Shown here: positions 1 through 64,000 of the stretch, piece after piece | Layout: every line of letters begins with the position of its first letter | Position numbering within the stretch: the first letter of the stretch is position 1 | DNA from: Patescibacteria group bacterium | Lineage (GTDB): Bacteria > Patescibacteriota > Microgenomatia > JAMCZE01 | Direction: 5' to 3' | Assembly (NCBI GenBank): GCA_023485845.1 | Contig: JAMCZE010000010.1 | Span: 89,448 to 153,447 of the forward strand | DNA length: 64,000 nt | Notes under the pieces: generated by a model | The model's input: only the letters and a program-made list of their open reading frames with translations | The model's database searches: none | Told to the model about the DNA's origin: nothing | Translations under genes and position numbers: made by a program

Positions 1-3
1 GCA

Positions 4-1011
4 ATGTCTAAAAAAAAGATAATTATCATCGGGATTTTGCTGGCCGGGGTGGCTATCTTGGCAAAGTTTTTTATTTTTAAATCCCCGGCCGTTGGGGCAA
101 CGTATACCGTTAAGCGGGAGACGCTGACACAGACGTTGTCGCTCTCGGGGCAAATTGCTGCTGATCAGGACGAGGTGCTGACTTTTCAAACCGGCGGCCA
201 ACTGGCTTGGGTGGGCGTGAAAGTTGGCGACCATGTCCAAAAATACCAAGCGATCGCCTCTCTGGACCAACGGGTGCTGCAAAAAAATTTGGAGACGGCG
301 CTTAATTCCTACCTCACCAATCGCTGGACTTTTGAACAAACTAAGGATAACTATAACGGCCAGGCGGTCACCACGGCGATCCAGCGTATTTTGGACCAGT
401 CGCAATTCTCGTTAAATAACACTGTGATTTCCGTGCAGTTGGCTGATCTGGCCAAACAGTTCGCCAACCTCTATGCTCCTTTCTCAGGCATCGTCGTTCG
501 CGTTGACGCGCCCGATCCGGGCGTTAATGTCACCGCTCTGACCACCGGCTTTGAAATTATTAATCCTGACTCGCTCTATTTCTCCGCCACCGCCGACCAA
601 ACCGATGTGGTTAACCTGTCCGCCTCCGCTGCCGGGCAAATCACGCTGGATGCTTATCCCGACCAAAATTTAGATTCCCGCATCACCAGCATTGCCTTCA
701 CTCCCAAGACCGGAGAGACCGGCACCGTTTATGAAGTAAAGATGACCCTGCCCTCCTATCAGCTGTCAGCTACAAGCTATAAGCTACGTCTGGGTATGAC
801 CGGCGATGTCAACTTTGTGACCCGCGAAACCCCCGATGCCCTGGCGGTGCCCACCAAGGACATCCACACCAATCCGGACGGCAGCAAATATGTTTTAGTG
901 AAGCAACAAAATAAATCCGTGGTTCGGCCAATCACCATTGGTGAAGTCTATGATAGCCAAACCCAGATTAACAGTGGCCTGGTGGTTGGCGACCAAGTCA
1001 TTGAACAATAA
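4..1011 (+). CDS. Periplasmic adaptor (HlyD/MacA-like membrane-fusion protein) of a tripartite efflux system
   Basis: N-terminal TM helix (IIIIGILLAGVAILAKFFIF), then a long periplasmic body. The stop overlaps the start of the downstream MacB-like ABC ATPase (ATGA at 1011). Confidence 0.6.
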   Translation: MSKKKIIIIGILLAGVAILAKFFIFKSPAVGATYTVKRETLTQTLSLSGQIAADQDEVLTFQTGGQLAWVGVKVGDHVQKYQAIASLDQRVLQKNLETALNSYLTNRWTFEQTKDNYNGQAVTTAIQRILDQSQFSLNNTVISVQLADLAKQFANLYAPFSGIVVRVDAPDPGVNVTALTTGFEIINPDSLYFSATADQTDVVNLSASAAGQITLDAYPDQNLDSRITSIAFTPKTGETGTVYEVKMTLPSYQLSATSYKLRLGMTGDVNFVTRETPDALAVPTKDIHTNPDGSKYVLVKQQNKSVVRPITIGEVYDSQTQINSGLVVGDQVIEQ

Positions 1012-1682
1012 TGATTGCTTTAACCAACGTCTCCAAAACCTACACCATCGATTCTGATCAGAAGTTCACCGCTTTACGTGATGTGAGTTTAACCATTGGT
1101 GACGGTCAGTTTTGCGCCATCACCGGCCCATCCGGCAGCGGCAAATCAACCTTGATGCACATCATCGGCTTGTTGGACCTGCCCACCGCCGGCAAAGTGA
1201 TCATTGAGAACACTGACGCTTCCCGCCTGTCTGACAGTCGGCTATCAAGGCTGCGCAACGAGCACATTGGTTTTGTTTTTCAGCAGTTTAACCTGTTACC
1301 TAAACTGTCAGTGCTAGAAAATATTCTACTGCCTTCTGTTTATGCTCGACATAAATTAACCTATGATCCGGTAAAAAAAGCCCACTATTTGTTGGAACGT
1401 TTTGGCATCGCTGAGAAAGCCCACTCCTTCCCCAACAAACTTTCCGGTGGGCAGCAACAGCGCGTTGCCATCGCTCGGGCACTTATCATGGAACCGAAAC
1501 TGGTTTTGGCTGATGAACCCACCGGCAATCTGGACACCGCCACCGGTGACGAAATCATGAAGTTATTGGCAGAACTAAACAAAGAAGAAAAAATTACTAT
1601 CATTATCGTTACCCACGAACATGATATTGCCAAAAAAACCAAACGGATCATAAAAATAAAAGACGGAATGATCGAGAAATAA
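1011..1682 (+). CDS. ABC transporter ATP-binding protein, MacB/LolD/FtsE family
   Basis: Walker [13 protein letters not shown] signature [15 protein letters not shown], Walker [13 protein letters not shown]. Confidence 0.9.
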
Positions 1683-1683
1683 T

Positions 1684-1776
1684 TTAAAATTCAAAAATCA
1701 AAATGCAAAATTGCAATTCAAAATTAAAAATTTTAACTTGGCCTTTAACTTTTAATTTTTGACTTTTGATTTTGTG
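1684..1776. repeat. Copy A of a ~95-bp AT-rich near-palindromic intergenic repeat
   Basis: TTCAAAAATCAAAATGCAAAATTGCAATTCAAAATTAAAAATTTTAACTTGGCCTTTAACTTTTAATTTTTGACTTTTGATTTTG. Its 43-nt core is identical to copy C. Confidence 0.8.
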
Positions 1777-1778
1777 TC

Positions 1779-2981
1779 GTGAATTATTTTATTTTTATCC
1801 TTAAATCAGCGGTTTTTGATTTCTCCCGCAACAAGGGACGGACGTTTTTAACGTCCTTGGGGATTCTGATCGGTGTTTTTGCCGTGGTGTTATTGGTGGC
1901 CCTGGGCTTGGGGTTAAAAAAATATATTGATCAGCAATTCCAAAGCTTAGGCAGTAACCTCATCATGGTGATGCCCGGCAATGTGGTTTCCAACGGCAGT
2001 TTCTCCGGTTCCGCCCCGATCGGCATTTCTTTTGATAACAAAGACGTGGCTACTTTGAAGCGGGTGCCAAACGTTGATGCCGTTCTGCCATTTTATGTCA
2101 AATTTCTCACCGCCTCGGCCAACGGCAACAGCAAAAGTCTGGAAATGCTGGGCAGCACGGCCGATGTGGTCACTGCCATGAACTTGGAAATCGAATATGG
2201 TGAGCCGTTCACCAAAGCCGATTTTGAACGCGGGGCCAAAAGGGTGATCATTGGGCCCAACGTGGCGGACAAGCTCTATGGCAGCAGCCCCAACGCCGTG
2301 GGCCAGCCAATTAAGCTTTCCGATCAAGCCTACACGGTCGTTGGAGTGACCAAGAGCAAAGGGGGTGGTGGCATCGGCGGTTCCAGTATTGATGATCGGG
2401 TGTTTACTTCTTACACGGCTATGTACAGTCTTAACCCCGGAAAAAAATTCTACGCTATTTATTTAACAGTGAATTCGCAAGATAATCTCACTCAAGTTAA
2501 AACCGACAGTCGGACGGCTCTGCTTAAACGTTATAAACCGGATGATTTCTCGGTGGTGGAAGCGTCGGAATTTCTTTCCGCCATTAATTCCATTTTTGGC
2601 ATCATTAACTCCATTCTGGTCGCTATCGCCGCCATTTCCCTTCTGGTCGGCGGCATCGGGATCATGAATATCATGTATGTCACCGTCACCGAGCGAATCC
2701 GGGAAATCGGCATCCGCCGAGCGGTTGGGGCAACTCGCTCTGACATTCTGACACAATTCTTAGTGGAGTCAGTAATTTTATCAGTGTTCGGCGGTTTAGC
2801 CGGACTGATCCTGGCCTTTTTGGCCACCCTGGCCGTGCAAAGTGCTTTCCCGGCCTACATTGACACCCAATCTGTCGCTCTTGCTCTAGGAGTTTCTTCC
2901 GCCATTGGAATAATCTTCGGCGTTTTGCCCGCCCGCCGGGCGGCTAACCTTTCCCCCATCGAAGCCATCAGATACGAGTGA
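1779..2981 (+). CDS. ABC transporter permease, FtsX/MacB type
   Basis: N-terminal TM, large periplasmic domain, C-terminal FtsX-like 3-TM bundle (GIGIMNIMYVTVTERIREIGIRRAVGA). GTG start. Confidence 0.8.
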   Translation: MNYFIFILKSAVFDFSRNKGRTFLTSLGILIGVFAVVLLVALGLGLKKYIDQQFQSLGSNLIMVMPGNVVSNGSFSGSAPIGISFDNKDVATLKRVPNVDAVLPFYVKFLTASANGNSKSLEMLGSTADVVTAMNLEIEYGEPFTKADFERGAKRVIIGPNVADKLYGSSPNAVGQPIKLSDQAYTVVGVTKSKGGGGIGGSSIDDRVFTSYTAMYSLNPGKKFYAIYLTVNSQDNLTQVKTDSRTALLKRYKPDDFSVVEASEFLSAINSIFGIINSILVAIAAISLLVGGIGIMNIMYVTVTERIREIGIRRAVGATRSDILTQFLVESVILSVFGGLAGLILAFLATLAVQSAFPAYIDTQSVALALGVSSAIGIIFGVLPARRAANLSPIEAIRYE

Positions 2982-2989
2982 TTTCTTAC

Positions 2990-3121
2990 CTACTTTCTTG
3001 CTTTCCTACTTTTAGCTTTCCTGTGGCTCGGGTGATCGCACTTGGTGCAGACTTCAATGATCCCCAGTCCCTTGCCCGTGCGGCACATTAGACATTCGCA
3101 ATGCCAACCGTGTTTGGTCAT
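2990..3121 (-). CDS. Possible 43-aa zinc-ribbon-like small protein (MTKHGWHCECLMCRTGKGLGIIEVCTKCDHPSHRKAKSRKARK)
   Basis: Not in the ORF track because it is under 60 aa. Preceded by GGAGGTGAGAAT Shine-Dalgarno with correct spacing. Six Cys plus His in CxC/CxxC spacing, basic tail. Confidence 0.3.
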   Translation of the reverse strand: MTKHGWHCECLMCRTGKGLGIIEVCTKCDHPSHRKAKSRKARK

Positions 3122-3152
3122 ATTCTCACCTCCTGATATCAGTGTAACATTT

Positions 3153-3770
3153 TTACCGCAGTAATTCTTCCAGCCAAATCCACCAACTACCGGTCTTATC
3201 TAAAAATGCTGATGTTATCAGCTGAAACGTCCGGAATAAATCAAAGCCGCCAGGCACGTCTTTACTGGCGGCCACTCCTAACCCGCGATTGCACAGCCAA
3301 TTTTTGCCAACCACGTGGCCGGGCAGATCCCGCATAATCACACTTTTAATCCCCAATCCTGGCGCCAGCCTTACCAACTCGGCTGCTTTTGTCGCCGACC
3401 CCTTGGCCGCCGGCAGCCAATCAACATCTTGCGGCACCACGCCGTCTGATTGCAGGCGGGTGTTGACAGTTAAGCGATCAGCTCCTGTCCATTCGGGTTG
3501 GTCAAAAACTGCCACCCGACCGGCTCGTTTCGCACCATAATCCCCGGCCGCCTGATCCAGCAGTTCCATTTGTGTCGGGCCAACGTTTCCATCCACTCCC
3601 ATCACCACCACCGCATCCGCTCTCTTCCCCGAAAAACAACTAATCCGCGCCCCGGAAACCAAATAGTTCTCCACCCGCCAGGCACTGGGCTGGTCAACAT
3701 TAACCACTACGATCGCTAAAAGGCCAACCAAGGCCCCAATTTTCACCATTCTCGCCCATTCCGCAGTCAT
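3153..3770 (-). CDS. Membrane-anchored protein, possibly DUF218/YdcF-SanA family
   Basis: N-terminal TM, then ADAVVVMGVDGN... resembling the DUF218 core. Weak by-eye similarity only. Confidence 0.35.
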   Translation of the reverse strand: MTAEWARMVKIGALVGLLAIVVVNVDQPSAWRVENYLVSGARISCFSGKRADAVVVMGVDGNVGPTQMELLDQAAGDYGAKRAGRVAVFDQPEWTGADRLTVNTRLQSDGVVPQDVDWLPAAKGSATKAAELVRLAPGLGIKSVIMRDLPGHVVGKNWLCNRGLGVAASKDVPGGFDLFRTFQLITSAFLDKTGSWWIWLEELLR

Positions 3771-3953
3771 AGCCTATAATACCATATTGACATTTCGAGA
3801 TTTTCTGGTAAACTACAGCTAACAATTTAATAATAAGCGCCCGACTGGAGTCACGATCCAGGAGCTGAGAGCCAAAATGCTCTACGGAAGTTGAACCGTA
3901 AAAATACAACAACTGGTGTCGTTGTAAGACGGAGCCTGAAATAAGGTTAATTA

Positions 3954-3981
3954 ACCAGCCAACGGGCTGGTCTTTTTATGC
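3954..3981 (+). terminator. Intrinsic terminator (CCAGCC-AACG-GGCTGG, then TCTTTTTAT)
   Basis: GC stem, 4-nt loop and T-run, seen directly. About 190 nt downstream of a TTGACA/TAAACT promoter-like pair at 3789-3817. Confidence 0.55.
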
Positions 3982-4017
3982 CTTCTTTATTCCCCGTCTT
4001 TGCTCCAGTTTGAAGAT

Positions 4018-4091
4018 GGTGGCGGAAGTCCAACGGTTGAGACATCCGGCTGTGAACCGGATTCTGGCGGGTTCAATTCCCGTCCGCCACC
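4018..4091 (+). tRNA. tRNA-His (anticodon GTG)
   Basis: Cloverleaf folded by eye. Extra G-1 pairs with C73. Acceptor GTGGCGG/CCGCCAC. Anticodon arm TCCGG-CTGTGAA-CCGGA. T arm GCGGG-TTCAATT-CCCGT. CCA not fully encoded. Confidence 0.85.
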
Positions 4092-4094
4092 CAT

Positions 4095-4352
4095 ATGGAA
4101 AGAGAGCAAAAATTTATGCCCGAACTCTGGCAATTAAAACTTTACCCTGGCACAAGCGAGTCTAAAACAATTAGACAGGTTCTTGCTGAGGAAAACGAAA
4201 GGAAAGCCACAGAGGTTGTCGGGCGGTGGAATATTGCTATCAACATTAATCCAGAGGATATTTTAGCGAAAGTCAAACCCAGGGCCGAAAGTTGGAATAG
4301 CAATACCAGACTAACAGACTTTAGTAGATTGGCAACACTTGATCTTCTCTAA
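4095..4352 (+). CDS. Hypothetical protein (85 aa), tRNA-His-adjacent
   Basis: ORF only. Overlaps the next ORF by 14 nt in another frame. Confidence 0.3.
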   Translation: MEREQKFMPELWQLKLYPGTSESKTIRQVLAEENERKATEVVGRWNIAININPEDILAKVKPRAESWNSNTRLTDFSRLATLDLL

Positions 4353-4818
4353 TTGGTTATCTAACGTTATTGCTTATGAGACCCGTCGGGCAATTAAAGC
4401 CCGCCAAACAGCAACAGTCGAGAAAAGTAAATTTCAAGACCTTGCACTAAAAGCGACAATTCTTGAACTTAAAGGCAAACCAAGCGTTCGATATGGCGAC
4501 AGCTTTAACGAAACGGTTTGTCGGGAAGCCGATATTGAACGGACCGATCTGAAAACAGCTGAAGGGATAACCATAGCAAAGATTCGAGATGCGCAAACTG
4601 ATGCCGACCTCATCAAATTCTTAGCTGCCAAGTCAACCAAAGAAGAGGCTGCCAAGTTAATAAGACTAAACAATCAGGTTCAGAGATTTCTCCCCAACCA
4701 AGAGGCAGTTTTGCGATTTATCGCTCTCACGTTTGACAACAACGGGGGATACTCTGCATTGTCAGACCTAGACGCATATAAATCTGACCCAAAACTTGAG
4801 CCAGTCCCGGTTATATAA
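4339..4818 (+). CDS. Hypothetical protein (159 aa). May be a frameshifted continuation of 4095-4352.
   Basis: ORF only. No recognisable motif. Confidence 0.35.
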   Translation: MIFSNWLSNVIAYETRRAIKARQTATVEKSKFQDLALKATILELKGKPSVRYGDSFNETVCREADIERTDLKTAEGITIAKIRDAQTDADLIKFLAAKSTKEEAAKLIRLNNQVQRFLPNQEAVLRFIALTFDNNGGYSALSDLDAYKSDPKLEPVPVI

Positions 4819-4985
4819 GTATTATGGGGTTCCAGCTAATCTGACTATTTTTATCTCGGACACATTCCAGATACTGCAGCAATGTAAGGCAATTTGTCCA
4901 AGCGCGAAACCCAGCAGTCAAGGTCGCCCCTATATCAGAGGCAACCGCTGACAACCCGCTGTACACCCAGGTTAAAGAACGGGTT

Positions 4986-5348
4986 TTGGGGGCAGTTACC
5001 ACATTTCAAGATCGTGACTTTCGAGATAAATGGGCCGCTAAGTTCGAGGATGCCTTCGAAAAGATTTCTGAGAGCCAGGTAAAACGCAAACTCTTCCCTC
5101 CCGAACAAATGAGATCCGCCTCGCTGCGAATCGCCAAAAACATTTGGGCGGTCAACGCTGCCCAAGGAGCTATTTTCAGTCAGATGGGGGCTAACACTAT
5201 CTTATTAAGCACCGAAAAACGAGCTAGAGATCAAAACTACGTCATTAATAGTGAAACCGCGCAAGACTTTCCCCCTGTGCTTTATATTCTAAGCGCTGCG
5301 GAAAAATGGAATAGAAAACTAACTGCTGGTTTTTTTGATATTATTTAA
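4986..5348 (+). CDS. Hypothetical protein (120 aa)
   Basis: ORF only. Ends 4 nt before hisS. Confidence 0.35.
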   Translation: MGAVTTFQDRDFRDKWAAKFEDAFEKISESQVKRKLFPPEQMRSASLRIAKNIWAVNAAQGAIFSQMGANTILLSTEKRARDQNYVINSETAQDFPPVLYILSAAEKWNRKLTAGFFDII

Positions 5349-5351
5349 CTG

Positions 5352-6602
5352 ATGGCTAAATTAATTGAGCCGAGAACCCTGCCGGGATTCCGGGATTTTT
5401 TGCCGGAAGACATGGCCGTGCGAAAAAAAGTCATTACCACCCTCACCGGAGTCTTTGAAAAGTTCGGTTTCCAGCCGTTGGAAAACCCCACCCTTGAATA
5501 CCAGGACATTCTTTTGGGCAAAAGCGGGACGGAAGCGGAAAAATTAATGTATCTCTTTTCTGATCCTGGCGGCCGTGATGTCGGCATGCGTTATGAACTG
5601 ACGGTTTCCACCGCCCGGGTTTTGGCCCAATATCCCCAGCTGCCAAAACCGTTCAAGCGCTACCAAATTCAGCCGGTTTGGCGCGCCGACAAGCCACAAA
5701 AGGGCCGCTACCGGGAAATCACCCAATGCGACATTGATATTTTTGGAACCACCTCACTCCTGGCGGACGCGGAAATTCTGGCCGTGGTTTATGAAGGGCT
5801 GAGAGCTTTAGGCTTTGGGCAATTTACAATCCGCGTCAACAGTCGGGAGATTCTCTTTGCGACCATGGCTAATGCCGGGATATCATCCGCTAGCCAACAA
5901 TTAAGTGCGATTCAATCAATCGACAAGTTGGACAAAAAAGCCGAGGATGAAGTGCGAAATGAACTCTCCAAAAAGGATTTTGGCGCACCAATAATTGACA
6001 GGATTTTTGAGAATATAAAAATAAGCAAACCAAACAAAAATATCGCCGAGTTGCTAGACCTGGCAGAAAAACTTGGCGTGCCCAACGATTTTCTTAAATT
6101 TGATCCGACATTGTCACGCGGCTTAGATTATTATACCGGCGTGGTTTTCGAAACAGCTGTCACCCAGCCGAAAATTGGGTCGGTCACCGGGGGCGGCCGC
6201 TACGACAAACTCATTGGCAAATTCACCGGCCAGGACATGCCCGCCACGGGCACGTCGTTTGGCATTGACCGGATCTGTGATGTGATTACAGAGTTGAATC
6301 TTTGGCCGGATTTGCCCAGAACGGCCACAAAAATCCTGGTGACGATTTTTTCTTTGGAGTTATTTGACCAATCACTGAAATTGACTGACCAGTTGCGAAA
6401 GAAAAATATTAACGCCGAAATTTATCTTGACCCGGCCGCCAAGTTGGACAAACAGCTCAAGTATGCCGACCAAAAAGGCATTCCCTTTGCCGCCATCGTC
6501 GGCCCGGAGGAAGCGGCCAAAAACCAGGTGACGATTAAAAACCTAGCTACTAAACAGCAAAAAACGGTTCCGGCAGAGAACCTAACCGATGAACTTCGAT
6601 AG
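5352..6602 (+). CDS. hisS: Histidine--tRNA ligase
   Basis: Class II aaRS motifs. N-terminal FRDFLPEDM, RYELTVSTARV, QPVWRADKPQKGRYREITQCDIDIFG and C-terminal anticodon-binding domain all align with HisRS. Confidence 0.9.
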   Translation: MAKLIEPRTLPGFRDFLPEDMAVRKKVITTLTGVFEKFGFQPLENPTLEYQDILLGKSGTEAEKLMYLFSDPGGRDVGMRYELTVSTARVLAQYPQLPKPFKRYQIQPVWRADKPQKGRYREITQCDIDIFGTTSLLADAEILAVVYEGLRALGFGQFTIRVNSREILFATMANAGISSASQQLSAIQSIDKLDKKAEDEVRNELSKKDFGAPIIDRIFENIKISKPNKNIAELLDLAEKLGVPNDFLKFDPTLSRGLDYYTGVVFETAVTQPKIGSVTGGGRYDKLIGKFTGQDMPATGTSFGIDRICDVITELNLWPDLPRTATKILVTIFSLELFDQSLKLTDQLRKKNINAEIYLDPAAKLDKQLKYADQKGIPFAAIVGPEEAAKNQVTIKNLATKQQKTVPAENLTDELR

Positions 6603-7521
6603 CCGCGCCAAGGCCATCATCGCCGTTTTTGCCGCCCAAATTATCTGGGGCGTGGCCGGGCTCCTGGTGAAGATTGTCCTGGCCGATGTTCCCCCATTTA
6701 GCCTGCTTTTTTTCAGGAGCCTTCTGACCTGTCTGATTCTCTACCCCATCCTGGAATACCGAGTCATCAAAGGCGAACGTTTGCAAACGATCTCTTCCCA
6801 AGACAAATGGACCATTTTTTGGGCCGGGTTTACCGGGGTTTTTCTTAATATTGCCCTCTACTTTATCGGTCAAAAATTAACCACCGTCATCGATGCCTGG
6901 GTTATCAACTCCACCGGAGCACTCTTTGTTATCCTTATTTCCTATATTTTCATTCGCGAGCGGCTCAACAGAATAGTCTACTTTGGGGTTGCCCTGGCTT
7001 TTGTCGGCACACTGGTGATCATTGGCACCCCCGTTCTGGGCATTGGCAGCGGCAGCATTCCTGGGAACCTCCTTATACTTGGCAGCACGCTGGTTTTAGG
7101 CATTTCCTATGTTCTCACCAAAAGATTGATGGACCGCTTTTCACCCCTCCTGCTTGCTTACTATTTTTTCCTTATCGGGCTGTTTTTTTCTTTGCCTTTT
7201 TTCCTCTGGGAATATCTTCAAAATCCCGGTTGGATAGCCGCTTTATCCACTGGCTCTTGGTTAATTATTGCCTACCTTACCATCGGCTCTTCCATCATCG
7301 CCTACGCTCTGGATAACTTTGCTCTCATTCGCCTTTCCGCTTCTGCCGTGGCCACTGCCGGCTATATCAGTGTCGTTATTGCTCTGGGCCTAGGAATAAT
7401 TTTCCTTCATGAACAAATGACCCCCTTCTTTATCGCCGGCACCATCATCACCTTCTGCGGCCTTTTCCTAGCCGAAACCCGTCACCCTAACCATCCTCTT
7501 CACAAGCTCCGGAGGAAATAG
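6589..7521 (+). CDS. EamA/DMT-family transporter (10-TM)
   Basis: Two repeated 5-TM EamA-like halves. Highly hydrophobic. Confidence 0.75.
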   Translation: MNFDSRAKAIIAVFAAQIIWGVAGLLVKIVLADVPPFSLLFFRSLLTCLILYPILEYRVIKGERLQTISSQDKWTIFWAGFTGVFLNIALYFIGQKLTTVIDAWVINSTGALFVILISYIFIRERLNRIVYFGVALAFVGTLVIIGTPVLGIGSGSIPGNLLILGSTLVLGISYVLTKRLMDRFSPLLLAYYFFLIGLFFSLPFFLWEYLQNPGWIAALSTGSWLIIAYLTIGSSIIAYALDNFALIRLSASAVATAGYISVVIALGLGIIFLHEQMTPFFIAGTIITFCGLFLAETRHPNHPLHKLRRK

Positions 7522-7533
7522 TATAATCATCCT

Positions 7534-7836
7534 ATGAAGACAGGCATCCATCCCCAATATTACCCGGCGGCGCAAGTTGTTTGCGCTTGCGGTAACACGT
7601 TCACCACCGGCTCCACTAAGCCGCAAATTCGGGTGGAAATCTGTGCCAAATGCCATCCTTTTTACACCGGACAACAAAAATTCGTGGACACCGTCGGCAA
7701 AATTGAGCGCTTCCAAGCCAAACAAAAAGCCGCCGCCGCCAAACAGGCCGTGGCCAAACAGAAGAAAGTGAAACAGCAGGAAGAAGACAATCGCCCCAAG
7801 ACTCTTCGGGAAATGCTTTTGGCCGCCAAAGACTAG
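7534..7836 (+). CDS. rpmE: 50S ribosomal protein L31 with Lys/Ala-rich C-terminal extension
   Basis: [10 protein letters not shown]...CACGN...[10 protein letters not shown] matches the L31 zinc-ribbon signature. Confidence 0.9.
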
Positions 7837-8709
7837 ATGGACTATCTCGAAAATCTCATTGCTGATCTGGACCAAAAAATTGCCCAGGCAAAACAACTGG
7901 CGCAAGATCCGGAGATGGCGGAAATGGCCCAGGAAGAAATTAAAAAACTGGAGGAAGAGAAAAGTGCCCTGGTTAAGCCGGCTGCTAGTCCCGAGCAGTC
8001 ACTTAACTCCCGCGATATCATAATCGAAATCAGGGGCGCGGCCGGGGGCGAAGAAGCCAAACTCTGGGGGCAAGATTTGCTGCGGACGTATTCCCGCTTT
8101 GCTCAAGCGCAAGGTTGGCGGGTAACCCCGGAAGGACCGCTCGCCATTAAAATTTCCGGTCGTGGCGTTTATGGCAAGCTGAAATATGAGTCCGGCGTCC
8201 ACCGGGTCCAGCGGGTGCCGGTGACAGAGTCATCAGGGAGAGTCCACACCTCCACCGCCACCGTGGCGGTTTTGCCGGAGTTGGAAGACGTGGACATTCA
8301 CATTGATCCGGCCGACATTCAGGAAGATTTCTACCGTTCCGGGGGTCACGGAGGTCAAAACGTGAACAAGGTGTCCTCAGCCGTCCGTCTCACCCACAAA
8401 CCCAGCGGTTTAGTTGTCACCTGCCAAGAAGAACGAGATCAGCCGAAAAACCGGGCTAAAGCTATGGAAAAACTGCGCCAACTGCTCTGGGAAGCGGAAC
8501 AAAACCGCCAACTGGCGGAAATGTCTGCCGACCGGCGGGCCCAGGTGGGCACGGGCATGAGAAACGAGAAAATCCGCACCTACAACTTCCTTCAGGACCG
8601 GGTCACAGACCACCGTCTTGACCAAAACTTCCACAACCTTGAAAAGATTATGGAGGGAGACCTAGAAGAAATAATTAAGAGCTTGACAGATAAGTTTGGG
8701 GCAATATAA
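7837..8709 (+). CDS. prfA: Peptide chain release factor 1 (short form)
   Basis: GGQ motif (SGGHGGQNVNK) and RF1-type PVT tripeptide (RVQRVPVTESSGRVHTS). Confidence 0.85.
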   Translation: MDYLENLIADLDQKIAQAKQLAQDPEMAEMAQEEIKKLEEEKSALVKPAASPEQSLNSRDIIIEIRGAAGGEEAKLWGQDLLRTYSRFAQAQGWRVTPEGPLAIKISGRGVYGKLKYESGVHRVQRVPVTESSGRVHTSTATVAVLPELEDVDIHIDPADIQEDFYRSGGHGGQNVNKVSSAVRLTHKPSGLVVTCQEERDQPKNRAKAMEKLRQLLWEAEQNRQLAEMSADRRAQVGTGMRNEKIRTYNFLQDRVTDHRLDQNFHNLEKIMEGDLEEIIKSLTDKFGAI

Positions 8710-8717
8710 TAAGGCAA

Positions 8718-9032
8718 ATGACTGAATTGCGAGAGTCGATTCCAATAAAAGGCCAGAAGCTTTGTAAACACCTATATGCTTGTGGCAATTGCCCAGTCGC
8801 CCAACGGCATCTCGGCATCGGAGCAATAATCCCCTTTGACCCCGAAGCAAATATGGAGTTGCCTCCGATGGCAATCACCGCCGCCGGAGACCACGGCTAT
8901 GAACTAAGAATTGGCGTGACAGGTCTTGGCTCCGGCGAAAGTCTACTTAGAGTAAACGCTTGCGACACGCCCGCGGCTAACGGCATCCAGGGTAGAGTCG
9001 GACTTTGCACCATACAGTGCTATCGTCAATAG
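8718..9032 (+). CDS. Hypothetical Cys-containing protein (104 aa)
   Basis: ORF only. Confidence 0.3.
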   Translation: MTELRESIPIKGQKLCKHLYACGNCPVAQRHLGIGAIIPFDPEANMELPPMAITAAGDHGYELRIGVTGLGSGESLLRVNACDTPAANGIQGRVGLCTIQCYRQ

Positions 9033-9069
9033 GCATAAACTTGCCGCCGGTTAGAAACGCCAAGACAAC

Positions 9070-9825
9070 ATGCAGGAAACTAAGAAAGATTATCGAATCC
9101 GCCAAGCAACCATTAGCTACCGATCGGCCGAGCTCCACGGAGCAAAAGTCATTCAGGGTGTTTGCAGAGCTCAATGCTCTAAAGCAGACGGTTGCCAGCC
9201 AGACAGCAAGGTTACTTCTAAAGAGGCTTGCAGTGTTGGTGGTTTAAGAATGCACTATTGGCCAGTAATAATCGGTTTTGACGCTACCGGAACGAAACCT
9301 TGCCTTCTGGAATGGGAAGGATATTCACAAAGATATTGGCCGATGAAAGAGATTGAGAAAAATATGTCTGAGGATCCGGCTCTTCAAGAATTTGGTAAGG
9401 CAATTAAGACCTTGGCGACTAACACCTTTCTGGAATATCTCAACGATTTAAGAGGTCAACCATCTCCCAAGCGCCTGTCCGCTTCAACCCGATGCGGGCG
9501 CACCGTCAATCTAAAAGATGTGGTTGCCTACCTTGAACTGGTAGCAGATGAATCGGCGCCGCAGGTGGAAACGGATCAGCAGCTAGACAAAGGACTTATC
9601 CAGTATTACCAATGGCTAGAATCGCTCGGGAAGACGAGATTGCTTAATCTTTATTCAAGCGCGCTTCAAACACTTACAGGCGAAAAGAATCCCACAAAAG
9701 AAGAGGTTGCCAAACTACAACTTATTGGCCAGCGACTGGAAGAACTTGGAGTAACTACTTTTCAAGTGACTCCTGAATCGCATCAACCTGCCGTTTCCCA
9801 AAAGCAGCTTCCCACCGGAAAATAA
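9070..9825 (+). CDS. Hypothetical protein (251 aa)
   Basis: ORF only. A hairpin CTTTTG-GTTG-CAAAAG follows the stop. Confidence 0.4.
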   Translation: MQETKKDYRIRQATISYRSAELHGAKVIQGVCRAQCSKADGCQPDSKVTSKEACSVGGLRMHYWPVIIGFDATGTKPCLLEWEGYSQRYWPMKEIEKNMSEDPALQEFGKAIKTLATNTFLEYLNDLRGQPSPKRLSASTRCGRTVNLKDVVAYLELVADESAPQVETDQQLDKGLIQYYQWLESLGKTRLLNLYSSALQTLTGEKNPTKEEVAKLQLIGQRLEELGVTTFQVTPESHQPAVSQKQLPTGK

Positions 9826-9891
9826 CTTTTGGTTGCAAAAGAAATTTGGGGCGGTATAATTGGAATCTGCTTTCTTCAAAAATAAAAGCTG

Positions 9892-11055
9892 TTATTGTGA
9901 AGCCTCGGACAAAGTGGCTTTGAGAGTTTGGGTTTGACTGTCGCGATAGATTGTTAGAGAAACGGTGTCCCCAGGTTTTTTGGAAGAAATTATTGCCGCC
10001 AGTCCCCCACCGGCGTCACGGACATTTTGATTATCAATTTTCGTGATAATGTCCCCCTGGGCCACCCCCGCTTGATCAGCCGGACTGCCGGAAACCACCG
10101 ACTGAACATAGGCTCCCTCGGGAATGTCATTTAAGATAGAAAGCTGTTGGGAAATCATGGTGTAATTGACGCCCAGAAATGCCTTGGCCGGAAATTTTCC
10201 TCCATTGGCCTCGAAAGTGTTGATCTCCTGTTTCACCAGATTAATCGGCAGGGCAAAACCAATGTTTTGGGCGTTTTGGGCCACAGCCACATTAACCCCG
10301 ATCACCTGGCCGGCCGAGTTAAGTAGCGGCCCGCCGGAGTTGCCGGGGTTAATCGCCGCCGACGTCTGAAGAATATTAGACAACTGTTCACCGGCGCCGG
10401 AGAATCCGTCCGGCGCGCCGGCAGTGATGAACCGGCCGATGCCGGAAATGACCCCGGTGGTCACGGTGGAGCGAAATTCTCCCAGCGCCGTGCCGATGGC
10501 CAAGGCAAACTGGCCCACCTGCAATTTATCACTATCCCCTAATTCCACTGTCGGCAAACCGTTCGCGGCGATTTTTAAAATTGCCAGGTCATTATTTGGA
10601 TCGCGATAAATCTGGGTCACATCATAGGTTTTATTATCTGAGGTGATCACCCGATATTTGGCCGTGGTGTCGGAAACGACGTGTTTGTTGGTCACAATCA
10701 GCCCGTCACTTCTGATAACAAACCCGGAACCAATATCCTGTTTAATCGGCTGGCTTGGCTGTTGGGGCATCATTTGGGGGAAAAAGTTACCAAAAGGGCC
10801 AAAATCAAAGTTCGGCGAGGAAACGGCCGGCGCGGTGGTGGTGATCCCCACTGTCACCACCGCCGGGGTGACTTTTTTAACTACATCAATCGTCGCCGAC
10901 TCTTCCGTTTCCACCCGCGTGGTCCCTGCCGGCGCTGGTCCCACCATCGGCCCGGACAAAAATTGCAACTGTCCGAACCGTTCCGATCCAAGGGCCAAGA
11001 GCACCACAATTACCAGAAGGCTGATGGCCAAAAGAATTTTCCTTGCATTATTCAT
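9892..11055 (-). CDS. htrA: HtrA/DegP-family serine protease with PDZ domain
   Basis: N-terminal TM, catalytic GNSGGPLLN, C-terminal PDZ. Confidence 0.85.
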   Translation of the reverse strand: MNNARKILLAISLLVIVVLLALGSERFGQLQFLSGPMVGPAPAGTTRVETEESATIDVVKKVTPAVVTVGITTTAPAVSSPNFDFGPFGNFFPQMMPQQPSQPIKQDIGSGFVIRSDGLIVTNKHVVSDTTAKYRVITSDNKTYDVTQIYRDPNNDLAILKIAANGLPTVELGDSDKLQVGQFALAIGTALGEFRSTVTTGVISGIGRFITAGAPDGFSGAGEQLSNILQTSAAINPGNSGGPLLNSAGQVIGVNVAVAQNAQNIGFALPINLVKQEINTFEANGGKFPAKAFLGVNYTMISQQLSILNDIPEGAYVQSVVSGSPADQAGVAQGDIITKIDNQNVRDAGGGLAAIISSKKPGDTVSLTIYRDSQTQTLKATLSEASQ

Positions 11056-11073
11056 AAATTATTCGCAAAAAGA

Positions 11074-12306
11074 TTAGGACGACGGACTGAGAATAACCTG
11101 AACCGCCTTGTCCAACTGCAAGTCTTGGGTTGGGTCGGCACTGTTATTCTCAACTTTAACGTCCGGGGTTAACCCCTTCCCATTAATCCAGTTGCCGTTG
11201 GACAGCAGCCATTTGGCAACAGTGACATGCAGCCCCGTTCCGTCCGGCAAATCCTCCGCTTGCTGAACACTGCCTTTGCCAAACGTCTGGTCGCCAACCA
11301 GTTTGGCCCGGCCGGCCGCCTGCAGCGCTCCCGCCAAAATCTCACCGGCCGAGGCCGTTCCCCCATTAACTAAAACCACCATCGGCACCGAAAGCAATTT
11401 GCCGGTGCGGTTAACGGAGAAGGTCTCATTGCCGGTTGTCCCTTGTTGAGTAACAACCACCCCGGAAGGGAGAAATTCACTGGCCGTGTAGACCGCCCCG
11501 TCCAAAAGTCCGCCGGGATTATTGCGCACGTCCAACACCAGGCCCACTGGTTTTGCCGATGACGTGGCTAAATAATCAGCGATTTGACTGACCGTTGTGT
11601 CCCACTGGAGATCGGTTTGATCGCCAAACCGAGCCAAATTAAGATAGACCACCGACTTGTTAATCACTTTCCAACTGACACTTTGAAGAATAATCGTGTC
11701 CCGGGTGACGACAACATCCACCGACTGGCTCCCTCCGGAGTGCAACACATTTAGGGTCACCTTGGTTCCTTTTGGACCGCGAATCAGATTAACCACTTCC
11801 GGCAAGGTCAAAGCGGAGATGTCCTGACCGTTAACTTTAATGATCCAATCGGCGGTTTTAATCCCCGCTTTTTGGGCCGGAGAATCTGGAAGAGGAGCAA
11901 TCACCACAGTTTTGTTGTCTTTGACTCCCAATTCCGCACCAACACCGTCAAAAGTCCCGTTCAGGGAATCCTTAGTCTGCTCATTGGCCGTCGGCGGCAA
12001 GAAAACCGTGTAGGGATCGCCAATAGCCGCGACCATTCCGGAGATGGCCCCATAGACCATTTTTTGGGTGTCCAGTTTTGACTTGTCAACATATTTATTT
12101 TCCAGCTCGTCCCAAACGCTCCAGAACAGGGAAAAATCCACGGGATTGCCGGATGGTGCTAATTTATTCACCACCGCCACATGTGGGGAAAAATTTTGCC
12201 AACTGACTTTGACTTGGTTGGTCCCCAATTTATAGCCCACCAACCCAAACAGCAACCCAATGGCCAAAATTAACGAAAATTTTCTAATAAATTCAAGACG
12301 AAACAT
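11074..12306 (-). CDS. ctpA: Carboxyl-terminal processing protease (S41)
   Basis: S41 motifs (GGTASAGEILAGAL, GDQTFGKGSVQ) and PDZ. N-terminal TM. Confidence 0.85.
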   Translation of the reverse strand: MFRLEFIRKFSLILAIGLLFGLVGYKLGTNQVKVSWQNFSPHVAVVNKLAPSGNPVDFSLFWSVWDELENKYVDKSKLDTQKMVYGAISGMVAAIGDPYTVFLPPTANEQTKDSLNGTFDGVGAELGVKDNKTVVIAPLPDSPAQKAGIKTADWIIKVNGQDISALTLPEVVNLIRGPKGTKVTLNVLHSGGSQSVDVVVTRDTIILQSVSWKVINKSVVYLNLARFGDQTDLQWDTTVSQIADYLATSSAKPVGLVLDVRNNPGGLLDGAVYTASEFLPSGVVVTQQGTTGNETFSVNRTGKLLSVPMVVLVNGGTASAGEILAGALQAAGRAKLVGDQTFGKGSVQQAEDLPDGTGLHVTVAKWLLSNGNWINGKGLTPDVKVENNSADPTQDLQLDKAVQVILSPSS

Positions 12307-12385
12307 AATATATATTTGAAATTATCGGCGAGACAGGTATCCTAGTGAGCGAGCATGTCACACAGAAAGTGACGCCGGGAGTGAA

Positions 12386-12733
12386 CTAGGATGTCGAGCC
12401 GAGAATTTTATTATCTCCATCAATTTCTCCGTTTTTTCCATCCATCTTCTCTAATTTTTCCGCCAGCTCTTTGCCGGCGTCCTGGTCGCCAAATTTCAAT
12501 AATACTAGTACAGGGAAATCACCTAAGTTCTGGAAATATTCAAAATCCCGCCAGTGCATCGTTGGCACCACCACCCCAACCGCTCCCACCACGCCCGCTT
12601 TCTCCAGGGTCGCCCGGGGAACAAAGCGGGTGAACACGGCGATTTTGCCTTCCAGCTCCAAGTTCACTTCTGGATCAACGGCGATTTTGCCGGAAACTTT
12701 TGCCCCAAAACCGATTTTGCCGGTGATAGTCAT
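12386..12733 (-). CDS. Hypothetical protein (115 aa). Gly/Val/Ile repeats are faintly bactofilin-like.
   Basis: ORF only. GKIGFGAKVSGKIAV...GKIAV repeats. Confidence 0.35.
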   Translation of the reverse strand: MTITGKIGFGAKVSGKIAVDPEVNLELEGKIAVFTRFVPRATLEKAGVVGAVGVVVPTMHWRDFEYFQNLGDFPVLVLLKFGDQDAGKELAEKLEKMDGKNGEIDGDNKILGSTS

Positions 12734-13107
12734 AGCTTCACAATTAACTTAGACTTGCCCATTCCGCTCCAGGAAAATGGCCTGACGTTAATTTTTGTTT
12801 TTTGTTCCGGGTTAAGAAGAAAAATTTCCACTTGGCCGGCAACCACCTCCCGATTTTTCTGGCCAGACACGCACACAGTTACTTTTGGCTTTTTCCCCTC
12901 GGGGACGACAATTAAATAATCCTTTTCATCAATCACCCCGGTGCCCAAGGTCGTGATCAGAGAACCCATTTGATAGGCCTCTTCCATCTCATCACTGTCC
13001 TTTTCCGGGCCGAAGATTTCCCGGTTGGCCACCCAATCTTCCAGTGTCACCGGATCCGGCGGAGATGTTAGAAAATGAGCCATCAATGAGTAATCAACCA
13101 TACACAA
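12730..13107 (-). CDS. Hypothetical protein (125 aa)
   Basis: ORF with 4-nt overlap onto the downstream gene. Confidence 0.35.
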   Translation of the reverse strand: MCMVDYSLMAHFLTSPPDPVTLEDWVANREIFGPEKDSDEMEEAYQMGSLITTLGTGVIDEKDYLIVVPEGKKPKVTVCVSGQKNREVVAGQVEIFLLNPEQKTKINVRPFSWSGMGKSKLIVKL

Positions 13108-13258
13108 TAATCAATAAAACCAATCATCCAATATCCAATTGAATTCAATACTCAATATTACCAATTACCAATCAATTTTGAAACCACGTAAATTGCGCAT
13201 TGGAAATTGTGGATTGGAGATTAAAAAATTGGAGATTGGTATTATTGGATTTATTGAT

Positions 13259-13492
13259 TCAAAGACCGCCGACAAAGGGGAGATAGGCCAGGTGACGGGC
13301 ACGTTTAATTTGGGTGGCAATGCGCCGCTGGTGTTTGGCACAAATTCCGGTGCGCGCGCGGCTAAGGATTCGCCCCCGCTCCGTCATAAAAGTCCGCAGT
13401 TTACTAATTTCTTTATAGTCCGGCTCCTTGTCCTCCTTACAAAAAGAACAATTCTTGGGCACCGGTTTAGGTTTGATAAATTTTCTATACAT
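13259..13492 (-). CDS. rpsR: 30S ribosomal protein S18
   Basis: [32 protein letters not shown] matches the S18 core. Confidence 0.9.
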
Positions 13493-13501
13493 AAATTCAA
13501 T

Positions 13502-14065
13502 TTAAAAAGGAATGTCGTCGATATTCACATCCTCGCCCGCCGGGGCTTGGGCGGAGACAGGTTCATCCTTCTTTTCAGATTTGGCAGCCTTCTTAGTTTT
13601 TGGTTTGGTTTCTTCCGCTTTTTCTTCTTTTTCTTCTGCTGGCTCAGCCGGTTCAGCAGTTGGAGTCACCGGCGCTGGGGCCGAGGCACTTTGCGCTGTC
13701 GCTCCCGCCCCCGGCGCTCCGGCACCCATCCGGGAATCCAGAAGAATCATGTCATCAATGACAATCTCGGTGATCGTGTGTTGGGCTTGGTCAGAGCCGG
13801 TGAATGTCCGAGTTTGGAGCCGACCCTCAACATAAATCTTGCGGCCTTTGGTGATTAACTGGCTGCAGAGTTCCGCCAGTTTATTCCAGGCCACCAGCCG
13901 GTGAAACTCTGCCTCTTCGCGGATTTCCCCGCCTTCCGTTTTCCAACTGCGGTTGGTCGCCAGCCCAAAAGTGGCAACCGCGTTGCCCTGGGGCGTGTAG
14001 CGCAACTCGGGATCACGGGTCACGTTCCCAATCAGCATGACTTTATTTAGTGACTTGCTTGACAT
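13502..14065 (-). CDS. ssb: Single-stranded DNA-binding protein
   Basis: OB fold (NKVMLIGNVTRDPELRYTPQG), acidic tail ending DDIPF. Confidence 0.9.
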   Translation of the reverse strand: MSSKSLNKVMLIGNVTRDPELRYTPQGNAVATFGLATNRSWKTEGGEIREEAEFHRLVAWNKLAELCSQLITKGRKIYVEGRLQTRTFTGSDQAQHTITEIVIDDMILLDSRMGAGAPGAGATAQSASAPAPVTPTAEPAEPAEEKEEKAEETKPKTKKAAKSEKKDEPVSAQAPAGEDVNIDDIPF

Positions 14066-14069
14066 GATA

Positions 14070-14162
14070 TTAATTTAAAATTTAAAAGGTAAAATGCAAA
14101 ATTACAATTAAAAATTAATAATTTTAACTTGGACTTTTAACTTTTAAATTTTGACTTTTGAA
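14070..14162. repeat. Copy B (diverged) of the AT-rich repeat. Its right arm supplies the last codons of rpsF.
   Basis: AAAATGCAAAATTACAATTAAAAATT...TTAACTTGGACTTTTAACTTTTAAATTTTGACTTTTGAATT. Confidence 0.7.
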
Positions 14163-14437
14163 TTAACTAACAAGTGTCGTAACACATTATCCATCAGCCG
14201 CAACTTCTTGTCCACCGTGGAAACCTTATCCGGAGCCATGGACACTTCAAAATAGAGATAAAAGGCCTCGCGCTGCTTCCCCACTTCATAAGCCAAGGGC
14301 TTTTTTGCCGGGTCTTTCTTGGACTTAATTTTTGCTCCTTGATCAGCAATTAGATCAGTCAGGTCCTTAACCGCTTTGTCCAATTCTTTCTGGGTCAATG
14401 TTGGTGCCAAAAGCACCGTCAGTTCATAATCTCTCAT
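14144..14437 (-). CDS. rpsF: 30S ribosomal protein S6
   Basis: MRDYELTVLL... S6 signature. The last codons lie in the repeat element. Confidence 0.9.
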   Translation of the reverse strand: MRDYELTVLLAPTLTQKELDKAVKDLTDLIADQGAKIKSKKDPAKKPLAYEVGKQREAFYLYFEVSMAPDKVSTVDKKLRLMDNVLRHLLVNSKVKI

Positions 14438-14486
14438 TCGGTACGATTGTACTTTACAAATCTCTCATAGTCAATATAATAAATGC

Positions 14487-15347
14487 ATGACCAGAGACTT
14501 CTTTCAGATTTTAGGTGTAAGCCGAAACGCCACTGACCAAGAAATTAAACAAGCATATCGGAGGTTAGCCAAAGAATTTCATCCCGATTCTAACCCGGGC
14601 GATAAAATCGCTGAGGAAAGGATGAAGGAGATTAACGTTGCTTTTGGCACAATTGACGAGGCAGACAAAAGAGAGGCCTACCTAGTAGAACTAATAAGAA
14701 GGGACTCTCAACCAAAAGTGGAAACCGCTGCCCCACGATGGCGTCCAGCCTACCAACCGCCACCAAAGACCAAGGTTTACGTCAATGATTTCACCGCTGA
14801 AGAATGGCAAAGCTTCGACCCAACCAAAGTTGAGAGCTGGGAAGAAATTTTTGGAACCACAGGTTTTGGGAAAATGATGGCTGAGGGCACTGCCGAGTTC
14901 CACCGCACTTGGGCTAAAACCTGGCTCTCGGAAAAACCAAGCTCGTTGCAAGACCTCTTCGCTCAGTCTCCAATTACAGAAGCCAAGGTTGCCCAGCATC
15001 CCTTTGGCATACTTGAGCAGAGACTCCAGTTGGGTAAAAATAACGCTCGTCTCTTAGCCATCCTAGTAAATCTCTACGAAACGGGTGAACACAAGAGTGT
15101 CGCCATCCCTCAAAAAGAAAACCATCTTAGTGAGAGGCAGGAATGGGCAAAATTATTTGGTAAAACCCCGTTTGCCTACATCATCAACAGACTCCAGGAT
15201 GAACCTAGAATCGACATCAATCCTTTGCAGCTTCTAACAAAACTACCTCAAATCGTTAGATATGACCGCCGTGTATCCGGAAACTACACTGGCAACGAAA
15301 AACTTCAGCGATTATCACTGGGCAATCGAAGCGATTCGCGGAATTGA
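14487..15347 (+). CDS. J-domain (DnaJ-like) protein with unknown C-terminal region
   Basis: J domain with HPD motif (YRRLAKEFHPDSNPGD). An overlapping +1 ORF at 15262-15540 hints at a frameshift or longer product. Confidence 0.65.
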   Translation: MTRDFFQILGVSRNATDQEIKQAYRRLAKEFHPDSNPGDKIAEERMKEINVAFGTIDEADKREAYLVELIRRDSQPKVETAAPRWRPAYQPPPKTKVYVNDFTAEEWQSFDPTKVESWEEIFGTTGFGKMMAEGTAEFHRTWAKTWLSEKPSSLQDLFAQSPITEAKVAQHPFGILEQRLQLGKNNARLLAILVNLYETGEHKSVAIPQKENHLSERQEWAKLFGKTPFAYIINRLQDEPRIDINPLQLLTKLPQIVRYDRRVSGNYTGNEKLQRLSLGNRSDSRN

Positions 15348-15542
15348 TTCTCTGGCCAAAGCTATCGCCAGAAATGACCAGGGCAACAACCTATCAAGAG
15401 AGATTACTGCAATCCAAACCTGGGAAAATCTCGTCAGAAATCCCGATACTGCATCTATAGAATTTGCCAATATTAAAACTCAGCTTGAACGAGTTACCCA
15501 GGAAGGAGTACCCGTACGGCCTGAGCAGCAAAGGAGATAGCA

Positions 15543-16553
15543 TCAAGTTCCCACTTTAAATTCCACCACGTCCCCGTCCTGCATTTCATAGTCTTTCCCT
15601 TCCAGTCGTGTTTTTCCTTGATCCCGGCAATTTTTCCAACCACCTTGACTAACAAAATCTACATAATTCACCACTTCGGCTTTAATGAAGTTTTTTTCAA
15701 AATCGGTGTGGATTACCCCGGCCGCCGCCGGGGCCTTGGTTCCCCGGGCAATAGTCCAGGCCCGAACCTCTTTGACGCCAGCGGTTAAAAATGAGATTAA
15801 ATTCAAAGACGCGTAAGTGGTGCTGATCAGCTGATCAACGCCGGAATCCTTGACTCCCAGGCTCTCCAGATATTCCTCCCGCTCATCGGCGGTCAGCACC
15901 CCCAGCTCCGCTTCCAATTTGGCGTCAATCACTACCGCGTCTTTGCCGTTATTCCGTAGATTATTCACTATTTCCTGTAATCCTGCCCACTGTGATGTGG
16001 TGTTCACATTAAGAACATAAATAATTTTCTTGGCCGTCAACAGTTGCAGCGGCTTCCCCGCTTCCCCCGCCATCTCCCCCCGATTTAGTCTTTGTTCAAG
16101 CTCAGAATTTTGAATTTTGAGTTTTGCCTTTTGATTTTCTATTGTCTGCAAATCTGCCAAAATTAACTCCGTGTTAATCACGTCGATATCCGACTTTGGC
16201 TCGCTGCTGCCCTCGCGAATCACGTCGTCATCGGGAAACGCCCGGACTACTTCGCAAATTAAATCCACCTCCCGAATGTGGGACAGAAATTTATTGCCCA
16301 GCCCCGCTCCGGTGGAAGCCCCCTTGACCAAGCCGGCAATATCCACAAACTGCACCGTCGCCGGAACAATCGGCGAATTATAAATCGCCGCCAGCTTATC
16401 CAGCCGCCCATCCGGCACCGGGACAATCCCCACATTGGGGTCAATGGTGGCAAAGGGATAATTGGCCACCAACGCCTGCTGCCGCCGCAAAAGAGCATTA
16501 AATAAAGTTGATTTTCCGACGTTTGGTAAGCCGACGATCCCTACTTGCAGCAT
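15543..16553 (-). CDS. ychF: Ribosome-binding ATPase YchF (Obg-like ATPase)
   Basis: [28 protein letters not shown]-terminal TGS-like [10 protein letters not shown]...HTDFEKNFI. Confidence 0.9.
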
Positions 16554-16719
16554 ATAAGCAATATTTTAGCAGAAAATACGTCACTTTACGGACATACAAT
16601 TATAGGATATAATTTAGCCATGCTGGCGATTAAGCAGGAAATAGCGAAGAAATTAGTTCGGGACTTGTCGATGGGAATTACCCAAAGGGTGAAAAAGACG
16701 CCGCACGGATAAAGAGTAA

Positions 16720-16968
16720 CTAAGTCCTAACCCCATTTTCTTTCAGGAATCTTTTATACCAGTATTTATCTCCCACCCAGGAGGGACAATCTCCGTCATT
16801 GCCGATTCCCAATTCCGGATCGCCGCCCAGATCGGGGAATTTTTCTATTATTTCCGGCGCGTTGCCAATATCGCCCGGTTCGATTGGCCTTAGCCCTATA
16901 ACATTCAAGGCCTCTTTAATGGCCCCCGGCCGATGCAGTCCCAAATCACCATCTCTTGCTGCTTCCAT
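16720..16968 (-). CDS. Hypothetical acidic Gly/Asp-rich protein (82 aa)
   Basis: ORF only. Confidence 0.25.
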   Translation of the reverse strand: MEAARDGDLGLHRPGAIKEALNVIGLRPIEPGDIGNAPEIIEKFPDLGGDPELGIGNDGDCPSWVGDKYWYKRFLKENGVRT

Positions 16969-17448
16969 ATTTATATTTTACTCTGCTATACTTTTTTTGT
17001 GAAGAAGATTTGGCCAGTCGTGGTCTGGGTTGGAGTTTGCGAAGCGGCGGGGTTGGCAGCCACGCCGTTCACGGCCTCCGCGATCCCCGCCTGGTATGCC
17101 ACCCTGGCTAAGCCCTCATTTTCCCCACCTAACTGGGTTTTCGGGCCGGTGTGGACCACTCTCTATTTTTTAATGGGCCTGGCCGCCTGGCTGGTTTGGA
17201 AAAAACATAAATCCTTGGCGCTCTTCTATCTCCAACTGGCTCTTAATTTTCTCTGGTCGCTGCTGTTTTTTGGCTTACACTCCCCGATTTTGGGCCTAGT
17301 CGACATTATTTTTCTTTGGACTTTTATTCTTCTGACAATCAACCAATTTAAAAAAGTTTCCCGACCGGCCGCCTATTTACTCCTGCCTTATCTTCTCTGG
17401 GTCTCCTTTGCTGCCATTCTCAACCTTGCAATTGTGATTCTCAACTAA
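16933..17448 (+). CDS. tspO: TspO/MBR family (tryptophan-rich sensory protein). The true start is probably an internal GTG near 16999.
   Basis: PAWYATLAKPSFSPPNWVFGPVWTTLYFLMGLAAW matches the TspO signature. Five TM segments. Confidence 0.7.
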   Translation: MQSQITISCCFHIYILLCYTFFVKKIWPVVVWVGVCEAAGLAATPFTASAIPAWYATLAKPSFSPPNWVFGPVWTTLYFLMGLAAWLVWKKHKSLALFYLQLALNFLWSLLFFGLHSPILGLVDIIFLWTFILLTINQFKKVSRPAAYLLLPYLLWVSFAAILNLAIVILN

Positions 17449-17793
17449 CGTATAATAGAAACATATGGCGATGGATATTGAAACCACCGGGGCCGGACCG
17501 ACAAACTGCGCGGGATGTTTAAAAAACGCTGACAGTCTGGAAGCCGGTGGGCCGGTGCAATTACCCAAGGGCATCCCCGCCATCATTGCTTCCAGACACG
17601 CCTTATCCGGCAATGACTTCGTGAATGACTCCCTATCGGAAGATGAGCGAAAATCCATTCACGCCCAAGTTGTGGTTAATGTCAGTCCATGGCTTAGTGA
17701 CAAAGAAGCCTCGCCGACGTCACCGCATTGGGAATCACTTTGTCATCTATCTCCTGAAAAGCCAAAACCGAATAATTAGTCCTTCTTATCCTC

Positions 17794-17823
17794 TTGACAA
17801 CTATGTTATTCTGAAACTAATAA
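17794..17823 (+). promoter_or_regulatory. Sigma70-like promoter (TTGACA-18-TAATAA) upstream of the Cys-rich ORF
   Basis: Hexamers seen directly. Confidence 0.3.
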
Positions 17824-17854
17824 CAAAAACAAAGTGAAGGAGGTGAAAGAAAGA

Positions 17855-18049
17855 ATGAATTGTAATTGCGCTAATTGCAAACAATTAAATTGCGGTTGTA
17901 CCACTGGCGGCAAATCATGCACTTGTTCGCAAGGTTCTTGCGACGCCACTTGCCCGCAATGCGGCGACCATTGCATGAATGTTGATGGTTCCTGCTGCTG
18001 CGGCAAACCGGCAACAACACCCGCCGGACCCTCCGCGCCGACGGAATAA
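17855..18049 (+). CDS. Metallothionein-like Cys-rich small protein (64 aa from the second ATG)
   Basis: 14 Cys in CxC/CxxC/CCC arrays, no hydrophobic core, GAAGGAGGTGA Shine-Dalgarno. Confidence 0.5.
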   Translation: MNCNCANCKQLNCGCTTGGKSCTCSQGSCDATCPQCGDHCMNVDGSCCCGKPATTPAGPSAPTE

Positions 18050-18050
18050 A

Positions 18051-18350
18051 TTAATAGACCCTGATGTGATGGCGATGAAAGAAGCCAAAGGTGTGGTTCT
18101 GTTTTGCCAGTGGCCGAACGGGGCTATAGTTTAGGTTTTGGTCATGCACCCACCGATTTGTTGCCAAGTCCAATCGTTCATATCTTTGCTGCATTAATCC
18201 ACCATCTTGGGCACCAATCACCACCGTCACCAGGCGTAGGCTCTTACTAAGGTTTATTATCGCTGCTAAATATTCTTCGTTAGTCGGCAGGAGGTGCATG
18301 GGGGTTCTCGCAAACCGCCCTAGAGTGCTTTCAGACACTTCAACTGTCAT
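18051..18350 (-). CDS. Hypothetical protein (99 aa), convergent with the Cys-rich ORF
   Basis: ORF only. Confidence 0.25.
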   Translation of the reverse strand: MTVEVSESTLGRFARTPMHLLPTNEEYLAAIINLSKSLRLVTVVIGAQDGGLMQQRYERLDLATNRWVHDQNLNYSPVRPLAKQNHTFGFFHRHHIRVY

Positions 18351-18389
18351 AATATTAATGGGCAGTGTGCATATAATACAATATTAACT

Positions 18390-18995
18390 ATGAAAACTCT
18401 ACTCGCTTTTATTTTTTCCATTTTATCCGCCTTTTCGCCAAAACCAACCATTGCCCCGATTCCAGCTCCTGCTTTTTATTATCCAATTACTAATTATGCC
18501 TCCCGGTTGCAATTGCGGCCGTTTGGGCAATATATCAGCACTACCGACCAAAAAACCGTTGTCTGCGGAGCTGCTTTTGTTGGCTGGCACACCGGCGACG
18601 ATTTGGAAACCACCCCGGCGGAAAAAGACTCGCCCGCCCCCGTCTATTCCATTGCCGCCGGAAAAATTCTCCAGGTTTCCGCCGTGTCCGGTTATGGCGG
18701 CCTAATCGTCGCCGCCTACACTTTGGCCGGGCAAGATGTCACCGCCTACTATGGCCACGTTAATCTAACTAGTGCGCTGGCCGCACCCGGCGACAACGTT
18801 GCGGCCGGACAAAAATTGGCTGATTTGGGCGCGGCCTGCTCCGCCCAAACCGACGGCGAACGCAAACATCTGCACTTTGCCATCCACAAAGGCCCGACTA
18901 TTGATGTTCGGGGCTACGTGTCCACTCAATCAGAGCTATCCAACTGGCTCAACCCCGCTTTGGAACTTGCTAAACTTGGCGCGCATCAGATATAA
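18390..18995 (+). CDS. Secreted M23-family (LytM-like) metallopeptidase
   Basis: Signal/TM N-terminus. HTGDD, GHVNL, HLHFAIH match M23 HxxxD/HxH motifs. Confidence 0.75.
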   Translation: MKTLLAFIFSILSAFSPKPTIAPIPAPAFYYPITNYASRLQLRPFGQYISTTDQKTVVCGAAFVGWHTGDDLETTPAEKDSPAPVYSIAAGKILQVSAVSGYGGLIVAAYTLAGQDVTAYYGHVNLTSALAAPGDNVAAGQKLADLGAACSAQTDGERKHLHFAIHKGPTIDVRGYVSTQSELSNWLNPALELAKLGAHQI

Positions 18996-19003
18996 TAAAA
19001 GCT

Positions 19004-19216
19004 ATGAGTTTAGTGAAAACCGCCGAGATGTGCCGTCCTTGTGACCACTGCGGCGAAAAGGGGAAATGCGTTCTGAGCCACATATCCACCGCCGAACAAA
19101 TCAAACGTGAGAGAGACGGAGCTTGCGGCGACGCCCAGCAATCTGAAGCGAAAGAAAGGGTTGTCTATTTGCAAAGAGCTCTTGTTGACGGGAAGTGGGT
19201 TTGGGTTACCTGTTAA
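19004..19216 (+). CDS. Hypothetical small Cys-containing protein (70 aa)
   Basis: ORF only. Confidence 0.3.
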   Translation: MSLVKTAEMCRPCDHCGEKGKCVLSHISTAEQIKRERDGACGDAQQSEAKERVVYLQRALVDGKWVWVTC

Positions 19217-19218
19217 GG

Positions 19219-19905
19219 TTATTGCGTCACGATGCGGATGCGGGCGGAAGAGAGATAGCCGGTGGTGATGGTGGAATACATCTGCACCCGGTAGGTTTTA
19301 GATCCGGCGGAAAGAGCGATTGGGACAGAAAGATATTGATCGGTGTTGGAAGCGGAAGAAACCTCACTGCCCCAGATGATTGCCGGGGTGGTGGCATCAA
19401 AGAGGCGGGCATGAACTTCCCCGGAGGAAACATGCAGGGTGGCTTCAAAATAGGCTTGTTTAATCGTCCCGAAATTACTGGTGTCCAGCGTCACCTGGGT
19501 GGCCGTCAAATCTGTCCAGTTATTTGTTTGGCTCACACTTCCCGATCCGAGAAAAACGGATGACTCGCCTTTGGTGGAAACTGGAGCCGGGACACTGGCG
19601 GCGGGAACAGACACGGTTTTGGGAAGAGAATTAATTAAACTGACGCAGCTTTGGGGGCAGGAGTTATCGGTGGCCGCCGGAGTTGGTTGGGCGCCGCTCA
19701 GAGGGCTCTGCCCGGCGGGCGCGGTGGAAATGGTGGCCAAACGGTTGCCCAACTGGCTGAAACTGTCGGACAACGTTGCCAGCCGTGTTTGAAAATCACT
19801 TAAATCCCCGCCTTGCTTGACCACCATAAAATCAAGCAGCAAAATATTGGCGGCAAAAATGAAGCCAACGACACCAAGAACGATGGGCAGTCTACTTTCC
19901 CACAC
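19219..19905 (-). CDS. Membrane-anchored secreted hypothetical protein
   Basis: N-terminal TM, Ser/Thr/Pro-rich linker, C-terminal beta-rich domain. Confidence 0.45.
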   Translation of the reverse strand: MWESRLPIVLGVVGFIFAANILLLDFMVVKQGGDLSDFQTRLATLSDSFSQLGNRLATISTAPAGQSPLSGAQPTPAATDNSCPQSCVSLINSLPKTVSVPAASVPAPVSTKGESSVFLGSGSVSQTNNWTDLTATQVTLDTSNFGTIKQAYFEATLHVSSGEVHARLFDATTPAIIWGSEVSSASNTDQYLSVPIALSAGSKTYRVQMYSTITTGYLSSARIRIVTQ

Positions 19906-21208
19906 GGTTATCTTTTATTGTAAACCCTTTTTCTTCGATTTGCTTCCTAATCTCATCCGCCTGGTCATACTTGCCCTGTGCCCGCAATTTCTCCCGTTTT
20001 GCCAATAGTTCCTTAATCTCCACCGGCGTTTCTTTGATCGCGTCAAGTTTTAATCCCAACACTTGATCCATTTTTAGCAGGCTTTCATAACTGTTGGTTT
20101 TCCAGGCCACCGCCAGGGCTTTCGGCAAATTTAAATCATCGTTGACCGCCGCCAAAAATTCCACTTCATCTGCAGGGGTTGAACTCCTGTTTGTGGCTTT
20201 AAGATGCTCCGCTCGCTCCCGCAGGCGGTTTAAGGCAGTTTGCGCCCCTTCCAGAGATTGCCAGGTGAAATTTAGCCCGGTGCGATAGTGGGAATTAAGA
20301 ATTAAATAACGGTGGGCCAGGGGGTCAAAACCCTTAGCGATCAAATCCTGCACCGTCACGTTATTGCCCAAACTCTTGCTCATTTTCTCGCCGTTTATCA
20401 CCAGCCACTCGTTATGAAGCCAAAAGTTGGCCGTCTGGTGGCCAAACGCGCCATAGGCTTGGGCGATTTCGTCGGTGTGGTGGACCGGGATATGCTCCTT
20501 ACCGCCGGTGTGAATGTCAAACGTTTCCCCCAGATATTTGACGGACATGGCCGTGCACTCGATGTGCCAGCCGGGAAAGCCGACGCCCCAAGGGCTGTCC
20601 CATTTCATCACGTGCTCCGGCTGGTTGGTCACCCAAAGGAGAAAGTCCCAGGGCTGTTTTTTCCCCGGATCCACCGCCACCCGCGCCCCGGCCTCCTGTT
20701 TTTTTAAATTTAACTTAGCAAATCGCGCATAATCGGGGAATTTTGCCGTGTCAAAAACCAAACCGGTGGCCGTTTTATAGGCAAATCCGTTCGCTTCAAT
20801 TTTTTTAATTAATTCGATTTGTTCGGGAATATGCTGCGTCGCCCGGCACAAAACATCCGGCTGTTGGACATTTAAAGCCTCCATGCTATCGATGAATTGG
20901 GAAATATATTTGTCGGCAATCTGCCAGACGGACAGACCTTCCCGCTTAGCGCCCTTTTCCATTTTGTCTTCACCGGCGTCTTCGTCGGAAGTCATGTGGC
21001 CAACGTCGGTGATGTTCATCACCCATTTAACCGCCACTTTCTCAAAACGCAGCGCCCGCACCAAACAATCCCAGTGGACATAGGCATACATGTGGCCCAG
21101 ATGCTGGTTCCAATAAACCGTCGGGCCGCAGGAATAGATCCCGACCTGGCCCTCTTTGATCGGTCGAAATTCCTCAATTTTCCGAGTTAAAGTATTAAAT
21201 AATTTCAC
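19892..21208 (-). CDS. cysS: Cysteine--tRNA ligase
   Basis: HIGH-type HLGH and KMSKS motifs, class I CysRS architecture. Confidence 0.9.
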   Translation of the reverse strand: MKLFNTLTRKIEEFRPIKEGQVGIYSCGPTVYWNQHLGHMYAYVHWDCLVRALRFEKVAVKWVMNITDVGHMTSDEDAGEDKMEKGAKREGLSVWQIADKYISQFIDSMEALNVQQPDVLCRATQHIPEQIELIKKIEANGFAYKTATGLVFDTAKFPDYARFAKLNLKKQEAGARVAVDPGKKQPWDFLLWVTNQPEHVMKWDSPWGVGFPGWHIECTAMSVKYLGETFDIHTGGKEHIPVHHTDEIAQAYGAFGHQTANFWLHNEWLVINGEKMSKSLGNNVTVQDLIAKGFDPLAHRYLILNSHYRTGLNFTWQSLEGAQTALNRLRERAEHLKATNRSSTPADEVEFLAAVNDDLNLPKALAVAWKTNSYESLLKMDQVLGLKLDAIKETPVEIKELLAKREKLRAQGKYDQADEIRKQIEEKGFTIKDNRVGK

Positions 21209-21632
21209 CTGAATGGATTATATATTTTTACTTCCTTGCTGGCCGAAAAGTGCTTATCTTCGCTAACTAAAAAATCCATCGTATGAGCCTGGGCGGTCGC
21301 CATTAAAAAAAGGTCCATCACGTGCAATTTGCTACTTTTAAGATATTTACTAAAAATATTAATCGTTTCCTGGTTCGGATAAATGACTGTCAGCTCAGAA
21401 ATAAGTTTCTCAATACCCACCGAGATAGAAGTGCCATCCACATGATAGGTGTTTTGTAGGACGGATGATAATTCTAAAATATTCTGCGAAGAAATAAAGC
21501 CAGACAGTTCACCATCAGAAATCCTTTCAAACAGAGGCCGCACCAAACTATGCTTTTGCGATTGTGCATTTAAATATGCTACTAAAATGTTAGTGTCCAA
21601 CAGGCACTTTGCGCCGGAGGTAGGAATCATAG
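21205..21632 (-). CDS. vapC: PIN-domain toxin (VapC-like). Start ambiguous (ATG at 21632 or TTG at about 21599).
   Basis: LLDTNILVAYL N-terminal PIN signature with later acidic residues. Overlaps the upstream small ORF. Confidence 0.7.
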
Positions 21633-21835
21633 AGCTCCTCTCTGGACGGGGGGTTCTTCCCGCCAAGATTGTATTTACCAGCAAGATCCATTAACTTACT
21701 TGCCTTGGGCCTAGTTCCACCCAATTTTTTCTGGACTATCCCAGAAAAGGACGTTCTTTGTTGAAACGCCTCAAGGCGCAAAGTTTCATACAGATCTTGC
21801 GGCATAGTGATGGTGGTGCGGACTAATGCGTTCAT
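21590..21835 (-). CDS. Putative antitoxin (VapB-like) of the PIN toxin
   Basis: 81-aa ORF immediately upstream of the PIN gene and overlapping it. Confidence 0.5.
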   Translation of the reverse strand: MNALVRTTITMPQDLYETLRLEAFQQRTSFSGIVQKKLGGTRPKASKLMDLAGKYNLGGKNPPSREELYDSYLRRKVPVGH

Positions 21836-21866
21836 ACTTGAATATTATCATACAATCATACTCTTG

Positions 21867-22265
21867 TCAACCACCAACTGCTCCTTTAAACTCCCCCGTG
21901 GATTTGGAGGACTTGAGCATTTTGGCGACAGCGTCATCGGCTGGTTTTTGAACCGGTGCCGGTTCCACTGTCTGGTTTGTCTGATTAGTCTGGTTCATCT
22001 GCGATGTCTTTAAGCGCTGGCGCGCTAGCTCTTCGCGGACTTTTTTGATGCGCATCTGTGCCAACTGGGCCACCTGCTGATTGAGTTTTGTCAGCACTGG
22101 CTTGCTGGGAACCGGCTTGCCTGTGACCAAGTCTTTCTTGTCATCCGGCGACGGTGGCGCTGGTTTGGCAGTCACCTGCTTTTTGACCACCCGCACCCCC
22201 TCTTCCAGTTTTTCCCCCAATTCGTCAGAGAATTTATTTTGCAAATTATTACTATCCATTACCAA
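21867..22265 (-). CDS. Hypothetical Lys/Gln/Pro-rich protein with NQTNQTNQT repeat
   Basis: ORF only. Low complexity. Confidence 0.3.
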   Translation of the reverse strand: MVMDSNNLQNKFSDELGEKLEEGVRVVKKQVTAKPAPPSPDDKKDLVTGKPVPSKPVLTKLNQQVAQLAQMRIKKVREELARQRLKTSQMNQTNQTNQTVEPAPVQKPADDAVAKMLKSSKSTGEFKGAVGG

Positions 22266-22373
22266 TTATTCTACTACAGCGATAACGGTTTGAGCGAGTA
22301 AAAAGCGCAGACGGGGCACCGCGAGCGCAGCGAAGTGGTCAAAGAGCGAGCATTTTTACCGCGAAAACCTCGA

Positions 22374-23336
22374 TCAGATAACCGCCGGCTCCAGAATTTC
22401 CAACCGCATTTTCTTTGTGTCCATCCCCGCCACCACCCCCACCGGCACGGTGGCTTGCGGGACTTCATGGCCGAAATCCACACCATAAATAATCGGGAAC
22501 CCGAACGGCTCGGTGGCTTCCAAAAGCAGCTCTTTTTTGGTCGGGAAATTTTGATAGTCAAGCTCTTTAACCGCTGTTAATTTGCCCACCAGCATCCCGG
22601 CCACCCGTTTGAGAAACCCGCTGTTGCGAATCTGCCAAAAGTTGCGCATGATCTCACTAAACTGATCATAACCCTCCTCCCAGAAGAAGATAAATTTCTG
22701 GTCTTTGCCAAAAACCCGGTCCAAGGCGGCAATCGGATCCCATGGTGTGCCCAAAAGTTTGCAGATACAGCTTAAATTGCCGCCGAACAAAACTCCCTGG
22801 GCTGCGCCATCGCGCATTGATTGCCACACCGACTGCGGCTCAATCACTTCTTCGCCAGAAGTGGTCGTCAGCATTTTCCAAAAGCAACTCACCGTGTAGC
22901 CGGTGATCTTTCGCGTCGGGAAGAAAGCCGCGTTGGGACTATGGAAAGTGACCATGGCGCATTTAACCAGCAGAGCCATCTGGATGGTGGTCGCGTCGGA
23001 ATAACCGGCGAAGATTTTGGGGTTTTTGCAAATCGCGTCGAAATCCAGCAATTCCAACTCCTGGGAGCCGACAAAACCGCCGACGGCGGAGAAAACGGCC
23101 TTCACATTGGGATCGGCAAAAGCGGCGTTGAGGTCATCCGCCCGCTGCCGAGCGGAACCGGCGCTGTAGTCCCCCACACTGGCCATGATGTTAGCGCCAA
23201 ACTTAATCTCGTGGTTAAATTTGCGAAAAAATGCTTCCATCCCTGCTTTTTCCGAAGCTAAAATCGGCTCCGACGGCGCCACCACGGCCACGACGTCCCC
23301 CTTCTCGAGCGCTTTTGGTTTAACAATCCCGGCCAT
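22374..23336 (-). CDS. LD-carboxypeptidase (peptidase S66, LdcA/MccF-like)
   Basis: VVAPSEP..., GYSDATTIQMAL nucleophile region, C-terminal catalytic-triad region. Confidence 0.75.
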   Translation of the reverse strand: MAGIVKPKALEKGDVVAVVAPSEPILASEKAGMEAFFRKFNHEIKFGANIMASVGDYSAGSARQRADDLNAAFADPNVKAVFSAVGGFVGSQELELLDFDAICKNPKIFAGYSDATTIQMALLVKCAMVTFHSPNAAFFPTRKITGYTVSCFWKMLTTTSGEEVIEPQSVWQSMRDGAAQGVLFGGNLSCICKLLGTPWDPIAALDRVFGKDQKFIFFWEEGYDQFSEIMRNFWQIRNSGFLKRVAGMLVGKLTAVKELDYQNFPTKKELLLEATEPFGFPIIYGVDFGHEVPQATVPVGVVAGMDTKKMRLEILEPAVI

Positions 23337-23345
23337 GAACCTATT

Positions 23346-23951
23346 TTACTCGTAATCCCGTCTTCCTTCCAGTGCCCGACTTAGGGTGGTTTCGTCGGCA
23401 TACTGGATATCTCCGCCGGTGGGCATACCCATCCCCAAACGTGTCACCTTTAGCTTGTAGCTTTTAGCTTGTAGCTTTTTAGCGATGAACATCGCGGTCG
23501 CTTCACCCTCCATCGTCGGATTCAACGCCAAGATGATCTCACTTACCTGCTCTCCTGCTATCCTGCTTACTAGACTTTCTATATACAATTCTTCCGGCCC
23601 GATGTTATGCAGGGGATCAATCACCCCATGAAGAACGTGGTAGAGGCCGTTATATTTGCCCACCTTTTCCAAGCTGAAAACGTCCAACGGCGTCTCCACC
23701 ACACAGATTATCCGCTGATTTCGCCGATCATCGACGCATATTTCGCAGACTTCAGTTTCGCAAAAGTTTTTGCAAACCGAGCACAGCTGAATGCCAGATT
23801 TGAGATTAAGCACCGCTTCCCCGAATTTTTTCACTTCCGGCTCCGGCATATGGAGAAGATAGAACGCCAGCCGGGCGGCGCTCTTTGGCCCCACTCCCGG
23901 GAGGCGTTCAAACGCCTCGGTTAGATCCTGGATTTGTTTGGGAAAGGTCAT
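23346..23951 (-). CDS. recR: Recombination protein RecR
   Basis: HhH N-terminus, C4 zinc finger CSVCKNFCETEVCEIC, Toprim domain. Confidence 0.9.
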   Translation of the reverse strand: MTFPKQIQDLTEAFERLPGVGPKSAARLAFYLLHMPEPEVKKFGEAVLNLKSGIQLCSVCKNFCETEVCEICVDDRRNQRIICVVETPLDVFSLEKVGKYNGLYHVLHGVIDPLHNIGPEELYIESLVSRIAGEQVSEIILALNPTMEGEATAMFIAKKLQAKSYKLKVTRLGMGMPTGGDIQYADETTLSRALEGRRDYE

Positions 23952-24241
23952 TGTGCCACCCCACCCATTCCGCCGGACAGCTGTTGAAGTTTGCCGGCCG
24001 CGACCATCTGCGATTTATAGAGCACTTCCCCCAGCGCCGCTTCCAGTTCATAGTCCCGGGTGCCGTCAACGGACACCTCCACCACTTTTTGGTCCCCGGT
24101 TAAAACAATTTTCAGTAACCCCTTAGCCGTTTGCTTGGTCACCTCCACTTGCTCGGCCGCCAGCTGCTGCTGGATTTTCTGTGCTGTTTGGCGCATCTGA
24201 TTAAGATCGCCAAGTTGTTTTAAGCCATCAAACATTCCCAT
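23948..24241 (-). CDS. ybaB: Nucleoid-associated protein YbaB/EbfC
   Basis: About 97 aa, MGMFDGLKQLGDLNQMRQTAQKIQQQL... as in YbaB. Lies between dnaX and recR. Confidence 0.85.
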   Translation of the reverse strand: MGMFDGLKQLGDLNQMRQTAQKIQQQLAAEQVEVTKQTAKGLLKIVLTGDQKVVEVSVDGTRDYELEAALGEVLYKSQMVAAGKLQQLSGGMGGVAQ

Positions 24242-25545
24242 TATTTCTCACCTCTTTCTTTTTGTCCCTGGACAAATTTCACTTTAATTGTCCGACCCAT
24301 TATATCAGAAATAGCCTTTTCCAAAATCTCCCGATTCTTGGCCTCCTCCAGCCGATCCTTGTGAAATTTATAAAACACTTCCAGGGTTAAAAACCCATCG
24401 GTCAGCTCTTTTGGCCGGCTGGCCCGAAGCAGGGCCACCAAACCATGATTGTGTTCCTTGGTTTTAACTAAAATTTCTTCCCAGGGAACGGGCGAAACGG
24501 ACGGATCGGGGCGTTTGGGCTTATCCGGAATACTGGAGGCAATTATAGAATCTTGTTTACCACACCATTCGATCACCACCATTTCTAATGGCAGTGACGG
24601 CACCGGACAATCACGCATCAAGCTATAAGCCCCGATCAATTTATTTATTAGATCGGTGGTGTTAACCATATCAACACTTCCGGATAATAATTTATTTCTA
24701 AGATTGCTAATTAGTTCACTAATAAGCTCTTTTATTTTTCCATCACCGGCAGCATAGTCACCAATTAATTTTAACGCCGCTTTTGAATCCTTGTTTTCCA
24801 GAGATTGCAGGAGCTTATCCGCCAAATCGGGACTAACCCGGTTAATCGCGTCCAGGTCCGCCATTTTAATGTTAGCACTCATCATGGACAACTGCTCAAA
24901 TAGTTTCTGCGCGTCCCGATGCGCCAAACCCACCATTTCCACGATCCGTTCCAGAACTCGGTCCTCCACGGTGATTTTTTCCTGTTTAGAGATTAGCTTT
25001 AGCTTGTCAATAACGTCTTGCCGGCTGGGAGTGAAATCATAAACCAAGCAGCGGGACGTCACCGTGGCCGGAAGTTTCTGGGGATCGGTCGTCGCCAAAA
25101 CAAAAACCACATGGACCGGTGGCTCCTCTAAAATTTTAAGCAGGGCGTTGAAAGCAGAGTTGGAGAGCATGTGAACTTCGTCGATGATGTAGACTTTATA
25201 ACGGCTGGAGCTGGGGGTCAGCTTGGCTTTCTCCCGCAGATCACGGATATCATCCACGCCGGTGTTGGATGCGGCGTCGATTTCAATCACATCCAACGAC
25301 GAACCAGCGGTGATTGCCCGGCAGGAGTCACATTTATTGCACGGCTCCTGCCCAATTTGGCGCTTCTCGCAATTAAGGATTTTGGCAATCAGCCGGGCCG
25401 TGGTGGTCTTGCCCGTGCCCTTTGGGCCAATTAGCAGATAGGCATGTGCCCACTTATTCTCCAATAGCGCCTTGCCCAGTGTTTCCCGGACCCGTTTGTT
25501 GTCCAACTCACCAATGGTTTGCGGCCTATATTTAAGAAAGAACAT
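24241..25545 (-). CDS. dnaX: DNA polymerase III subunit gamma/tau
   Basis: AAA+ clamp loader. GPKGTGKTT Walker A, CxxC zinc module (CEKRQIGQEPCNKCDSC), SRC motif. Confidence 0.9.
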   Translation of the reverse strand: MFFLKYRPQTIGELDNKRVRETLGKALLENKWAHAYLLIGPKGTGKTTTARLIAKILNCEKRQIGQEPCNKCDSCRAITAGSSLDVIEIDAASNTGVDDIRDLREKAKLTPSSSRYKVYIIDEVHMLSNSAFNALLKILEEPPVHVVFVLATTDPQKLPATVTSRCLVYDFTPSRQDVIDKLKLISKQEKITVEDRVLERIVEMVGLAHRDAQKLFEQLSMMSANIKMADLDAINRVSPDLADKLLQSLENKDSKAALKLIGDYAAGDGKIKELISELISNLRNKLLSGSVDMVNTTDLINKLIGAYSLMRDCPVPSLPLEMVVIEWCGKQDSIIASSIPDKPKRPDPSVSPVPWEEILVKTKEHNHGLVALLRASRPKELTDGFLTLEVFYKFHKDRLEEAKNREILEKAISDIMGRTIKVKFVQGQKERGEK

Positions 25546-25898
25546 TATTCGTGGTGGATGCCAAGCAGATGTAACACGCCGTGGGAAACCAGCTCCCCGA
25601 TCTTGGTGTCCACCAAAACATTATCGTCGTTTGCCTCCCGTTGCGCCAGGGGGTAACAAACAGCAATGTCTCCCAACACCGGGAAACCTTCCTGGGGAAA
25701 CGACAAAACGTTATGGGGAGTGTTGTCCCGCAGATATTTTTTGGCCAGTGCCTGGCTTTTGCGCCGGCCGCAGATTAAAACGGAAACTTCCACTTCCGAA
25801 GTCACCCGCCGCTCCCGCAGCGTTGCTTCCACCGCCGCCTTAATTTTGGCTTTGTTCACCGGAAACTTTGAGTCCGCAGAAATCAGAACATGTGCCAT
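25545..25898 (-). CDS. ybeY: Endoribonuclease YbeY (rRNA maturation factor)
   Basis: HGVLHLLGIHHE zinc-binding motif. Confidence 0.75.
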   Translation of the reverse strand: MAHVLISADSKFPVNKAKIKAAVEATLRERRVTSEVEVSVLICGRRKSQALAKKYLRDNTPHNVLSFPQEGFPVLGDIAVCYPLAQREANDDNVLVDTKIGELVSHGVLHLLGIHHE

Positions 25899-25918
25899 AA
25901 GTGACTAGGTTCTAGGCT

Positions 25919-26365
25919 CTAGTCACTAGCCACTAGAACCTCTTTCGTTATTTGTGCAATTATTGCCCCGTCGGCTTTGCCGCGCAGCTCCCCCATGGCC
26001 AGTTTCATCAGGGTCGGAAAATCGGCAGTTTGGTTCTGGGTTTTTAGATCTTTGATCTTAGATCTTATATCTTCCTCGGACATTTGCGCCGGCAAATAGC
26101 TTTGAAGAATTGCCAGTTGAGCTGACTCCCGCTCCACCAAATCCGTCCGTTTGGCCTGGGTGAACATCTCAATTGACTCTTTATGAGTTTTCACCTGTTT
26201 GGCAACAACCGATAAAACATCGGCGTCGGTGGCCACATAATCCTTGCCTTTCTCTATTTGGAAGTTAAAAATTGCCCCCAAGAGAAAACGCAACGTATCG
26301 ACCCGCGTCTGATCCCTGTTCTTCTGTGCTTGTGCCAATTCTTGTTGAATCTGATCTAACAACAT
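25919..26365 (-). CDS. GatB/YqeY-domain protein
   Basis: Full-length similarity to YqeY-type proteins. Confidence 0.7.
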   Translation of the reverse strand: MLLDQIQQELAQAQKNRDQTRVDTLRFLLGAIFNFQIEKGKDYVATDADVLSVVAKQVKTHKESIEMFTQAKRTDLVERESAQLAILQSYLPAQMSEEDIRSKIKDLKTQNQTADFPTLMKLAMGELRGKADGAIIAQITKEVLVASD

Positions 26366-26462
26366 GACAGAAATTCAAAACTCAAAAATCAAAATGCAAA
26401 ATTGCAATTCAAAATTAAAAATTTAAGCTTGAATTTTTGACTTTTAAATTTTGATTTTTAAC
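26366..26462. repeat. Copy C of the AT-rich repeat (between rpsU stop and the YqeY-like gene start)
   Basis: CTCAAAAATCAAAATGCAAAATTGCAATTCAAAATTAAAAATTTAAGCTTGAATTTTTGACTTTTAAATTTTGATTTTTAACTT. Confidence 0.8.
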
Positions 26463-26645
26463 TTAGTACGTTCGTCGGTTCGGGTGCTTGCGCGCCATTG
26501 CTTTATTCTTCTTAATTGTCGCCGGCTTTTGGTAATATTCCCGCTTTTTGAGCTCCCCTAAAATATCCTCGTTCAAAACTTTCTTTTGAAAGGCGCGAAT
26601 AACCTGATCTGATGATTGCCCCGGTTGTGCTTTGACCATGACCAT
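26463..26645 (-). CDS. rpsU: 30S ribosomal protein S21
   Basis: 60 aa, basic. IRAFQKKVLNEDILGELKKREYYQKP and C-terminal ...KHPNRRTY. GGGAGGTG Shine-Dalgarno. Confidence 0.85.
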   Translation of the reverse strand: MVMVKAQPGQSSDQVIRAFQKKVLNEDILGELKKREYYQKPATIKKNKAMARKHPNRRTY

Positions 26646-26761
26646 TTTTCATAACACCTCCCTTAGAAGCTCTTTGCGGTTATGCTTCAGCAAAGAGCAT
26701 TAGAGCTTCTTAGGTCCGTCCGAAGTCCCGATGGACATCGGGACGAAGGCGGACCACATTT
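26646..26761 (-). promoter_or_regulatory. Structured rpsU leader: nested palindromes GGTCCG..TCCCGAT-GGAC-ATCGGGA..CGGACC and CCTAAGAAGCTC..GCTCTTTGC-loop-GCAAAGAGC..GAGCTTCTTAGG
   Basis: Seen directly. Lies between the HIT gene stop and the rpsU Shine-Dalgarno. Confidence 0.4.
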
Positions 26762-27127
26762 TCATACCTTTTCCGCAACATTTATTGGCGCCAGCAGATG
26801 AAAATGCAGGTGCGGCACTCCCATGGCCGCTCCCCCATTCACTTCCACCCGGTAACCTTGTTTTGCCAGCCCTATGTTGTTAATCAAGTCGGTAATTTTG
26901 TTTTTAATTGCCACCAGAACGTCTGCCGAAACCTGCGTAAAGTCCGCAACGTGCTCGGTGGGAATGACCAGAAAATGCGTTGGTTTAACTGGGTTTGCGT
27001 CCTTAAAAACTAAAATTTTGTCATCACGATATATTTCCGTGGCCGGAATTTCCCCCTTCACAATCTTGCAAAACACGCAATCTTCCATGTCAAGAAGGAT
27101 TTTAGTCCAGAAGGCTGGCAATATCAA
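26762..27127 (-). CDS. HIT-family (histidine triad) hydrolase
   Basis: CVFCKIVKGEIPA... and HLHFHLL histidine triad. Confidence 0.8.
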   Translation of the reverse strand: MILPAFWTKILLDMEDCVFCKIVKGEIPATEIYRDDKILVFKDANPVKPTHFLVIPTEHVADFTQVSADVLVAIKNKITDLINNIGLAKQGYRVEVNGGAAMGVPHLHFHLLAPINVAEKV

Positions 27128-28262
27128 TAAGCTTTATTGCTTCACTGTCCCGGCGCTTGGCTTCAATCTTGTCCCCCGTTTTGTCAGAAACAACTAGACG
27201 GATGGGGCAACCTAGCAAATCGGCGTCGGCGAATTTCTCTCCGGCCGAAACGTCCCGGTCATCAAAAAGAACATCATCACCGAGCTTTTTATAAACATCT
27301 TCCCCTTTTCCATTAAGTCCGACCAGATGATACTTAAACGGTGCCACCGACCCCGGCCAGATTATTCCTTTGTCATCATGGAAAATTTCCACAATCGCCC
27401 CCATCAGTCGGGTTTGACCAATTCCATAGCTGCCAAACCACACCGGCTTCTTTGTCCCATCCTTGTCGGTGAAATCAACGCCCATTTTTTCGCTGTAATA
27501 AGTCCCAAAAGAAAAAATGTTCCCCACTTCAATCGCCTGGACTTTTTTATAATCTTTTTCTTCCCCCGCAAAAATCTCTTTATTAATCCCGGTGCCCGTT
27601 TTGGGATCAACATAAATCACGTCCTCGCCGGACGAGGCAGCCACTTGGAACTCATGGGTGTGGTTGCCGGTGAAAACACCACCAGCCGCCTCCGTGACAA
27701 TGACATCTAACCCCACCCGCTTGAAAATCTTTAGATAAGCTTGCTTAACTTCCTCGTAATATTTCCAAAAATCCTCTTCGCTGGCATGAAGACTATAAAG
27801 ATCCTTCATTAAAAATTCCCGACCGCGCAAAATGCCGCCAGTGGCCCGGGCCTCATTGCGAAACTTGGTCGAGAAATGATAGATTTTAATCGGCAGATCT
27901 AAATAGGACTCGAGGTGCTTGCGGACTAAATCTAAAACCACTTCTTCATGTGTGAAGGCCAGACCAAAATTGTCCAATTGGTACATCACTTCGGCGGCAG
28001 ATTCCCAGCGGCCTGTTTCCTCCCAAACCTCTTTGGGGTGCAAGAGCGGCATGAGCATTTCCTGCGCCCCAGTGGCGTTCATTTCTTCCCGAATAATCTG
28101 CGTGATTTTGGCCACCACCCGCCAGCCAAGCGGCAAGAGCGTCCAGGAACCGGCCATTAACTGATCAATATAACCGCCCCGGACCAGTAGCTTGTGATTA
28201 GCCGCCACCGCGTCTTTAGGCGCGTCCCGTTTAGTTTTGGGAAAAAGTTGCGAATAGCGCAT
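27102..28262 (-). CDS. proS: Proline--tRNA ligase, compact form without editing insertion
   Basis: N-terminus MRYSQLFPKTKRDAPKDAVAANHKLLVRGGYI... aligns with ProRS. Class II motifs and C-terminal anticodon-binding domain. Only 386 aa. Confidence 0.85.
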   Translation of the reverse strand: MRYSQLFPKTKRDAPKDAVAANHKLLVRGGYIDQLMAGSWTLLPLGWRVVAKITQIIREEMNATGAQEMLMPLLHPKEVWEETGRWESAAEVMYQLDNFGLAFTHEEVVLDLVRKHLESYLDLPIKIYHFSTKFRNEARATGGILRGREFLMKDLYSLHASEEDFWKYYEEVKQAYLKIFKRVGLDVIVTEAAGGVFTGNHTHEFQVAASSGEDVIYVDPKTGTGINKEIFAGEEKDYKKVQAIEVGNIFSFGTYYSEKMGVDFTDKDGTKKPVWFGSYGIGQTRLMGAIVEIFHDDKGIIWPGSVAPFKYHLVGLNGKGEDVYKKLGDDVLFDDRDVSAGEKFADADLLGCPIRLVVSDKTGDKIEAKRRDSEAIKLIDIASLLD

Positions 28263-28266
28263 GGCC

Positions 28267-29394
28267 TTATCTTACCAAAAATTTCTTCACGTCGTTGAAG
28301 CTGATTAGAAAGATCAACCCCAACAGCAAGAACATCCCGATCTGGTTAATCAAATTTTCTTTTTTGGCGGATAGCTTTTTTCCGGAAACGGCTTCCACCA
28401 GGAGAAAAGCCAGTCGGCCGCCATCCAGCGCCGGAATTGGTAAAATGTTCATAAAGGCCAGGGACAAGGACAACAGGCCGACAAAATTAAGCATGGTGGT
28501 CACCGCCGCCGTGCCGCCTAGACCAATAATTGTTCCCACCGCCCCGGCAATGCCCACCGGGCCGGAAACGTTTTCGGACAGCGGCGCGATGTTTTTCTCT
28601 TGGACGGAGACACTGCCGAGATGAACAAGAACTTTAATATTGTAGGCCAGCATATCCCAAGAATAGGACAAACCGGAAAAGATCTTTTGCGTCGGGCTGG
28701 CAAAACTTAGTTCCACCGCTTCGTCAATCCCCACCCCCATTGGTCCCTGGCCAAACGGCGGGGAAATCCGCGGCGTGATTGTCACCACCCGCGAGGCGCC
28801 AAAATTTTCATCGGTCAATCTTAGCGCAACCGGTTTGCCCGCTTGCGTCTTGGTGTATTTTTGGAAATCAGTTAAACTACTGAAATTTTTCCCATCCGCC
28901 GCCAACAACACATCGCCGGGATTAATTTTTGCCGTTTGGGCCGGAGAATTAGGTTGGACATAAGTGATCACCACATATTGATGACTTGGACTGGCAAAAT
29001 TATAGTCCGCCAACCGGGGAACCAAAACTTTGAAGCCAGAGGAAATTAGGAAAGCATAAAAAAGCGCCACGGCCAAAACCAGATTCATTGTCACCCCCGC
29101 CACCACCACGGCAATTCGCGCCCAGACGTTCTTTTGGCTAAAAGAGTTTTTTGATTTTTCATCCGATTCCTCACCCAGTAGTCTCACAAAACCCCCAAAA
29201 AGAACCGGATATAGGGAAACTTTCATCCCACCCTTAAGGGTTTTTGACCAAAGCGGTTTAGTAAACGGCAATCCCAGGGCAAATTCCAGCACCCCAATCC
29301 CCGCCAACCTCCCCACCACAAAATGCCCAAACTCATGGACTAAAACCAAAACCGAGAGCACCAGGAGAAAAATTATGACCGTCAAAATCATCAC
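28267..29394 (-). CDS. rseP: RIP metalloprotease RseP (site-2 protease, M50)
   Basis: HEFGHFVVGR HExxH in a TM segment, PDZ domain, LDGG motif. Confidence 0.8.
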   Translation of the reverse strand: MMILTVIIFLLVLSVLVLVHEFGHFVVGRLAGIGVLEFALGLPFTKPLWSKTLKGGMKVSLYPVLFGGFVRLLGEESDEKSKNSFSQKNVWARIAVVVAGVTMNLVLAVALFYAFLISSGFKVLVPRLADYNFASPSHQYVVITYVQPNSPAQTAKINPGDVLLAADGKNFSSLTDFQKYTKTQAGKPVALRLTDENFGASRVVTITPRISPPFGQGPMGVGIDEAVELSFASPTQKIFSGLSYSWDMLAYNIKVLVHLGSVSVQEKNIAPLSENVSGPVGIAGAVGTIIGLGGTAAVTTMLNFVGLLSLSLAFMNILPIPALDGGRLAFLLVEAVSGKKLSAKKENLINQIGMFLLLGLIFLISFNDVKKFLVR

Positions 29395-29960
29395 TACAAT
29401 GTTAACAGTTCTTTCTCTTTTTCTAAAGCCAGGAGATCAAGTTCGGCGACGGTTTTGTCCGTTTGTTCCTGAATGTCTTTTTCTAGCCGTTTCATGGAAT
29501 CTTCGTCCAAATTAGCTTTTGCCGCGTCTTCCATCGCGTCGTGTCGGGCTTGGCGGGCCATCACCTTGCCACCTTCAACCTTAGTTTTGGCCAGTTTCAC
29601 ATATTCTTCCCGTCGCTCCTGGGACAATGGCGGCACCACCACCCGCACTTTGGTGTCTTCAACGGTGGCGGTCAGTCCCAAATTGGCCACCTGGATTGCT
29701 TTGGCAATCGCTTCACTATTGGCAACATCAAAGGGAGTGATCAAAAGAGTGGTCGGGTCGGTGGCGGCCACCGAACTCAGCTCCACCAATCTCATTTTCG
29801 TGCCATAAGCCTCAACAAAAAGATTTTCCACCAGGGCCGGCGAAGCCTTGCCGGTGCGGATCGTTGCCAGATCTTGCTTAACAAGCTCCAGAATTCTAGC
29901 GAACTTAGATTGTAATTCGGCTAAATTCATTGACTTTAATATTTTCCCCCAATTTTCCAA
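29394..29960 (-). CDS. frr: Ribosome recycling factor
   Basis: Full-length RRF similarity. Lies in the conserved frr-tsf-rpsB neighbourhood. Confidence 0.9.
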   Translation of the reverse strand: MENWGKILKSMNLAELQSKFARILELVKQDLATIRTGKASPALVENLFVEAYGTKMRLVELSSVAATDPTTLLITPFDVANSEAIAKAIQVANLGLTATVEDTKVRVVVPPLSQERREEYVKLAKTKVEGGKVMARQARHDAMEDAAKANLDEDSMKRLEKDIQEQTDKTVAELDLLALEKEKELLTL

Positions 29961-30351
29961 TCACGGTTTTCACCATCGCGTCAATCGTTAATTTCGGGTC
30001 GCGAATATATTCTTGTTGCAATAATTGTTCAACATTTTTGGGATCCATCGAGGCCACCTGCAAACAGATTTCTTTGCCAAGATTGGCAAAGTCGTCGGTC
30101 TTGGCCACAAAATCCGTTTCGCAAGCCAACGACACCAGCACCCCAATTTTGCCGCCGTGGACATAGGAAAACACTCGGCCTTGGCTTGTTTGCCGACCAG
30201 ACTTTTTCTCCGCTTTCTCAATCCCCTTCTTCTTCAAAAACTCCTGGGCCTCTTTCAAATTTCCGGCCGTTGCCTCCAGTGCTTCCCGACAATCGGCCAC
30301 ACCAGCACCAGTTACTTCTCTCAATTTTTTGATGTCATCAATTTTTATCAT
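29905..30351 (-). CDS. tsf: Elongation factor Ts (short form)
   Basis: N-terminal UBA-like IKKLREVTGAGVADCREAL. Adjacent to rpsB. Confidence 0.85.
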   Translation of the reverse strand: MIKIDDIKKLREVTGAGVADCREALEATAGNLKEAQEFLKKKGIEKAEKKSGRQTSQGRVFSYVHGGKIGVLVSLACETDFVAKTDDFANLGKEICLQVASMDPKNVEQLLQQEYIRDPKLTIDAMVKTVIGKLGENIKVNEFSRITI

Positions 30352-30441
30352 GATTACAATTACTAATTATTAACTTCTAATTTCTAATTAAATTTTAAGA
30401 TTTAGAAATTAAATAGTAATTAATAATTAAAAATTAGTAAT

Positions 30442-31152
30442 TTATTTCTCTATTTTATCTTTACTCTGCTGACCCTCAACCCATGCCTCGACTAGGTAGT
30501 CAATGATTATTTTAATACTTCCCACGGCGTCGTCGTTAGCCGGGATGGGATAAGTAACCGGCGTGGGGTCGGTGTTGGTGTCCACCACACCGACAATTGC
30601 CACCCCGGTGCGCATCGCTTCCCGCACGGCTCCGTCTTCCCGTTTAACATCCACAAAAAACACGGCGTCCGGCAATTTTGTCAGCCCCACCAAGCCGCCA
30701 TAGACCCGGGTGTATTTATCCAGCAGCCGTTGGGCCAATAGTTTCTCTTTTTTGGTAACAAACCGGTTCACCTCAATATCCTCGCGCAGTTTTAAAATGG
30801 CATCCAGATTATTCTTTTTCAGAATTTCAAAATTCGTTAAGAGGCCGCCCGGCCAGCGCTCCAATAAATAGTAGAAGTTTTTGTCGGCGCCCACCTTGTT
30901 CTTGGCTTCCTCCACCACGCTCTTGGCCTGCCGTTTTGTCCCGACAAAAAGCACCGAACCGCCGGATTTAGCCAAATCCGAAAGATATTTTGCTGCTGCC
31001 AGCAAACCATCGCGGGTTTTAGCTAAATCAATAATATGAACGCCTTCGCGCTCCCCATAAATATAGCCGGCCGCTTTCGGATGCCAACGATTGGTCTGGT
31101 GCCCAAAATGACACCCGGCCTCTAATAGTTCTTTTAGAGTAATATCTTTCAT
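30442..31152 (-). CDS. rpsB: 30S ribosomal protein S2
   Basis: LLEAGCHFGHQTNRWHPKAAGYIYGER... S2 signature. Confidence 0.9.
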   Translation of the reverse strand: MKDITLKELLEAGCHFGHQTNRWHPKAAGYIYGEREGVHIIDLAKTRDGLLAAAKYLSDLAKSGGSVLFVGTKRQAKSVVEEAKNKVGADKNFYYLLERWPGGLLTNFEILKKNNLDAILKLREDIEVNRFVTKKEKLLAQRLLDKYTRVYGGLVGLTKLPDAVFFVDVKREDGAVREAMRTGVAIVGVVDTNTDPTPVTYPIPANDDAVGSIKIIIDYLVEAWVEGQQSKDKIEK

Positions 31153-31865
31153 ACCTTGCTGATTTTAGCAGCCTCGAAGACATTTTCCAAGAGGCAAGCA
31201 ACAGTGAGAGGACCGACGCCCCCGGGAACGGGAGTGATGGCACCAACGGCCGCCGCCGATGGATCCACTTCCGGTCTGGGTGCTCCACAGTCAATAACAA
31301 TGGCATTCTTTTTAACCATCTCCGCCGTGATTAATCTTTCCTGTCCCGTCGCCACCACCAAGACATCAGCACTTAGTGTTTGCTCTTTCAAATCCGGCGT
31401 GTTCACGTCACAACGGACGACAGACAATCCCATATTCTCCCAATAATCGGCCAGCGGCTTGCCAATTAGTCTCCCCTGGCCCACAATGACAATTGTCTTG
31501 CCCGTCACATCACCGGCGCAAATTAAAACAGCACTGACGGCTGCCGGAAGAAACTTACTTTTACCCGTTAGCCCGTCAACGTCTTTTTCCGGCGGAATCT
31601 GGGCAATCAGTTCGTCAGCCTGGGGATGGGGCAGTTGGACAATAATCCCGTCAGCGGCTAAATCAATTTTATCGGTGACTGTCACGCCAATCCCCACTTC
31701 TTGCCCTCGGGCCATTTTTTGCCGGACGAAAACCGAATCCGGCTGATCCGTCACAATATTTAATTTTGGTCTAATCCCAAGTGTTTGGATCTTAGATTTT
31801 AGATCTTCCAGTTTCTGTGTGGCAATTTTTTTTCCATCAATGATCATATCGGAAACTTTCTGCAA
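31149..31865 (-). CDS. folD: Methylenetetrahydrofolate dehydrogenase/cyclohydrolase FolD (short)
   Basis: NAD(P) Rossmann GKTIVIVGQGRLIGKP and ITPVPGGVGPLT motif. Confidence 0.8.
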   Translation of the reverse strand: MQKVSDMIIDGKKIATQKLEDLKSKIQTLGIRPKLNIVTDQPDSVFVRQKMARGQEVGIGVTVTDKIDLAADGIIVQLPHPQADELIAQIPPEKDVDGLTGKSKFLPAAVSAVLICAGDVTGKTIVIVGQGRLIGKPLADYWENMGLSVVRCDVNTPDLKEQTLSADVLVVATGQERLITAEMVKKNAIVIDCGAPRPEVDPSAAAVGAITPVPGGVGPLTVACLLENVFEAAKISKV

Positions 31866-33064
31866 AGGTCCAACACATCTTTTTTAACCGCCCCGACGGG
31901 ACGGCGGGAGAAAATCACGTCGGCAATCCAGTCTCCGATTAGTTTCATTTCCGGCTCTTTCATTCCCCGGGTGGTGATTGCCGGGGTGCCCAACCGAATC
32001 CCGCTGGAAATTGCCGGCGGCAGCGGGTCATTGGGCACTGCGTTTTTATTGGTCACAATCCCCGCTTCCTCAAGTTTTTCCGCCGTGTCTTTTCCGGTCA
32101 AGCCAAAATTTTTTAAATCAATCATTATCAAATGATTATCCGTCCCGCCAGAAACCAAAGCGATTTTATTTTTAATTATGACCTCCGAGAGGACTTTGGC
32201 GTTAGCAACAATTTGCTTGGCATATGCTCTAAATTCACTTGTTCCTGCTTCTTTAGCCGCCACTGCCATAGCGGCAATCACGTTTTCGTGCGGGCCGCCC
32301 TGCAAACCGGGAAAAACCGCCCGGTCAATTTTAGCGGCCATCTCCTCATTATTCGTCATCAGAATCGCCCCCCGGGGGCCGCGCAAAGTTTTGTGGGTTG
32401 TCGTCATCACCACATCGGCAAACGGAATGGGACTGGGATGAACACCGGCCACCACCAATCCGGCAATGTGGGAAATGTCTGCCAAAAGAATCGCCCCGAC
32501 ACTGTCGGCAATTTTTTTAAATCTTGCAAACTCCAGAACCCGGGGGTAGGACGTCGTTCCACAGACAAGGATCTTTGGCTTTTCGATCAGAACCTGTTCT
32601 TGCAACTTGTCGTAGTTGATCCAACCGTTTTCATCGACCGTGTATTGAACGCTATTAAAATATTTTCCGGAAAAAGTAATTTTCGGATGGCCGTGGGTCA
32701 AGTGCCCGCCAGAAGACAGCGCCATTCCCATAATTTTATCCCCAAGGGCAAGAAGGGCAAAATAGACGGCGGCATTGGCCGGACTGCCGGAATAGGGCTG
32801 GACATTAACAAAGGCAACATTAAAAAGTTTCTTGAACCGGGCAATCGCCAGATTTTCAATGGCATCAATAATGCCGTTGCCTTGGTAGTAGCGCTTTCCC
32901 GGATAACCTTCGGAGTATTTATTGGCCAACACCGAACCAGTCGCCTGCCGCACGGCCGCGGAGACATAGTTTTCCGACGGGATCATCTCCAGCCCTTCCC
33001 GCTGTCTTTTTTCCTCTCGGCCAATCAGTTTGGCAATCTCCGGATCACTTTTCTGAAGTGTCAT
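31844..33064 (-). CDS. glyA: Serine hydroxymethyltransferase
   Basis: PLP-lysine motif TTTHKTLRGPRG, full-length SHMT similarity. Confidence 0.9.
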   Translation of the reverse strand: MTLQKSDPEIAKLIGREEKRQREGLEMIPSENYVSAAVRQATGSVLANKYSEGYPGKRYYQGNGIIDAIENLAIARFKKLFNVAFVNVQPYSGSPANAAVYFALLALGDKIMGMALSSGGHLTHGHPKITFSGKYFNSVQYTVDENGWINYDKLQEQVLIEKPKILVCGTTSYPRVLEFARFKKIADSVGAILLADISHIAGLVVAGVHPSPIPFADVVMTTTHKTLRGPRGAILMTNNEEMAAKIDRAVFPGLQGGPHENVIAAMAVAAKEAGTSEFRAYAKQIVANAKVLSEVIIKNKIALVSGGTDNHLIMIDLKNFGLTGKDTAEKLEEAGIVTNKNAVPNDPLPPAISSGIRLGTPAITTRGMKEPEMKLIGDWIADVIFSRRPVGAVKKDVLDLCRKFPI

Positions 33065-33073
33065 GAAGCAATT

Positions 33074-34285
33074 TTAGCACAAACTTATCCCACCCTGGCT
33101 CCCGAACTCATCTTCAACGGCTTTAAGTATCTCTTCATGAACGGATTCTGGTGATGACATGCCGTTAATCTTAACAACGTTATTGAGCTTTCCTAAAATT
33201 TCTCTATATCTTTTTCGACAACTTTCTATTTTAGCTAGGCTTTCAAATTTGCTGAATGGTTTATTTTCTTCAGTAAGTCTTCTTTCTATCCTCTTTATTG
33301 CCTCCTCCGGCTCAACATCCACCCATAAAATGAGATCCATATCTGGTACGAAAGCGTGCAAGAAACGAACTAAAGCCTCTTCTTGCTTCGTCTCGGCCTC
33401 ATAAACTTGTGTGTCAATCCAACTTCTCACATCAATAACCGTCTCCCCAGCTCTTAATGCAGGCAAAATTTCCTTACTCATAATTCTTCTTCGATCGGCA
33501 ATATAAAAGAACATATCCATAAAGTGATCGTCAATCTCACTTCGCCAACTGGCGAGGGTCGGCTTTGTGTCCGGAGTTGGCTCATGAACTAGCCTAACTT
33601 TTATTCCTTGTTTCCTATACCAGCCAACCAACATCTCAGCTTGGACATCTTTTCCGGAACCGCTTGTTCCCTCTATAACAATATATTTCCCGGTTAATTT
33701 CTCCGTTTCCAGTGAAGTGGGTTCTTCTAAGAGCGACAGAAAAAGTTCAACGAATCGGTATTGCCTTTCCGCTATTTTCTTGCTCTCGGGAAACTCCAAG
33801 CCGGCAATCCTTGCCGGCATTTTCACTCTTAACCGGTGCATAGTTTCTTCCATGGTTTCGCCTCTCTCACCGGACCACAGTAGAGTGCGAAGAATTCCTC
33901 TGGCTCCAAAACCATCCAAAAAGTCAGCCTCTTTGAGAATTTTCCCCTCAATCGTAGAGGGAGTAAATTCCGGTTGGTCATGTTCAGATATTGCTTGGCA
34001 GACAGCATCAATTTTTTCTTTTGGAAAACCAGTTTCTTCAAGAACTAACCTTGCCCGATGGACCGACTCTAAAGCACTTTCTTTCCCTCGCAATTGCTTA
34101 TCTGCTCGACCCAGATCGTGGAGAATAGCTGCAGCAGTAATTATTTCTTCATCGCCGCCATACAATCTCTGGAATCGTAATCCAGTGGCTACGACCCGTT
34201 TTAGATGATCATCCGAGTGGCTTGCTCCCACCACTGCATTGTCCACCCCTTGCCAAAGTTTATTTTCAATTTCTAATCTTTCCAT
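33074..34285 (-). CDS. tmk: Fusion protein: N-terminal HD phosphohydrolase domain, C-terminal thymidylate kinase
   Basis: HD motif (HSDDHLKRV...ILHDLGR) in residues about 1-190. Tmk P-loop IVIEGTSGSGKDV, HEPTP and DRR motifs in residues about 200-403. Confidence 0.7.
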   Translation of the reverse strand: MERLEIENKLWQGVDNAVVGASHSDDHLKRVVATGLRFQRLYGGDEEIITAAAILHDLGRADKQLRGKESALESVHRARLVLEETGFPKEKIDAVCQAISEHDQPEFTPSTIEGKILKEADFLDGFGARGILRTLLWSGERGETMEETMHRLRVKMPARIAGLEFPESKKIAERQYRFVELFLSLLEEPTSLETEKLTGKYIVIEGTSGSGKDVQAEMLVGWYRKQGIKVRLVHEPTPDTKPTLASWRSEIDDHFMDMFFYIADRRRIMSKEILPALRAGETVIDVRSWIDTQVYEAETKQEEALVRFLHAFVPDMDLILWVDVEPEEAIKRIERRLTEENKPFSKFESLAKIESCRKRYREILGKLNNVVKINGMSSPESVHEEILKAVEDEFGSQGGISLC

Positions 34286-34289
34286 CTGA

Positions 34290-35786
34290 TTAATCTTTCT
34301 TCCCTGGCTCCCTTATTCCGCTTGAACCCAAGGGTGAATAATCCCTATAGAAAAAATAACGACAGTTTTCTTCAGTAACTGGCACTTGCGAAAACCCGGA
34401 AATATCAGGAAAAGATTGTAAATCTGGAAAACGGAACCGCCGTTTATCCATTTCTGGTGGCACACCCTCGTGTATAGTAACTTCTTCCCATCGTAGCGGC
34501 AAAGGAATTAAAGGAAAGCGATCCGGGACATCGGAAACAACTACCGTTCTTGCTCGAGAAATTCCCAGTTTATCTGTTAACAAAAATCTATGTAGTCCAT
34601 CTATCAATAGGCATCTATTCCCGTCTGGTCCGGAAACCTCAACCGTAGGTGGAGAAATCACAAAATTCTTTCCCCCCATCCGGAATTCAATCGTCCCCGA
34701 CAGATCAAGAAAATCCAAAGCATAATTCGCCAAAAACAATTTTCTAAGCTTTTCGTGGAGATCAATCTGCCCAGCAAGAGCATAAAGGGAAAGCGGTGCA
34801 ATTTCATCAATGCTTAAGACCTTACTCTCTATTCTTGCTGCCGCATAAGGAAAAAGAGTTGGGTCCCCATTAAGCTTTACTCTTCTTAGAGCTCCTTCCA
34901 ACTCTTCCCAGGGGTGGACTTTTGTAATCTCCAGATCATCAGAAAAATATTCATGCTCAATTAGTTCTAACGTCTCTAAACCTAACTCCGGATGGTATGG
35001 CACTGCATTTCGCTCGCACTCTTTTCTTATTAACTCCTCCGCTTCAAGGTAGCCTTGCCAAGCAATTTTTTTTCCAGTCGCTGTTCTGGCATCCAATAAA
35101 GCTCTTTTGGCAGCCAATCTAACACTTCCCACAATTGATTCTCCCCACATCCATGCCCTCAACGGATCGCCTCTGGCAAACAATGGGAGACTCTGTTCTA
35201 AGTTAAAATCAAATGTTCTTTTGGCGCCGTCAGCTCCTGTCCCTAAACGACTGTCAGCCTCTTTAATAACTGCCAACATTGCTTTTGATCGTGGATCACT
35301 ATCCATCTCCTGCTCTGCCTCTTTCACCCATCCGCGGGTGATAGCAGGACTTCCCCCCCTCCCCTTACTTGGAAACAGATAATTAGTGTTATCGTGATTT
35401 AAAACGAGATATAAAACTTGCTTCAGTCTTTGGGGGTCCTCAGCAAAACCGGGAATCCTCAAAAGAATTTCGTTGGCGATTCTCATACTTTCGTGGACAT
35501 GCTCCCGTTTATCTTCAGACCAATCAACTTTCCTTTGAGAGAAACCAGCATCATGAAGCAGCGCCGCCACCGATAAAGCTGTTAGGTCAAGATCGAGCGA
35601 CGAGTACTCGGGTTCTCGAGCGATTTCCAAAACTAGCCTCTCGGCACTCTTAACATGATCCATCCCATGAATTCTTTCATTAGAAGGATAATAGCAAGCC
35701 ATTTGTTCAGTCACAACTTCACGCCAAGGAGAAAATAAGAGTCTTTGCTTCCTATCTTTTTCAGAAAAATTTTCTGCAACAGTCAT
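34290..35786 (-). CDS. HD-domain protein with about 350-aa uncharacterised C-terminal region
   Basis: HGMDHVKSAERL...LLHDAGF HD signature. Remainder unrecognised. Confidence 0.6.
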   Translation of the reverse strand: MTVAENFSEKDRKQRLLFSPWREVVTEQMACYYPSNERIHGMDHVKSAERLVLEIAREPEYSSLDLDLTALSVAALLHDAGFSQRKVDWSEDKREHVHESMRIANEILLRIPGFAEDPQRLKQVLYLVLNHDNTNYLFPSKGRGGSPAITRGWVKEAEQEMDSDPRSKAMLAVIKEADSRLGTGADGAKRTFDFNLEQSLPLFARGDPLRAWMWGESIVGSVRLAAKRALLDARTATGKKIAWQGYLEAEELIRKECERNAVPYHPELGLETLELIEHEYFSDDLEITKVHPWEELEGALRRVKLNGDPTLFPYAAARIESKVLSIDEIAPLSLYALAGQIDLHEKLRKLFLANYALDFLDLSGTIEFRMGGKNFVISPPTVEVSGPDGNRCLLIDGLHRFLLTDKLGISRARTVVVSDVPDRFPLIPLPLRWEEVTIHEGVPPEMDKRRFRFPDLQSFPDISGFSQVPVTEENCRYFFYRDYSPLGSSGIREPGKKD

Positions 35787-35806
35787 CTCTTCATATCTAA
35801 GTAAAA

Positions 35807-36535
35807 CTACCCCTCATGAATCTTCATTCTTCCATAACGTTCCCTCAATGCTGGAAAAGCTTCCTTTGACCAAAAGGACATTCTCTCAATCAATTTCTCC
35901 GCTTCATCCCAAGTTACAAATTTACCTTCAATTACTCCTTCATCACCACTGTCCTCGAAAATTGCTCTATCCCCAAGATATGCCCAAACAAGACCTGCAT
36001 GGACCATGTTCACCTGGTTTGTTTGTAAATTCACCACCCCAACAAATTCTCGCTTCAAAACAGTTCCGAGGTACCTTGTCTCCTCATTAAATTCTCTCTC
36101 GGCTGCCTTTCCAATATCCACGTCCCCTTCTTCCACATGACCACCAAGAAATATCGGCCATAAATCATGAAGACGATCTTCCGAACCGGTTACTGGAATC
36201 CTATGAACAAAAACCTGATTTTGAGCAATCAATATTACCTGAGGAATAATTTGCTTCCAAGACGGATCATCTTCCACCTCCGCCCGCCGCTTGTATTCAC
36301 CATATCTGTTGATAAGCCCAAAAACTGTCTGAAAATCATCAATGGGGCGAAATCCTTCCCACACTCCGTCCGGGAAAAGCTTATTCGTGGGAACAACTAA
36401 CACCTTTTGTTCAAGTTTATCCATCTCCGGCAATTTAGCTCGGAAGAGATTCTTTTGCAACGGGTCAAAATAGATCAGGAGATCTCCCAGTACTTCTATT
36501 TCCTCAGCAGTCTCAAGAATAATTATAAATCGCAA
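35807..36535 (-). CDS. Nudix hydrolase
   Basis: Nudix box GGHVEEGDVDIGKAAEREFNEETRY. TTG start. Confidence 0.75.
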   Translation of the reverse strand: MRFIIILETAEEIEVLGDLLIYFDPLQKNLFRAKLPEMDKLEQKVLVVPTNKLFPDGVWEGFRPIDDFQTVFGLINRYGEYKRRAEVEDDPSWKQIIPQVILIAQNQVFVHRIPVTGSEDRLHDLWPIFLGGHVEEGDVDIGKAAEREFNEETRYLGTVLKREFVGVVNLQTNQVNMVHAGLVWAYLGDRAIFEDSGDEGVIEGKFVTWDEAEKLIERMSFWSKEAFPALRERYGRMKIHEG

Positions 36536-36681
36536 TCACCTTCTCCAGTTGTTTATCGGAAAGGTGCTTCTTTGTTCTCATAAATCCCTGCATCTGCGGT
36601 GTTATTGTAATCTTCTTCTTGGTTTTATCAATTTTATGTTTCATTCTTTAATTATACATTCCCCGTGATTAATATAATAAC

Positions 36682-37119
36682 ATGACAAGAGTTTCGGCAG
36701 GTTTACTGATGTTTCGAAGATGCGCCAAAGACATCGAGGTTTTTTTAGTCCATCCCGGCGGGCCGTTTTTTGGACGAAGGGACAACGTTTGGGGCATTCC
36801 TAAGGGAGAGCGGCACGATGACGAAGATTTATTAACCTGCGCTAAGCGGGAATTTACTGAAGAAACGGGTATCGATCCTGGGCAAGCGGCAATGACGCCG
36901 CTGGGATCGATTCAATATAACAACAAAACTATTTATTGTTGGACCTTTGAAAAAGATTTGCCAGAAAATTTTAAGCTAAAAAGTAATCTTACACCATATG
37001 GTTGGCCGGAAATTGACAAGGGGGAATTTTTCAATCTCGGTGCCGCCGCTTCCAAAATCCTCCCGGGCCAAAAAATTTTTTTAGAGAGACTATTTGAGTA
37101 TTGCAAAGTTAATAATTAG
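36682..37119 (+). CDS. Nudix hydrolase
   Basis: Nudix box GIPKGERHDDEDLLTCAKREFTEETGI. Confidence 0.75.
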   Translation: MTRVSAGLLMFRRCAKDIEVFLVHPGGPFFGRRDNVWGIPKGERHDDEDLLTCAKREFTEETGIDPGQAAMTPLGSIQYNNKTIYCWTFEKDLPENFKLKSNLTPYGWPEIDKGEFFNLGAAASKILPGQKIFLERLFEYCKVNN

Positions 37120-37136
37120 GATTTACTATCTCCAGG

Positions 37137-37964
37137 ATGACAGGTAACCAAGAATACTCCGGCTCAATTGAGAACCAATACCTTAGTCTTCTTGATGATA
37201 TCCTCACAAACGGATACCAATCCGGTGACCGCACCGGAACCGGGACAAGAAAAGTTTTTGGTCGGACGCTACGAGCTGACCTTACCCAAGGATATCCGCT
37301 TTTAACAACAAAGTCCGTTCATTTCCCTTCAGTGGCCCATGAGTTGATATGGTTCATCAGTGGTAGCACCAACATTAAATATCTCCACGATCGTGGCATC
37401 ACCATTTGGGACGAATGGGCTGATGCAAACGGCGAGGTTGGAAGAATGTATGGTGTCCAGTGGCGCCATTGGGTTGGCCCGGATGGGAAAGAAACCGACC
37501 AACTCCAAAAAGCAATTGATAAAATTCACTCCTCACCAAACGACCGAAGAATTATTGTCTCTGCTTGGAATCCCGCAGAAGTGGATAAGATGGCACTCCC
37601 CCCATGTCATGCCCTTTATCAATTTGATGTTCAAGGAGAAAGACTTTCTTGCGCGATGTTCCAGCGATCTATCGACACATTCCTCGGCCTCCCATTTAAC
37701 ATTGCAAGTTACGCCGCTTTGACAAAAATGATTGCCAGTTTAACAGATCTGACCCCCCACGAATTAATTCTATTTCTTGGAAACACGCACCTTTATCTGA
37801 ATCATCTCGCTCAAGCTAAAATACAACTAGAGAGAGACTCGAGACCACTGCCAAAATTAGAAATTATTCATCACAGAACAAAAATTGATGATTTTGTCTT
37901 TGAAGATTTCAGACTTTTAGACTATAACCCACACCCCAAAATCAGAGCACCAATTTCAAAGTAA
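37137..37964 (+). CDS. thyA: Thymidylate synthase (ThyA, folate-dependent)
   Basis: Near-colinear with E. coli ThyA, including RRIIVSAWNPAEVDKMALPPCHALYQF catalytic Cys region and DRTGTGT. Confidence 0.9.
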   Translation: MTGNQEYSGSIENQYLSLLDDILTNGYQSGDRTGTGTRKVFGRTLRADLTQGYPLLTTKSVHFPSVAHELIWFISGSTNIKYLHDRGITIWDEWADANGEVGRMYGVQWRHWVGPDGKETDQLQKAIDKIHSSPNDRRIIVSAWNPAEVDKMALPPCHALYQFDVQGERLSCAMFQRSIDTFLGLPFNIASYAALTKMIASLTDLTPHELILFLGNTHLYLNHLAQAKIQLERDSRPLPKLEIIHHRTKIDDFVFEDFRLLDYNPHPKIRAPISK

Positions 37965-37968
37965 TGAA

Positions 37969-38631
37969 CTAACACCACATTCTTAGTCTTGGGTGGCCGG
38001 GAACACGATGGTGCAATGGACAGACTGCCTGATACTGTTCTTCGGCTCCAACTACAATAACTTTATCATCGAAGTCCGCTGGTTCACCATCCTTAAACCG
38101 CTGTGTTTGGGTTGCTTTCTTTCCGCAAATTTCGCCAAGAGAAACCTCATAAGAGCAAATGGCAAATCTTCTGTGAACTTTATGCGCCTGTGCTTCCAAT
38201 ATTGGAAAACAACCAAATGGTTCACCTCTAAAATCTGTCGGGAGACCAGTCAAAATCACCCCGATACCGGACTGTGATAATTCCTGAACAACAAATGGCG
38301 TTTCCTCATCAAGGAATTGTGCCTCATCAATGCCAATAATCCTCACTCCTGTCTTTAAATGTTGAAAGATATCTCGCGCCTTATCAACTGATATTGCCGG
38401 ATAGCGTACTCCATTATGTCCTTCTATCTCATCCGCCGCACTACGGGTGTCACCCGTCCATTTAAATGCCTGCACTGTCAGTTTGGCAAAACTGGCAAGT
38501 TCCAGACGGTGAATCATTTCGTTTGTTTTGTCAGCGAACATGGGTCCGCTAATAGCAGTTACTTTCCTTGGGCCTTTTTCTCTATGGTTCTTCATGCGAT
38601 TCACCTTACCCCCCCCAACCAATTTTTTCAA
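37969..38631 (-). CDS. tdk: Thymidine kinase (TK1 type with C-terminal zinc ribbon)
   Basis: GPMFADKTNEMI P-loop, GIDEAQFL, C-terminal Cys/His ribbon (CSYEV...CGKKA...CPLHHR). Confidence 0.85.
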   Translation of the reverse strand: MKKLVGGGKVNRMKNHREKGPRKVTAISGPMFADKTNEMIHRLELASFAKLTVQAFKWTGDTRSAADEIEGHNGVRYPAISVDKARDIFQHLKTGVRIIGIDEAQFLDEETPFVVQELSQSGIGVILTGLPTDFRGEPFGCFPILEAQAHKVHRRFAICSYEVSLGEICGKKATQTQRFKDGEPADFDDKVIVVGAEEQYQAVCPLHHRVPGHPRLRMWC

Positions 38632-38646
38632 CTAGATCTTTATAGG

Positions 38647-39078
38647 TCAATGGTAACCGGTTGTTCCCAACATTCCACGGGACCTCTTTGCCCGCATCTT
38701 GTCAACTTCCTCAAACTGCGCAATAGCTATTCGAACAAAAATTCCCTGGGCAATTCTGGTGCCGGACGCAATTTCCACCTCTTTATCGGTGATGTTTAAC
38801 GCTTGGATGTGAATCTCGTCCTTATCACCGGAAAAATCCTGATCGACAATACCGGGAATTATCATTAATCCAAATTTATGTGCAGTAGATCCCCGACTAT
38901 TAACCAGAAGAAAATGCCCCTTGGGAACAGCAACAGCAATATTTGCCGGCACCACCCTAAACTCACGTGGGGCAAATTTTTCATTGTTCCGAAGACTTAA
39001 ATCAAAACCCACTGCCCCGGGAGTTTTATATCCCGGCAGCGGTAAATTTTTATCAAACCTTTTTACCTCAATTTTCAT
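38647..39078 (-). CDS. dut: dUTPase / dCTP-deaminase-fold protein
   Basis: GFDLSL, RSS-like and GIVDQDFSGD motifs typical of the trimeric dUTPase fold. Confidence 0.7.
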   Translation of the reverse strand: MKIEVKRFDKNLPLPGYKTPGAVGFDLSLRNNEKFAPREFRVVPANIAVAVPKGHFLLVNSRGSTAHKFGLMIIPGIVDQDFSGDKDEIHIQALNITDKEVEIASGTRIAQGIFVRIAIAQFEEVDKMRAKRSRGMLGTTGYH

Positions 39079-39331
39079 TTTTTATTTTAAGACAGGCTTC
39101 GAGAAATCCTAGAACCAGGGGGCAGAGGGTTTTTCTTCAGACGTTTCCGGGGGTGGTGAGGCGTAGCCCCCTCTTAATCTAATAATATTTGCTACTTTCA
39201 TAGCCCGAATCTGTTCTTGCTTCAACATCTCAGACACACCACTTGGGGTAACATCTGAGAGGAGAAGTCTTTTTCCGTTTTCCCCACAAGGAAGTAATTT
39301 AATTTCAGTGCGCATGATAAAAGATAACAAA

Positions 39332-41239
39332 TTATTTGGGTTTTGTCCAGGAGGCAAAATCACAATCTGGGTAGCGGGAGCAGCCATAGAAGGACCTTTT
39401 GCTGCGAGTCTTTCTGATAATCACGTCGCCCTGGCCGCACTTCGGGCATTTCATTTCCAACTTTTGCTGGAACGCCTTAGTGAATTTGCAATCAGGAAAT
39501 TTGCTGCAGGCCAAAAACTTGCCGAACCGGCCGAGGCGCACCACCAGCGGCGCCCCATCGTTGGGGCAGACCTCATTGGTCGTTTCCACGGCCACTTTCA
39601 CCCGGGCGGCTGTTTCCCCGACTTCTTCCAATTGCTTGGCAAAGGGCTCGTAAAACTCACGGATGACCGGAACCCACTTAACTTCCCCGTTGGCAATCTG
39701 GTCCAGCTCATCTTCCATTTTAGCCGTGAACTGATAGTCCAGGATATTAGAAAAATTAGTCATGAGGAAATCCGTCACCGCATCACCCAACGTTGTCGGC
39801 AACAGTTTCTTGTCGGTCTTTTCCACATACTGACGGTCCTGGATGGTGGAGATAATCGGGGCATAAGTGGACGGCCGGCCGATGCCATATTCCTCCAGGG
39901 TCTTAATCAAGGACGCTTCCGTGTATCTTGTCGGGGGCTCAGTGTAATGCTGACTGGGAACAAGTTCCAATAATTTTAAAATTTGTCCCGTTGTTAATGT
40001 CGGCAACTCCGTTCCCTCATCTCGGACAAATAATTTCTGCCAGCCGTCAAACACCTGCTTATTGCCATTGGCTCGAAATAAATAGTCACCGGCTTTAATG
40101 TCCACCCCCGTTTGTTCATAAACGGCCTCGGCCATTTGACAGGCCACGAACCGATTCCAGATTAATTCATAAAGCCGCTTTTGATCCCTATCTAGTCCCT
40201 GATCCCTAGAACCTAGAACCTGGGTGGGTCTGATTGCTTCGTGCGCCTCTTGGGCCACTTTTGATTTGGTTTTGAAAAAACGCGCCGCCGCCGGCAGATG
40301 GTTTTGACCATATTGGCTGGAAATAAACTGACGGACAGCATCAACGGCGGCCGCCGCCAGATTTAAAGAATCGGTGCGGTGATAGGTGATCAGTCCCTGC
40401 TCATAAAGATTCTGGGCAATTTGCATCGTCCGGCGGGCACTCCAACCAAAAAGATTGCTGGCCGCCTGTTGCAAGGTGCTGGTGGTGAACGGCGGATAAG
40501 GTGATTTTTTAATCTCTCTTTTCTCCACCGTCTCCACCCTAAACTCGGCCGTCTTTAGGCCTTCAATTATTTTATCGGCCTCTTCTTTATTTTTAATTTC
40601 CGTTTTTGTCAGCTTGGCCTCAAAACCGGCAAATTTGGCCATTATTTCCCAATATTCCTGCGGGGCAAACGCTTTAATCTCCCGTTCCCGTTCCACAACG
40701 AGGCGAACCGCCACCGACTGCACCCGGCCGGCGGACATCCCTTTGCGCACTTTGCGCCAAAGCAGGGGTGAGAGTTTATAGCCCACTAACCGGTCCAGAA
40801 TCCGACGCGCCTGTTGGGCGTCAACCAAGGGCATATTAATTTCTCCAGGGTGGGCCAGGGCCTCTTTAATCGCGCTCTCGGTAATTTCATGGAAAGTTAT
40901 CCTCTGAAAATCTGGTGATCGTCTGGTTTTCATCTGGTTATCTGATAGTGTCTGTGCCAAGTGCCACGCGATCGCTTCTCCTTCCCGATCCGGATCGGTG
41001 GCCAGAATCACCGATTTGGTTTTTTTGGCCGCCGCCTCCAACTTGGCCACAGTTTCTTTATGCTTGGCGGAAACAACATAGGTGGGCGCAAACTCGTGCT
41101 CTATGTCAATTCCTAACTTGCTCTTAGGAAGGTCCCGAACATGGCCCATTGACGCTTCAATTTGGTAGCCCTCACCCAAAAATCGCGCCAGCGTCTTCGC
41201 CTTGGTTGGCGACTCAACAATTATCAGGTCCATAGCCAT
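39332..41239 (-). CDS. topA: DNA topoisomerase I
   Basis: Toprim N-terminus LIIVESPTKAKTL, catalytic Tyr region, C-terminal zinc ribbons. Confidence 0.9.
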   Translation of the reverse strand: MAMDLIIVESPTKAKTLARFLGEGYQIEASMGHVRDLPKSKLGIDIEHEFAPTYVVSAKHKETVAKLEAAAKKTKSVILATDPDREGEAIAWHLAQTLSDNQMKTRRSPDFQRITFHEITESAIKEALAHPGEINMPLVDAQQARRILDRLVGYKLSPLLWRKVRKGMSAGRVQSVAVRLVVEREREIKAFAPQEYWEIMAKFAGFEAKLTKTEIKNKEEADKIIEGLKTAEFRVETVEKREIKKSPYPPFTTSTLQQAASNLFGWSARRTMQIAQNLYEQGLITYHRTDSLNLAAAAVDAVRQFISSQYGQNHLPAAARFFKTKSKVAQEAHEAIRPTQVLGSRDQGLDRDQKRLYELIWNRFVACQMAEAVYEQTGVDIKAGDYLFRANGNKQVFDGWQKLFVRDEGTELPTLTTGQILKLLELVPSQHYTEPPTRYTEASLIKTLEEYGIGRPSTYAPIISTIQDRQYVEKTDKKLLPTTLGDAVTDFLMTNFSNILDYQFTAKMEDELDQIANGEVKWVPVIREFYEPFAKQLEEVGETAARVKVAVETTNEVCPNDGAPLVVRLGRFGKFLACSKFPDCKFTKAFQQKLEMKCPKCGQGDVIIRKTRSKRSFYGCSRYPDCDFASWTKPK

Positions 41240-41317
41240 AATGCTCCGCTAAGATTAGCACCCTTGTCAAGAACCAAATAATCTGATAGCATTCTCCTAT
41301 ACTCTGCCCCCAGGGAG

Positions 41318-41620
41318 GTGAAAACATTGAATTCCCAAACATTAACTATCGCCGTCGAACACGGACCGCAAGCTACTGTAAACATTCGTGAAGATGGTCG
41401 GGTTCACCTACACCTAGGTGGTCCGGAAGACTTGATGGCTCCAGGAATCATATTTGAGAAAGAAGGTAACCGAATAAACCTGACTTTAGGTGGTATTGGT
41501 TACGCTGACCCACAAGATGGAAAGCAGATAAAGACAGTCTCTAGCCCAGAGCCAGGGCAAACATTACAAGATGTGTTGGGCCACGTTCACTTTATGGTCA
41601 TGAACCACAAAAGTTTATGA
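41318..41620 (+). CDS. Hypothetical protein (about 97 aa; start likely TTG at 41327)
   Basis: ORF with GGGAGGTG Shine-Dalgarno. Confidence 0.4.
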   Translation: MKTLNSQTLTIAVEHGPQATVNIREDGRVHLHLGGPEDLMAPGIIFEKEGNRINLTLGGIGYADPQDGKQIKTVSSPEPGQTLQDVLGHVHFMVMNHKSL

Positions 41621-41723
41621 GGTAGAACCGGCTCCTTGAGAAATCAGATAATCGCACCCCGCTGAACCGGGGACGGTGAGGGCTTCGCGGCCTTGGTCTA
41701 ACGCCTGCCGGGCTTGTTGATGG
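41621..41723 (-). pseudogene. Degenerate duplicate of the dprA 3' end (about 34 codons)
   Basis: The minus-strand reading gives HQQARQALDQGREALTVPGSAGCDYLISQGAGST. The real DprA C-terminus at 42655-42760 reads ARLALDQGREVLAVPGSPGCDYLIAQGA. They share the 13-nt DNA identity CTTCGCGGCCTTG. Confidence 0.5.
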
Positions 41724-41804
41724 TTTAACGATTATCAAATCTGGCTGATCTGGCTGAATTCCCTAATTGACTTTTCGTTAAATAAAGGATATTATACAAG
41801 CACT

Positions 41805-41850
41805 GATTGGGCTGGATGGTGAATCCTGCACTGAAAAGTGCAGGTGCACC
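41805..41850 (+). ncRNA. Long imperfect hairpin with GAAA tetraloop (GGATGGTG-AAT-CCTGCACT-GAAA-AGTGCAGG-TG-CACCCATCC)
   Basis: Seen directly. No flanking U-run, so not a classical terminator. Confidence 0.3.
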
Positions 41851-41877
41851 CATCCGATAAAGCTCAATCTTTTTTTG

Positions 41878-42327
41878 TCACAAAACTAAACTTAAGATAT
41901 CTCCCGCTTTAACTATCTTATCCGCTTTTACCGTCTTTCTTAATACCGAAATAGCCAAAATATGACAATTTCTATTGCGTCCTACTAAGCCAAAGACAAT
42001 TTTCTCGCGGTCAAAACTTCTGTGCCCTGCCGCGCGAATAACTTGCAGAAGAAAATCTTTAATAAGACTCTCTTTCCTCCAATATTCTTTATCAATGACG
42101 AAACACGATGTTTTGTTTAGACTATCCTTAATTAACAGGTATAAAAGGGCAGTAAAAGTTTTATAAACAAAAATCTCAGGTTTTCCCGCCTGGCGGAACG
42201 AATTTTGAATTTTTCGCTTCTCTGACGCTTTAATTTTTAAACTAGCGCTCCCTCCATTTGATAAGGCCACCACTGTGTCCTGACTCGTGTACTCGACTTT
42301 TCCCGACTGGTCAATATAAACTTTCAC
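41878..42327 (-). CDS. Hypothetical protein (149 aa)
   Basis: ORF only. Confidence 0.4.
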   Translation of the reverse strand: MKVYIDQSGKVEYTSQDTVVALSNGGSASLKIKASEKRKIQNSFRQAGKPEIFVYKTFTALLYLLIKDSLNKTSCFVIDKEYWRKESLIKDFLLQVIRAAGHRSFDREKIVFGLVGRNRNCHILAISVLRKTVKADKIVKAGDILSLVL

Positions 42328-42654
42328 TCAGTCTAATGGTCTTCTAACCTTAACACTGCTGTCAAGGGCAAACTTAATCTTGACAATCCAAACAGCCTGT
42401 AATAATATTCAGTTATCTATTCTATAACTCTATGCCCGAAGACAGAAAAGAACATTTCCCAATTATTTCACTGACTCTTGCCTGTAAACATTACCTCCGA
42501 TATTTTGGCGGCCACAACCGCTTACTCCTTCTCCAAAATCCCGGCGAGCAACATATTTGTCCAGCTCATCCCGACGCGACTCAAAATTTCATAATAAATT
42601 CTAAAGAAGCCAGTCGGTTCACCTGCACAGGTTGCGCACTCAGCCACCACAAGG

Positions 42655-43269
42655 TCACAAAATCTTTACAGCCCCTTGCGCAATTAAATAGTCACAGCCG
42701 GGGGATCCCGGGACAGCGAGGACTTCGCGGCCTTGATCCAGAGCAAGTCGGGCGGTGATCAGCGCTCCGGATTTGAGCGGGGCTTCAATCACAATCACTG
42801 CTTGGGACAATCCCGAGATGATCCGGTTGCGGGCCGGGAACAGTTCCCGACTGACCCGCCGCCCGGGCGGCACTTCGGCGATAATCGCCCCACCGTGGGC
42901 GAGAATACTATTATATAGTTCCCGGTGCTGGGGCGGATAAACCACGTCCACCCCGGCGCCCAAAACGGCGATGGTTTGGCCATTGTTTTCAATCGCCGTT
43001 TGATGCGCCACCCCATCAATGCCCAAGGCCATGCCAGAACAAATTATAAATCTTTGTTTCACCAGCTCTTTAGTTATTTTCGCAGTATTTTTTTCTCCTT
43101 TTTTTGTCATTTTTCTTGTTCCCACTATGGCAATAATTTTCCCAGTGACTAACTTCCTCACTTCCTCACTTCCTAACTGGCTTTTAACGTATAGTGTTTT
43201 CGGCGGACAAAAAATATTTTTAAGCTGGGGCGGATAGCCTGCATCAGTGATTTTAAGAACTTCTACCAC
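42655..43269 (-). CDS. dprA: DNA-processing protein DprA/Smf (Rossmann core only)
   Basis: IAIVGTRKMT...GMALGIDGVAHQTAIENNGQTIAVLGAGVDVVYP signature. Confidence 0.8.
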   Translation of the reverse strand: MVEVLKITDAGYPPQLKNIFCPPKTLYVKSQLGSEEVRKLVTGKIIAIVGTRKMTKKGEKNTAKITKELVKQRFIICSGMALGIDGVAHQTAIENNGQTIAVLGAGVDVVYPPQHRELYNSILAHGGAIIAEVPPGRRVSRELFPARNRIISGLSQAVIVIEAPLKSGALITARLALDQGREVLAVPGSPGCDYLIAQGAVKIL

Positions 43270-43304
43270 TTCCTCAGATTATTAGGGAAAGTAATATCAC
43301 CATA

Positions 43305-43790
43305 ATGTCACCGAAAGATAAAGAACAACGCCTAAAAGAAGTCTACCACAATCTTAAAACCATGGTTGCTGCACACCCCGGGATCCATATTGAGGAAGTA
43401 GAGCAATTGCTCAGAACAGATTATAGATATAGTCTTGACGAGATTGTTGGCGCACTTGACCATGGGCTCGCGAACGATAACCGTATGACAAAGCGCTTGG
43501 GCGAGTCGGAAATGGTCTTTCAAGTTGATCGATCTGGACCAAGTGGGCAAAGGATCGGACGGCGGCTCTTCCTGCGCCAGGATGCTCCAGGACCGGAGAT
43601 GAATGTCATGGTAAGCGCGTTTAAAGTTGAAGGGGCTGATGATCTTGTGGCAACAACGGTGTCTCTATACCAACGTAAAGAGAGAATAGACCTACGGGGT
43701 TCTTCTGATGCTGGTGCCATAGAGCTTCTATCAAAACTTCTTGGGCGAAAAATAAATATTGACAGTTTACCTACTGAACCAGGCCGTTAA
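43305..43790 (+). CDS. Hypothetical protein (161 aa)
   Basis: ORF only. Confidence 0.4.
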   Translation: MSPKDKEQRLKEVYHNLKTMVAAHPGIHIEEVEQLLRTDYRYSLDEIVGALDHGLANDNRMTKRLGESEMVFQVDRSGPSGQRIGRRLFLRQDAPGPEMNVMVSAFKVEGADDLVATTVSLYQRKERIDLRGSSDAGAIELLSKLLGRKINIDSLPTEPGR

Positions 43791-45302
43791 AATGTTTTTG
43801 ACCAGGGGGGCGGCAACGGTGTCCCCTTCACCCCCACCTTCAACAAGCACAGTGACGGCAACCTGCCTGCCGGCAGGCAGGTCAGCTGGCCCATAGCCGG
43901 TTAGCCAGGCATGAGTTCGGTCCTGGGGATCACCGTATTCCGCCGTTCCCGTTTTACAGGCCAATTGATAGGGCGTGTTATGGACGGTAAAGTTAAACAG
44001 CGGCCAGGCTGTTCCCCCGGTGGCGCAAGCCGCCAACAGCCCCTGCCGAACCAAGTCTAAATTTCGCGGTTGGATGCCAATGTTTCGGCAGTTTGGCTGA
44101 CCAAGCAAATGCGGCTGGCAAACACTGCCGCCATTGGCAATCGTGGCGGTCCAGGAGTTAACTTGCAGGGGGGTGACCAGGAGATTCCCCTGGCCAATGG
44201 CCAGATGATAGGTGTCGCCCAAGAACCAATCCGATTTGAGCGCCAGATTGCCCCCCGCTTCTCCCGGCAGATCCACGCCCAGCGGCGCGTCTAATCCGAA
44301 CTTTTTTCCCCATTCGATGATTCCCTGAGCCCCAACCAAGCCGCCCACTTCATAGAAGAAAATGTCATTACTCTTTTGCAATGCCGACACGACATTTAGA
44401 TCACCTTGAGTCCCGCCGCCCCGCAAATAGAGCCAATTGGGAAATTTATACGGGCCAATAATTAATATGCCCGGATCAGTGATTTGGAAATTGGCGTCAA
44501 TCTTGCCCATCTCCAACCCAGCGGTGGCGGTGATGATCTTAAACGTTGAGCCGGCGGGATAGGTCCCAGCAATGGCCCGATCAAACAATGATTGGTTTGG
44601 ATCAGTGAAAATCTCCTTAATTTTGACCTGCCGATAGTCAGCCGGCAAAGTCAGGTCGGTGAAAACGTTCGGGTCAAAGGACGGAGCGCTGGCCAGCGCC
44701 AAAACCTCCCCGGTGGCGGGATTGGTGACCACCACCGCGCCGGTCACGTCCTTAATCTGCCCATAAGCGGCTTTTTGCAATTGGGCGTCTAGGCTGATCG
44801 TTAGGTCCTGGCCCGGGGTGGGCGGGACGGTCGCCAAAGTGCGCAGTTTATTTCCCATCGCGTCCACTTCAACAATCTCCTGCCCATCCTTGCCGGCCAA
44901 TCGATCTTCATATTGTTGTTCCAAACCGGACAGGCCAACAATTTTGTCGCCGGCAAAACCCACATAGCCCACCACATGGGCCGCGGCCGGACCCAAGGGA
45001 TAGCTTCTGGTGGAATCGGTTTCCGCAATCTGGCCATGGGCCATAGCCGCAATTGCCTGGGACTTGGAGATCTGCTGGCCAGAAAGTCGATAGGCCGGTA
45101 AATTAATGGTTAACGGCAGGCCGTTTCGATCATAGATAATACCGCGGGGGGCATGGATGGGGATGCGGCGCACCCGGTTGCCATCAGCCAGGGCACGAAA
45201 ATAGTTGCCTTGGAAAATTTGCAGGCGAAACAGTCCGGCCCACAGGACCAGAAACGCGGCCACCAAGACCACTTTGGCAAAGTTAGTAGGGAAGGAAACC
45301 AT
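43767..45302 (-). CDS. mrdA: Penicillin-binding protein 2-like transpeptidase
   Basis: N-terminal TM, STFK, SND-like KSND and KTGTA motifs. Lies in the mreBCD neighbourhood. Confidence 0.85.
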   Translation of the reverse strand: MVSFPTNFAKVVLVAAFLVLWAGLFRLQIFQGNYFRALADGNRVRRIPIHAPRGIIYDRNGLPLTINLPAYRLSGQQISKSQAIAAMAHGQIAETDSTRSYPLGPAAAHVVGYVGFAGDKIVGLSGLEQQYEDRLAGKDGQEIVEVDAMGNKLRTLATVPPTPGQDLTISLDAQLQKAAYGQIKDVTGAVVVTNPATGEVLALASAPSFDPNVFTDLTLPADYRQVKIKEIFTDPNQSLFDRAIAGTYPAGSTFKIITATAGLEMGKIDANFQITDPGILIIGPYKFPNWLYLRGGGTQGDLNVVSALQKSNDIFFYEVGGLVGAQGIIEWGKKFGLDAPLGVDLPGEAGGNLALKSDWFLGDTYHLAIGQGNLLVTPLQVNSWTATIANGGSVCQPHLLGQPNCRNIGIQPRNLDLVRQGLLAACATGGTAWPLFNFTVHNTPYQLACKTGTAEYGDPQDRTHAWLTGYGPADLPAGRQVAVTVLVEGGGEGDTVAAPLVKNILTAWFSR

Positions 45303-45480
45303 AAAGGATAATAATCATCACGAGAAAGACAGCTATTGTCAAGGCGTTTAGATGGAAACGCCGACGGTATTGCTTGAGAACAAAAACCGCCAGCAGCAGG
45401 AAGGCACTAGAAACCCCCAGCGTCCGGCCAGACACCACGTCGGCGATAAACCCCAGGATAAATACTAATAGGAAATAAAT
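45283..45480 (-). CDS. Possible short MreD-like two-TM membrane ORF with non-canonical start
   Basis: Hydrophobic 50-65-aa reading frame (IYFLLVFILGFIADVVSGRTLGVSSAFLLLAVFVL...) sits exactly between mreC and pbp2 and overlaps the pbp2 start. Only ATT or internal GTG starts are available. Confidence 0.3.
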   Translation of the reverse strand: MYFLLVFILGFIADVVSGRTLGVSSAFLLLAVFVLKQYRRRFHLNALTIAVFLVMIIILYGFLPY

Positions 45481-46232
45481 ACGGTCCCTAGCCTTTCAAA
45501 ATCCAGCGGAAAAGTAACGCTTGCTTGCTTGAAAAGGGCCGTCGAATCATTTTTGATTTCCCCCACCTGGCCGACGATTAAGCCGGGCCGGTAGGTCCCG
45601 CCCTCGCCGGACGTCATAATGGTGTCCCCAGATTGCAAATTTTCATTCTGGGCAATCTGGGTAATTATTGCTGAGGAATTAAATTGTCCTATAACAAGAC
45701 CGTGGGCTGTCCCAATAACCACCGGCACCTTGCTGTCTGAGTCGGTGGGCAGGGCCACAAAGCTTTCTCGGCCGGAAATCTTGGCCACCCGACCAATTAA
45801 ATAGTTCAAGTAAACCACCGTTTGCCCGACGGCCACCTTGTCCCCCGCTCCGACGCCAATTTCCAGATAGCGGCCCTGGCCCAAAACCGGGGCGGGCAGA
45901 AGTTTCTTCCCTAGTGATGCCGGCGCTCCCAACTGGGCGCGCAGGTCGGCGTTTTCTTTGGCCAAGGCATCGGCCCGGGCCTGCTGGCTGCCGGCCTCCG
46001 CCAGCCGCAGCTCCAAATTTTTAATTCGCGCCTCGCCAGATTTCCAGAAAGTCAAAAAAGAAAAAAGGTCAAAAGTGCTTTGTTGGACACTGTAAAGCGC
46101 CCCTTGCACCGGCACTGTCACCACCGTTGCCGCTGTTCTCACCGGTCCCAGCACCCCCACTTTATCCCCAATGAATATTAGTCCCGACAAAGTAAGAAGA
46201 ATAAGAAATATTCTCATCTGTTGTCTTGGCAT
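45465..46232 (-). CDS. mreC: Rod shape-determining protein MreC
   Basis: N-terminal TM, coiled-coil (LELRLAEAGSQQARADALAKENADLRAQL), two beta-rich lobes. Downstream of mreB. Confidence 0.7.
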   Translation of the reverse strand: MPRQQMRIFLILLTLSGLIFIGDKVGVLGPVRTAATVVTVPVQGALYSVQQSTFDLFSFLTFWKSGEARIKNLELRLAEAGSQQARADALAKENADLRAQLGAPASLGKKLLPAPVLGQGRYLEIGVGAGDKVAVGQTVVYLNYLIGRVAKISGRESFVALPTDSDSKVPVVIGTAHGLVIGQFNSSAIITQIAQNENLQSGDTIMTSGEGGTYRPGLIVGQVGEIKNDSTALFKQASVTFPLDFERLGTVFISY

Positions 46233-46541
46233 ACTTAATATAATAGCACTTAGCTTAATATGGCTTCACCTGTAAAGACTTGACTTTATCTTCCCCATAG
46301 TAAGTACTATCATTTTTAATTCTATTGGGGGTGACAAAATGCCGGAAGTGAAATCAGAAAAAAGGAGACCATATATCGGAGAAGTTGCACCGGGTGTTAT
46401 TTCTACCGGATGGTGAAACCATTTAGCTGGGATGAATTGGTCGAAAGGTTCGGTGAACAATATGGCGAGTGTACTGTGGATCATTCTGGAGAAGAAGGAT
46501 ATCAAACAGTTACTCCCCTTGTGAAGGGGTTGTGAGCAAGC

Positions 46542-47594
46542 CTATCTTAGTCCGCCGGTAACCCTGATGCGCTCGAGGAGTTTTTCGTCCATCAGGACTT
46601 TGCCCGTGCCGCGAACAACGGCCGTCATGGGGTCATCGGCCACCCACACCGGCATCTTAGTGGCATCGGCAATTGCCAGGTCAACATGGCGCAACAGACT
46701 GCCACCCCCCGCCAGCGCAATGCCGCGATTAAGCAGATCGGACACCAGCTCCGGCGGCGTTTCTTCAATTAAAGCGGTAATGGCGGCGATAATTTGCTGG
46801 ACCACCGGGGTCAACGCCTCGCGCAGGTCAGCGGAAGAGATCTTAATCGACTTAGGAAGACCTGTTTCCAAATCCCGGCCGCGAATAACTGCATACCTTT
46901 CTTCCTCTTTCTTGCCGGGAAAAGCATTGCCAATCTCAATTTTCACCGCCTCCGCTGTCGGCTGGCCAATTAAAACACCATAGCGCAGCCGCAAATAGGA
47001 AATGATCGCCTCGTCCATTTCGTCGCCGGCGATGCGGATGGATTTTTTCACCACAATTCCACCCAGGGAGGTGACGGCAATTTCCGTGGTCCCCCCGCCG
47101 ATGTCCACAATGATGCTGCCGGAAGATTCATTAATGGGAAGCCCGATGCCAATGGCCGCCGCCATGGGCTCTTCAATTAAGTAAGCTTTGCGCGCTCCGG
47201 CCGCCAGGGCCGCTCCCTGAACCGCCCGGCGCTCCACCTCGGTGACGCCGGAAGGAATCCCCACCACCACTTTTGGTTTGGGAATCTTGGGGATCATCCC
47301 CGGACTTTCATGAACTAGTTTGATATAGTGACTGAGCATCGCCGCCGTGGCGTCAAAATCGGCAATCACCCCGTCGGCCAAGGGGCGAATGATCTCCAGC
47401 GTCTCCGGTGCCCGGCCAAGCATTTTTTTGGCCTCTGAGCCAATGGCAATTGCCTTTTTGCTCTTCTTGTGCATGGCCACCACCGACGGTTCCCGGATAA
47501 TGATCCCACCGTCGCGGACCATCACCAGAGTGTTAGCCGTTCCCAAATCAATCCCCATGTCCCGGGTCAAAAGGCCGAAAAGGAAGTCAAACAT
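46542..47594 (-). CDS. mreB: Rod shape-determining protein MreB (actin-like ATPase)
   Basis: DLGTANTLV, GGGTTEIAV, full-length MreB similarity. Confidence 0.9.
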   Translation of the reverse strand: MFDFLFGLLTRDMGIDLGTANTLVMVRDGGIIIREPSVVAMHKKSKKAIAIGSEAKKMLGRAPETLEIIRPLADGVIADFDATAAMLSHYIKLVHESPGMIPKIPKPKVVVGIPSGVTEVERRAVQGAALAAGARKAYLIEEPMAAAIGIGLPINESSGSIIVDIGGGTTEIAVTSLGGIVVKKSIRIAGDEMDEAIISYLRLRYGVLIGQPTAEAVKIEIGNAFPGKKEEERYAVIRGRDLETGLPKSIKISSADLREALTPVVQQIIAAITALIEETPPELVSDLLNRGIALAGGGSLLRHVDLAIADATKMPVWVADDPMTAVVRGTGKVLMDEKLLERIRVTGGLR

Positions 47595-47782
47595 GACACG
47601 TTTATCCTATCATGAAGCAGAAATTTTTGACATATGCTAGCATTAAACTCGATGGATGAATTTAGGGGCTACAAAAGTCTGCCGTTTTATTGCCAGCAGG
47701 ATGATTTTATTAAAAACGGTGGCTTTCGGGAAAATCTGTTAAAAAAGAGACTGGAGTTTCGAAATAATGTTAGAATAAAATA

Positions 47783-49714
47783 ATGGAATATCTGTATTAT
47801 CTCCTCTTCTTTTTGGTGCCGCTGATTTTCACCGCCGCTAACTCGGAGCTTTTTGAATTTAACAAAATGGTCCTTGTCTATTCGCTCACGGTGATTATTG
47901 CCGCGGCATGGTTAGTGAAGATGATTCGTTTAAAAAAGTTTGTTTACAGACACACACCTCTGGAAATTCCCCTGCTTGCCTACTTACTTGCTCACCTACT
48001 CTCGACTATCTTTTCCATCGACCCTCATGTCTCCGTTTGGGGCTACTACTCCCGTTTTCACGAAGGCCTATTAGCTTCAATTTCCTATGCCCTGCTTTAT
48101 TTTGCTGCCGTTTCCAATCTGCGCCGGGAGCATGTTATCAAAATGCTAACCGCCGCGTTTGTCAGCGCCGCCGTTGTGTCCTTCTGGGCCATCCTGGAGC
48201 ATTTTGGCCATTCTTTCTCCTGCCTGTTTATCACCGGCGATTTCAACGACGCTTGTTGGGTTCAGGACGTCGCTGGCCGGGTGTTTGCCACCCTGGGCCA
48301 ACCAAACTGGCTGGCTGCCTATTTGGACGTGATTATCCTGACCGCTGTTGGTTTTCTCCGATCAAAAAAAACTAACCTGCCTACCTACTTATTGCTCGTC
48401 ATCTCGCTGGCTGCTCTCTGGTTCACCAAATCCCGATCCGGGTTGTTGGGCCTGGGAGCGGGAGCAGCCGTGTTTTTTCTTCTGGTTTGGAAATCGGACA
48501 TTAAATTAAAAGCTCTTGTCTGTGCCGCTGTCCTTCTGGTGGGCAGTTTTTGGGGTTGGCAACAGTTTCAAAAATTGGTGGCCGCTCCGACAGCTGGCGG
48601 ATCCGGCGGCGTGACCGACTCGGAAACCATCCGCCTGCCGGTTTGGGAAGGGGCCATCAAAGTTTGGCAGCGCTATCCGGTTTTTGGCTCCGGGGTGGAA
48701 ACCTTCGGTTATTCTTTTTACAAAGACCGGCCGGCTTCCAAAAATCTCGATTCCGAATGGGACTTTCTTTATAACAAAGCGCATAACGAATATTTAAACA
48801 TGCTAGCAACCACCGGCACGGTTGGGATACTGGCCTACCTGGCCCTTATCGGCGCAGTCTTGTGGTTCCTTCGCAAGAATCCGGCGCTTTTAGCCGCCTA
48901 TATTTCTATTCTTGTGACAAACTTTTTTGGTTTCTCGGTGGTGATCATTGGCCTGTTTTTCTTTTTAATTCCGGCTTTTTACTTTATTCTTAACTTCCCC
49001 GACATTGAGCCGGAAAAAACCGAGCCACCAAATTGGTGGTTAATCGGGGCCGTTATTGCCGTTGCCCTTTATTTGGAATGGGGGCTGGTCAATTTGTGGT
49101 TGGCGGACAAAGATTATGCCCTGGGCCAACGGTTTGATCAGGCCCAACAGTTTCCCAGCGCATATCAACCGATCAAAGATGCGGTGGCCACCAACCCCGA
49201 CGAGCCGACATATCGGGACGAGTTGTCTTTTAACGAATCGGTCTTGGCAGTGGCCCTGACTGCCGAGGGAAACAGTCAAGCCAGCGCCTCCGCCCAGCAG
49301 CTGACCCAAGCGGCCATTGCCGACTCTAATCAAGTGGTCGCCGGTTCCCCCAACGCCGTGCCGTTTTGGAAAACCCGGGTGAAGGTTTTTTATGAACTGG
49401 CCCAGATTGATCCACAATATTATTATCAGGCCCTGGCCGCCATCGAAAAAGCCGCCGACCTGGCCCCCACCGACGCCAAAATCCACTATAATCTGGGGCT
49501 GCTTCTGGGCCGGACCGGGCAGACCAGCGCCGCCATCCAAGCCTTTGCCGAAACGGTGGCGCTCAAACCGGACTACCGCGACGCCCACTATGCCCTGGGG
49601 CTCTACCTTAAAGAGGCCGGCGACATCAAATCTGCCCGCGCCCAAATGGAGTTTATCATTAATAAAATCGGCCCCGACCAAGACGCCCAACAATTTTTAC
49701 AGGAGAATAAATGA
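47783..49714 (+). CDS. O-antigen ligase/polymerase-family (Wzy_C-like) polytopic membrane protein with C-terminal TPR repeats
   Basis: About 10 TM helices with a large external loop, then TPR-like repeats (AHYALGLYLKEAGDIKSARAQ). Confidence 0.65.
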   Translation: MEYLYYLLFFLVPLIFTAANSELFEFNKMVLVYSLTVIIAAAWLVKMIRLKKFVYRHTPLEIPLLAYLLAHLLSTIFSIDPHVSVWGYYSRFHEGLLASISYALLYFAAVSNLRREHVIKMLTAAFVSAAVVSFWAILEHFGHSFSCLFITGDFNDACWVQDVAGRVFATLGQPNWLAAYLDVIILTAVGFLRSKKTNLPTYLLLVISLAALWFTKSRSGLLGLGAGAAVFFLLVWKSDIKLKALVCAAVLLVGSFWGWQQFQKLVAAPTAGGSGGVTDSETIRLPVWEGAIKVWQRYPVFGSGVETFGYSFYKDRPASKNLDSEWDFLYNKAHNEYLNMLATTGTVGILAYLALIGAVLWFLRKNPALLAAYISILVTNFFGFSVVIIGLFFFLIPAFYFILNFPDIEPEKTEPPNWWLIGAVIAVALYLEWGLVNLWLADKDYALGQRFDQAQQFPSAYQPIKDAVATNPDEPTYRDELSFNESVLAVALTAEGNSQASASAQQLTQAAIADSNQVVAGSPNAVPFWKTRVKVFYELAQIDPQYYYQALAAIEKAADLAPTDAKIHYNLGLLLGRTGQTSAAIQAFAETVALKPDYRDAHYALGLYLKEAGDIKSARAQMEFIINKIGPDQDAQQFLQENK

Positions 49715-50016
49715 GTTATTTACAGTGGCTAGAGATTTTCTTCGGGATTCCCATTATTCTGTTCCTCTTGGTTGATTATCATATTTTCTGGGACCATCGA
49801 AAAATATTCCTTCGAATTTGGATCGGCTCATTTATTTTCGCTTTCCCATGGGACATTCTGGCCGTTGCCCGAAAAGCCTGGGAGTTTCCCCAGGGACTCA
49901 TCGGAATAAACATCATCAATTTGCCGATTGAAGAGTTTGTTTGGGGAGCCATGTTCACTGTTATTGTTTGTTATCTGACAATTCTTCTGGTAAAACAGCA
50001 GGGAAAATATGTCTAA
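49711..50016 (+). CDS. Small membrane protein, lycopene-cyclase-domain-like (PxEE motif)
   Basis: 101 aa, 3 TM, NLPIEEFVWGAMF resembles the CrtYc/Yd hPhEE motif. 4-nt overlap with the upstream gene. Confidence 0.4.
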   Translation: MSYLQWLEIFFGIPIILFLLVDYHIFWDHRKIFLRIWIGSFIFAFPWDILAVARKAWEFPQGLIGINIINLPIEEFVWGAMFTVIVCYLTILLVKQQGKYV

Positions 50017-50359
50017 CGATTATTCTAATATTATTCTCTTGTTTATCTTTGGCATTATTCCCCTGGCTGTGATTATTTATTTCCACCGCCGGACGTTTCT
50101 AAAAAATATCCAAATAATAATCAAAATTAATCTGTTTATTTACCTAGTTTGGATTCTGGGCGGCTCGGTGGCTTACCGACAAAACGTTTGGTTAGTTTCT
50201 TATGACCGGATCCTAAACCAGCCATTCATCGGGGTCTGGGTTGGCGATGTTTTTCAGTCAATTGTCGGCACAACACTGATTTCGATGGTCACATTGCTCA
50301 TGTTGGATGCCTACTCGCGCAATCTTCGTTTCCGTGACCTTTTCTTCAAGAAAGAGTAA
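50009..50359 (+). CDS. Small membrane protein, partner of the preceding ORF
   Basis: 116 aa, 3 TM, overlaps the upstream ORF by 8 nt. Confidence 0.4.
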   Translation: MSNDYSNIILLFIFGIIPLAVIIYFHRRTFLKNIQIIIKINLFIYLVWILGGSVAYRQNVWLVSYDRILNQPFIGVWVGDVFQSIVGTTLISMVTLLMLDAYSRNLRFRDLFFKKE

Positions 50360-50369
50360 AATTAGCCTC

Positions 50370-50918
50370 ATGTATTCCATTGTTAAAGCGCCAAGCGAGA
50401 TTTTGCGAACGCCGGTCGGACCGGCGGATTTGCCCGCGGCCAAGTTGGCCAAGATCATCGCCGAGATGAAAGCGACCTTGATCGCCCAGAAAGACCCGGA
50501 GGGGGTGGGCCTGTCTGCTAACCAAGTGGGGCTCCCCTACCTGCTCTTTCTCGCCCGGTTTGATACTAAACCAAACTCGCCGATTCATGTTTTCATTAAC
50601 CCGGAAATCGTCAGCCATTCCGAGGAACTTCAGGAGGAAAATGAAGACAAGTCCCCCCTGGAGGGCTGCCTGTCACTGCCGAAATATTATGGTTTTGTCA
50701 AACGCTGGAAGACCGTGGAGCTGCGATATCAGGATGAAAATTGTAAATTGAAAACTGAAAATTTTCGTGGCTTTCCCGCCGTGGTGATCCAACACGAAAT
50801 GGACCACCTGGAGGGCAAGATTTTTGTGGAGCGGATTCTGGAACAGTCCGGAAAACTCTATAAAGTGGCCGGAAAAAATAAAAAAGGCAAAGACACCTGG
50901 GAAGAGGTGGAAATCTAA
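50370..50918 (+). CDS. def: Peptide deformylase
   Basis: GVGLSANQVG, EGCLSLP, HEMDHLEG motifs. Start at the MYSIVKAP ATG. Confidence 0.85.
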   Translation: MYSIVKAPSEILRTPVGPADLPAAKLAKIIAEMKATLIAQKDPEGVGLSANQVGLPYLLFLARFDTKPNSPIHVFINPEIVSHSEELQEENEDKSPLEGCLSLPKYYGFVKRWKTVELRYQDENCKLKTENFRGFPAVVIQHEMDHLEGKIFVERILEQSGKLYKVAGKNKKGKDTWEEVEI

Positions 50919-52459
50919 TCTTTATCTTGACTATGTTTACTGCCAATAAGTTTTTCCTTTTTCCCAGCTTCCAAATAGTCCGCATATAATTCATCTTGAT
51001 AGCTGCCCACTCGTTCCCAATCAACCACTCCCAAATGGGCTGACACCTCACCAACACTTTTAGCAATTGCCTTTAAAATATGTTCCGTTAAAACTCCGCT
51101 TTCTGCGGCCCGCCGATAACCATAATAGTCCGTCCCGATTACCAAAAAACGACGGCCGTCAGGGTTCTCTTCAATTGCACTTTCACGGCGCTTGCCCAAT
51201 TGCTCTCGTTTTATCCCGGCAAAAACACTGTTCCCTAAACGCTCTCTTTTCCCCACCGCCTGCTCCGGCGCATGACTTGTGGGCACATTGGGCCGTGTCA
51301 CCTGGGTCCGTCCGTGACTCTCGTTTATCCTGTTGCCTTCTCCATGACTCCGCTCTGGCCGAGCAGTTCCCATCGTCATGTCGCCTTGACCCAATGCAAC
51401 AATCCGCATAATTTTTTCGGCGATCAGGAAAGCTTGCTTCTCCTTGCCTCCAATTCGCACTGAGTGGTGCTCCGCCAAGATTAAAGCCACTCTAGATCCG
51501 AGAATTTCGTGCATTTTGGCAGAAATCTCCCCCCATTCTGTACTCTCCTCAACCTCGTTCTTACCCAATGCCAAGCCCAATGTCGAGGATTCGATATCCA
51601 CTTCCCCGAAAAGCGTTCCCATCCCCGGAACACTCTCAGCAGTGGGATGACCAGCCATCCATGCTTCTTGAATCAAACGTCCAAACATTGACACGGCCAG
51701 CCCCGGCCGCAATTCCCGTGGCAAGGATTTACTCTCGGGCAGTTGATCAATCCAGAAGCGGACTCTTGTCGCCGCCCCCACCTGAAATTCACCTTCGTCA
51801 CACTCTTTGCCATAAGGACGTGGTAGTGCTTCCACATCCTTCCCATTAAGATTAACGATAATTTTCTTTTCCAAGATTGCCCTGCTATAGACCTTTCCTA
51901 TATGGTTGCGCAGTCGATTCGGATCTAATGAAGCACGAAGTTTGTTAATCTCCAGATGGGTGAACCCTGGACCTGGTCGCGTCTTTACCCGTTCATACGG
52001 GTGCCGACGGAACTGCTCCCGCGGGCCACCAATGTCAAATGTCACTTTAATCTCTTCTGTCTCCCCCCGGCCAGCACAAATCATCCTTGCCCCACCACCA
52101 GCGAGATATTCCACTGCAGCCTTGCCGCCATAGCCATTTCGGCCCAGCGATCCGCCATAATTGACCGTCTCGCGAAAACCGCTGGCTTTATCAGAAGAAC
52201 CCCATTTGCTCCACCGTTGGAGTCGCTCAAAATTCATGCCCACACCACCACTATCCTCGTAAATAAACCTTCCATCTTTATCAATGGTTAAATTCACCAC
52301 TAGCGGCCCAGTGCCGCGTGAGTCATAGGAGTTATCTAGAAGCTCATCAATTGCCGCCTCTGGACGCGGAAATGTGGCTAACCGATCCAGCAACCGGGGT
52401 TCAACACTCTCCTCTAAATATTGTGGTCCGGTATCAGGTTTATTCGACACGTTTATCAA
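50915..52459 (-). CDS. GHKL-superfamily (HATPase_c / MORC-MutL-like Bergerat-fold) ATPase with about 350-aa uncharacterised C-terminal region
   Basis: N-box IDELLDNSYDS, G1 box YEDSGGVGM, G2 box GRNGYGGKAA. No HisKA, no MutL C-terminal dimerisation domain. Confidence 0.6.
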   Translation of the reverse strand: MINVSNKPDTGPQYLEESVEPRLLDRLATFPRPEAAIDELLDNSYDSRGTGPLVVNLTIDKDGRFIYEDSGGVGMNFERLQRWSKWGSSDKASGFRETVNYGGSLGRNGYGGKAAVEYLAGGGARMICAGRGETEEIKVTFDIGGPREQFRRHPYERVKTRPGPGFTHLEINKLRASLDPNRLRNHIGKVYSRAILEKKIIVNLNGKDVEALPRPYGKECDEGEFQVGAATRVRFWIDQLPESKSLPRELRPGLAVSMFGRLIQEAWMAGHPTAESVPGMGTLFGEVDIESSTLGLALGKNEVEESTEWGEISAKMHEILGSRVALILAEHHSVRIGGKEKQAFLIAEKIMRIVALGQGDMTMGTARPERSHGEGNRINESHGRTQVTRPNVPTSHAPEQAVGKRERLGNSVFAGIKREQLGKRRESAIEENPDGRRFLVIGTDYYGYRRAAESGVLTEHILKAIAKSVGEVSAHLGVVDWERVGSYQDELYADYLEAGKKEKLIGSKHSQDKD

Positions 52460-53801
52460 TTAATAGATTAGTGTCTCCCAAAAAGCGTGCTACCGGATGG
52501 CAAATGGCATCGATTAACTGTCGCCTCTTTTCCAGGCCAAGTGGCATTGCCGCCCGCAGCACCTCGGCAACGATATAACTGTAATACTCGTTCCCGTGGT
52601 GAGCATAGCGTTCATCCCGAACTTTGTTCAGGCTTTTGGCGGCAATCAATGACCGCAGTTTACGCTCGATTGAGTCACAGGCCTCTTTCGGATCAAGGGC
52701 AGCAACTTCCCCGCTGGAAACTTGGTTATTATACTCATCCCAAGCCCGCTGACACTCGGTCAGAAGCGCTGAATCAAATTCCACCGCTAATTTCTTCGCT
52801 TTCCCATTCTCTTTTGGTAACAACAATAATTTGTTAGCTAACACTGCCTCCTCTTGTTTGGTAAACGGATCCACTAATTGCCAGGGCTGCTCACCCTCTG
52901 ATTTGGGTTTTCGCGAGAATAACCGCTCCACAATTCCTTTCACAGTTGACTGCCGCAATTTTGCTCCTTTGGTCTCCCGACGAATAAGCTGCAGACGATT
53001 TAGTCCGGAACCGGTAACGACAATTTGTTTTCTGGCACCACCGCGCACTTCCGCGTAATCAATCCCCACCCGCAATGCCCCCCAATTAATATAGTTCTTC
53101 ACCGTCGATGGGGACAAATTAGCTTTGGCAGCAGTCTCCTGCAGCGAAAGCTCCAATGCCGGCTTGCCTCCGGCACTTTGCAAGGCTGTTTTATCAGGAA
53201 GCAGGCTATAACCACCCGAGCGGCTGCTAACTAGCACCGTTTGATGATCAGGATCTGGGTTAACCTTATTTCGAAGGCGCATAAGTGTGTTGTAGAAATT
53301 ACCCAATTCCCGTTCCGAAGGCTTCCGCCCTTTAGTAATTTCCTGAAGTAGGTCTTTTGCCAGAACAAATCTTCCCTGGTGCGCTTTTAGCACCTGCATC
53401 GCTTCCGCTTCTTTAGAACCAGTCAGTTTGATTTTAGTGGCACCAATTATAAAGACTCGCGATTCGGGGTCAACACGAACATCCACTAATTGGCCAGCCA
53501 CCTCTTCGGCTGGTTTTGGTGTGTTTGCTGTCGGCGCTTTTTCTGGCAAAAAAGTCACCTGGAGTTCACCCGATTCCGGGTCACGCAGTCCCCGCGCTGA
53601 CAGCTTTTGTAGAATATCAGAAAGACCCTCCTCAATAATTCTGGCTGTTTCTTCTGTGGCCGCGACCCGGGCTGTGAACGGACGAACTAATTCTGACCCG
53701 ACTCCAAATTTATTTCCGAGCCGTTTCTCTTCGGCTCGCAAATCGACAGCGTTTAGTCGCAAAGCACCAATTATTGGTTTTAGTGATCGTTCAACAGCCA
53801 T
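52440..53801 (-). CDS. Hypothetical 453-aa protein with HTH-like segment, co-operonic with the GHKL ATPase
   Basis: 20-nt overlap with the downstream ATPase gene. ETAAKANLSPSTVKNYINWGALRV looks like a helix-turn-helix. Basic, no other motif. Confidence 0.5.
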   Translation of the reverse strand: MAVERSLKPIIGALRLNAVDLRAEEKRLGNKFGVGSELVRPFTARVAATEETARIIEEGLSDILQKLSARGLRDPESGELQVTFLPEKAPTANTPKPAEEVAGQLVDVRVDPESRVFIIGATKIKLTGSKEAEAMQVLKAHQGRFVLAKDLLQEITKGRKPSERELGNFYNTLMRLRNKVNPDPDHQTVLVSSRSGGYSLLPDKTALQSAGGKPALELSLQETAAKANLSPSTVKNYINWGALRVGIDYAEVRGGARKQIVVTGSGLNRLQLIRRETKGAKLRQSTVKGIVERLFSRKPKSEGEQPWQLVDPFTKQEEAVLANKLLLLPKENGKAKKLAVEFDSALLTECQRAWDEYNNQVSSGEVAALDPKEACDSIERKLRSLIAAKSLNKVRDERYAHHGNEYYSYIVAEVLRAAMPLGLEKRRQLIDAICHPVARFLGDTNLLIDKRVE

Positions 53802-53865
53802 GAGTTATCTTATAACATTTAAACCTCACCTTGTCAATAAGTTTTAGCCGTGGCAAAATTATACT

Positions 53866-54624
53866 ATGACCGTTATCTTTTTTGGTTCATCAGATTATTG
53901 CCTGCCGGTTCTGGAAGCACTGAAGAATTATTTTGACTTAGAGTTAGTTGTCACCCGGGAAGATAAACCGGTGGGGAGAAAGCAAATTGTAACGGCGTCG
54001 CCGACAAAAACTTGGGCAATAAAAAATAATATCCGCGCTGGTGAAGAATTAGACATTGATTGTGATTTAGCCATTGTTGCCGATTACGGGAAAATTATTC
54101 CCGAGGAAATTTTTACTCGGCCGCGGCTGGGAACGTTTAACATTCACTTTTCTAGACTGCCCGACCTGCGCGGGGCATCGCCCGTCCAGGCCACCCTTCT
54201 TCGCGGGGACACAACTGCCTGGATCACCATCTTTAAGTTAGAAAAAACCCTGGACACCGGGCCGATTCTCTGGCAAAAAGAATATCCTATCGCGCCGGAT
54301 GATACTGCCGGCACTCTTTACACCCGATTGTTTCAAGAAGTGGCTAGGGAGTTACCAAAAATCGATTTTTTCGGCCCGCTGACACCCCAATCCAGCCCAC
54401 CAACCTATTGCAAAACACTCACCCGCAATGATGGATTCATAAAATATGAGGACCTAACTAATCAGCAAAATTACAATAAATATCGCGCTTATTTTCCCTG
54501 GCCAGGAGTTTGGTCTATCAAGAATGGCAAAAGAATGAAAATTCTTAAGTGCCACTTGGAGGATAATAAACTCATTCTCGATCTTATTCAGTTTGAGGGG
54601 AAGAAGCCGACCCTTTATCACTGA
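53866..54624 (+). CDS. fmt: Methionyl-tRNA formyltransferase (short form)
   Basis: NIHFSRLPDLRGASPVQATLL formyltransferase core and C-terminal Fmt-specific domain. Confidence 0.85.
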   Translation: MTVIFFGSSDYCLPVLEALKNYFDLELVVTREDKPVGRKQIVTASPTKTWAIKNNIRAGEELDIDCDLAIVADYGKIIPEEIFTRPRLGTFNIHFSRLPDLRGASPVQATLLRGDTTAWITIFKLEKTLDTGPILWQKEYPIAPDDTAGTLYTRLFQEVARELPKIDFFGPLTPQSSPPTYCKTLTRNDGFIKYEDLTNQQNYNKYRAYFPWPGVWSIKNGKRMKILKCHLEDNKLILDLIQFEGKKPTLYH

Positions 54625-54841
54625 CTTTATTAGGAAGGATCCTCCTTCCCAGTTGATCAAAGTATCGCACCCCTGGTGGGTTTTGGAACTTTAGGTCTAC
54701 TCGAACAATCGCCTTAGGGTTCCGACTATTTTGTAATATCGTCTCGATCATCCTAAGGGGATCGGCGCAAAAATCATCCCAATCCCTTTTGTCTGTTATT
54801 GGGTAGTCCACTTCTTCTGCCGATCGAATATTAAATGCCAT
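54584..54841 (-). CDS. Hypothetical protein (85 aa)
   Basis: ORF only. Overlaps the fmt 3' end on the opposite strand. Confidence 0.3.
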   Translation of the reverse strand: MAFNIRSAEEVDYPITDKRDWDDFCADPLRMIETILQNSRNPKAIVRVDLKFQNPPGVRYFDQLGRRILPNKVSDKGSASSPQTE

Positions 54842-54845
54842 GAGA

Positions 54846-55070
54846 TTAAGGTTTTATTCCAAGTTGGTATTTGACTCCGTATTGAGCCAGACAGGAGGCA
54901 CAGGCGCGGACGTTTTTGACCACGCCGCCAATTAACACCTTGCCGTTGTGCAAATTAGGACGAAAAAGCCGTGGATTTTTGGTGGCCCGCTTCATCCATT
55001 GCCCCGTATGGGTGTGGCGGATCAAATTCCCATGCATCAGTCCCTTGCCGCAGATATCACAAGTTGTCAT
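54846..55070 (-). CDS. rpmB: 50S ribosomal protein L28
   Basis: CDICGKG...GNLIRHTHTGQ...RLFRPNLH matches L28. Confidence 0.8.
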   Translation of the reverse strand: MTTCDICGKGLMHGNLIRHTHTGQWMKRATKNPRLFRPNLHNGKVLIGGVVKNVRACASCLAQYGVKYQLGIKP

Positions 55071-55102
55071 ATGATAAGATTATATACGAATAAGCCACAA
55101 AT

Positions 55103-55504
55103 GTGAATATACAAATACCCACAGGTAAAAATACTAAGATTATTGAAAAGGATTTGAGTTACAAAATTGTTGGACTGCTTTATGAAGTGCACACTAAACT
55201 TGGGGGAAGATATCAGGAAAAAATCTATCAAAAGGCAGTTGAAAAGGTTCTTCAGCGGGAAAAAATTAATTACCAAAGGGAACTTCCGGTTGATCTGATT
55301 TTTGAAGGTGCTAAAATAGGCAAGTATTATTTAGACTTTTTGATCGAGGAGCGAGTTATTTTGGAACTTAAAGCAGTTTACCGTTTCCATCCAGAACACT
55401 TTCGCCAGGTTCAGTCGTATTTAAAAACAAATAACATTAAGCTTGGCATCCTGGCTAACTTTAAAGGCCCAAAGTTAATCTACGCCCGAATTCTAAATTC
55501 GTAG
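55103..55504 (+). CDS. GxxExxY-family protein (PD-(D/E)xK-like)
   Basis: YKIVGLLYEVHTKLGGRYQEKIYQKAV...DFLIEERVILELKA matches the family consensus. Confidence 0.7.
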   Translation: MNIQIPTGKNTKIIEKDLSYKIVGLLYEVHTKLGGRYQEKIYQKAVEKVLQREKINYQRELPVDLIFEGAKIGKYYLDFLIEERVILELKAVYRFHPEHFRQVQSYLKTNNIKLGILANFKGPKLIYARILNS

Positions 55505-55538
55505 CTAATTTGTATAACTTAATTTGTAGTTAATTCGT

Positions 55539-56126
55539 ATGTTTCTTTTACAGTTGGCAATCCTGATCTATTCGGTGATCCTGCATGAGATCAGCCATGG
55601 CTGGGTTGCTGATCATCTTGGCGACCCCACCGCCCGACTGGCCAAACGCCTAACACTCAATCCCATCCCCCACATTGACCCCCTAATGACTGTCGCCCTG
55701 CCCCTTTTATTGGTTCTTTTGTCTAGTCCGATCATTTTTGGCGCCGCCAAACCGGTGCCCATTGACCCGTTTAATTTCCGGGAACCAAAAAAGGACACCG
55801 CTCTAACAGCCGCTGCCGGACCAGTGACGAACCTATTAATTGCTCTTTTATTTGCCATCGGCTTTCGAATTTTGCCTCTGGATATTTTTGCTTACGGTGT
55901 GCAGATTAATGTCATTCTAGCTATTTTCAATCTCCTGCCCATTCCCCCGCTGGACGGGTTTAAAGTGGTCGGCGGCGTGTTGCCCGATGATCTGGCCGCC
56001 GCTTGGTTTTCTCTGGAACGGCTCGGTCTGACTTTTGTTATTTTGATCCTGTTTTTCTTTAACTCCATCGTTAATTCAATCATTTTCCCCCTGACTCGCA
56101 CCATTTTAAAAATTCTGCTACCATAA
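55539..56126 (+). CDS. Site-2-protease-like zinc metalloprotease (M50B) membrane protein
   Basis: HEISHGWVADHLGD HExxH in TM1. Polytopic. Confidence 0.7.
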   Translation: MFLLQLAILIYSVILHEISHGWVADHLGDPTARLAKRLTLNPIPHIDPLMTVALPLLLVLLSSPIIFGAAKPVPIDPFNFREPKKDTALTAAAGPVTNLLIALLFAIGFRILPLDIFAYGVQINVILAIFNLLPIPPLDGFKVVGGVLPDDLAAAWFSLERLGLTFVILILFFFNSIVNSIIFPLTRTILKILLP

Positions 56127-56130
56127 ACTT

Positions 56131-56763
56131 ATGAAACCGGTGGCCGTCATCTCCGGGGGTTCCGACGGGTTGGGCAAAGAAATCGCCCGCCAACTGATCG
56201 GTGACTATCAAGTGGTCATCCTCTCACCCCACGCCGAAAAACTTCAGGCCGCCGCGGCTGAGCTTGGCGTTGACTATCGCCTTTGCGACGTAGCCAACTG
56301 GGGCCAGGTTGACGCCGCTGTCCGCGATATCCTAGCCAAATATCAGCAAATCAACGCGCTTATTAATTGCGCCGGTGTCTGGATCGAGGGTGAACTGGAC
56401 ACCAATGACCCGGCCCAGATTAAACGGGTGCTGGAAGTAAATTGCCTGGGAACAATTCTTCTCTCCCGGGCCGTCATTCCCGCTATAAAAGCCCAAAAAT
56501 CCGGCAAGATCATTAACATAATTTCCGATGCCGGGCTAAAGACTAAAGCCCAGCGCAGTGTTTATTGCGCATCAAAATGGGCCATCACCGGGTTCACCAA
56601 GTGTCTAGAGTTAGACCTGTCTCCATATGGAATTTCCGTCTCGGCCGTCTACCCCGGACCGATGAAAACCAAATTTTTTGAAAAAGCCGGCATCAACCGC
56701 GATTTAACCGATGCCGCCGATCCGGTTTCCGTCGCCTCCGAAATTGCCGCTTCCCTATCTTGA
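56131..56763 (+). CDS. SDR-family short-chain dehydrogenase/reductase
   Basis: GGSDGLGKEIARQL dinucleotide motif, YCASKWA catalytic YxxxK. Confidence 0.85.
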   Translation: MKPVAVISGGSDGLGKEIARQLIGDYQVVILSPHAEKLQAAAAELGVDYRLCDVANWGQVDAAVRDILAKYQQINALINCAGVWIEGELDTNDPAQIKRVLEVNCLGTILLSRAVIPAIKAQKSGKIINIISDAGLKTKAQRSVYCASKWAITGFTKCLELDLSPYGISVSAVYPGPMKTKFFEKAGINRDLTDAADPVSVASEIAASLS

Positions 56764-56977
56764 CGAGGGTGTTAAAATAGTATGTAGAGTTCCCTGGAGA
56801 CGCGGCGGAGTTGAGGACATATTCCTCGACAGCGTTCAAACGGAAAGACATCCGCCAACCGGCGGATCGACGAAGTTTTGCGGCTACGCCACAAGCTAAG
56901 GTCGCAAACAGTCGAAGTCACAATTTTTCGGGGAAACGCTTCAATTTCTGCCCTTCCCTTCGGGGAACTTGTGTTTG

Positions 56978-57049
56978 AGCCGATGGTCAGAATCGGACTG
57001 ACAACCTGCTGTTTACAAAACAGCCGCTCTACCATTGAGCCACATCGGC
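56978..57049 (-). tRNA. tRNA-Thr (anticodon TGT)
   Basis: Folded by eye. Acceptor GCCGATG/CATCGGC, D arm GCTC-AATGGTA-GAGC, anticodon arm GCTGT-TTTGTAA-ACAGC, T arm GTCAG-TCCGATT-CTGAC. TATAAT lies 9 nt upstream. No encoded CCA. Confidence 0.8.
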
Positions 57050-57089
57050 ACCTCTTGAATTATACCCCATTTCCGTTTAATCTGAATCC

Positions 57090-57641
57090 ATGAAGCGTGG
57101 ATTCTCGTCCGTTATTGCCGTTGCCCTGGTGGCCGCTTTGGGCGTTGCCTCATTGTTGTTTATTTTTCTGGTGGCTCGGTCCGGCCCGGGCACCACCCAG
57201 TCCCAAGCCACCCCCATTGTCACCGACACTTTGCCGCCGGTGGCGCCGATCACCCAAGCCACTCCTGCCGCCCAACCAATCGCCCCGACTCCGATCCCCG
57301 TTGCCTCAGTGGCCGCCGGTCCCAGTGTCACCAATAACAACATTGCCACCGTCACTAATCTCACGCCCGACGCTTTCACCGTCCAAACCATGCTTTCCAC
57401 CGACCGGACAACGTTTGTGATTGATTTTTCTTCCCAGGATTGGTCCGGCATCAGCACCATCACCTACACGCTATCTTACGACACGACCAGCGCCGCTTCC
57501 GGACGGGTTATCTCCGGCACCTTCACCCCATCATCGGTTTTGTCTAACCGCAAGACTTTAACTCTGGGAACCTGCTCACAAGGAGTTTGCACCTATGACA
57601 TCTATCCTCACAATTTCCGCCTCACCGTGTCCGGAAGTTAA
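57090..57641 (+). CDS. Membrane-anchored Pro/Thr/Ala-rich secreted hypothetical protein
   Basis: N-terminal TM, low-complexity linker, C-terminal domain with two Cys. Confidence 0.5.
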   Translation: MKRGFSSVIAVALVAALGVASLLFIFLVARSGPGTTQSQATPIVTDTLPPVAPITQATPAAQPIAPTPIPVASVAAGPSVTNNNIATVTNLTPDAFTVQTMLSTDRTTFVIDFSSQDWSGISTITYTLSYDTTSAASGRVISGTFTPSSVLSNRKTLTLGTCSQGVCTYDIYPHNFRLTVSGS

Positions 57642-57880
57642 ATCCCAATTAAATGCCTATTTCGAAAAGCAAATCCGGACCCAGACTTGAGATATTTTTC
57701 AAAAGCCAGTGCTTTATGCTTGGATTTAAAAGCGGTATAACCAATCAGTTCGCAAGGTAAAAATCTCTTAGTCGTAGCATCCTGACCGGTTTGGTGTTCA
57801 TGGTATCTTCTTTTGAGATCTTCAGTAAAGCCAACATAAGTTTCTTTGTTGGTGAGACTTAGAAGATAAACGTAATACAT
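57638..57880 (-). CDS. GIY-YIG nuclease-family protein (UPF0213-like, 80 aa)
   Basis: YYVYLLSLTNKETYVGFTEDLKRRYHEH... GIY-YIG core. GAAGGAGGG Shine-Dalgarno. Confidence 0.8.
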   Translation of the reverse strand: MYYVYLLSLTNKETYVGFTEDLKRRYHEHQTGQDATTKRFLPCELIGYTAFKSKHKALAFEKYLKSGSGFAFRNRHLIGI

Positions 57881-57968
57881 TTATTTGCCCTCCTTCGCTG
57901 AAGCTACGGACGGCCCTACACTATTTATATCGTAGGGCGCAGCCCTACGAAGCTTTAGCGGAGTAGGG

Positions 57969-58053
57969 TGCCGAGGCTAGGATTCGCACCTAGGTAGCCC
58001 TTTCGAGCGCCAGATTTACAGTCTGGTGTGATTGTCTGCTCCACCACCTCGGC
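57969..58053 (-). tRNA. tRNA-Tyr (anticodon GTA), type II with long variable arm
   Basis: Acceptor GCCGAGG/CCTCGGC, anticodon arm CCAGA-CTGTAAA-TCTGG, long variable arm, T arm CTAGG-TGCGAAT-CCTAG. GCGACA-18-TATAAT promoter upstream. A GTAGGGC-TGC-GCCCTAC hairpin lies downstream. Confidence 0.8.
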
Positions 58054-58216
58054 TTAGGAGCTAATTATAGCTTATTTCCTCACCTTCTGTCGCCGGCGCT
58101 CCCGTTCCACAGTCCGTTCCTTTTTGTCAGCTGTAATTTTGACCCGGCGCCACAATCTATATAGTCTTTGCTCATAGCTTCGCCAGCTCTGCGCCGCTTG
58201 CTCCAAGCCTTTCAAC

Positions 58217-59170
58217 TTATTCATTCTTCTTAAAGAAGTTCAGCGTGTCGGCCACGGCGGCGTTCCAGTCCGGGACCATGTTATGGTTCGCCCCCGGGTA
58301 GACGATATAATTTTCAATTTTCAATTTTAATTTTTCATTTAATTTATCTGACCAGCTTTTGGGAACCCACTCATCGGCTCCTGCCTGTTGCAACAGAATT
58401 GGCGCGTTAATCCAGCCGTAGAAGTTAGGAGTTGAATACTTTTCCACATCATAAAGCGCTTCAAATCTTGCCAAGGCAGCCCGCAGCCATTTCCCATGAT
58501 CGGCATAAGTGTTAGTGAAAAAGAGAATGTTATACGGGAACGATTCGGACACCGGGTTCCAAAGAACCGTGGGATAGTCCGCCCCCGTTATTTCTAAAAC
58601 CGATAAGGCGATTTGACCCCCATTACTGTGTCCCCAGATCATTAATTTTGCATTTTGATTTTTGAATTTTGAATTTTGCTCGATTGAAGCAATGAGATCG
58701 AGCGTCACGGTGTAGGTTTGAAACCGGTCGGCAAAGACATCGGGCACGGATTTATCCGAGGTGCCATAGCCGAAAAAGTCTGGAGCATAGGTGGTGAAAC
58801 CGTTTTTGGCTAACACCGCCGCCACTGGTTGGGTGCCAAAGCCGGGGAAATACTCTCCCAAATCGGCCGAACCGTGAAGCATCACGACATAGCCGCGAAA
58901 TTTTCCCTGCGCGTAGTTAACCGTTCCGGAAACCCGCCGCCCGTCGGAAAAATAGTGGAATAGGCCATTGCCGTCGTCAATCAGATGGCTGGCCTTCCCG
59001 CCGCGCTTTTTGAGGTTTTCAAAGGTGTATTGGTCCAGCGGCCGAGCCACGATTGTCCCGACCGGAGATTTGATGGTGATCTCCCCCATCTGATGCCAGC
59101 CCCACACCGCCGCCGCCAGGATAGCGACCAGAAGAACCAGAATTAAAGAAATTAATTTTTTATTCTTCAC
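58217..59170 (-). CDS. Alpha/beta-hydrolase fold esterase/lipase, secreted
   Basis: N-terminal TM/signal, GHSNGG nucleophile elbow, His/Asp later. Confidence 0.75.
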   Translation of the reverse strand: MKNKKLISLILVLLVAILAAAVWGWHQMGEITIKSPVGTIVARPLDQYTFENLKKRGGKASHLIDDGNGLFHYFSDGRRVSGTVNYAQGKFRGYVVMLHGSADLGEYFPGFGTQPVAAVLAKNGFTTYAPDFFGYGTSDKSVPDVFADRFQTYTVTLDLIASIEQNSKFKNQNAKLMIWGHSNGGQIALSVLEITGADYPTVLWNPVSESFPYNILFFTNTYADHGKWLRAALARFEALYDVEKYSTPNFYGWINAPILLQQAGADEWVPKSWSDKLNEKLKLKIENYIVYPGANHNMVPDWNAAVADTLNFFKKNE

Positions 59171-59201
59171 ACAATTATGATATCATCTCTTTGGAAGTTG
59201 T

Positions 59202-59273
59202 GCCGGGATGGCTCAGTGGCAGAGCGAGTCATTGGTAATGACTAGGTCGTGGGTCCGATTCCCACTCTCGGCT
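59202..59273 (+). tRNA. tRNA-Thr (anticodon GGT)
   Basis: Acceptor GCCGGGA/TCTCGGC, D arm GCTC-AGTGGCA-GAGC, anticodon arm AGTCA-TTGGTAA-TGACT, T arm GTGGG-TCCGATT-CCCAC. No encoded CCA. Confidence 0.85.
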
Positions 59274-59296
59274 CCGTTTTCTGATATAATACCACT

Positions 59297-60118
59297 ATGG
59301 GTCACAAGGATTCAGAAGTCTATGAACGGCGCAATCCCTTCGAGAACGAAGAGATTCTAAAAAAACTAGCTCATATCACTGACATCGCCATTAAAGCGGG
59401 TATTCCCGTGGAGCAAATTGTCCATGTCGGGGGTATTGCCCCAATGATTCACACCTGCATCGCCACCGGCAGTGCCCGATATGCCATCAACTGGCGGGGC
59501 ACCCGCGACCTGGACTTTGCCCTGACAATAAATAATGGTCCCCAACGCTTGGCTGACGCTTTGGAAGGTGCCGGTGTGCAAGTCACCAACCGGCGGCCAT
59601 CGAAAAGTATCCCCCATAAACACGCTGTTGAGATCGAACTCACAACCGGAAAAGGATTGTTTCCCTCCGGAAGGATCCTGGAAATCGACGTCTATGGCGG
59701 TGACTCCAAGGGCAGAGCTCGGATTAACGATCGGATTGCTCACCCATACCCGGGAAAATTTATCCGTGACCAGGCAATAACTCACACATGTTGGGGGCAC
59801 CAATTCACTGTCCCCAGCCTGATTGACACCTTAACTCTAAAAATGGACGTGGCAAAGGAAACCGACCGGCCGAAGGACACAATTGACATTTCTTCTCTCA
59901 TCTTCTCCGCCGAGCAATCCGGAGTGGCACCAGGCGACCTAATTAAGGCTCTAACGGAAGCTTATTCCACTCATGGCATTCCCCACCCAACCTGGACACT
60001 TCAGGTGGCACCAACCCTGAGAGCAATCATTGATAAAACACCCAACCTCAGAAGGTTTGACTTCGCTCCGGTAGCATCCCGGGGCTATATCAGCAAAATA
60101 GCCGAGTCAATAAAGTAG
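59297..60118 (+). CDS. Nucleotidyltransferase-fold protein, AbiEii-like (possible type IV TA toxin), orphan
   Basis: VHVGGIAPMIH...ARYAINWRGTRDLDFAL resembles the AbiEii GGTAL...SEDLDF core. About 270 aa. No AbiEi-like partner seen. Confidence 0.4.
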   Translation: MGHKDSEVYERRNPFENEEILKKLAHITDIAIKAGIPVEQIVHVGGIAPMIHTCIATGSARYAINWRGTRDLDFALTINNGPQRLADALEGAGVQVTNRRPSKSIPHKHAVEIELTTGKGLFPSGRILEIDVYGGDSKGRARINDRIAHPYPGKFIRDQAITHTCWGHQFTVPSLIDTLTLKMDVAKETDRPKDTIDISSLIFSAEQSGVAPGDLIKALTEAYSTHGIPHPTWTLQVAPTLRAIIDKTPNLRRFDFAPVASRGYISKIAESIK

Positions 60119-60271
60119 GCCTTGACTCGTTCATATCAACCCCCTAGAATTCTAGCAGTAGATCGTTAGAAAAGGGCTCCCGCAAGGGTCGACTCTATTC
60201 GAAAATCGTCGATTTTGTCGTGGAGTTTTTTTATATCCAAAAAAGTATAACTATAGGAGGGGGTGACAGAT

Positions 60272-60430
60272 TATGTCAGAAAATAAACCAGCCAAACAGC
60301 GCAAAGATGAAGCCATAAAAGCGGTGCAGCGTGAGCAGGCAGAATTGCTGCGCCAGGAATTACAAGCCGGACACAGGCAGGTTGTGTCGCCGGTAATCGA
60401 ACCGGAGAAGAAAGACGCTGTTAGCGCCTA
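60272..60430 (+). CDS. Small hypothetical protein (52 aa)
   Basis: Strong GGAGGGGGTGA Shine-Dalgarno 7 nt upstream. Charged helical sequence. Confidence 0.4.
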
Positions 60431-60464
60431 AAAAAATTAACCAAAAGTCAGGGGGTGAAAATTT

Positions 60465-60677
60465 ATGCAAGTCATAAACAATTGTGAGGGGTGTATATCA
60501 GAACATGCTGGTGTCAGACCTCCAAAAGGGGTGTGTGAAGCCTGTTGGAGAGTTTCCGTGAGGAATATGCGCGATGATGATGCGCATAGTACAAGTGTCA
60601 AGGCCGAAACGATAGGTCTTGTCACAGCAAGCCAAATTCGAATACAAGGTGGAGGTAGAATAGTAACTCAATTATAA
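60465..60677 (+). CDS. Small hypothetical Cys-containing protein (70 aa)
   Basis: AGGGGGTGA Shine-Dalgarno. CEGC...CEAC pattern. Confidence 0.4.
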   Translation: MQVINNCEGCISEHAGVRPPKGVCEACWRVSVRNMRDDDAHSTSVKAETIGLVTASQIRIQGGGRIVTQL

Positions 60678-60682
60678 TTATT

Positions 60683-61624
60683 TTATACCTCTATTCTCTT
60701 AATCGTTGGGTTGAAGTGGACTAGGAGATCATAAGGGATCGTGCCGGCTTGCCGGGCAGTTTTTTTAATGTCCGGATAGATGTCCCAGTCGTCTCCCCGC
60801 CGGACCCGCCGTCCGGTCGCGTCCACCGTCGTCATGTTCATGTTCACCCGGCCGACAATCGGCGGCACATTAGAGAGGCGTCGGTCCACCCCTTCGTTAT
60901 AGCCCGCCGGCAAAAGCGCCAGCGTCATGTCTTTTTTAGCAGTAAAGGCAAAATCATAACCCACCCGGTCCCCCTTCTTAATCTTTTTAATCTGAACAAT
61001 TTTGGCAATAAAACGCAGGGCCGGCCGGTGTAAATATAACTCCAGCCCCACCCGCCGGACGTTAACGCCGTGCACCCATTTTGGGGAGATAATTTTTCGG
61101 GCTTGGTTAAAAACCCGCCATTGTCCCGGATCATCGGCAACGGCAAAATGGGTCATTAAACCGGCAATTCGTGAATTCCTGTTATGTCTGACAATGTCTG
61201 ATAGTTCTTCTAAATTCATCCCCTCCCGGTTCATCCCGGTGTCCACAAACAAATGGATCGGGGCCTGGGGTTGATATTTTTTAATCATCAAGAAAGTTTC
61301 CCGGTCATAAGCGGCAAAAGCAAACGGCAACCGTTTATGTTTCAGGTTGTTTTCCCCGACATAGCCCATGATTAAAATTTCGCTTTTAATCCCCGCTTTA
61401 GAAAGTTCATAGGCTTCATAGAGGCTGTCCACGCACAAAAACGGCGGGTTTAGTTTCTCGAAGATTTTGGCGGTTAACACTAACCCGTGGCCGTAGGCAT
61501 TGCTTTTAAGAACCGGGCCCACCGGCATTTTTGCCGACAACGCCCGGTAGTTTTGCGCCAGAATTGCCCCATTAACTTCAATCCGGCACAAATTGTCATA
61601 TTGCCCAAACATCGGAACTTTCAC
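60683..61624 (-). CDS. alr: Alanine racemase (short form)
   Basis: PLP-lysine motif VLKSNAYGHG, full-length similarity. Confidence 0.85.
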   Translation of the reverse strand: MKVPMFGQYDNLCRIEVNGAILAQNYRALSAKMPVGPVLKSNAYGHGLVLTAKIFEKLNPPFLCVDSLYEAYELSKAGIKSEILIMGYVGENNLKHKRLPFAFAAYDRETFLMIKKYQPQAPIHLFVDTGMNREGMNLEELSDIVRHNRNSRIAGLMTHFAVADDPGQWRVFNQARKIISPKWVHGVNVRRVGLELYLHRPALRFIAKIVQIKKIKKGDRVGYDFAFTAKKDMTLALLPAGYNEGVDRRLSNVPPIVGRVNMNMTTVDATGRRVRRGDDWDIYPDIKKTARQAGTIPYDLLVHFNPTIKRIEV

Positions 61625-61951
61625 TATACCATCCCTTAATAAAAATCAAAAGGCTTTACAAAAAAATTTAATTGCTTCAGGATTAATTTATGGAACGGTC
61701 ACGAGACGACAGGGGCAATCGGCGCAATCACCACAAACACTACGAACAAACCCTACAACAAAAATTTTTCTCTCCGGGTGAACAAAAAGATCCCTCACGA
61801 AGTCACCGTGGTCGGAAAGGCTTGTTTACAGGAATCTGGAAGCACGGCGGTCCAAGACATAAGGATGTGGAGCAAGCCAAACATGACCGTCTAACTCTTC
61901 TGGCCCCCGTTTTAGAAAATCCCAACGAAAATCAGGTATAATTAGAAGGAT

Positions 61952-62022
61952 AGGGCTATAGTTCAATGGCAGAACGGTGGTCTCCAAAACCATTAATGGT
62001 AGTTCGACTCTACCTGGCCCTG
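61952..62022 (+). tRNA. tRNA-Trp (anticodon CCA)
   Basis: Acceptor AGGGCTA/TGGCCCT, D arm GTTC-AATGGCA-GAAC, anticodon arm GTGGT-CTCCAAA-ACCAT, T arm GGTAG-TTCGACT-CTACC. TATAAT lies 9 nt upstream. Confidence 0.85.
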
Positions 62023-62601
62023 CACAGCTGGATTTTGAAGCCACAAGGACTCCAATTGGGCCGTTGATATGCCCTGTTTTTCAGGTTCGAACTCTCCTGA
62101 AGCTGTCGGTTCCACCTTTATAATCTCTCCAAAGAATAAATATGGCCTTTGCACGTCCAGATGCAACGTTTGACCTTCTAAAATTAGGTTCGAACCAATT
62201 GTGTTGAGGATGTCCCGCTTCTCCTCCAAACTCCCTATGGAAAATTTGTAACGGGCTTGCACGGCGAAATCCAAGGCTCTTTCCAAGTTCTCGATCCAAT
62301 TCTCAATCCGCTTGCCGGTATTACCCATTCGCTCTTCTAGCTGTCGTTTTTCGCTAACAATAGATTCCTTTTGGGACTTAAATTCGTCATCCGAAAGCAA
62401 TGAACCATCAGTATTCTGCGGAGAAATTTTTAATTTAACTAAATTATCCAACCTTTGAATACAACTATCATAATTCTTTTGCACTTCTTGTAGAACGGTG
62501 TTTCTATCTTGAACCTCTTCTGTAGTGACACTCCTCGCAGCAAGCTGCGAGGCATCTGCATTGCTAAAATAGCCTGAGTTGGTCTTTTGATATTTGGACA
62601 T
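61993..62601 (-). CDS. Hypothetical protein (202 aa). Its 3' end runs antisense through the tRNA-Trp 3' half.
   Basis: ORF. Coiled-coil-like sequence. Confidence 0.4.
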   Translation of the reverse strand: MSKYQKTNSGYFSNADASQLAARSVTTEEVQDRNTVLQEVQKNYDSCIQRLDNLVKLKISPQNTDGSLLSDDEFKSQKESIVSEKRQLEERMGNTGKRIENWIENLERALDFAVQARYKFSIGSLEEKRDILNTIGSNLILEGQTLHLDVQRPYLFFGEIIKVEPTASGEFEPEKQGISTAQLESLWLQNPAVQGQVESNYH

Positions 62602-63037
62602 AGTCTTTTGGTCTTCCTTGGTTTCTGATGTACTTTTGGATGACTGTCTCAGAATTGCTTCGTCCTACTGAATTTACGAAATACCCGTCAGTCCAAAACT
62701 GGGCTCCCCAAAGGCTTTCCCTCAACCCGGCAACTCGTTTGAGAAGTTCCCGGGCCAGGATACTTTTGACCGTTCTGGCAATTTTGGTAGGAGAATATGT
62801 AGGCACTGACTGGATCAAAAAATGGACATGATCACCGTCGGCCCCAATCTCCACAAAATGCATCTCGTACCTTTGGGAAATTTCCTGACAGATCTGTTTT
62901 AGTTGGGCATCCACCTCTGTCGAGATCACGAGTTGCCTTCCCTTGGCCACACAAACCAGATGGTACAAAAGCACCGAGACATTGTGCGCTTTGTGTATGT
63001 AGATACTCACGCATACAATTTTACCCTCTCGCGGCAA
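62564..63037 (-). mobile_element. tnpA: IS200/IS605-family transposase TnpA (Y1 HUH)
   Basis: HUH motif DHVHFLIQ and catalytic Tyr region TDGYFVNSVG. 157 aa. Confidence 0.85.
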
Positions 63038-63055
63038 AGCCGCGGGGAATGAACC

Positions 63056-64000
63056 CTAAAAGAGATTCAATTCGTTAAAATACTTCAGCGCCCATTGTTT
63101 AAACTCATCACTAATTCCCGAATGCCTTAATATTTCATCAACCTGTGGTTCGAGTTTTTCTAATCTAACCGACTTTTCCTTACAGTCCGGATTTATTTTT
63201 CGTGTGCAATGATAATAAATGTAATTAAGAATTGTAGGGTTGTCCATATTCTCCACTCTGGTATTGCATTTGGGACAAGCTTCTCTGTTAAGAGATGAAA
63301 ATTTGTTATGGCAGATCGTACAAATGGTCTGCCACTTTTCTTCGGCGGTGATTGCCGACCCACAGACGCAACGAATCAAACAAGTAAAAGCAAATGTTTT
63401 ATGTTTTGGTTTGGGCAGATATTTAGCTCCAAGGAGCATTTGAACCCTGGTAAACTCTTCTTCTGTCAGCATTACTTTACCCCGCCATTTATGCCAGTTA
63501 CCACTCCCCGTCGGATATTCAAACCAACCACAATAAAATCGAGTGTGAAACATTACATATAACTCACTCAAATGCATGGGTTTACCACCTAGTTTGCCTC
63601 TTAATGGTGTTCGGTATCCCCATTCATTATTAAGTAAGGCTAAAATTTGTGGAACACGATACTTTCCGGTAAGCATTGCCCGCCAAGCCTTTTCAATAAG
63701 TTCGTACGTTCCGGGAATAGGGATCAAATCTTTCTCACCTTGCGGTGCCAGTGGATCATAACGATAGCCCGGTTGCTGACTACCAACATACATTCCTTGT
63801 TGTGATTTCTCTTTTAAACCACGTCTGACGTTTACCCCTTTGTCATCCGACTCCTTTTTACTCATCATAAAACACATTGCCAGCCAGCTCTTGTCATCTG
63901 GAGTATTTGTGTACATTTTTCCTGGCTTTCTTATCTCTACAATCTGACCAAGATCAATCATATAAATTACCCTGCCACCATCAAACGAGTTTCTGGCAAT
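63056..64000 (-). CDS. Large serine recombinase (recombinase and zinc-ribbon domains), 5' end beyond the window
   Basis: Reading frame is open to the window edge. C-terminal Cys cluster (CLIRCVCGS...CTICHNKF...CPKCNT) typical of serine-integrase zinc ribbon. Catalytic N-terminal domain not in window. Confidence 0.55.
   Translation of the reverse strand: MARNSFDGGRVIYMIDLGQIVEIRKPGKMYTNTPDDKSWLAMCFMMSKKESDDKGVNVRRGLKEKSQQGMYVGSQQPGYRYDPLAPQGEKDLIPIPGTYELIEKAWRAMLTGKYRVPQILALLNNEWGYRTPLRGKLGGKPMHLSELYVMFHTRFYCGWFEYPTGSGNWHKWRGKVMLTEEEFTRVQMLLGAKYLPKPKHKTFAFTCLIRCVCGSAITAEEKWQTICTICHNKFSSLNREACPKCNTRVENMDNPTILNYIYYHCTRKINPDCKEKSVRLEKLEPQVDEILRHSGISDEFKQWALKYFNELNLF

Follow-up and report, generated by a model that had tools for sequence, protein, structure and literature searches.

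Covalent pairing of a phosphoryl-transfer activity with a phosphohydrolase is found in PFK-2/FBPase-2 and in Rel/SpoT, where the hydrolase is an HD domain. Characterized HD-superfamily enzymes acting on nucleotides include YpgQ, a (d)NTP pyrophosphohydrolase (PMC8177086), and the YpgQ/YedJ-like enzyme PenF, a nucleoside 5′-monophosphatase that acts on dAMP and ara-AMP (PMC11592144). The deoxycytidine/deoxyuridine route of E. coli and T. brucei, which runs through thymidine kinase (TK), thymidylate synthase (ThyA) and thymidylate kinase (Tmk), has an HD nucleotidase upstream (PMC5098729). Literature searches found no account of a protein with an HD-Tmk fusion architecture. Such a protein, which databases label ‘dTMP kinase’, is encoded by the gene HD1-Tmk2 (positions 33074..34285, minus strand) of the window, that is, of the whole 64,000-nucleotide stretch of DNA analysed here, which comes from an uncultured Patescibacteria bacterium.

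HD1-Tmk2 is a conserved fusion of two enzyme domains

HD1-Tmk2 is a single uninterrupted ORF with an ATG start (ORF listing), encoding 403 aa with matches to the Pfam families HD and Thymidylate_kin. The N-terminal half contains, in order, GASHSDDHLKRV, AAAILHDLGRAD and KEADFLDGFGARG, and the C-terminal half contains KYIVIEGTSGSGKDVQ, HEPT and IADRRR. The order HD followed by Tmk is common to 106 full-length homologues of 380-450 aa, drawn from many phyla, and the identical protein is present in two independent MAG records (MCL4390094.1 and MCL5432186.1). The AlphaFold (AF2) model is confident (pLDDT 95.5, pTM 0.87), rigid and composed of two domains, with a linker that is itself confidently modelled (block pLDDT 88-95 around residues 181-200). 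A frameshift artefact was dismissed because more than 100 homologues share the architecture and the model is confident; the junction, which the original prediction had singled out for checking, is likewise cleared by the homologues, the duplicate record and the linker confidence. HD1-Tmk2 is thus confirmed as a real, conserved two-enzyme fusion of non-artefactual origin in which both active sites look intact. The expectation that such a fusion would be unusual was also borne out: a search of 1.84 billion 50%-identity representatives yielded approximately 55-60 full-length HD-Tmk fusion representatives among the top matches, compared with approximately 25,000 matches to the two-domain profile at E <= 1e-10 in the same set, which include both single-domain classes and are probably mostly Tmk-like.

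The HD1 domain (aa 1-192; 33710..34285, minus strand) matches Pfam HD (PF01966) at aa 26-124 (E 5.8e-10; 39.9 bits vs a cutoff of 22). Its metal ligands H27, H56-D57 and D121 are invariant across the 106 homologues, so that the HD motif recognized at the outset corresponds to a complete H..HD..D site; H23, R60, R133, E140 and R159 are also invariant in the family, and an additional dyad, H102-D103, is nearly so. PDB sequence matches comprise YedJ (3gw7, E 3e-13), 2pq7 (1.6e-10), 3djb (4e-9), 3b57 (1.2e-8) and B. subtilis YpgQ (5dqv, E 1.3e-8). The last of these aligns over aa 13-187 (175 residues), placing H27, H56-D57 and D121 opposite H29, H58-D59 and D124 of YpgQ (PMC8177086). The score against the YedJ equivalog model NF007515 (51.8 bits) falls far under the 286 cutoff for orthology to E. 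coli YedJ. The original prediction had likened the domain to the YfbR type. However, searches with PF12917/PF13023 (YfbR-like / HD_3) gave no match at E <= 0.1 for the whole protein or at E <= 10 for the HD half, whereas the YfbR-like genes found near the fusion in two relatives (L001 and L003) do match these profiles, which rules out a YfbR-type identity. By sequence, HD1 belongs to the YedJ/YpgQ/PenF class, another HD subfamily than YfbR. The dNMP-dephosphorylating activity that had been attributed to the domain is possible for this class, as illustrated by PenF, but is not implied by membership in it, given that YpgQ is a pyrophosphohydrolase.

The Tmk2 domain (aa 197-393; 33107..33697, minus strand) matches the whole Pfam Thymidylate_kin profile (PF02223, positions 1-185) at aa 204-386 (E 1.6e-22; 80.5 bits vs 27). 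In Foldseek comparisons of the model with the PDB, the top 50 matches are all Tmk (target TM 0.76-0.86), and Tmk2 aligns with solved Tmk structures at TM 0.83-0.86. The P-loop spans G206-K212 (EGTSGSGKDV), with G206, G211, K212 and R287 invariant among the 106 homologues, whereas R265, Y295 and the LID residues R332/R336 are conserved in at least 95% of them; the LID arginines, which are of bacterial type II, are found in 105/106 (R332) and 101/106 (R336). R265, Y295 and the S/T-x-x-VYQ motif match dTMP-binding elements of canonical Tmk. Other positions depart from the canonical pattern. The residue following the P-loop Lys, canonically S/T, is D/E in 80/106 members (D213 in the window protein), and the next position, Thr in 102/106 relatives, is V214 in the window protein, which also carries D291/E296 where its relatives have S/Q. 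The Asp preceding R287 in the DR(Y/H/F) motif is retained in 19/106 members (the window protein has V286, with D285 one position earlier), and R287 is followed by Ser/Asn in place of an aromatic residue. Instead of REPGG(T), seen as TREPGGT in canonical neighbours, the window protein has VHEPTP and the family [HFNS][EH]P[TS]. Chloroflexi-type fused members retain GK[ST]T and DR. Consistent with this divergence, the window Tmk2 passes the NCBIfam dTMP kinase model TIGR00041 only marginally (84.2 bits vs a cutoff of 83.25); standalone Tmk2 proteins score approximately 94 bits and canonical Tmk in related genomes 176-206 bits. The initial description of the domain as a complete Tmk therefore holds for profile coverage and fold, but Tmk2 represents a distinct, divergent paralogous clade of thymidylate kinases. 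In many relatives a member of this clade is present alongside a canonical Tmk, which leaves dTMP as only a plausible substrate.

A thymidylate gene cluster and a ParB-fold partner

The fusion gene resides in an operon-like cluster with the order Dut, TK, ThyA, two Nudix genes, HD2-ParB-CE, HD1-Tmk2, GlyA and FolD. Dut, TK, ThyA, GlyA and FolD all lie inside 8 kb, and the genes of the minus-strand run are separated by gaps of 4-20 nt or overlap. The cluster comprises a dUTPase (Dut; 38647..39078, minus strand; Pfam dUTPase E 5.5e-21), a thymidine kinase of the TK1 type (37969..38631, minus strand; Pfam TK E 3.8e-31), ThyA (37137..37964, plus strand; Pfam Thymidylat_synt E 4.6e-109) and two Nudix hydrolases, one (36682..37119, plus strand; Pfam NUDIX E 6.7e-11) next to ThyA and the other (35807..36535, minus strand; Pfam NUDIX E 1.8e-8) 20 nt upstream of HD2-ParB-CE. 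On the other side of the fusion gene, serine hydroxymethyltransferase GlyA (31844..33064, minus strand; Pfam SHMT E 2.8e-155) begins 9 nt past the HD1-Tmk2 stop, and its 3′ end is overlapped over 22 nt by the methylene-THF dehydrogenase/cyclohydrolase FolD (31149..31865, minus strand; THF_DHG_CYH_C E 1.8e-33). No second Tmk was found within the 64-kb window. A role in defence, raised by the ‘CE’ in the Pfam names, was rejected in view of the housekeeping context and the PADLOC results, which contained nothing meaningful: the kinase half matches PDC-M51B weakly (E 6.7e-8), and the ParB-CE protein matches no known or candidate defence protein.

The gene directly upstream, HD2-ParB-CE (498 aa; 34290..35786, minus strand), ends 4 nt before the HD1-Tmk2 start and matches Pfam Parb-CE (PF24392, E 1e-8) and HD. 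Its N-terminal domain, HD2 (aa 1-267; ~34986-35786, minus strand), is a paralogue of HD1 (hhalign, 98%, E 8e-14), and its C-terminal domain, ParB-CE (aa 271-497; ~34296-34976, minus strand), adopts the ParB/sulfiredoxin fold and carries an invariant DGxHR motif; the AF2 model of the protein (pLDDT 91.5) matches ParB/Srx structures. The best PDB profile match of ParB-CE, a weak one (E 0.012), is SbnI, a ParB/Srx-fold free serine kinase. This relationship to SbnI, its best solved relative, hints that ParB-CE may itself be a small-molecule kinase.

Comparison of related loci indicates that the two genes form a conserved module, given that ParB-CE directly adjoins the fused HD1-Tmk2 in 17/23 distinct loci and that elsewhere the components are found separately or in other fusions. 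ParB-CE partners are often fused to an HD domain paralogous to HD1; the components are separate adjacent genes in one locus (L034), HD1 is fused to ParB-CE in one protein (P0228), Tmk2 is fused to a HAD (PNK3P-like) phosphatase beside ParB-CE in another locus (L047), and Tmk2 stands beside a standalone HD2 in two more (L035 and L036). Two neighbours compared as candidates for divergent ParB-CE, of 261 aa in Roizmanbacteria and of 354 aa in L001, are not ParB-CE. Four proteins with tandem Tmk-Tmk or Tmk-Tmk-HD arrangements (P0216, P0219, P0246 and P0270) belong to other Tmk lineages rather than being fusions of Tmk2 with canonical Tmk, and represent independent examples of Tmk+HD association. 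The context of a standalone HD1 (L026) is uninformative.

Thymidylate genes recur around the Tmk2 clade. In Roizmanbacteria, HD1-Tmk2 overlaps TK and is directly preceded by a HAD gene; L001 and L003 share the order dCMP deaminase-ThyA-DHFR-HD1Tmk2, and Gottesmanbacteria have Tmk2-Tmk-TK-...-GlyA. Ten loci have a standalone Tmk2 with a canonical Tmk (176-206 bits) and TK directly after it, and in L011 a canonical Tmk comes after the fused gene; at least 11 loci thus place a member of the clade beside canonical Tmk, and many Microgenomates show this arrangement. Depending on the lineage, the slot next to Tmk2 is held by ParB-CE, TK or canonical Tmk. Around the fused HD1-Tmk2, no canonical Tmk was found in 22/23 loci within flanks of 3-10 kb on each side, and Tmk2 may therefore be the only Tmk there. 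A protein search, made to see whether fusion-bearing genomes also carry a canonical tmk, returned only Gottesmanbacteria-type canonical Tmks.

Possible functions of the fusion

Our preferred reading, to which we assign a probability of roughly 0.45 and which is accordingly tentative, is that HD1-Tmk2 is a bifunctional enzyme of pyrimidine deoxynucleotide metabolism whose domains act on different intermediates of one pathway, without undoing each other, in a conserved module with the ParB/sulfiredoxin-fold partner ParB-CE. Tmk2 would be an active P-loop kinase, most likely converting dTMP (or a very closely related pyrimidine dNMP) and ATP to the diphosphate and thereby committing dTMP towards dTTP. 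HD1 would be an active member of the YedJ/YpgQ/PenF class, a nucleotide phosphohydrolase that depends on metal, supplying or cleaning precursors, for example, by conversion of (d)NTP/(d)NDP to (d)NMP or, alternatively, of dCMP/dUMP to the nucleoside, which would re-enter via TK and ThyA. We infer which substrates are used, which way flux runs and that ParB-CE cooperates; we favour pathway coupling because thymidylate genes surround the fusion in the window and in relatives, because of the known activities of the HD class, and because an HD nucleotidase has a precedent in this route. Several observations count against it. Dut and the two Nudix hydrolases of the window weaken the need for another NTP pyrophosphohydrolase, as the two YfbR-like nucleotidases of L001 weaken the need for another nucleotidase there; the adjacency of Tmk2 and canonical Tmk means that dTMP may not be the Tmk2 substrate; and the altered substrate-site motifs, together with V214 in the window protein, also speak against it.

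The recurrent pairing of Tmk2 with phosphohydrolases of unrelated folds (HD1 in the 106 homologues, HD2 in L035/L036, HAD in L047 and Roizmanbacteria) weighs against pathway coupling as well, since it is also predicted by true antagonism, in which HD1 would dephosphorylate the substrate or product of its own kinase (dTMP to thymidine, or dTDP/dTTP to dTMP) and the dTTP pool would be set by a regulated substrate cycle similar to those of PFK-2/FBPase-2 or Rel/SpoT. The opposing activities suggested by the original prediction are one possible reading of the fusion, and the monophosphatase activity of PenF, from the same HD class, is in line with them, as are the adjacent TK, which would make a TK/nucleotidase cycle possible, and the high pTM of the model, which suggests that the two domains are held in a fixed orientation and could regulate each other. 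Yet the gene context (TK, ThyA, Dut, GlyA, FolD and ParB-CE) fits pathway coupling at least equally, the class also includes the pyrophosphohydrolase YpgQ, opposing activities fused without regulation would waste ATP, and neither a regulatory domain nor a ligand site was identified in HD1-Tmk2, so that we regard a switch as rather unlikely. A different acceptor for Tmk2, such as dUMP/dCMP, dTDP (yielding dTTP) or a non-canonical or 3′-phosphorylated deoxynucleotide, would instead place the kinase, with HD1, HD2 and the ParB/Srx protein, in a separate pathway merely neighbouring the thymidylate genes. This is doubtful, albeit in keeping with the canonical Tmk and TK that follow standalone Tmk2, the canonical Tmk that follows the fusion in L011, the systematic alteration of acceptor-site motifs, the exchange of ParB-CE, TK and canonical Tmk beside Tmk2 among lineages, and the hint from SbnI of a small-molecule kinase partner; that match is weak, however, most fused loci have no canonical Tmk in their flanks, the dTMP-binding elements around R265 and Y295 are preserved, and the GK[ST]T and DR motifs persist in fused members of the Chloroflexi type.

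Two further explanations carry far less weight. Nucleic-acid end healing, with the HD domain as a 2′,3′-phosphoesterase and the P-loop domain as a 5′-OH polynucleotide kinase, is suggested by the domain order, which equals that of Runella HD-Pnk (PMC6097658, citing Munir & Shuman 2017), by the fusion of Tmk2 to a PNK3P-like HAD phosphatase in one relative (L047) and by the possibility that the ParB-like partner binds DNA. It is nevertheless highly improbable: the kinase is of the Tmk type, not the Pnk type, by both sequence and fold, ligase, Hen1 and Tpt1 are absent from the neighbourhood, and every neighbour encodes a small-molecule enzyme of thymidylate metabolism. A chimeric assembly, or a decaying gene fused by stop-codon loss with one dead domain, might account for V214 and D291/E296 in the window protein and for the Chloroflexia MAG (L025) in which the fusion gene is split by a frameshift, but is effectively refuted by the invariance of catalytic residues in both halves across 106 homologues of many phyla, by the two independent records of the identical protein and by the confident structure model.

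HD1-Tmk2 and (HD2-)ParB-CE could also constitute an undescribed four-domain nucleotide-phosphorylation module in Patescibacteria, Chloroflexota, Zixibacteria and DPANN-type archaea, in which ParB-CE would be a new (deoxy)nucleoside/nucleotide kinase occupying the slot of TK or canonical Tmk, with flux gated or proofread by the HD pair. This reading is speculative and we consider it unlikely; if true, it would represent an alternative dTTP route in organisms with reduced genomes. Cells cannot do without a supply of dTTP, and thymidylate kinase is a drug target. In large uncultured groups, namely Patescibacteria/CPR and many Chloroflexota, what is annotated as ‘dTMP kinase’ actually joins two enzymes, the kinase being a divergent Tmk paralogue. 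Should the fusion be the sole Tmk, these organisms organize the final stages of thymidylate synthesis and salvage differently; if Tmk2 is a second kinase beside canonical Tmk, routine annotation hides a nucleotide-handling function. The recurrent pairing of Tmk2 with HD1, HD2 and HAD offers a testable hypothesis of how minimal cells might control or sanitise their deoxynucleotide pools.

Relationship to described enzymes

HD1-Tmk2 resembles PFK-2/FBPase-2 and Rel/SpoT in domain pairing by analogy, the kinase part showing no homology. HD-Pnk of Runella slithyformis likewise joins an N-terminal HD phosphoesterase to a C-terminal P-loop kinase (PMC6097658); in HD1-Tmk2, by contrast, the kinase is of the Tmk type, and the gene is surrounded by thymidylate metabolism instead of a repair cassette with ligase/Tpt1. 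ParB-CE shares with SbnI/SerK the ParB/Srx core containing DGxHR and differs in the weakness of the match (E 0.012) and in a large extension at its C terminus that is rich in invariant Arg/Lys residues.

With the YfbR/HDDC2 5′-deoxynucleotidases, HD1 has in common the HD superfamily and an association with deoxypyrimidine metabolism upstream of TK and ThyA (PMC5098729), and true YfbR-like genes occur in the fusion clusters L001 and L003; HD1 itself, lacking a PF12917/PF13023 match, is of a different HD subfamily. YedJ/YpgQ/PenF proteins, whose characterized members act on nucleotides (PMC8177086, PMC11592144), align with HD1 over the whole domain, with conserved H..HD..D ligands and a conserved G-A-x-G-I-x-R helix, whereas HD1 differs in a near-invariant E-H102-D103-Q-P that is specific to its family, in the invariant R60 and in being joined to a kinase. 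Finally, HD1-Tmk2 differs from canonical Tmk (EC 2.7.4.9; PF02223/TIGR00041) in its N-terminal HD domain, its lower TIGR00041 score (84 vs 176-206 bits), the absence of the REPGG Arg, the predominant loss of the DRY Asp and the acidic residue after the P-loop Lys, but shares with it the fold, the P-loop Lys, R287, R332/R336, R265 of the A-D-R motif, the S/T-x-x-(V/A)-Y-Q motif and a gene neighbourhood with TK and ThyA.

The HD and kinase domains of the fusion

The gene encoding HD1-Tmk2, a fusion of an N-terminal HD domain (HD1) to a divergent paralogue of thymidylate kinase (Tmk2), is a single unbroken ORF in the ORF listing of the window (33074..34285, minus strand, ATG start, 403 aa). Both Pfam domains are matched within it, HD at aa 26-124 (E 5.8e-10) and Thymidylate-kinase, over its whole profile of 185 positions, at aa 204-386 (E 1.6e-22), which bears out the original prediction of an HD–Tmk fusion and the motifs quoted for it. 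Two deposited proteins of Patescibacteria group bacterium, MCL4390094.1 and MCL5432186.1 (both 'dTMP kinase'), are identical to it. The AlphaFold2 model, built on an alignment of 106 full-length family members (A1), has a pLDDT of 95.5, a pTM of 0.87 and no low-confidence stretch in the linker. Together with the recurrence of the same two-domain protein among relatives, the identical deposits and the confident linker establish that the junction is genuine, leaving the chance of an artefact negligible. Two domains with intact predicted catalytic sites are rigidly joined.

In A1 (n = 106), H23, H27, H56, D57, R60, D121, G127, R133, E140 and R159 of the HD half are invariant, so that the predicted metal site (H27, H56, D57, D121) is complete, and H102 and D103 are conserved in at least 90% of members, forming a second, near-invariant dyad of the family (E-H102-D103-Q-P). 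The proposed assignment of HD1 to the YfbR type had to be dropped: YfbR-like/HD_3 profiles gave no match even at E<=10, yet they match genuine YfbR-like genes in related loci. The nearest solved protein is Escherichia coli YedJ (E 3e-13), and Bacillus subtilis YpgQ (E 1.3e-8 over aa 13-187) and several structural-genomics HD hydrolases are also among the closest. H27, H56-D57 and D121 of HD1 align with H29, H58-D59 and D124 of YpgQ; beyond these, the HD1 family has the second dyad and an invariant R60, missing from YpgQ. YpgQ acts on (d)NTPs as a Mn-dependent pyrophosphohydrolase (PMC8177086); PenF, which has a YpgQ-like structure and the same H..HD..D site, is a nucleoside 5'-monophosphatase preferring ara-AMP over dAMP (PMC11592144). 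Judged by sequence, HD1 belongs to the YedJ/YpgQ/PenF class but is no YedJ orthologue; because YpgQ and PenF differ in activity, the class spans both chemistries, and HD1 appears compatible with either.

In a Foldseek comparison, the C-terminal half falls squarely within the solved thymidylate kinases (target TM 0.83-0.86), and the protein reaches 84.2 bits with the NCBIfam model TIGR00041 'dTMP kinase' (cutoff 83.25). G206, S208, G211, K212 and R287 are invariant in A1, and T214, D264, R265, Y295, Q296, R332 and R336 are conserved in at least 90% of members (n = 106). The P-loop Lys, R265, R287, Y295 and the LID arginines (RIxxRxxxTGExxGxFE) are kept. Nevertheless, compared with canonical Tmk of related genomes, Tmk2 has EGISGxGK[DE]TQ versus EGGEGAGKSIQ in the P-loop, [HF][EH]P[TS] versus TREPGGT in the acceptor-phosphate motif, LLLADR versus AASRAQ in the A-x-R motif and ISxR[SN]xxSxxVYQ versus CDRYVDSSIAYQ in the DRY region, and belongs to a distinct clade. 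The description of this half as a complete Tmk therefore holds for profile thresholds and fold but not for the REPGG motif. Three residues set the window protein itself apart from the family (T214V, S291D and Q296E); only Q296E is common to a few close relatives.

There is no canonical tmk in the 64-kb window. In Gottesmanbacteria and related Microgenomates, standalone Tmk2 (TIGR00041, 94 bits) is followed directly by canonical Tmk (176-206 bits) and then thymidine kinase (TK), and in locus L011 canonical Tmk directly follows fused HD1-Tmk2; Tmk2 is thus a paralogue able to occur alongside the housekeeping enzyme. The string Tmk2, canonical Tmk, TK is conserved in loci L028-L030, L033, L037 and L039-L043 (~10 kb each), with GlyA a few kb downstream.

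The thymidylate cluster and the ParB-CE partner

Centred on the HD1-Tmk2 gene is a thymidylate cluster (31149-39078) comprising Dut (38647-39078, −), TK (37969-38631, −), ThyA (37137-37964, +), two Nudix genes (36682-37119, +; 35807-36535, −), HD2-ParB-CE (34290-35786, −, 498 aa), HD1-Tmk2, GlyA (31844-33064, −) and FolD (31149-31865, −), directly followed by rpsB, tsf and frr. Genes of the minus-strand run are separated by 20, 4 and 9 nt, with an overlap between FolD and GlyA, an arrangement that points to one transcription unit. DHFR, cytidine/dCMP deaminase and Ndk were not seen among the scanned ORFs of the window. FolD is short (238 aa), its N-terminal catalytic domain covering Pfam profile positions 1-61 of 115, and may be a cyclohydrolase/dehydrogenase that is truncated or divergent. 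Genes for topoisomerase I (39332-41239, −) and DprA (42655-43269, −) lie at the flank of the cluster; a similar order from TopA to nucleotide genes occurs at the left edge of locus L003.

The upstream partner gene joins a second HD domain, HD2, to a ParB/sulfiredoxin-fold domain, ParB-CE (PF24392). HD2 matches HD1 over the whole domain in hhalign (98%, E 8e-14), including the second dyad (H131-D132), and is a true paralogue. In the confident AF2 model (pLDDT 91.5, pTM 0.89), the HD half has YpgQ, YedJ and the like as structural matches, and the C-terminal half resembles ParB/sulfiredoxin-domain proteins of a viral structure library (probability 0.9-1.0, 100-125 columns). Searched against the PDB, the ParB-CE profile hits only SbnI (E 0.012) and Noc (E 0.49), via the DGxHR core. 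SbnI and SerK are free serine kinases of the ParB/Srx fold, and the weak match to SbnI offers a lead that ParB-CE may be kinase-like. Its many invariant Arg/Lys residues (K448, R449, R452, R481, R492) are consistent with nucleotide or phosphate binding. The gene is annotated in two pieces in one MAG record (MCL4390093.1, 338 aa; MCL4390092.1, 162 aa) and full length in the other (MCL5432187.1).

Distribution and variant architectures

Among 5.8 billion protein clusters, 111 relatives were identified, nearly all of 390-430 aa with both Pfam domains. Exhaustive HMMER of 1.84 billion 50%-identity representatives gave 491 matches below 1e-30, led by ~55-60 full-length fusions and then standalone HD1-type (~195 aa) and Tmk2-type (~200 aa) proteins; the fusion is thus unusual among Tmk-like proteins, as had been supposed. 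Across one genome per GTDB species, it occurs in Roizmanbacteria, Levybacteria, Dojkabacteria and other Patescibacteria, and also in Anaerolineae, other Chloroflexota and one Zixibacteria genome. These counts, the alignment and the scan therefore define an old and conserved, though rare, family. The gene forms two overlapping ORFs in a Chloroflexia MAG (L025, 10025-11124), likely a frameshift or sequencing error there. Some co-assembly MAGs label L009, L011, L013, L030, L037 and L041 as Nitrosopumilales, Pseudomonadales or Gammaproteobacteria; for contigs carrying this gene of Patescibacteria/Chloroflexi type, that is probably mis-binning, so these labels call for caution.

Of 23 distinct loci with the fusion, 17 have a ParB-CE gene as immediate neighbour (in 10 it is an HD2+ParB-CE fusion of ~500 aa), four have TK, one has canonical Tmk and one has none of these. 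L001 and L003 carry dCMP deaminase, ThyA, a YfbR-like HD gene, DHFR, HD1-Tmk2, ParB-CE and a PRTase-like gene, then de novo pyrimidine genes. The conserved, otherwise unannotated gene of 351-354 aa directly after ParB-CE (L001, 9961-11025; L003, 9953-11008) has a weak phosphoribosyltransferase (UPRTase) motif below the Pfam cutoff (E 2-3e-5). In Roizmanbacteria, a HAD gene precedes HD1-Tmk2, which overlaps TK; an unknown gene and Nudix come next. Elsewhere the parts are arranged differently: Tmk2, HD1 and ParB-CE are three adjoining genes in L034, HD2 precedes Tmk2 and TK in L035 and L036, and protein P0228 is an HD1+ParB-CE fusion. In a Woesearchaeota MAG (L047, 9363-11146), the gene directly after ParB-CE combines Tmk2 with a C-terminal HAD/PNK3P-like phosphatase, a different phosphatase fold in place of HD. 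P0246 (650 aa) and P0270 (696 aa) combine two tandem Tmk-like domains with a C-terminal HD of the Ppx/GppA-domain-III / 'HD-CE' type; because these unrelated Tmk lineages carry another HD type, the Tmk+HD association has arisen more than once.

Possible functions and known systems

HD1-Tmk2 lies in a conserved operon with thymidylate enzymes and a conserved ParB/Srx partner. The most likely reading, to which we give a probability of roughly 45%, is pathway coupling: Tmk2 would commit dTMP or a close pyrimidine dNMP, and HD1 would hydrolyse another nucleotide in that network. A route of thymidylate synthesis in which an HD nucleotidase works upstream of TK, ThyA and Tmk provides a precedent (PMC5098729). 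That Tmk2 might use a different acceptor and ParB-CE be an additional kinase is a doubtful but reasonable option, favoured by the coexistence of Tmk2 with canonical Tmk and its altered acceptor-site motifs. The opposing activities initially envisaged, an antagonistic kinase/phosphatase switch at the dTMP/dTDP node, would fit the recurrent association of Tmk2 with three kinds of phosphatase, but we regard such a switch as unlikely. An end-healing enzyme resembling HD-Pnk is highly improbable.

A literature search found no paper on an HD–Tmk fusion or its ParB-CE link, and the protein is labelled plainly 'dTMP kinase' in databases. It is not a known defence protein. What makes it promising is the four-domain module, along with a possible role of ParB-CE as a new small-molecule kinase. 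HD1-Tmk2 is neither YfbR-type nor HD-Pnk; it shares the profile thresholds and fold of canonical Tmk but not its REPGG motif and is not demonstrably the housekeeping Tmk orthologue.

Follow-up and report, generated by a model that had tools for sequence, protein, structure and literature searches.

Eukaryotic MORC proteins clamp and compact DNA, and they act in silencing once they have been recruited by DNA-binding factors. Prokaryotic MORCs are tied to R-M systems, and in the operons described for them the ATPase is accompanied by SF-II helicases, nucleases and DNA methylases (Iyer et al. 2008, PMC2292703). Two further types of element contain related ATPases. Tiamat (TmtA; Millman et al. 2022; PADLOC PDLC03964-03972) is a single gene encoding a GHKL-type ATPase with a reported PD-(D/E)XK nuclease (bioRxiv 10.1101/2024.10.26.620412), and the Response_reg_2/HEF_HK paraMORC pairs consist of an HATPase_c_3 ATPase and a response-regulator-like protein (Bellieny-Rabelo et al. 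2021, PMC8011034).

The window, a 64,000-nucleotide stretch of a Patescibacteria group bacterium, contains a two-gene operon that resembles each of these systems and departs from each. The ATPase shares with the prokaryotic MORC family (PMC2292703) a GHKL domain that retains every ATP-binding motif, an S5 domain carrying a conserved basic residue, and the MORC motif. It also resembles that family in its sporadic distribution, which shows signs of lateral transfer, and in having distant relatives in R-M and defence islands. In contrast to the described prokaryotic operons, it is partnered solely by a predicted multi-HTH DNA-binding protein and by no enzyme, genes of the window type lie among Patescibacteria housekeeping genes, and the ATPase ends in a C-terminal domain specific to its family. 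Compared with eukaryotic MORC2/3/4 and SMCHD1, to which it is only ~16-18% identical, it lacks the CW zinc finger, chromo-like domain and SMC hinge, and DNA recognition is apparently supplied by a separate protein. Unlike Tiamat, it has a conserved partner gene, no detected nuclease domain and no TmtA match. The two-gene layout recalls the Response_reg_2/HEF_HK pairs; however, the partner has a probable output (DNA-binding) domain rather than a receiver-like domain, the ATPase is a MORC proper and not a paraMORC, no R-M system is linked, and the Pfam families PF19191 and PF19192 were not detected in the window proteins, 40 ATPase relatives and the partner relatives.

The operon lies between def and fmt, both verified by Pfam (E=8e-39 and E=2e-26, respectively). 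Our ORF list agrees exactly with the two minus-strand genes overlapping by 20 nt that an earlier note on this DNA had described; with the NCBI start of the ATPase the overlap is 11 nt. The ATPase stop overlaps the convergent end of def (50918) by 4 nt, and 64 nt separate the start of the partner gene from that of fmt (53866), so that def and fmt are spaced by ~2.9 kb. Comparative sequence evidence indicates that both are genuine genes rather than chance ORFs, since the ATPase has ~110 full-length relative clusters (at 50% identity, among 1.84 billion representatives) and partner homologues hold the same position at other loci. A candidate promoter for the operon can be read as TTGACA (53837-53832) and TATAAG (53814-53809) with a 17-nt spacer; the TATAAG box ends 7 nt ahead of the partner ATG, and a leaderless or very short-leader transcript would therefore follow. 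The candidate promoter overlaps a −35-like box, TTGTCA, for fmt on the plus strand.

The earlier description of the pair as ‘inserted’ is misleading. No mobility gene or integrase, no GC anomaly and no flanking repeats above chance expectation were found at the window locus, and a related genome has a homologous pair at the identical def–fmt site, which disfavours recent insertion. A flanking 14-nt direct repeat (50941-50954 and 53832-53845) might be taken for an att site or a target-site duplication, but is probably due to chance: we estimate that 4.8 kb of sequence would contain ~2 pairs of this kind, the right-hand copy forms the −35 region of the divergent promoters, and the syntenic locus speaks against recent insertion. 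No effector (nuclease, helicase, methylase or TIR) was found in the ATPase, the partner or the adjacent genes. The typical, though not defining, MORC neighbourhood of SF-II helicase, nuclease or DNA methylase is likewise absent, the window neighbours being only the HTH partner, def and fmt.

Table 1. Features of the operon between def and fmt (window coordinates)
Feature	Position	Strand	Details
ATPase gene	50915-52459	−	514 aa, TTG start; 511 aa by NCBI start
Family-specific α/β C-terminal domain	50945..51259	−	ATPase residues 401-505; 4 strands + 3 helices
Low-confidence Pro/Arg-rich linker	51260..51388	−	ATPase residues 358-400; pLDDT <50 at 382-388
Long antiparallel helical hairpin after S5	51389..51541	−	ATPase residues 307-357; AF2 helices 307-333, 338-357
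S5-fold transducer domain	51545..51859	−	ATPase residues 201-305; MORC motif G253-x7-R261-L-I, K300 invariant
GHKL ATP-binding domain, Bergerat fold	51860..52417	−	ATPase residues 15-200; invariant columns, Pfam, profile, pLDDT >90
Partner gene	52440-53801	−	453 aa, operon's first gene
Family-specific all-α C-terminal domain	52443..52904	−	Partner residues 300-453; W307..V310, QEEAxLAxK 316-324
Second HTH, MerR/excisionase-type (HTH_17-like) winged HTH	53016..53156	−	Partner residues 216-262; weak evidence
Probable OmpR/PhoB-type winged helix w/o receiver domain	53193..53492	−	Partner residues 104-203; Pfam, PDB, NCBIfam
Two long helices, predicted coiled-coil hairpin	53595..53801	−	Partner residues 1-69; AF2 secondary structure
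Candidate sigma-70-type promoter of operon	53809..53837	−	Consensus match only

The GHKL motifs quoted in the earlier note are found at residues 39-47 (ELLDNSYDS), 69-75 (DSGGVGM) and 106-115 (GRNGYGGKAA) of the ATPase. In an alignment of 40 sequences, E39/N43, D69xGxxG74, G106..G111-G112-K113 and G165 are invariant or nearly so. The suggested Pfam search with HATPase_c_3 gave matches in 39 of 40 family members, the window protein itself scoring 21.9 bits, just under the GA of 25. The family profile aligns with the GHKL region of MORC4/3/2, and a second stretch aligned to MORC4 and MORC3 corresponds to their S5 domains, including NK(T/Q)DF. The 350-aa C-terminal region previously said to match nothing contains, in its first part, this recognisable S5 transducer domain; G253, R261 and K300 are invariant in the alignment, and Morc6_S5 matches two of the 40 family members. 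An S5 motif, GhXhhpXXRhl, distinguishes MORCs from paraMORCs (Iyer et al. 2008, PMC2292703). The family consensus at this motif is G-I-R-C-Y-x-x-G-R-L-I and the window ATPase reads G253-L-A-V-S-M-F-G-R261-L-I, with the interior residues S257 and M258 deviating from the h/p classes. The combination of GHKL domain, following S5 domain with its conserved basic residue and MORC-specific motif identifies the ATPase, initially called GHKL/MORC-like, as a true member of the MORC family. All nucleotide-binding motifs are present, and the ATPase is predicted to be catalytically intact.

The linker of the ATPase runs into a conserved PxTPAPxxAVGxRxRL motif, represented by APEQAVGKRERL at residues 397-408 of the window protein. 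The last residues of APEQAVGKRERL belong to the C-terminal domain. R407 is nearly invariant in the family alignment, and the G and R of the motif are invariant in the alignment of the C-terminal domain. This domain is likely a constitutive dimerisation or interaction domain, and is possibly a degenerate zincin-like fold; its profile returned only noise from PDB sequences, and neither Pfam nor NCBIfam detects a nuclease family in the ATPase. A Foldseek search with the ATPase model placed TRAP1/Hsp90 at the top (E=1e-17), and its matches include a PDB entry titled ‘MORC2 PD mutant with DNA’. The corresponding search of BFVD gave generic GHKL folds, topo II and rIIA only.

The partner was expected to be a basic protein with an HTH-like segment; its pI is 9.4, and two candidate HTH regions can be recognised. 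The first, a probable OmpR-type winged helix, matches Pfam Trans_reg_C (PF00486) with E=3.2e-4 and 21.2 bits, below the GA of 26.2. The assignment is supported by PDB matches to MtrA (E=2e-4) and VicR (E=1.5e-3), by the RpaB/MtrA output domains in NCBIfam (RpaB, E=4e-5), and by the homologue in the syntenic genome, L013, which aligns in register with the window partner and exceeds the GA with 34.8 bits. The second region matches weakly to Pfam HTH_17 (PF12728; E=0.017, 15.8 bits against a GA of 27), Sigma70_r4_2 (E=0.09) and PHROG excisionase/transcription-regulator families. Its helix–helix–hairpin pattern is compatible with HTH_17 in a low-confidence AF2 model, which was built from a 4-sequence alignment (pLDDT 54-55) and used for its helix pattern only. 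The segment is duplicated in the homologues P0058 and P0061. Apart from the winged helix, NCBIfam and PHROGs yielded no informative match to the window proteins.

Partner homologues, which include P0033, P0058 and P0061, range from 372 to 580 aa and fall into two subtypes that hhalign connects with 96.6% probability (E=4.8e-10). The C-terminal domain has invariant alignment columns and is kept across both subtypes, with no match in Pfam or PDB. The similarities of ATPases and partners co-vary (Spearman 0.54, for pairs that are not independent), which makes this domain a candidate for interaction with the ATPase.

The closest clade of the ATPase was sampled at Patescibacteria-like loci (L009, L011, L012, L013-15, L016-18 and L019). 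A gene upstream of the ATPase is tightly coupled to it at all six, with spacings from a 4-nt overlap to a 12-nt gap. A homologue of the partner is demonstrable in that position at five (L009, L011, L012, L013 and L019); the corresponding gene of L017 aligns with the partner at an hhalign probability of 38%. Every Patescibacteria-type copy is surrounded by housekeeping genes (def, fmt, secE, secDF, rseP, frr, tsf), and none lies in a defence island. The module of L013 lies directly downstream of a sigma-70 gene. Searching with a joined partner and ATPase profile added one homologue, P0125. Word-indexed homology searches with each protein returned self-matches only, metagenome scans and a viral-contig scan found nothing, and the phage and plasmid collections contained no tblastn match to the ATPase. 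A literature search found no description of the pairing of such a partner with a MORC ATPase, and the module is unknown to PADLOC, in agreement with the earlier note. These comparisons show that the pairing recurs in related ultra-small bacteria and indicate that it was previously undescribed.

The L013 genome, which carries the pair at the def–fmt site, has flanking proteins 49-68% identical to those of the window (61-68% for def, fmt and MreB), yet its ATPase is just 29% identical. The L011 genome is more distant (38-45% in housekeeping proteins) yet has a closer module, located elsewhere. Together these relationships imply that the site holds a fast-diverging or exchanged cassette. In a Minisyncoccia genome def and fmt are adjacent, with no module between them, and in the module-bearing genomes other than the syntenic relative the module occupies other loci. 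Scanning genomes with fmt yielded one locus only, a distant one. We conclude that the def–fmt slot appears variable and that the module either evolves very rapidly or passes between lineages. A universal housekeeping pair at def–fmt, the outcome that was to count against a defence or epigenetic module, would agree with the retention of the pair at this site in one relative, but the extreme divergence, the other loci and the absence from Minisyncoccia argue that the pair is not universal.

Several distant relatives of the ATPase occur in defence-related contexts. One (P0017) lies in a type I R-M island with HsdR, PD-(D/E)XK and MTase genes, another adjoins a PIN toxin–antitoxin pair and AbiEi, a third follows a DndB-domain gene, and a fourth is found near a Dam methylase within a run of small ORFs. 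The DndB-type upstream gene of L021, considered as a partner homologue, proved unrelated. Some distant relatives, such as that of L020, have no such partner. Weak matches to PADLOC TmtA were obtained for five of 40 ATPase relatives (best E=5.5e-7); the window ATPase has none at E<=1, and neither window protein has a PADLOC or DefenseFinder-type match. The genomic settings of distant relatives favour the defence role proposed earlier, but no effector is identifiable, and we keep this role in conditional form.

Our preferred reading, which we hold with about as much belief as doubt, is that the operon is a single functional unit, a partner-guided MORC DNA clamp acting in genetic conflict. The partner would serve as a basic adaptor that recognises particular DNA and whose C-terminal domain recruits or loads a MORC dimer, probably kept dimeric by the MORC C-terminal domain. 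ATP binding would then dimerise the GHKL heads and close the protein as a clamp around DNA, as in eukaryotic MORCs, and the clamp would compact or silence the bound DNA, most likely invading DNA such as that of a phage or plasmid, without cutting it. The module would represent a Patescibacteria-specific, nuclease-free variant of prokaryotic MORC conflict systems. This reading draws on the sparse distribution, the divergence of the ATPase (29% against 61-68%), the incongruence of module and genome relationships, the R-M, TA/Abi, DndB and Dam contexts, the weak TmtA matches and the published association (Iyer et al. 2008). Against it stand the missing effector and PADLOC match, the housekeeping surroundings, the lack of a mobility gene or GC anomaly and the lack of homologues in the phage and plasmid collections. 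Retention of the pair at one site in a relative would be equally compatible with a cellular role specific to the lineage.

Such a role is the less probable alternative of an endogenous chromatin or transcription module rather than an anti-phage system: as a sequence-specific regulator, the partner would bring the MORC clamp to loci of the cell itself for gene silencing, nucleoid organisation or H-NS-like xenogeneic silencing. This alternative accounts for the housekeeping surroundings of every Patescibacteria-type locus, the def–fmt position shared with one relative, the L013 copy directly after a sigma-70 gene, the absence of effector and mobility genes and an OmpR-type output domain typical of transcription factors, and it parallels eukaryotic silencing through DNA-binding factors. 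It is harder to reconcile with the sparse distribution, including the empty Minisyncoccia site, with divergence far beyond that of flanking genes, with the incongruent module phylogeny and with the defence, TA and R-M contexts of distant family members.

HTH regulators often precede defence operons. It is accordingly conceivable, though improbable, that the ATPase alone is a Tiamat-like defence protein and the upstream gene merely its BrxR/CapW-like transcriptional regulator, given the partnerless distant relatives and a candidate promoter immediately upstream of the partner. However, the partner is large and multi-domain with a conserved non-DNA-binding C-terminal domain, translational coupling links the two genes at every locus, their similarities co-vary, and no effector domain can be recognised in the ATPase itself. 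A divergent housekeeping GHKL protein, replacing MutL or HtpG/Hsp90 in a reduced genome beside an unrelated regulator, is very unlikely: despite the similar order of GHKL, middle domain, linker and C-terminal domain and the leading TRAP1/Hsp90 Foldseek match, neither closest similarity to the MutL N-terminal domain with a MutL dimerisation/endonuclease domain nor sequence similarity to the Hsp90-type N-terminal, large middle and C-terminal domains was found, and the earlier note likewise saw no histidine-kinase, MutL or gyrase accessory domains. A degenerate two-component-like pair, of a histidine-kinase-like ATPase with an OmpR-family regulator or as a Response_reg_2/HEF_HK element, is scarcely credible, the GHKL–Trans_reg_C adjacency and the published paraMORC pair (PMC8011034) notwithstanding, because the ATPase has no HisKA/DHp phospho-acceptor and the partner no receiver domain.

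Extending the clamp reading, we tentatively propose a nuclease-free, adaptor-guided MORC, in which a multi-HTH protein might direct an ATP-driven clamp to silence foreign DNA or chosen host loci in the reduced genomes of Patescibacteria, and in which the adaptor C-terminal domain and the ATPase might co-evolve as exchangeable cassettes in a fixed chromosomal slot. To our knowledge, prokaryotic MORCs are known from comparative genomics only, as accessories of helicase- or nuclease-bearing restriction-type systems, and we know of no established working mode for MORC modules in bacteria. The locus is a minimal MORC version, one predicted DNA-binding adaptor and one ATPase with no nuclease, recurrent in an under-studied radiation; if the adaptor loads the clamp, it would offer a simple system for studying MORC targeting and the effects of clamping on DNA. 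The highly divergent cassettes at one syntenic site provide a natural case for weighing exchange against rapid divergence in streamlined genomes. If the proposal is true, a silencing-type mechanism, not cleavage, would join the short list of defence and genome-control systems of Patescibacteria, and the adaptor-guided MORC would represent the bacterial equivalent, and possibly the evolutionary forerunner, of the MORC silencing that transcription factors guide in eukaryotes.

The partner gene, encoding a basic HTH protein, and the downstream GHKL/MORC ATPase gene form a two-gene module between def and fmt. The layout is exactly that described in the earlier note, coordinates included; the N-box, G1 and G2 motifs quoted there are all present in the ATPase, and the basic character ascribed to the partner agrees with a computed pI of 9.4. 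The two ORFs overlap by 20 nt (11 nt if the NCBI start of the ATPase is used). The def and ATPase stops are convergent and overlap by 4 nt, and 64 nt lie between the partner and fmt starts. The window derives from a Patescibacteria metagenome-assembled genome, and an independent assembly yields the same contig (locus L001). Overlapping divergent promoter-like elements occupy the partner/fmt spacer. No Shine-Dalgarno sequence is found between the candidate promoter and the partner ATG, and the arrangement suggests a leaderless or near-leaderless partner mRNA. Two small ORFs that Pfam assigns to the PD-(D/E)XK_3 and GIY-YIG families lie a few kilobases downstream, near tRNA-Thr and tRNA-Tyr genes.

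Features of the def–fmt locus and predicted domains of the ATPase
Feature	Position	Strand	Details
def	50370-50918	+	Pfam E=8e-39
ATPase ORF	50915-52459	-	514 aa, TTG start; 511 aa in NCBI annotation
14-nt repeat, copy near def	50941-50954		
Partner ORF	52440-53801	-	453 aa
Partner/fmt spacer	53802-53865		
Candidate partner promoter	within 53802-53865	-	TTGACA, 17 nt, TATAAG, ending 7 nt before partner ATG
fmt promoter-like element	within 53802-53865	+	TTGTCA on same bases as minus-strand box; TATACT abuts fmt ATG
14-nt repeat, copy near fmt	53832-53845		
fmt	53866-54624	+	Pfam E=2e-26
PD-(D/E)XK_3-family ORF	55103-55504		
GIY-YIG-family ORF	57638-57880		
GHKL domain	ATPase residues ~15-200		AlphaFold2 model
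S5 domain	ATPase residues ~201-305		AlphaFold2 model
Helical hairpin	ATPase residues 307-357		AlphaFold2 model
Disordered linker	ATPase, between hairpin and C-terminal domain		AlphaFold2 model; Pro/Arg-rich, conserved AVGxRxRL motif
C-terminal domain	ATPase residues 401-505		AlphaFold2 model; compact α/β

Taken alone, the window ATPase matches Pfam HATPase_c_3 below threshold (E=1.9e-4) and MORC3 in the PDB marginally (E=0.28). When 1.84 billion representatives were searched exhaustively with HMMER, using both proteins joined end to end as the query, there were 124 matches; about 110 are ATPase-family clusters, many near full-length, and the closest ATPase relative is 36% identical. The profile of a 40-sequence alignment of ATPase relatives (A1), in which A36, D42, N43, W86, G111, K113, Y191, G253, R261 and K300 are invariant, matches MORC4 (E=6e-18), MORC3, MORC2 and then SMCHD1. 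The similarity falls in two stretches, the GHKL domain and the S5 transducer, the latter including the lysine of NK(T/Q)DF (K300 of the window ATPase). What separates MORCs from paraMORCs is an S5-domain motif, GhXhhpXXRhl (Iyer et al. 2008, PMC2292703). The ATPase-family consensus, G-I-R-C-Y-x-x-G-R-L-I, agrees with this motif, which reads G253-LAVSMFG-R261-LI in the window protein. On sequence grounds, the window ATPase is a true MORC-family protein carrying an intact MORC module. The AlphaFold2 model computed from A1 is confident (pLDDT 87.3, pTM 0.70) and predicts the domain order listed in the table.

Residues 104–203 of the partner resemble OmpR/PhoB-type winged-helix output domains (Pfam Trans_reg_C, E=3.2e-4; MtrA in the PDB, E=2e-4; NCBIfam RpaB, E=4e-5), and residues 216–262 weakly match HTH_17 (MerR/excisionase type; Pfam E=0.017). 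The AlphaFold2 model of this protein is poor (pLDDT 54) and was used for secondary structure alone, which is predicted to comprise two long N-terminal helices, a winged-HTH pattern, a second winged HTH and an all-α C-domain. In the exhaustive search the C-terminal half has only three relatives (P0033, P0058 and P0061), which share the architecture of the window partner. The partner appears to be a multi-domain protein with at least one DNA-binding domain and probably two.

ATPase and partner are a conserved unit, in which pairing is obligate and translationally coupled and the two proteins co-vary. The gene for P0058 lies 4 nt upstream of that for P0003, the closest ATPase (locus L009), and at locus L011 a gap of 3 nt separates the P0061 gene from the ATPase gene downstream of it, whose 512-aa product is 32% identical to the window's. 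A 372–577-aa gene is likewise tightly coupled upstream of each of four further ATPases (P0004, P0005, P0006 and P0009). The proteins upstream of the ATPase at loci L013, L012 and L019 are homologues of window-type partners. By BLASTP, the N-terminal region and winged HTH of the window partner align in register with those of the L013 partner (26% over 140 aa, E=1e-8), and the L013 protein exceeds the Pfam gathering score for Trans_reg_C; hhalign joins the HTH and C-domain of both partner subtypes (probability 96.6%, E=4.8e-10). The corresponding hhalign probability for the upstream protein at L017 is 38%. Across pairs of loci, similarity between ATPases co-varies with similarity between partners (Spearman's rho 0.54; the pairs are not independent and the p-value is indicative only), and L009–L011 and L012–L019 are the closest pairs by either protein.

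The module is best read as a variable cassette occupying a conserved site and not as a recent insertion. Its GC content is 0.50 (0.48 for the window), and no integrase or transposase was found in the window around it. A 14-nt direct repeat matching at 13 of 14 bases (TGCCAATAAGTTTT and TGTCAATAAGTTTT) lies near both module ends; as a mark of mobility it was judged to be chance, the right copy being the promoter −35 box, and no other flanking repeat was found. Synteny with the window is seen at three loci (L013, L014 and L015), which run mreB, wzy and, further on, def, two GT2 glycosyltransferase genes, ATPase (minus strand), partner (minus strand), a 332-aa sigma-70 gene directly upstream of the partner, and fmt. 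The extra genes in the def–fmt interval (L013 1235-7051) indicate that the content of this gap is generally variable in the lineage. Between window and L013, identity is 63% for def, 61% for fmt, 68% for MreB and 49% for Wzy; it is 29% for the ATPase, and the partner is alignable over 140 aa only. The L011 genome is farther from the window, with housekeeping proteins 38–45% identical, and its module is nearer to the window's than that of L013, in the ATPase and in a clearly homologous partner C-domain. Either the module is therefore evolving several-fold faster than the genes around it, or its variants have been swapped at a common slot; conflict systems typically show both patterns. In other genomes that carry it, the module occupies unrelated positions, before secE, among secDF/ftsEX/prfB, or adjoining rseP-frr-tsf, and in a single Minisyncoccia genome priA-def-fmt are contiguous and lack it. 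The earlier note had described an insert with a suggested defence or epigenetic role; the homologous pair at the same site in L013 and the lack of mobility marks argue against a fresh insertion, and the defence reading stands in part, through the contexts of relatives, as a function we infer.

These contexts in the wider ATPase family point to conflict. P0017, a distant member, lies in a defence island (L022 1-13503) between genes for type I HsdR, PD-(D/E)XK and N6/N4 methylase proteins; the island also holds an FGE-sulfatase-like gene. Directly after P0017 comes an overlapping gene for a 395-aa trypsin-like protease, a possible MORC–protease pairing. P0012, on a 69% GC contig, has no partner and sits between a PIN toxin–antitoxin pair and AbiEi_4. 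P0011 (L021 1203-3916) follows by 24 nt a 396-aa DndB-domain protein unrelated to the window partner by hhalign, so that a different DNA-binding partner occupies the same upstream position. P0125, a distant homologue (L003 6875-10261; also L004–L008), is near a Dam-type methylase in a long stretch of small ORFs without annotation, with an unannotated 330-aa gene upstream and an overlapping 255-aa gene downstream; this locus could belong to a prophage or be a module of another type.

PADLOC TmtA weakly matches a few ATPase-family members and does not match the window ATPase. Tiamat reportedly consists of one gene, whose product includes a PD-(D/E)XK domain (bioRxiv 10.1101/2024.10.26.620412); no such domain was found here. 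The described Response_reg_2/HEF_HK paraMORC pair (Bellieny-Rabelo et al. 2021, PMC8011034) was excluded because neither Pfam family was detected in the window proteins or the ATPase relatives. The ATPase's family, the prokaryotic MORCs, is already known. New are the multi-HTH adaptor with which this ATPase is paired, the lack of an enzymatic partner, the confinement of the variant to Patescibacteria-like genomes and a C-terminal domain specific to the family; PADLOC and the literature searched contain none of these.

In the mechanism we propose, the partner would recognise DNA, most likely foreign DNA, and its C-domain would recruit a MORC dimer; ATP would drive dimerisation of the GHKL heads, and the clamp, closed on DNA, would compact or silence it without cleavage. 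We give an even chance to such an adaptor-guided MORC clamp in a conflict role. A role in silencing the cell's own loci or in the nucleoid, against which stand the module's divergence pattern and the contexts of its relatives, is rather unlikely. That the partner, with its conserved coupling to the ATPase, is a regulator only is decidedly improbable. Two-component, MutL and Hsp90 readings each have a negligible chance, with no receiver domain found in the partner in Pfam, PDB or NCBIfam searches, no match of the A1 profile to MutL at E<=1, and marginal ones to HtpG (0.57) and endoplasmin (0.02). As a clean, minimal MORC system whose adaptor-guided function we infer, the module is open to testing, and its evolutionary pattern deserves attention.

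Follow-up and report, generated by a model that had tools for sequence, protein, structure and literature searches.

The DNA that follows the tRNA-Trp gene close to the end of the window (the whole 64,000-nt stretch of a Patescibacteria contig analysed here) raises the question of whether it belongs to an integrated mobile element and, if so, how its genes are related to one another and to the tRNA. The original prediction listed five features in this region, namely the tRNA-Trp gene, a 202-aa ORF, a T-arm-like string, a TnpA gene, and a serine recombinase gene, and all five were present in the sequence. Our analysis indicated that the window very probably contains the integrase end of a small mobile element located at tRNA-Trp, that the integrase gene is split by an insertion sequence (IS), and that the integrase belongs to a little-known family that targets tRNA genes.

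The following features were mapped on the tRNA side of the junction.

61952-62022/3, plus strand: intact tRNA-Trp gene with anticodon CCA and without an encoded CCA end (ARAGORN; Rfam RF00005, 65 bits, E=3e-13)
61913..61942, plus strand: promoter-like TAGAAA-18-TATAAT directly 5' of tRNA-Trp (10 of 12 consensus matches, a consensus match only)

The tRNA-Trp gene, which ends in GCAGGGCCAGGTAG, is the host target gene of the element. The gene order tRNA-Trp, tRNA-Thr, tRNA-Tyr, tRNA-Thr, M50 peptidase, L28, and fmt is common to the window genome and the related locus L003. In L001, a public record of the same genome, 23 bases at 61998-62020 differ from the window, exactly in the T-arm and acceptor of the tRNA; L001 lacks the 3' portion of tRNA-Trp, and the window version of this stretch, which stands without independent confirmation, is the biologically coherent one of the two. 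A scan of genome and metagenome contig collections with the first 46 nt of tRNA-Trp found no empty site.

Beyond the tRNA, the coding sequence runs antisense and is composed of two parts of a large serine recombinase (LSR) gene.

61993-62601, minus strand: 202-aa ORF that stops 30 nt inside the 3' half of the tRNA (ORF list)
62524..62601, minus strand: IS-derived leader, an ATG at 62601 and 25 codons in frame with the recombinase 3' segment, giving the 202-aa ORF (ORF list, junction mapping)
61993..62523, minus strand: LSR 3' segment, codons 392-567 and stop, with the coiled-coil motif and C-terminal tail (alignment; restored ORF gap-free against P0001)
63065..64000, minus strand: LSR 5' segment within the window, codons 80-391 (P0007 100% identical; PHROG 95; invariant cysteines)
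63056..63064, minus strand: first 9 nt of the IS, through which the 5' recombinase ORF reads (Leu-Phe-stop; the 393 aa of P0007 are 391 + 2)

The 202-aa ORF does end inside the 3' half of the tRNA, as had been noted, but alignment identified it as the C-terminal third of the recombinase and not as a separate gene. It consists of 26 codons that come from the IS, joined to LSR codons 392-567: its residues 27-202 aligned with the C-termini of intact recombinases, and the final 10 codons of the 3' segment are the antisense strand of tRNA-Trp. The recombinase had been placed after the TnpA gene, whereas the IS in fact sits inside the recombinase gene. In silico deletion of 62524-63064 gave a single 567-aa ORF that was 75% identical to the intact homologue P0001 over 565 aa with 0 gaps, and a query joining both recombinase parts matched recombinases of 565-612 aa at 98-100% coverage. 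The break in the alignment (...KYFNELN / TEEVQDRN) follows codon 391, where the coiled-coil motif begins, and lies within the first helix of that motif; the junction of the IS-free allele would be ...GAATTGAAT joined to ACAGAAGAGG. The recombinase ORF from 63056 leaves the window beyond 64000 on the minus strand, in agreement with the prediction of an LSR whose 5' end lies outside. Its codons 1-79, the majority of the catalytic domain (approximately 150 codons), are located there, and L001 and L002 carry the gene on to its start.

The four ORFs or strings of the original prediction do exist at their coordinates, and the NCBI annotation has one gene for the 194/202-aa ORF and another for the 393-aa recombinase. 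Both observations would accord with four independent features, comprising a stand-alone 202-aa gene, an IS200 element, a recombinase fragment unconnected with that gene, and, at 62081-62104, a decayed tRNA 3' attachment copy. The alignment of residues 27-202 argues against such independence, as does the lack of any distinct family to which the 202-aa ORF could be assigned; the attachment copy is considered with the T-loop-like boxes below. An exact-protein look-up of the 202-aa ORF gave no match.

The restored 567-aa protein is an LSR of a family centred on Patescibacteria. Pfam did not recognize the in-window recombinase part, which takes in the last portion of the catalytic domain as well as the recombinase domain and the zinc ribbon; the same part matched PHROG 95 'integrase' (E=1e-20). 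On the restored protein, the resolvase-type catalytic domain was detected (PF00239, E=7e-20), with its YCRKSSE motif aligned to 3G13. The recombinase domain (PF07508) after helix E, below significance in Pfam on the window protein itself, was identified via homologues that are 55-57% identical. The zinc ribbon was evident from eight invariant Cys columns in the family alignment, with PF13408 weak on the window protein (E=0.05) and passing in P0012 and P0017. Helices 386-430 and 445-496 in the AF2 model of P0001 correspond to the coiled-coil insertion in the zinc-ribbon domain. This model (pLDDT 81) matched full-length serine integrase cryo-EM structures (E=2e-19) and aligned with serine integrase structures over approximately 570 columns. 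More than 400 homologues of the recombinase contain Resolvase, Recombinase, and Zn_ribbon_recom domains.

The insertion that separates the two parts was resolved as follows.

62524..63064, minus strand: IS200-group IS of 541 bp, with a left end (LE) of 54 nt, tnpA of 447 nt, and a right end (RE) of 40 nt (ends set by related copies; removal restores the ORF)
62564-63010/63037, minus strand: tnpA, encoding a 148-aa Y1 HUH transposase (Pfam Y1_Tnp, PF01797, E=5e-34, profile positions 2-121 of 121)
62533..62552, minus strand: subterminal hairpin of the IS right end, with an 8-bp stem and 4-nt loop (DNA fold; kept in related IS copies)
63024..63047, minus strand: imperfect subterminal hairpin of the IS left end (DNA fold, z=-2.2; kept in related IS copies)
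63065..63069, minus strand: IS target TGAAT within recombinase codons L-N, with the IS directly 3' (related copies are preceded by TGAAT, TTAAT or TTATT)

The prediction of an IS200/IS605 TnpA with HUH and Tyr motifs was borne out, and its HUH (DHVHFLI) and Tyr (KYIRNQ) motifs aligned to the solved structures 2EC2, 2A6M, and 2XM3. With a Y1 HUH TnpA, subterminal palindromes, no terminal inverted repeats, and tnpA as its only gene (no tnpB), the element has the attributes of the IS200 group of the IS200/IS605 family. Both ends were fixed by comparison with related IS copies (LE CTCTYTTARGG, RE ..TCAYT), and the right end also by another, differently flanked copy with which L002 begins. The IS inserted 3' of a short, specific sequence and did not duplicate its target; when it is removed exactly, the ORF is restored and no bases are left in duplicate. 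An exact look-up of the 157-aa TnpA reading gave no match and that of the 148-aa TnpA only the same NCBI contig, and the best metagenomic relative was 69% identical.

An uninterrupted, potentially active LSR gene was not found in the window genome, where the 541-bp IS lies inside the gene; the integrase is thus inactivated and the element most likely immobilised at present. Alternatively, the element may still be mobile, either by complementation between the recombinase fragments, the C-terminal part being made from the IS-borne ATG, or by the IS acting as a reversible gate through seamless excision. The IS does supply an in-frame ATG for the C-terminal fragment, its TnpA looks intact, a second IS copy implies recent activity, and removal of the IS restores the ORF exactly; seamless single-strand excision is known chemistry of the IS200/IS605 family (IS608 studies, PMC3597680, PMC3201880). 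Nevertheless, no IS-free allele was seen, expression of either fragment is without support, and a break inside the first coiled-coil helix is a poor site for a functional split, and we consider continued mobility unlikely.

The relation of the recombinase to tRNA genes was clearest in the family as a whole. An antisense tRNA gene was located within 150 nt of the gene end, tail-to-tail, in at least 38 of 70 LSR relatives, which are mostly from Patescibacteria MAGs. The tRNAs of the 38 loci have seven specificities (Asn 15, Gln 13, Trp 4, Glu 2, His 2, Phe 1, and Lys 1). Eight further loci have tRNA-like 3' halves after the gene, and at least three of these carry a group I intron there, because of which ARAGORN missed their tRNAs. 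The overlap, the reading frame antisense into the tRNA, and the spacing were constant across the tRNA-adjacent loci, and close relatives differed in tRNA identity. Between genomes, the host gene order on the tRNA side was kept, whereas the element side was variable.

Relatives in both unrecombined (attP) and integrated forms were found. LSRs that are each 72-76% identical to that of L148 are colinear up to GCTGGGGGACTTGGAC and then diverge: this sequence is followed by tRNA-Gln in L020, and by GATGTTCGAACC and extra codons in L030, L026, L031, and L148, the last of which is an IMG/VR viral contig that carries an unrecombined copy. A 16-nt block is identical between the attP form in L030 and the tRNA-Gln of L020, and divergence between attP-form and integrated relatives begins after a shared block of 14-16 nt. 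P0006 (locus L156), 69% identical to the window LSR, also has the unrecombined form. The 16 nt by which the unrecombined form imitates the 3' end of a tRNA support integration at tRNA genes.

We searched the 38 related loci for direct repeats of the tRNA end, using exact matches of at least 10 nt and an anchored 14-mer with up to 2 mismatches. Two real cases were found, L004/L006 and L070, in which a 14-nt direct repeat of the tRNA end lies approximately 9.7-10.3 kb away. Repeats of at least 12 nt within 10 kb were limited to 2 of the 38 loci, and the remaining direct matches were no commoner than in a reverse-complement control. For the element in the window, a search that allowed up to 4 mismatches in 18 nt gave no copy of the 3' end of tRNA-Trp in the window, L001, or L002, which reach approximately 4.2 kb beyond 64000. 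Some attP-form relatives are located in contigs of 190-226 kb without a nearby tRNA, and the simple integration model does not explain them.

The missing far site, the majority of related loci that have no detectable tRNA-fragment repeat within 10 kb, and the attP-form genes in large contigs would each fit a situation in which tRNA-Trp is not the integration target, the tRNA being carried by the element, or the recombinase being a resident (domesticated) gene whose adjacency to tRNAs serves another purpose. We regard this explanation as very unlikely in view of the conserved host order opposite a variable element side, the switches of tRNA identity among close relatives, the two elements bracketed by 14-nt tRNA-end repeats, the near-identical recombinase tails that run into a tRNA in one case and into an imitation of its 3' end in the other, and the unrecombined copy on the viral contig. 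The family evidence instead points to integration at tRNA-Trp for the window copy itself, whose far end would lie beyond the sequence seen.

Comparison of these loci suggested the positions of two parts of the attachment site.

62009..62022, no strand assigned: likely att identity block, comprising the T-stem 3' strand, acceptor 3' strand, and discriminator of tRNA-Trp (by analogy with L004/L006, L070, and L030/L020)
62030..62036, minus strand: AAAATCC motif, codons Q-N-P, 8-14 nt from the tRNA end (anchored alignment consensus; Asn codon AAT in 33 of 35)

By analogy with the related loci, the crossover likely occurs within or at the edge of 62009..62022. The AAAATCC motif is a candidate for the outer recognition motif of the element-side half-site. 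A crossover midway between box A (described below) and the T-loop was rejected: the DNA in between is coding sequence of the element and is conserved, and it is the 3' end of the tRNA to which the far-end repeats correspond. Between the shared block and the TCGAACC box, the distance is 4-5 bp greater in the attP form than in the tRNA. This displacement resembles the offset between attP and attB of the zinc-ribbon-domain motif of the LI integrase.

In the model that we propose, the free element would carry attP inside the 3' end of its integrase gene, made up of the AAAATCC motif, 14-16 nt that copy the 3' end of the tRNA, approximately 5 nt, and a T-loop-like TCGAACC box. Recombination of attP with the tRNA gene, which would serve as attB and include the real T-loop, would place the element after the tRNA and keep the tRNA intact. 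Later, the 541-bp IS200-group IS would have entered as single-stranded DNA 3' of TGAAT and cut the integrase gene, leaving a 393-aa truncated recombinase and the 202-aa IS-fused C-terminal ORF. Loss of the IS would restore the gene exactly, because IS200/IS605 elements excise seamlessly.

Two T-loop-like boxes (GTTCGAACCT) at synonymous codon positions are conserved throughout the family.

62083..62092, minus strand: box A, GTTCGAACCT, overlapping codons E-F-E-P (fixed position and synonymous-site conservation)
62186..62196, minus strand: box B, GGTTCGAACCT, over codons G-S-N-L in a different reading frame (spacing to box A exactly 103 nt)

Box A lies in the stretch 62081-62104 that had been interpreted as a degenerate tRNA-Trp 3' copy; the stretch is not a degenerate attachment repeat. 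The stretch codes for a conserved (F/L)EP motif at a fixed 65 nt from the tRNA end in relatives targeting seven different tRNAs. The plus-strand string AGGTTCGAACTCTCCTG at 62083-62099 reached a local score of 10 against the tRNA T-arm, as did 15 of 4250 window tiles, corresponding to approximately 0.5 expected per 2 kb on both strands; its T-arm likeness alone is not above chance. Its core GTTCGAAC is a family-wide conserved nucleotide motif, whereas the acceptor-like part is not kept in relatives. The possibility that the DNA between box A and the tRNA is the remnant of an antisense tRNA was likewise rejected, there being no Rfam tRNA-like match at E<=1. The string is also unlike the local tRNA in L003 and L004. 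Together with its place in coding sequence at a fixed distance from the tRNAs and the lack of a separate family for the 202-aa ORF, these findings make the four independent features set out above exceedingly improbable, and we retain a single recombinase gene split by an IS.

The core GTTCGAAC occurs in the 64-kb window only twice, in boxes A and B. In 35 of 39 loci, GAACC occupied position -65/-66 relative to the end of the tRNA, and the spacing between the boxes was 103 nt in 32 of 38. At the synonymous sites of box A, the preceding codon ended in G in 28 of 31 cases (7.5 expected), Glu was encoded by GAA in 37 of 37, and Pro by CCT in 28 of 37. Box B had the strongest synonymous-site signal of the whole gene (Ser TCG and Asn AAC, both 35 of 35). 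Pairing of the two boxes as an RNA helix was excluded: box A frequently reads GTTAGAAC where box B keeps GTTCGAAC, and no changes were seen that would compensate. The boxes involve synonymous sites in two reading frames, phased 103 and approximately 84-89 bp from the crossover region. A tentative and somewhat doubtful possibility is that the tRNA T-loop sequence TCGAACC, itself universally conserved, is a DNA recognition element of the family and that boxes A and B are accessory sites bound by the recombinase or a directionality factor. We know of no accessory binding sites of this kind described for LSRs. Recognition of TCGAACC would allow one enzyme lineage to move among at least seven tRNA species, with the tRNA 3' end restored.

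Mobile DNA was predicted to adjoin the tRNA-Trp 3' end and to run past 64000, and the next approximately 4.2 kb (L001, L002) indeed contained a DnaG-type primase gene, DUF5659, and small ORFs. Related elements have the same core order. Searches of L001, L003, L004, L148, and L156 gave neither capsid nor terminase genes, and this locus and the related elements showed no phage structural genes and no genes for ICE conjugation. Only one close relative was detected in the 2.9 million contigs of IMG/VR; with no capsid or terminase, this led us to discard a prophage reading. The wording 'prophage remnant or ICE' is therefore less apt than that of a small integrative, self-replicating element.

The locus alone, a grounded element with an IS-killed integrase, helps annotation but is ordinary; the family matters more. 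The LSR family contradicts the working rule that only tyrosine integrases target tRNA genes, and it represents a class of mobile elements from the little-explored mobilome of Patescibacteria. To our knowledge, tRNA targeting is not classical for serine integrases. In our literature search, the coverage of which was incomplete and is not proof of absence, we came across no account of a Patescibacteria clade of serine integrases that is associated with tRNA genes. Those who prospect for genome-engineering integrases could be interested in compact serine enzymes that naturally use as attB a tRNA gene, which every cell possesses, and the conservation of the in-gene T-loop-like boxes provides a testable lead on site recognition or regulation. 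If T-loop recognition is true, this LSR lineage would have a lifestyle regarded as that of tyrosine integrases.

The window LSR has the same domain order as Bxb1, phiC31, and the Listeria A118/LI integrase (catalytic domain, long helix E, recombinase domain, and zinc ribbon with an inserted coiled coil), and the P0001 model matched full-length phage-type serine integrase structures at E=2e-19 to 3e-12; however, identity to annotated phage and plasmid LSRs was only 21-26%. Unlike phage-type serine integrases, the window family has attP within the integrase ORF, a 14-16-nt tRNA mimic, and two extra conserved in-gene boxes. The serine integrases characterised so far insert inside protein-coding genes, with cores of 2-8 bp, and not at tRNA genes (PMC8092301; PMC5704250). 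The window IS shares with IS200/IS608 the Y1 HUH transposase, the subterminal hairpins, the absence of inverted terminal repeats and target duplication, and insertion 3' of a specific sequence; it differs in its target (T(G/T)AAT or TTATT), its Patescibacteria host lineage, and its very compact size of 541 bp. IS200 itself is approximately 700 bp.

As in Islander-type tRNA islands, the integrase gene adjoins an intact tRNA gene (recognized here by both ARAGORN and Rfam), the element's copy of the tRNA 3' end keeps that gene whole, and a displaced 3' fragment is found at the far end, in the related L004 and L070. In contrast to those islands, the enzyme is a serine recombinase instead of a tyrosine integrase, and the repeats are short (14 nt) and mostly undetectable. 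Island finders such as Islander (PMC4383910) have the tyrosine-only rule for tRNA targets built in. An attP in coding sequence, with integration swapping the C-terminus of a protein, is also a feature of mycobacteriophage integration-dependent immunity (PMC8092301); there the attP gene is a repressor and the integrase a tyrosine integrase, whereas here it is the serine integrase's own gene. In a preprint on the tycheposons of Prochlorococcus, LSRs are given for a minority, 27 of 937 (10.1101/2020.12.28.424599). Tycheposons and the present elements are alike in being small, in lying at tRNA genes, and in having a site-specific integrase together with a replication module (primase or helicase) and variable cargo; the hosts belong to different phyla.

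The original prediction placed mobile DNA at tRNA-Trp, and its features there (an antisense ORF, a TnpA, and a recombinase running off the window) were all recovered by ARAGORN, Rfam, ORF, Pfam, and PHROG analyses. The prediction was thus partly supported: the mobile DNA stood, but its anatomy differs from the one proposed, in that the recombinase tail makes up the 202-aa ORF and the T-arm-like string is no relic of the local tRNA. The coding strand past tRNA-Trp was minus throughout, to the window end, with a modest drop in GC content across the tRNA gene (from about 0.49 to 0.42).

Features at tRNA-Trp (window coordinates)
Just upstream of tRNA-Trp: promoter-like TAGAAA-18-TATAAT (consensus match)
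61952-62022, plus strand: intact tRNA-Trp(CCA) (ARAGORN, Rfam)
61993-62601, minus strand: 202-aa ORF, with its stop 30 nt inside tRNA-Trp
62083-62092: box A, core GTTCGAACCT, codons (F/L)EP
62186-62196: box B, GGTTCGAACCT, in the other reading frame, codons G-S-N-L
62524-63064: IS200-group insertion sequence (IS), 541 bp (left end of 54 nt, 148-aa TnpA, right end of 40 nt)
62564-63010, minus strand: IS200-type transposase gene (Pfam Y1_Tnp, E=5e-34)
63056 to beyond 64000, minus strand: recombinase ORF leaving the window (PHROG 95 'integrase', E=1e-20)

The recombinase fragment joined to the 202-aa ORF, used as a single query against the protein collection, hit over 400 proteins; the top-ranking ones (565-612 aa, with 98-100% query coverage) carried Resolvase, Recombinase, and Zn_ribbon_recom domains. 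Alignment located the break in the gene between ...KYFNELN and TEEVQDRN...; the corresponding stretch of intact homologues is NELN(D/T)EE. Removal of 62524-63064 in silico and joining of the parts gave a single 567-aa ORF that was 75% identical to the intact homologue P0001 over 565 residues with no gaps. These results show that the antisense ORF is not a separate gene: its codons 1-26, including the ATG, are the right end of the IS, and it is the tail of the recombinase headed by IS-derived codons. The restored protein contained a Resolvase domain (E=7e-20). A Pfam search did not recognize the ORF leaving the window, but homologues at 55-57% identity gave Pfam matches to both the recombinase and the zinc-ribbon domain. 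The AlphaFold model of P0001 (pLDDT 81) comprised a catalytic domain, helix E, a recombinase domain, a zinc ribbon, and two long coiled-coil helices, and matched full-length serine integrase structures at E=2e-19. The restored protein was confirmed as a large serine recombinase, of a family sharing only 21-26% identity with annotated phage and plasmid recombinases. The IS interrupts it approximately 12 residues into the first coiled-coil helix, and the same genome (Patescibacteria MAG, GCA_023378825.1) encodes a 393-aa truncated product (P0007).

The ends of the IS were set by three independent lines, namely the in-frame requirement together with alignment to intact homologues; a second copy, the last 27 nt of which (ending ...GTCACT, followed by a different flank) open Logan contig L002 of the same genome or sample; and 62 metagenomic TnpA relatives (the closest at 69% identity), in which the left end CTCTYTTARGG follows TGAAT, TTAAT, or TTATT and the common right end is ...TCAYT, beyond which the flanks diverge. 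Their concordance gives an IS of 541 bp, 62524-63064, inserted 3' of TGAAT within recombinase codons L-N. Each end contains a hairpin, and the HUH and Tyr motifs of TnpA aligned to solved IS200/IS605 transposases; there was no tnpB within the 541 bp and no target duplication at the IS. The element fits the single-strand 'peel and paste' family studied through IS608 (PMC3597680, PMC3201880). Members of this family excise seamlessly, and therefore the disruption of the recombinase may in principle be reversible. The second copy (L002 1-27) lies in the same orientation about 4.2 kb beyond the window end, ending just upstream of the element's 193-aa gene, and both termini of contig L002 fall within the IS, the pattern expected of a repeat. 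Thus, at least two IS copies are present in the genome or sample.

The second record of this genome (L001, contig JAMCSA010000010.1 of GCA_023378825.1) was 99.8% identical to the window and differed only in equal-length patches, each of which exactly reproduces, in reverse complement, a segment lying 0.6-5 kb off on the same contig (window 61998-62020 and 54227-54243; L001 1-21, 5875-5897, and 13652-13668). Because one of the patches takes the place of the tRNA-Trp T-arm and acceptor, ARAGORN detects no tRNA in L001; another lies within fmt, where homologues match the window version and not that of L001; the third is at the contig start. The L001 patches represent either an assembly artefact or an altered copy.

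One genome per species yielded 80 recombinase loci, of which the 70 with at least 150 bp downstream were counted. In 38 of these, the end of the recombinase gene was no more than 150 nt from an opposite-strand tRNA gene (Asn 15, Gln 13, Trp 4, Glu 2, His 2, Phe 1, and Lys 1); our own estimate of the chance expectation, which assumes that tRNA genes typically occur about once every 20 kb, is below 1%. The spacing between recombinase and tRNA was constant across loci, and the recombinase ORF invariably overlapped the tRNA, by 10-106 nt and in one and the same frame, with the T-loop read as D/E-S-N. Eight additional loci had tRNA-like 3' halves after the recombinase gene. In three of them, Rfam found a group I intron (RF00028, 59-73 bits; L078 11663-11986, L018 11702-11900, and L010 11717-11896), because of which ARAGORN had missed the tRNAs; the same interruption was recognized by eye in L056, L058, L060, L061, and L082. 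The split tRNA is apparently tRNA-Asn GTT, cut after the anticodon.

The T-arm-like string, predicted to be a degenerate copy of the local tRNA, proved to be a real conserved element (box A) and not such a relic: taken alone, its similarity to the tRNA was at chance level, and Rfam detected no tRNA there. A synonymous-site test showed that box A is conserved in the family beyond the need to encode (F/L)EP. G was the final base of the preceding codon in 28 of 31 cases, against 7.5 expected and a count not attained in any of 200,000 simulations; Glu was GAA in 37/37 (66% expected, P=2e-7), Pro was CCT in 28/37 (26% expected), and Phe was TTC in 18 cases and TTT in 2. In a whole-gene scan for excess third-position conservation, box B gave the top signal (Ser TCG and Asn AAC, each 35/35). 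A spacing of exactly 103 nt separated the boxes in 32 of 38 loci, and about 30 of 38 had them at positions -172 and -69 relative to the tRNA end, against 16 other non-tRNA occurrences in 691 kb; the only two occurrences of GTTCGAAC in the 64-kb window are boxes A and B. Pairing of the boxes as an RNA helix is unlikely, since no compensatory variation was seen between them. These patterns point to a conserved T-loop-like DNA motif, apparently under nucleotide-level selection. The boxes most likely bind the recombinase or an accessory protein, a putative role proposed with low confidence. In L073 (approximately 11500-11575), GGTTCGAACCT box A is perfect despite a frame shift by which F-E-P is no longer coded, which would fit selection on DNA rather than peptide but could be a sequencing error.

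The 3'-terminal 14 nt of the tRNA, made up of the 3' strands of T-stem and acceptor plus the discriminator, were directly repeated at the far end of L004/L006 (tRNA-Trp, 9.7 kb away) and L070 (tRNA-Asn, about 10.3 kb), at the boundary with host genes. L004 contains further T-loop-like pieces past this repeat (AGAATCGGAAC, equal to the local tRNA T-loop, and GGTATTCGAAC, at 2015-2045 and 2105-2125), which may be remnants of earlier integrations. The recombinases of L020, L030, L026, and L031 (each 72-76% identical to that of the IMG/VR viral contig L148) stay colinear with it and each other as far as GCTGGGGGACTTGGAC, past which they diverge: L020 runs on into a complete tRNA-Gln, and L030, L026, L031, and L148 into GATGTTCGAACC... 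and about 30 more codons. The 16-nt block in L030 exactly matches the 3'-terminal bases of the L020 tRNA-Gln. P0006, the enzyme of L156, is 69% identical to that of the window and likewise has the unrecombined form, colinear with the window as far as ...CTGTGCAG. We read the tRNA-ending and extended tails as candidate attL/R and attP states of one system, in which attP would fall inside the 3'-terminal part of the integrase gene, with a stretch mimicking the tRNA's 3' end. On this reading, the distance from the shared block to the TCGAACC box in attP exceeds that to the real T-loop in the tRNA by 4-5 bp, an offset resembling the one between attP and attB described for LI integrase. Large contigs of up to 226 kb that lack any tRNA for 10 kb around the gene carry attP-like genes in L022, L026, L029, L030, L031, L032, L036, L038, and L042 (labelled Verrucomicrobia, Limisphaerales, and similar) and in L008, L012, L014, and L025; the C-terminal extension of these genes is conserved (..AAALIYAHFRKEF among those labelled Verrucomicrobia). 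L001 and L002 reach about 4.2 kb past the window end, and no partner att site was found in this stretch. The window locus is mobile DNA at tRNA-Trp, probably integrated there, and its element is most likely immobilized.

Beyond the window, the integrase strand encodes a 193-aa ORF, DUF5659, a 64-aa ORF, a 763-aa DnaG-type primase (CHC2 zinc finger and Toprim; PHROG 47 and 239), and a 137-aa ORF. The core gene order recurs in the related elements L003, L004, and L156, and that of the host (tRNA) side is common to the window and L003. Variable cargo includes kinase-like genes, an N6/N4 methyltransferase fused to an Mrr-like nuclease at the far end of all three (L003 1387-2847, L004 4651-6510, and L156 709-2166), and a 704-aa reverse transcriptase (RVT_1; L156 2578-4692) in the place of a 686-aa protein of L003 (3248-5308) that had no family match. 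A LOOT RNA motif (Rfam RF03000, 72 bits) upstream of the L056 recombinase (7571-7685, minus strand) is possibly inside the element. No capsid, terminase, or conjugation genes were seen in the window's or related elements or on the sole IMG/VR relative.

Our literature search, of incomplete coverage, found no description of this recombinase clade. Characterized serine integrases have inserted within protein-coding genes at 2-8-bp cores (PMC8092301, PMC5704250), and in a 2026 survey RNA loci were still preferred by tyrosine integrases (PMC13626063). Tycheposons, according to a preprint (10.1101/2020.12.28.424599), combine tRNA sites with replication modules and occasionally carry a large serine recombinase. 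The novelty of the present family would lie in a serine integrase that targets tRNA genes, an attP inside the integrase gene, and T-loop-like boxes selected as nucleotides.
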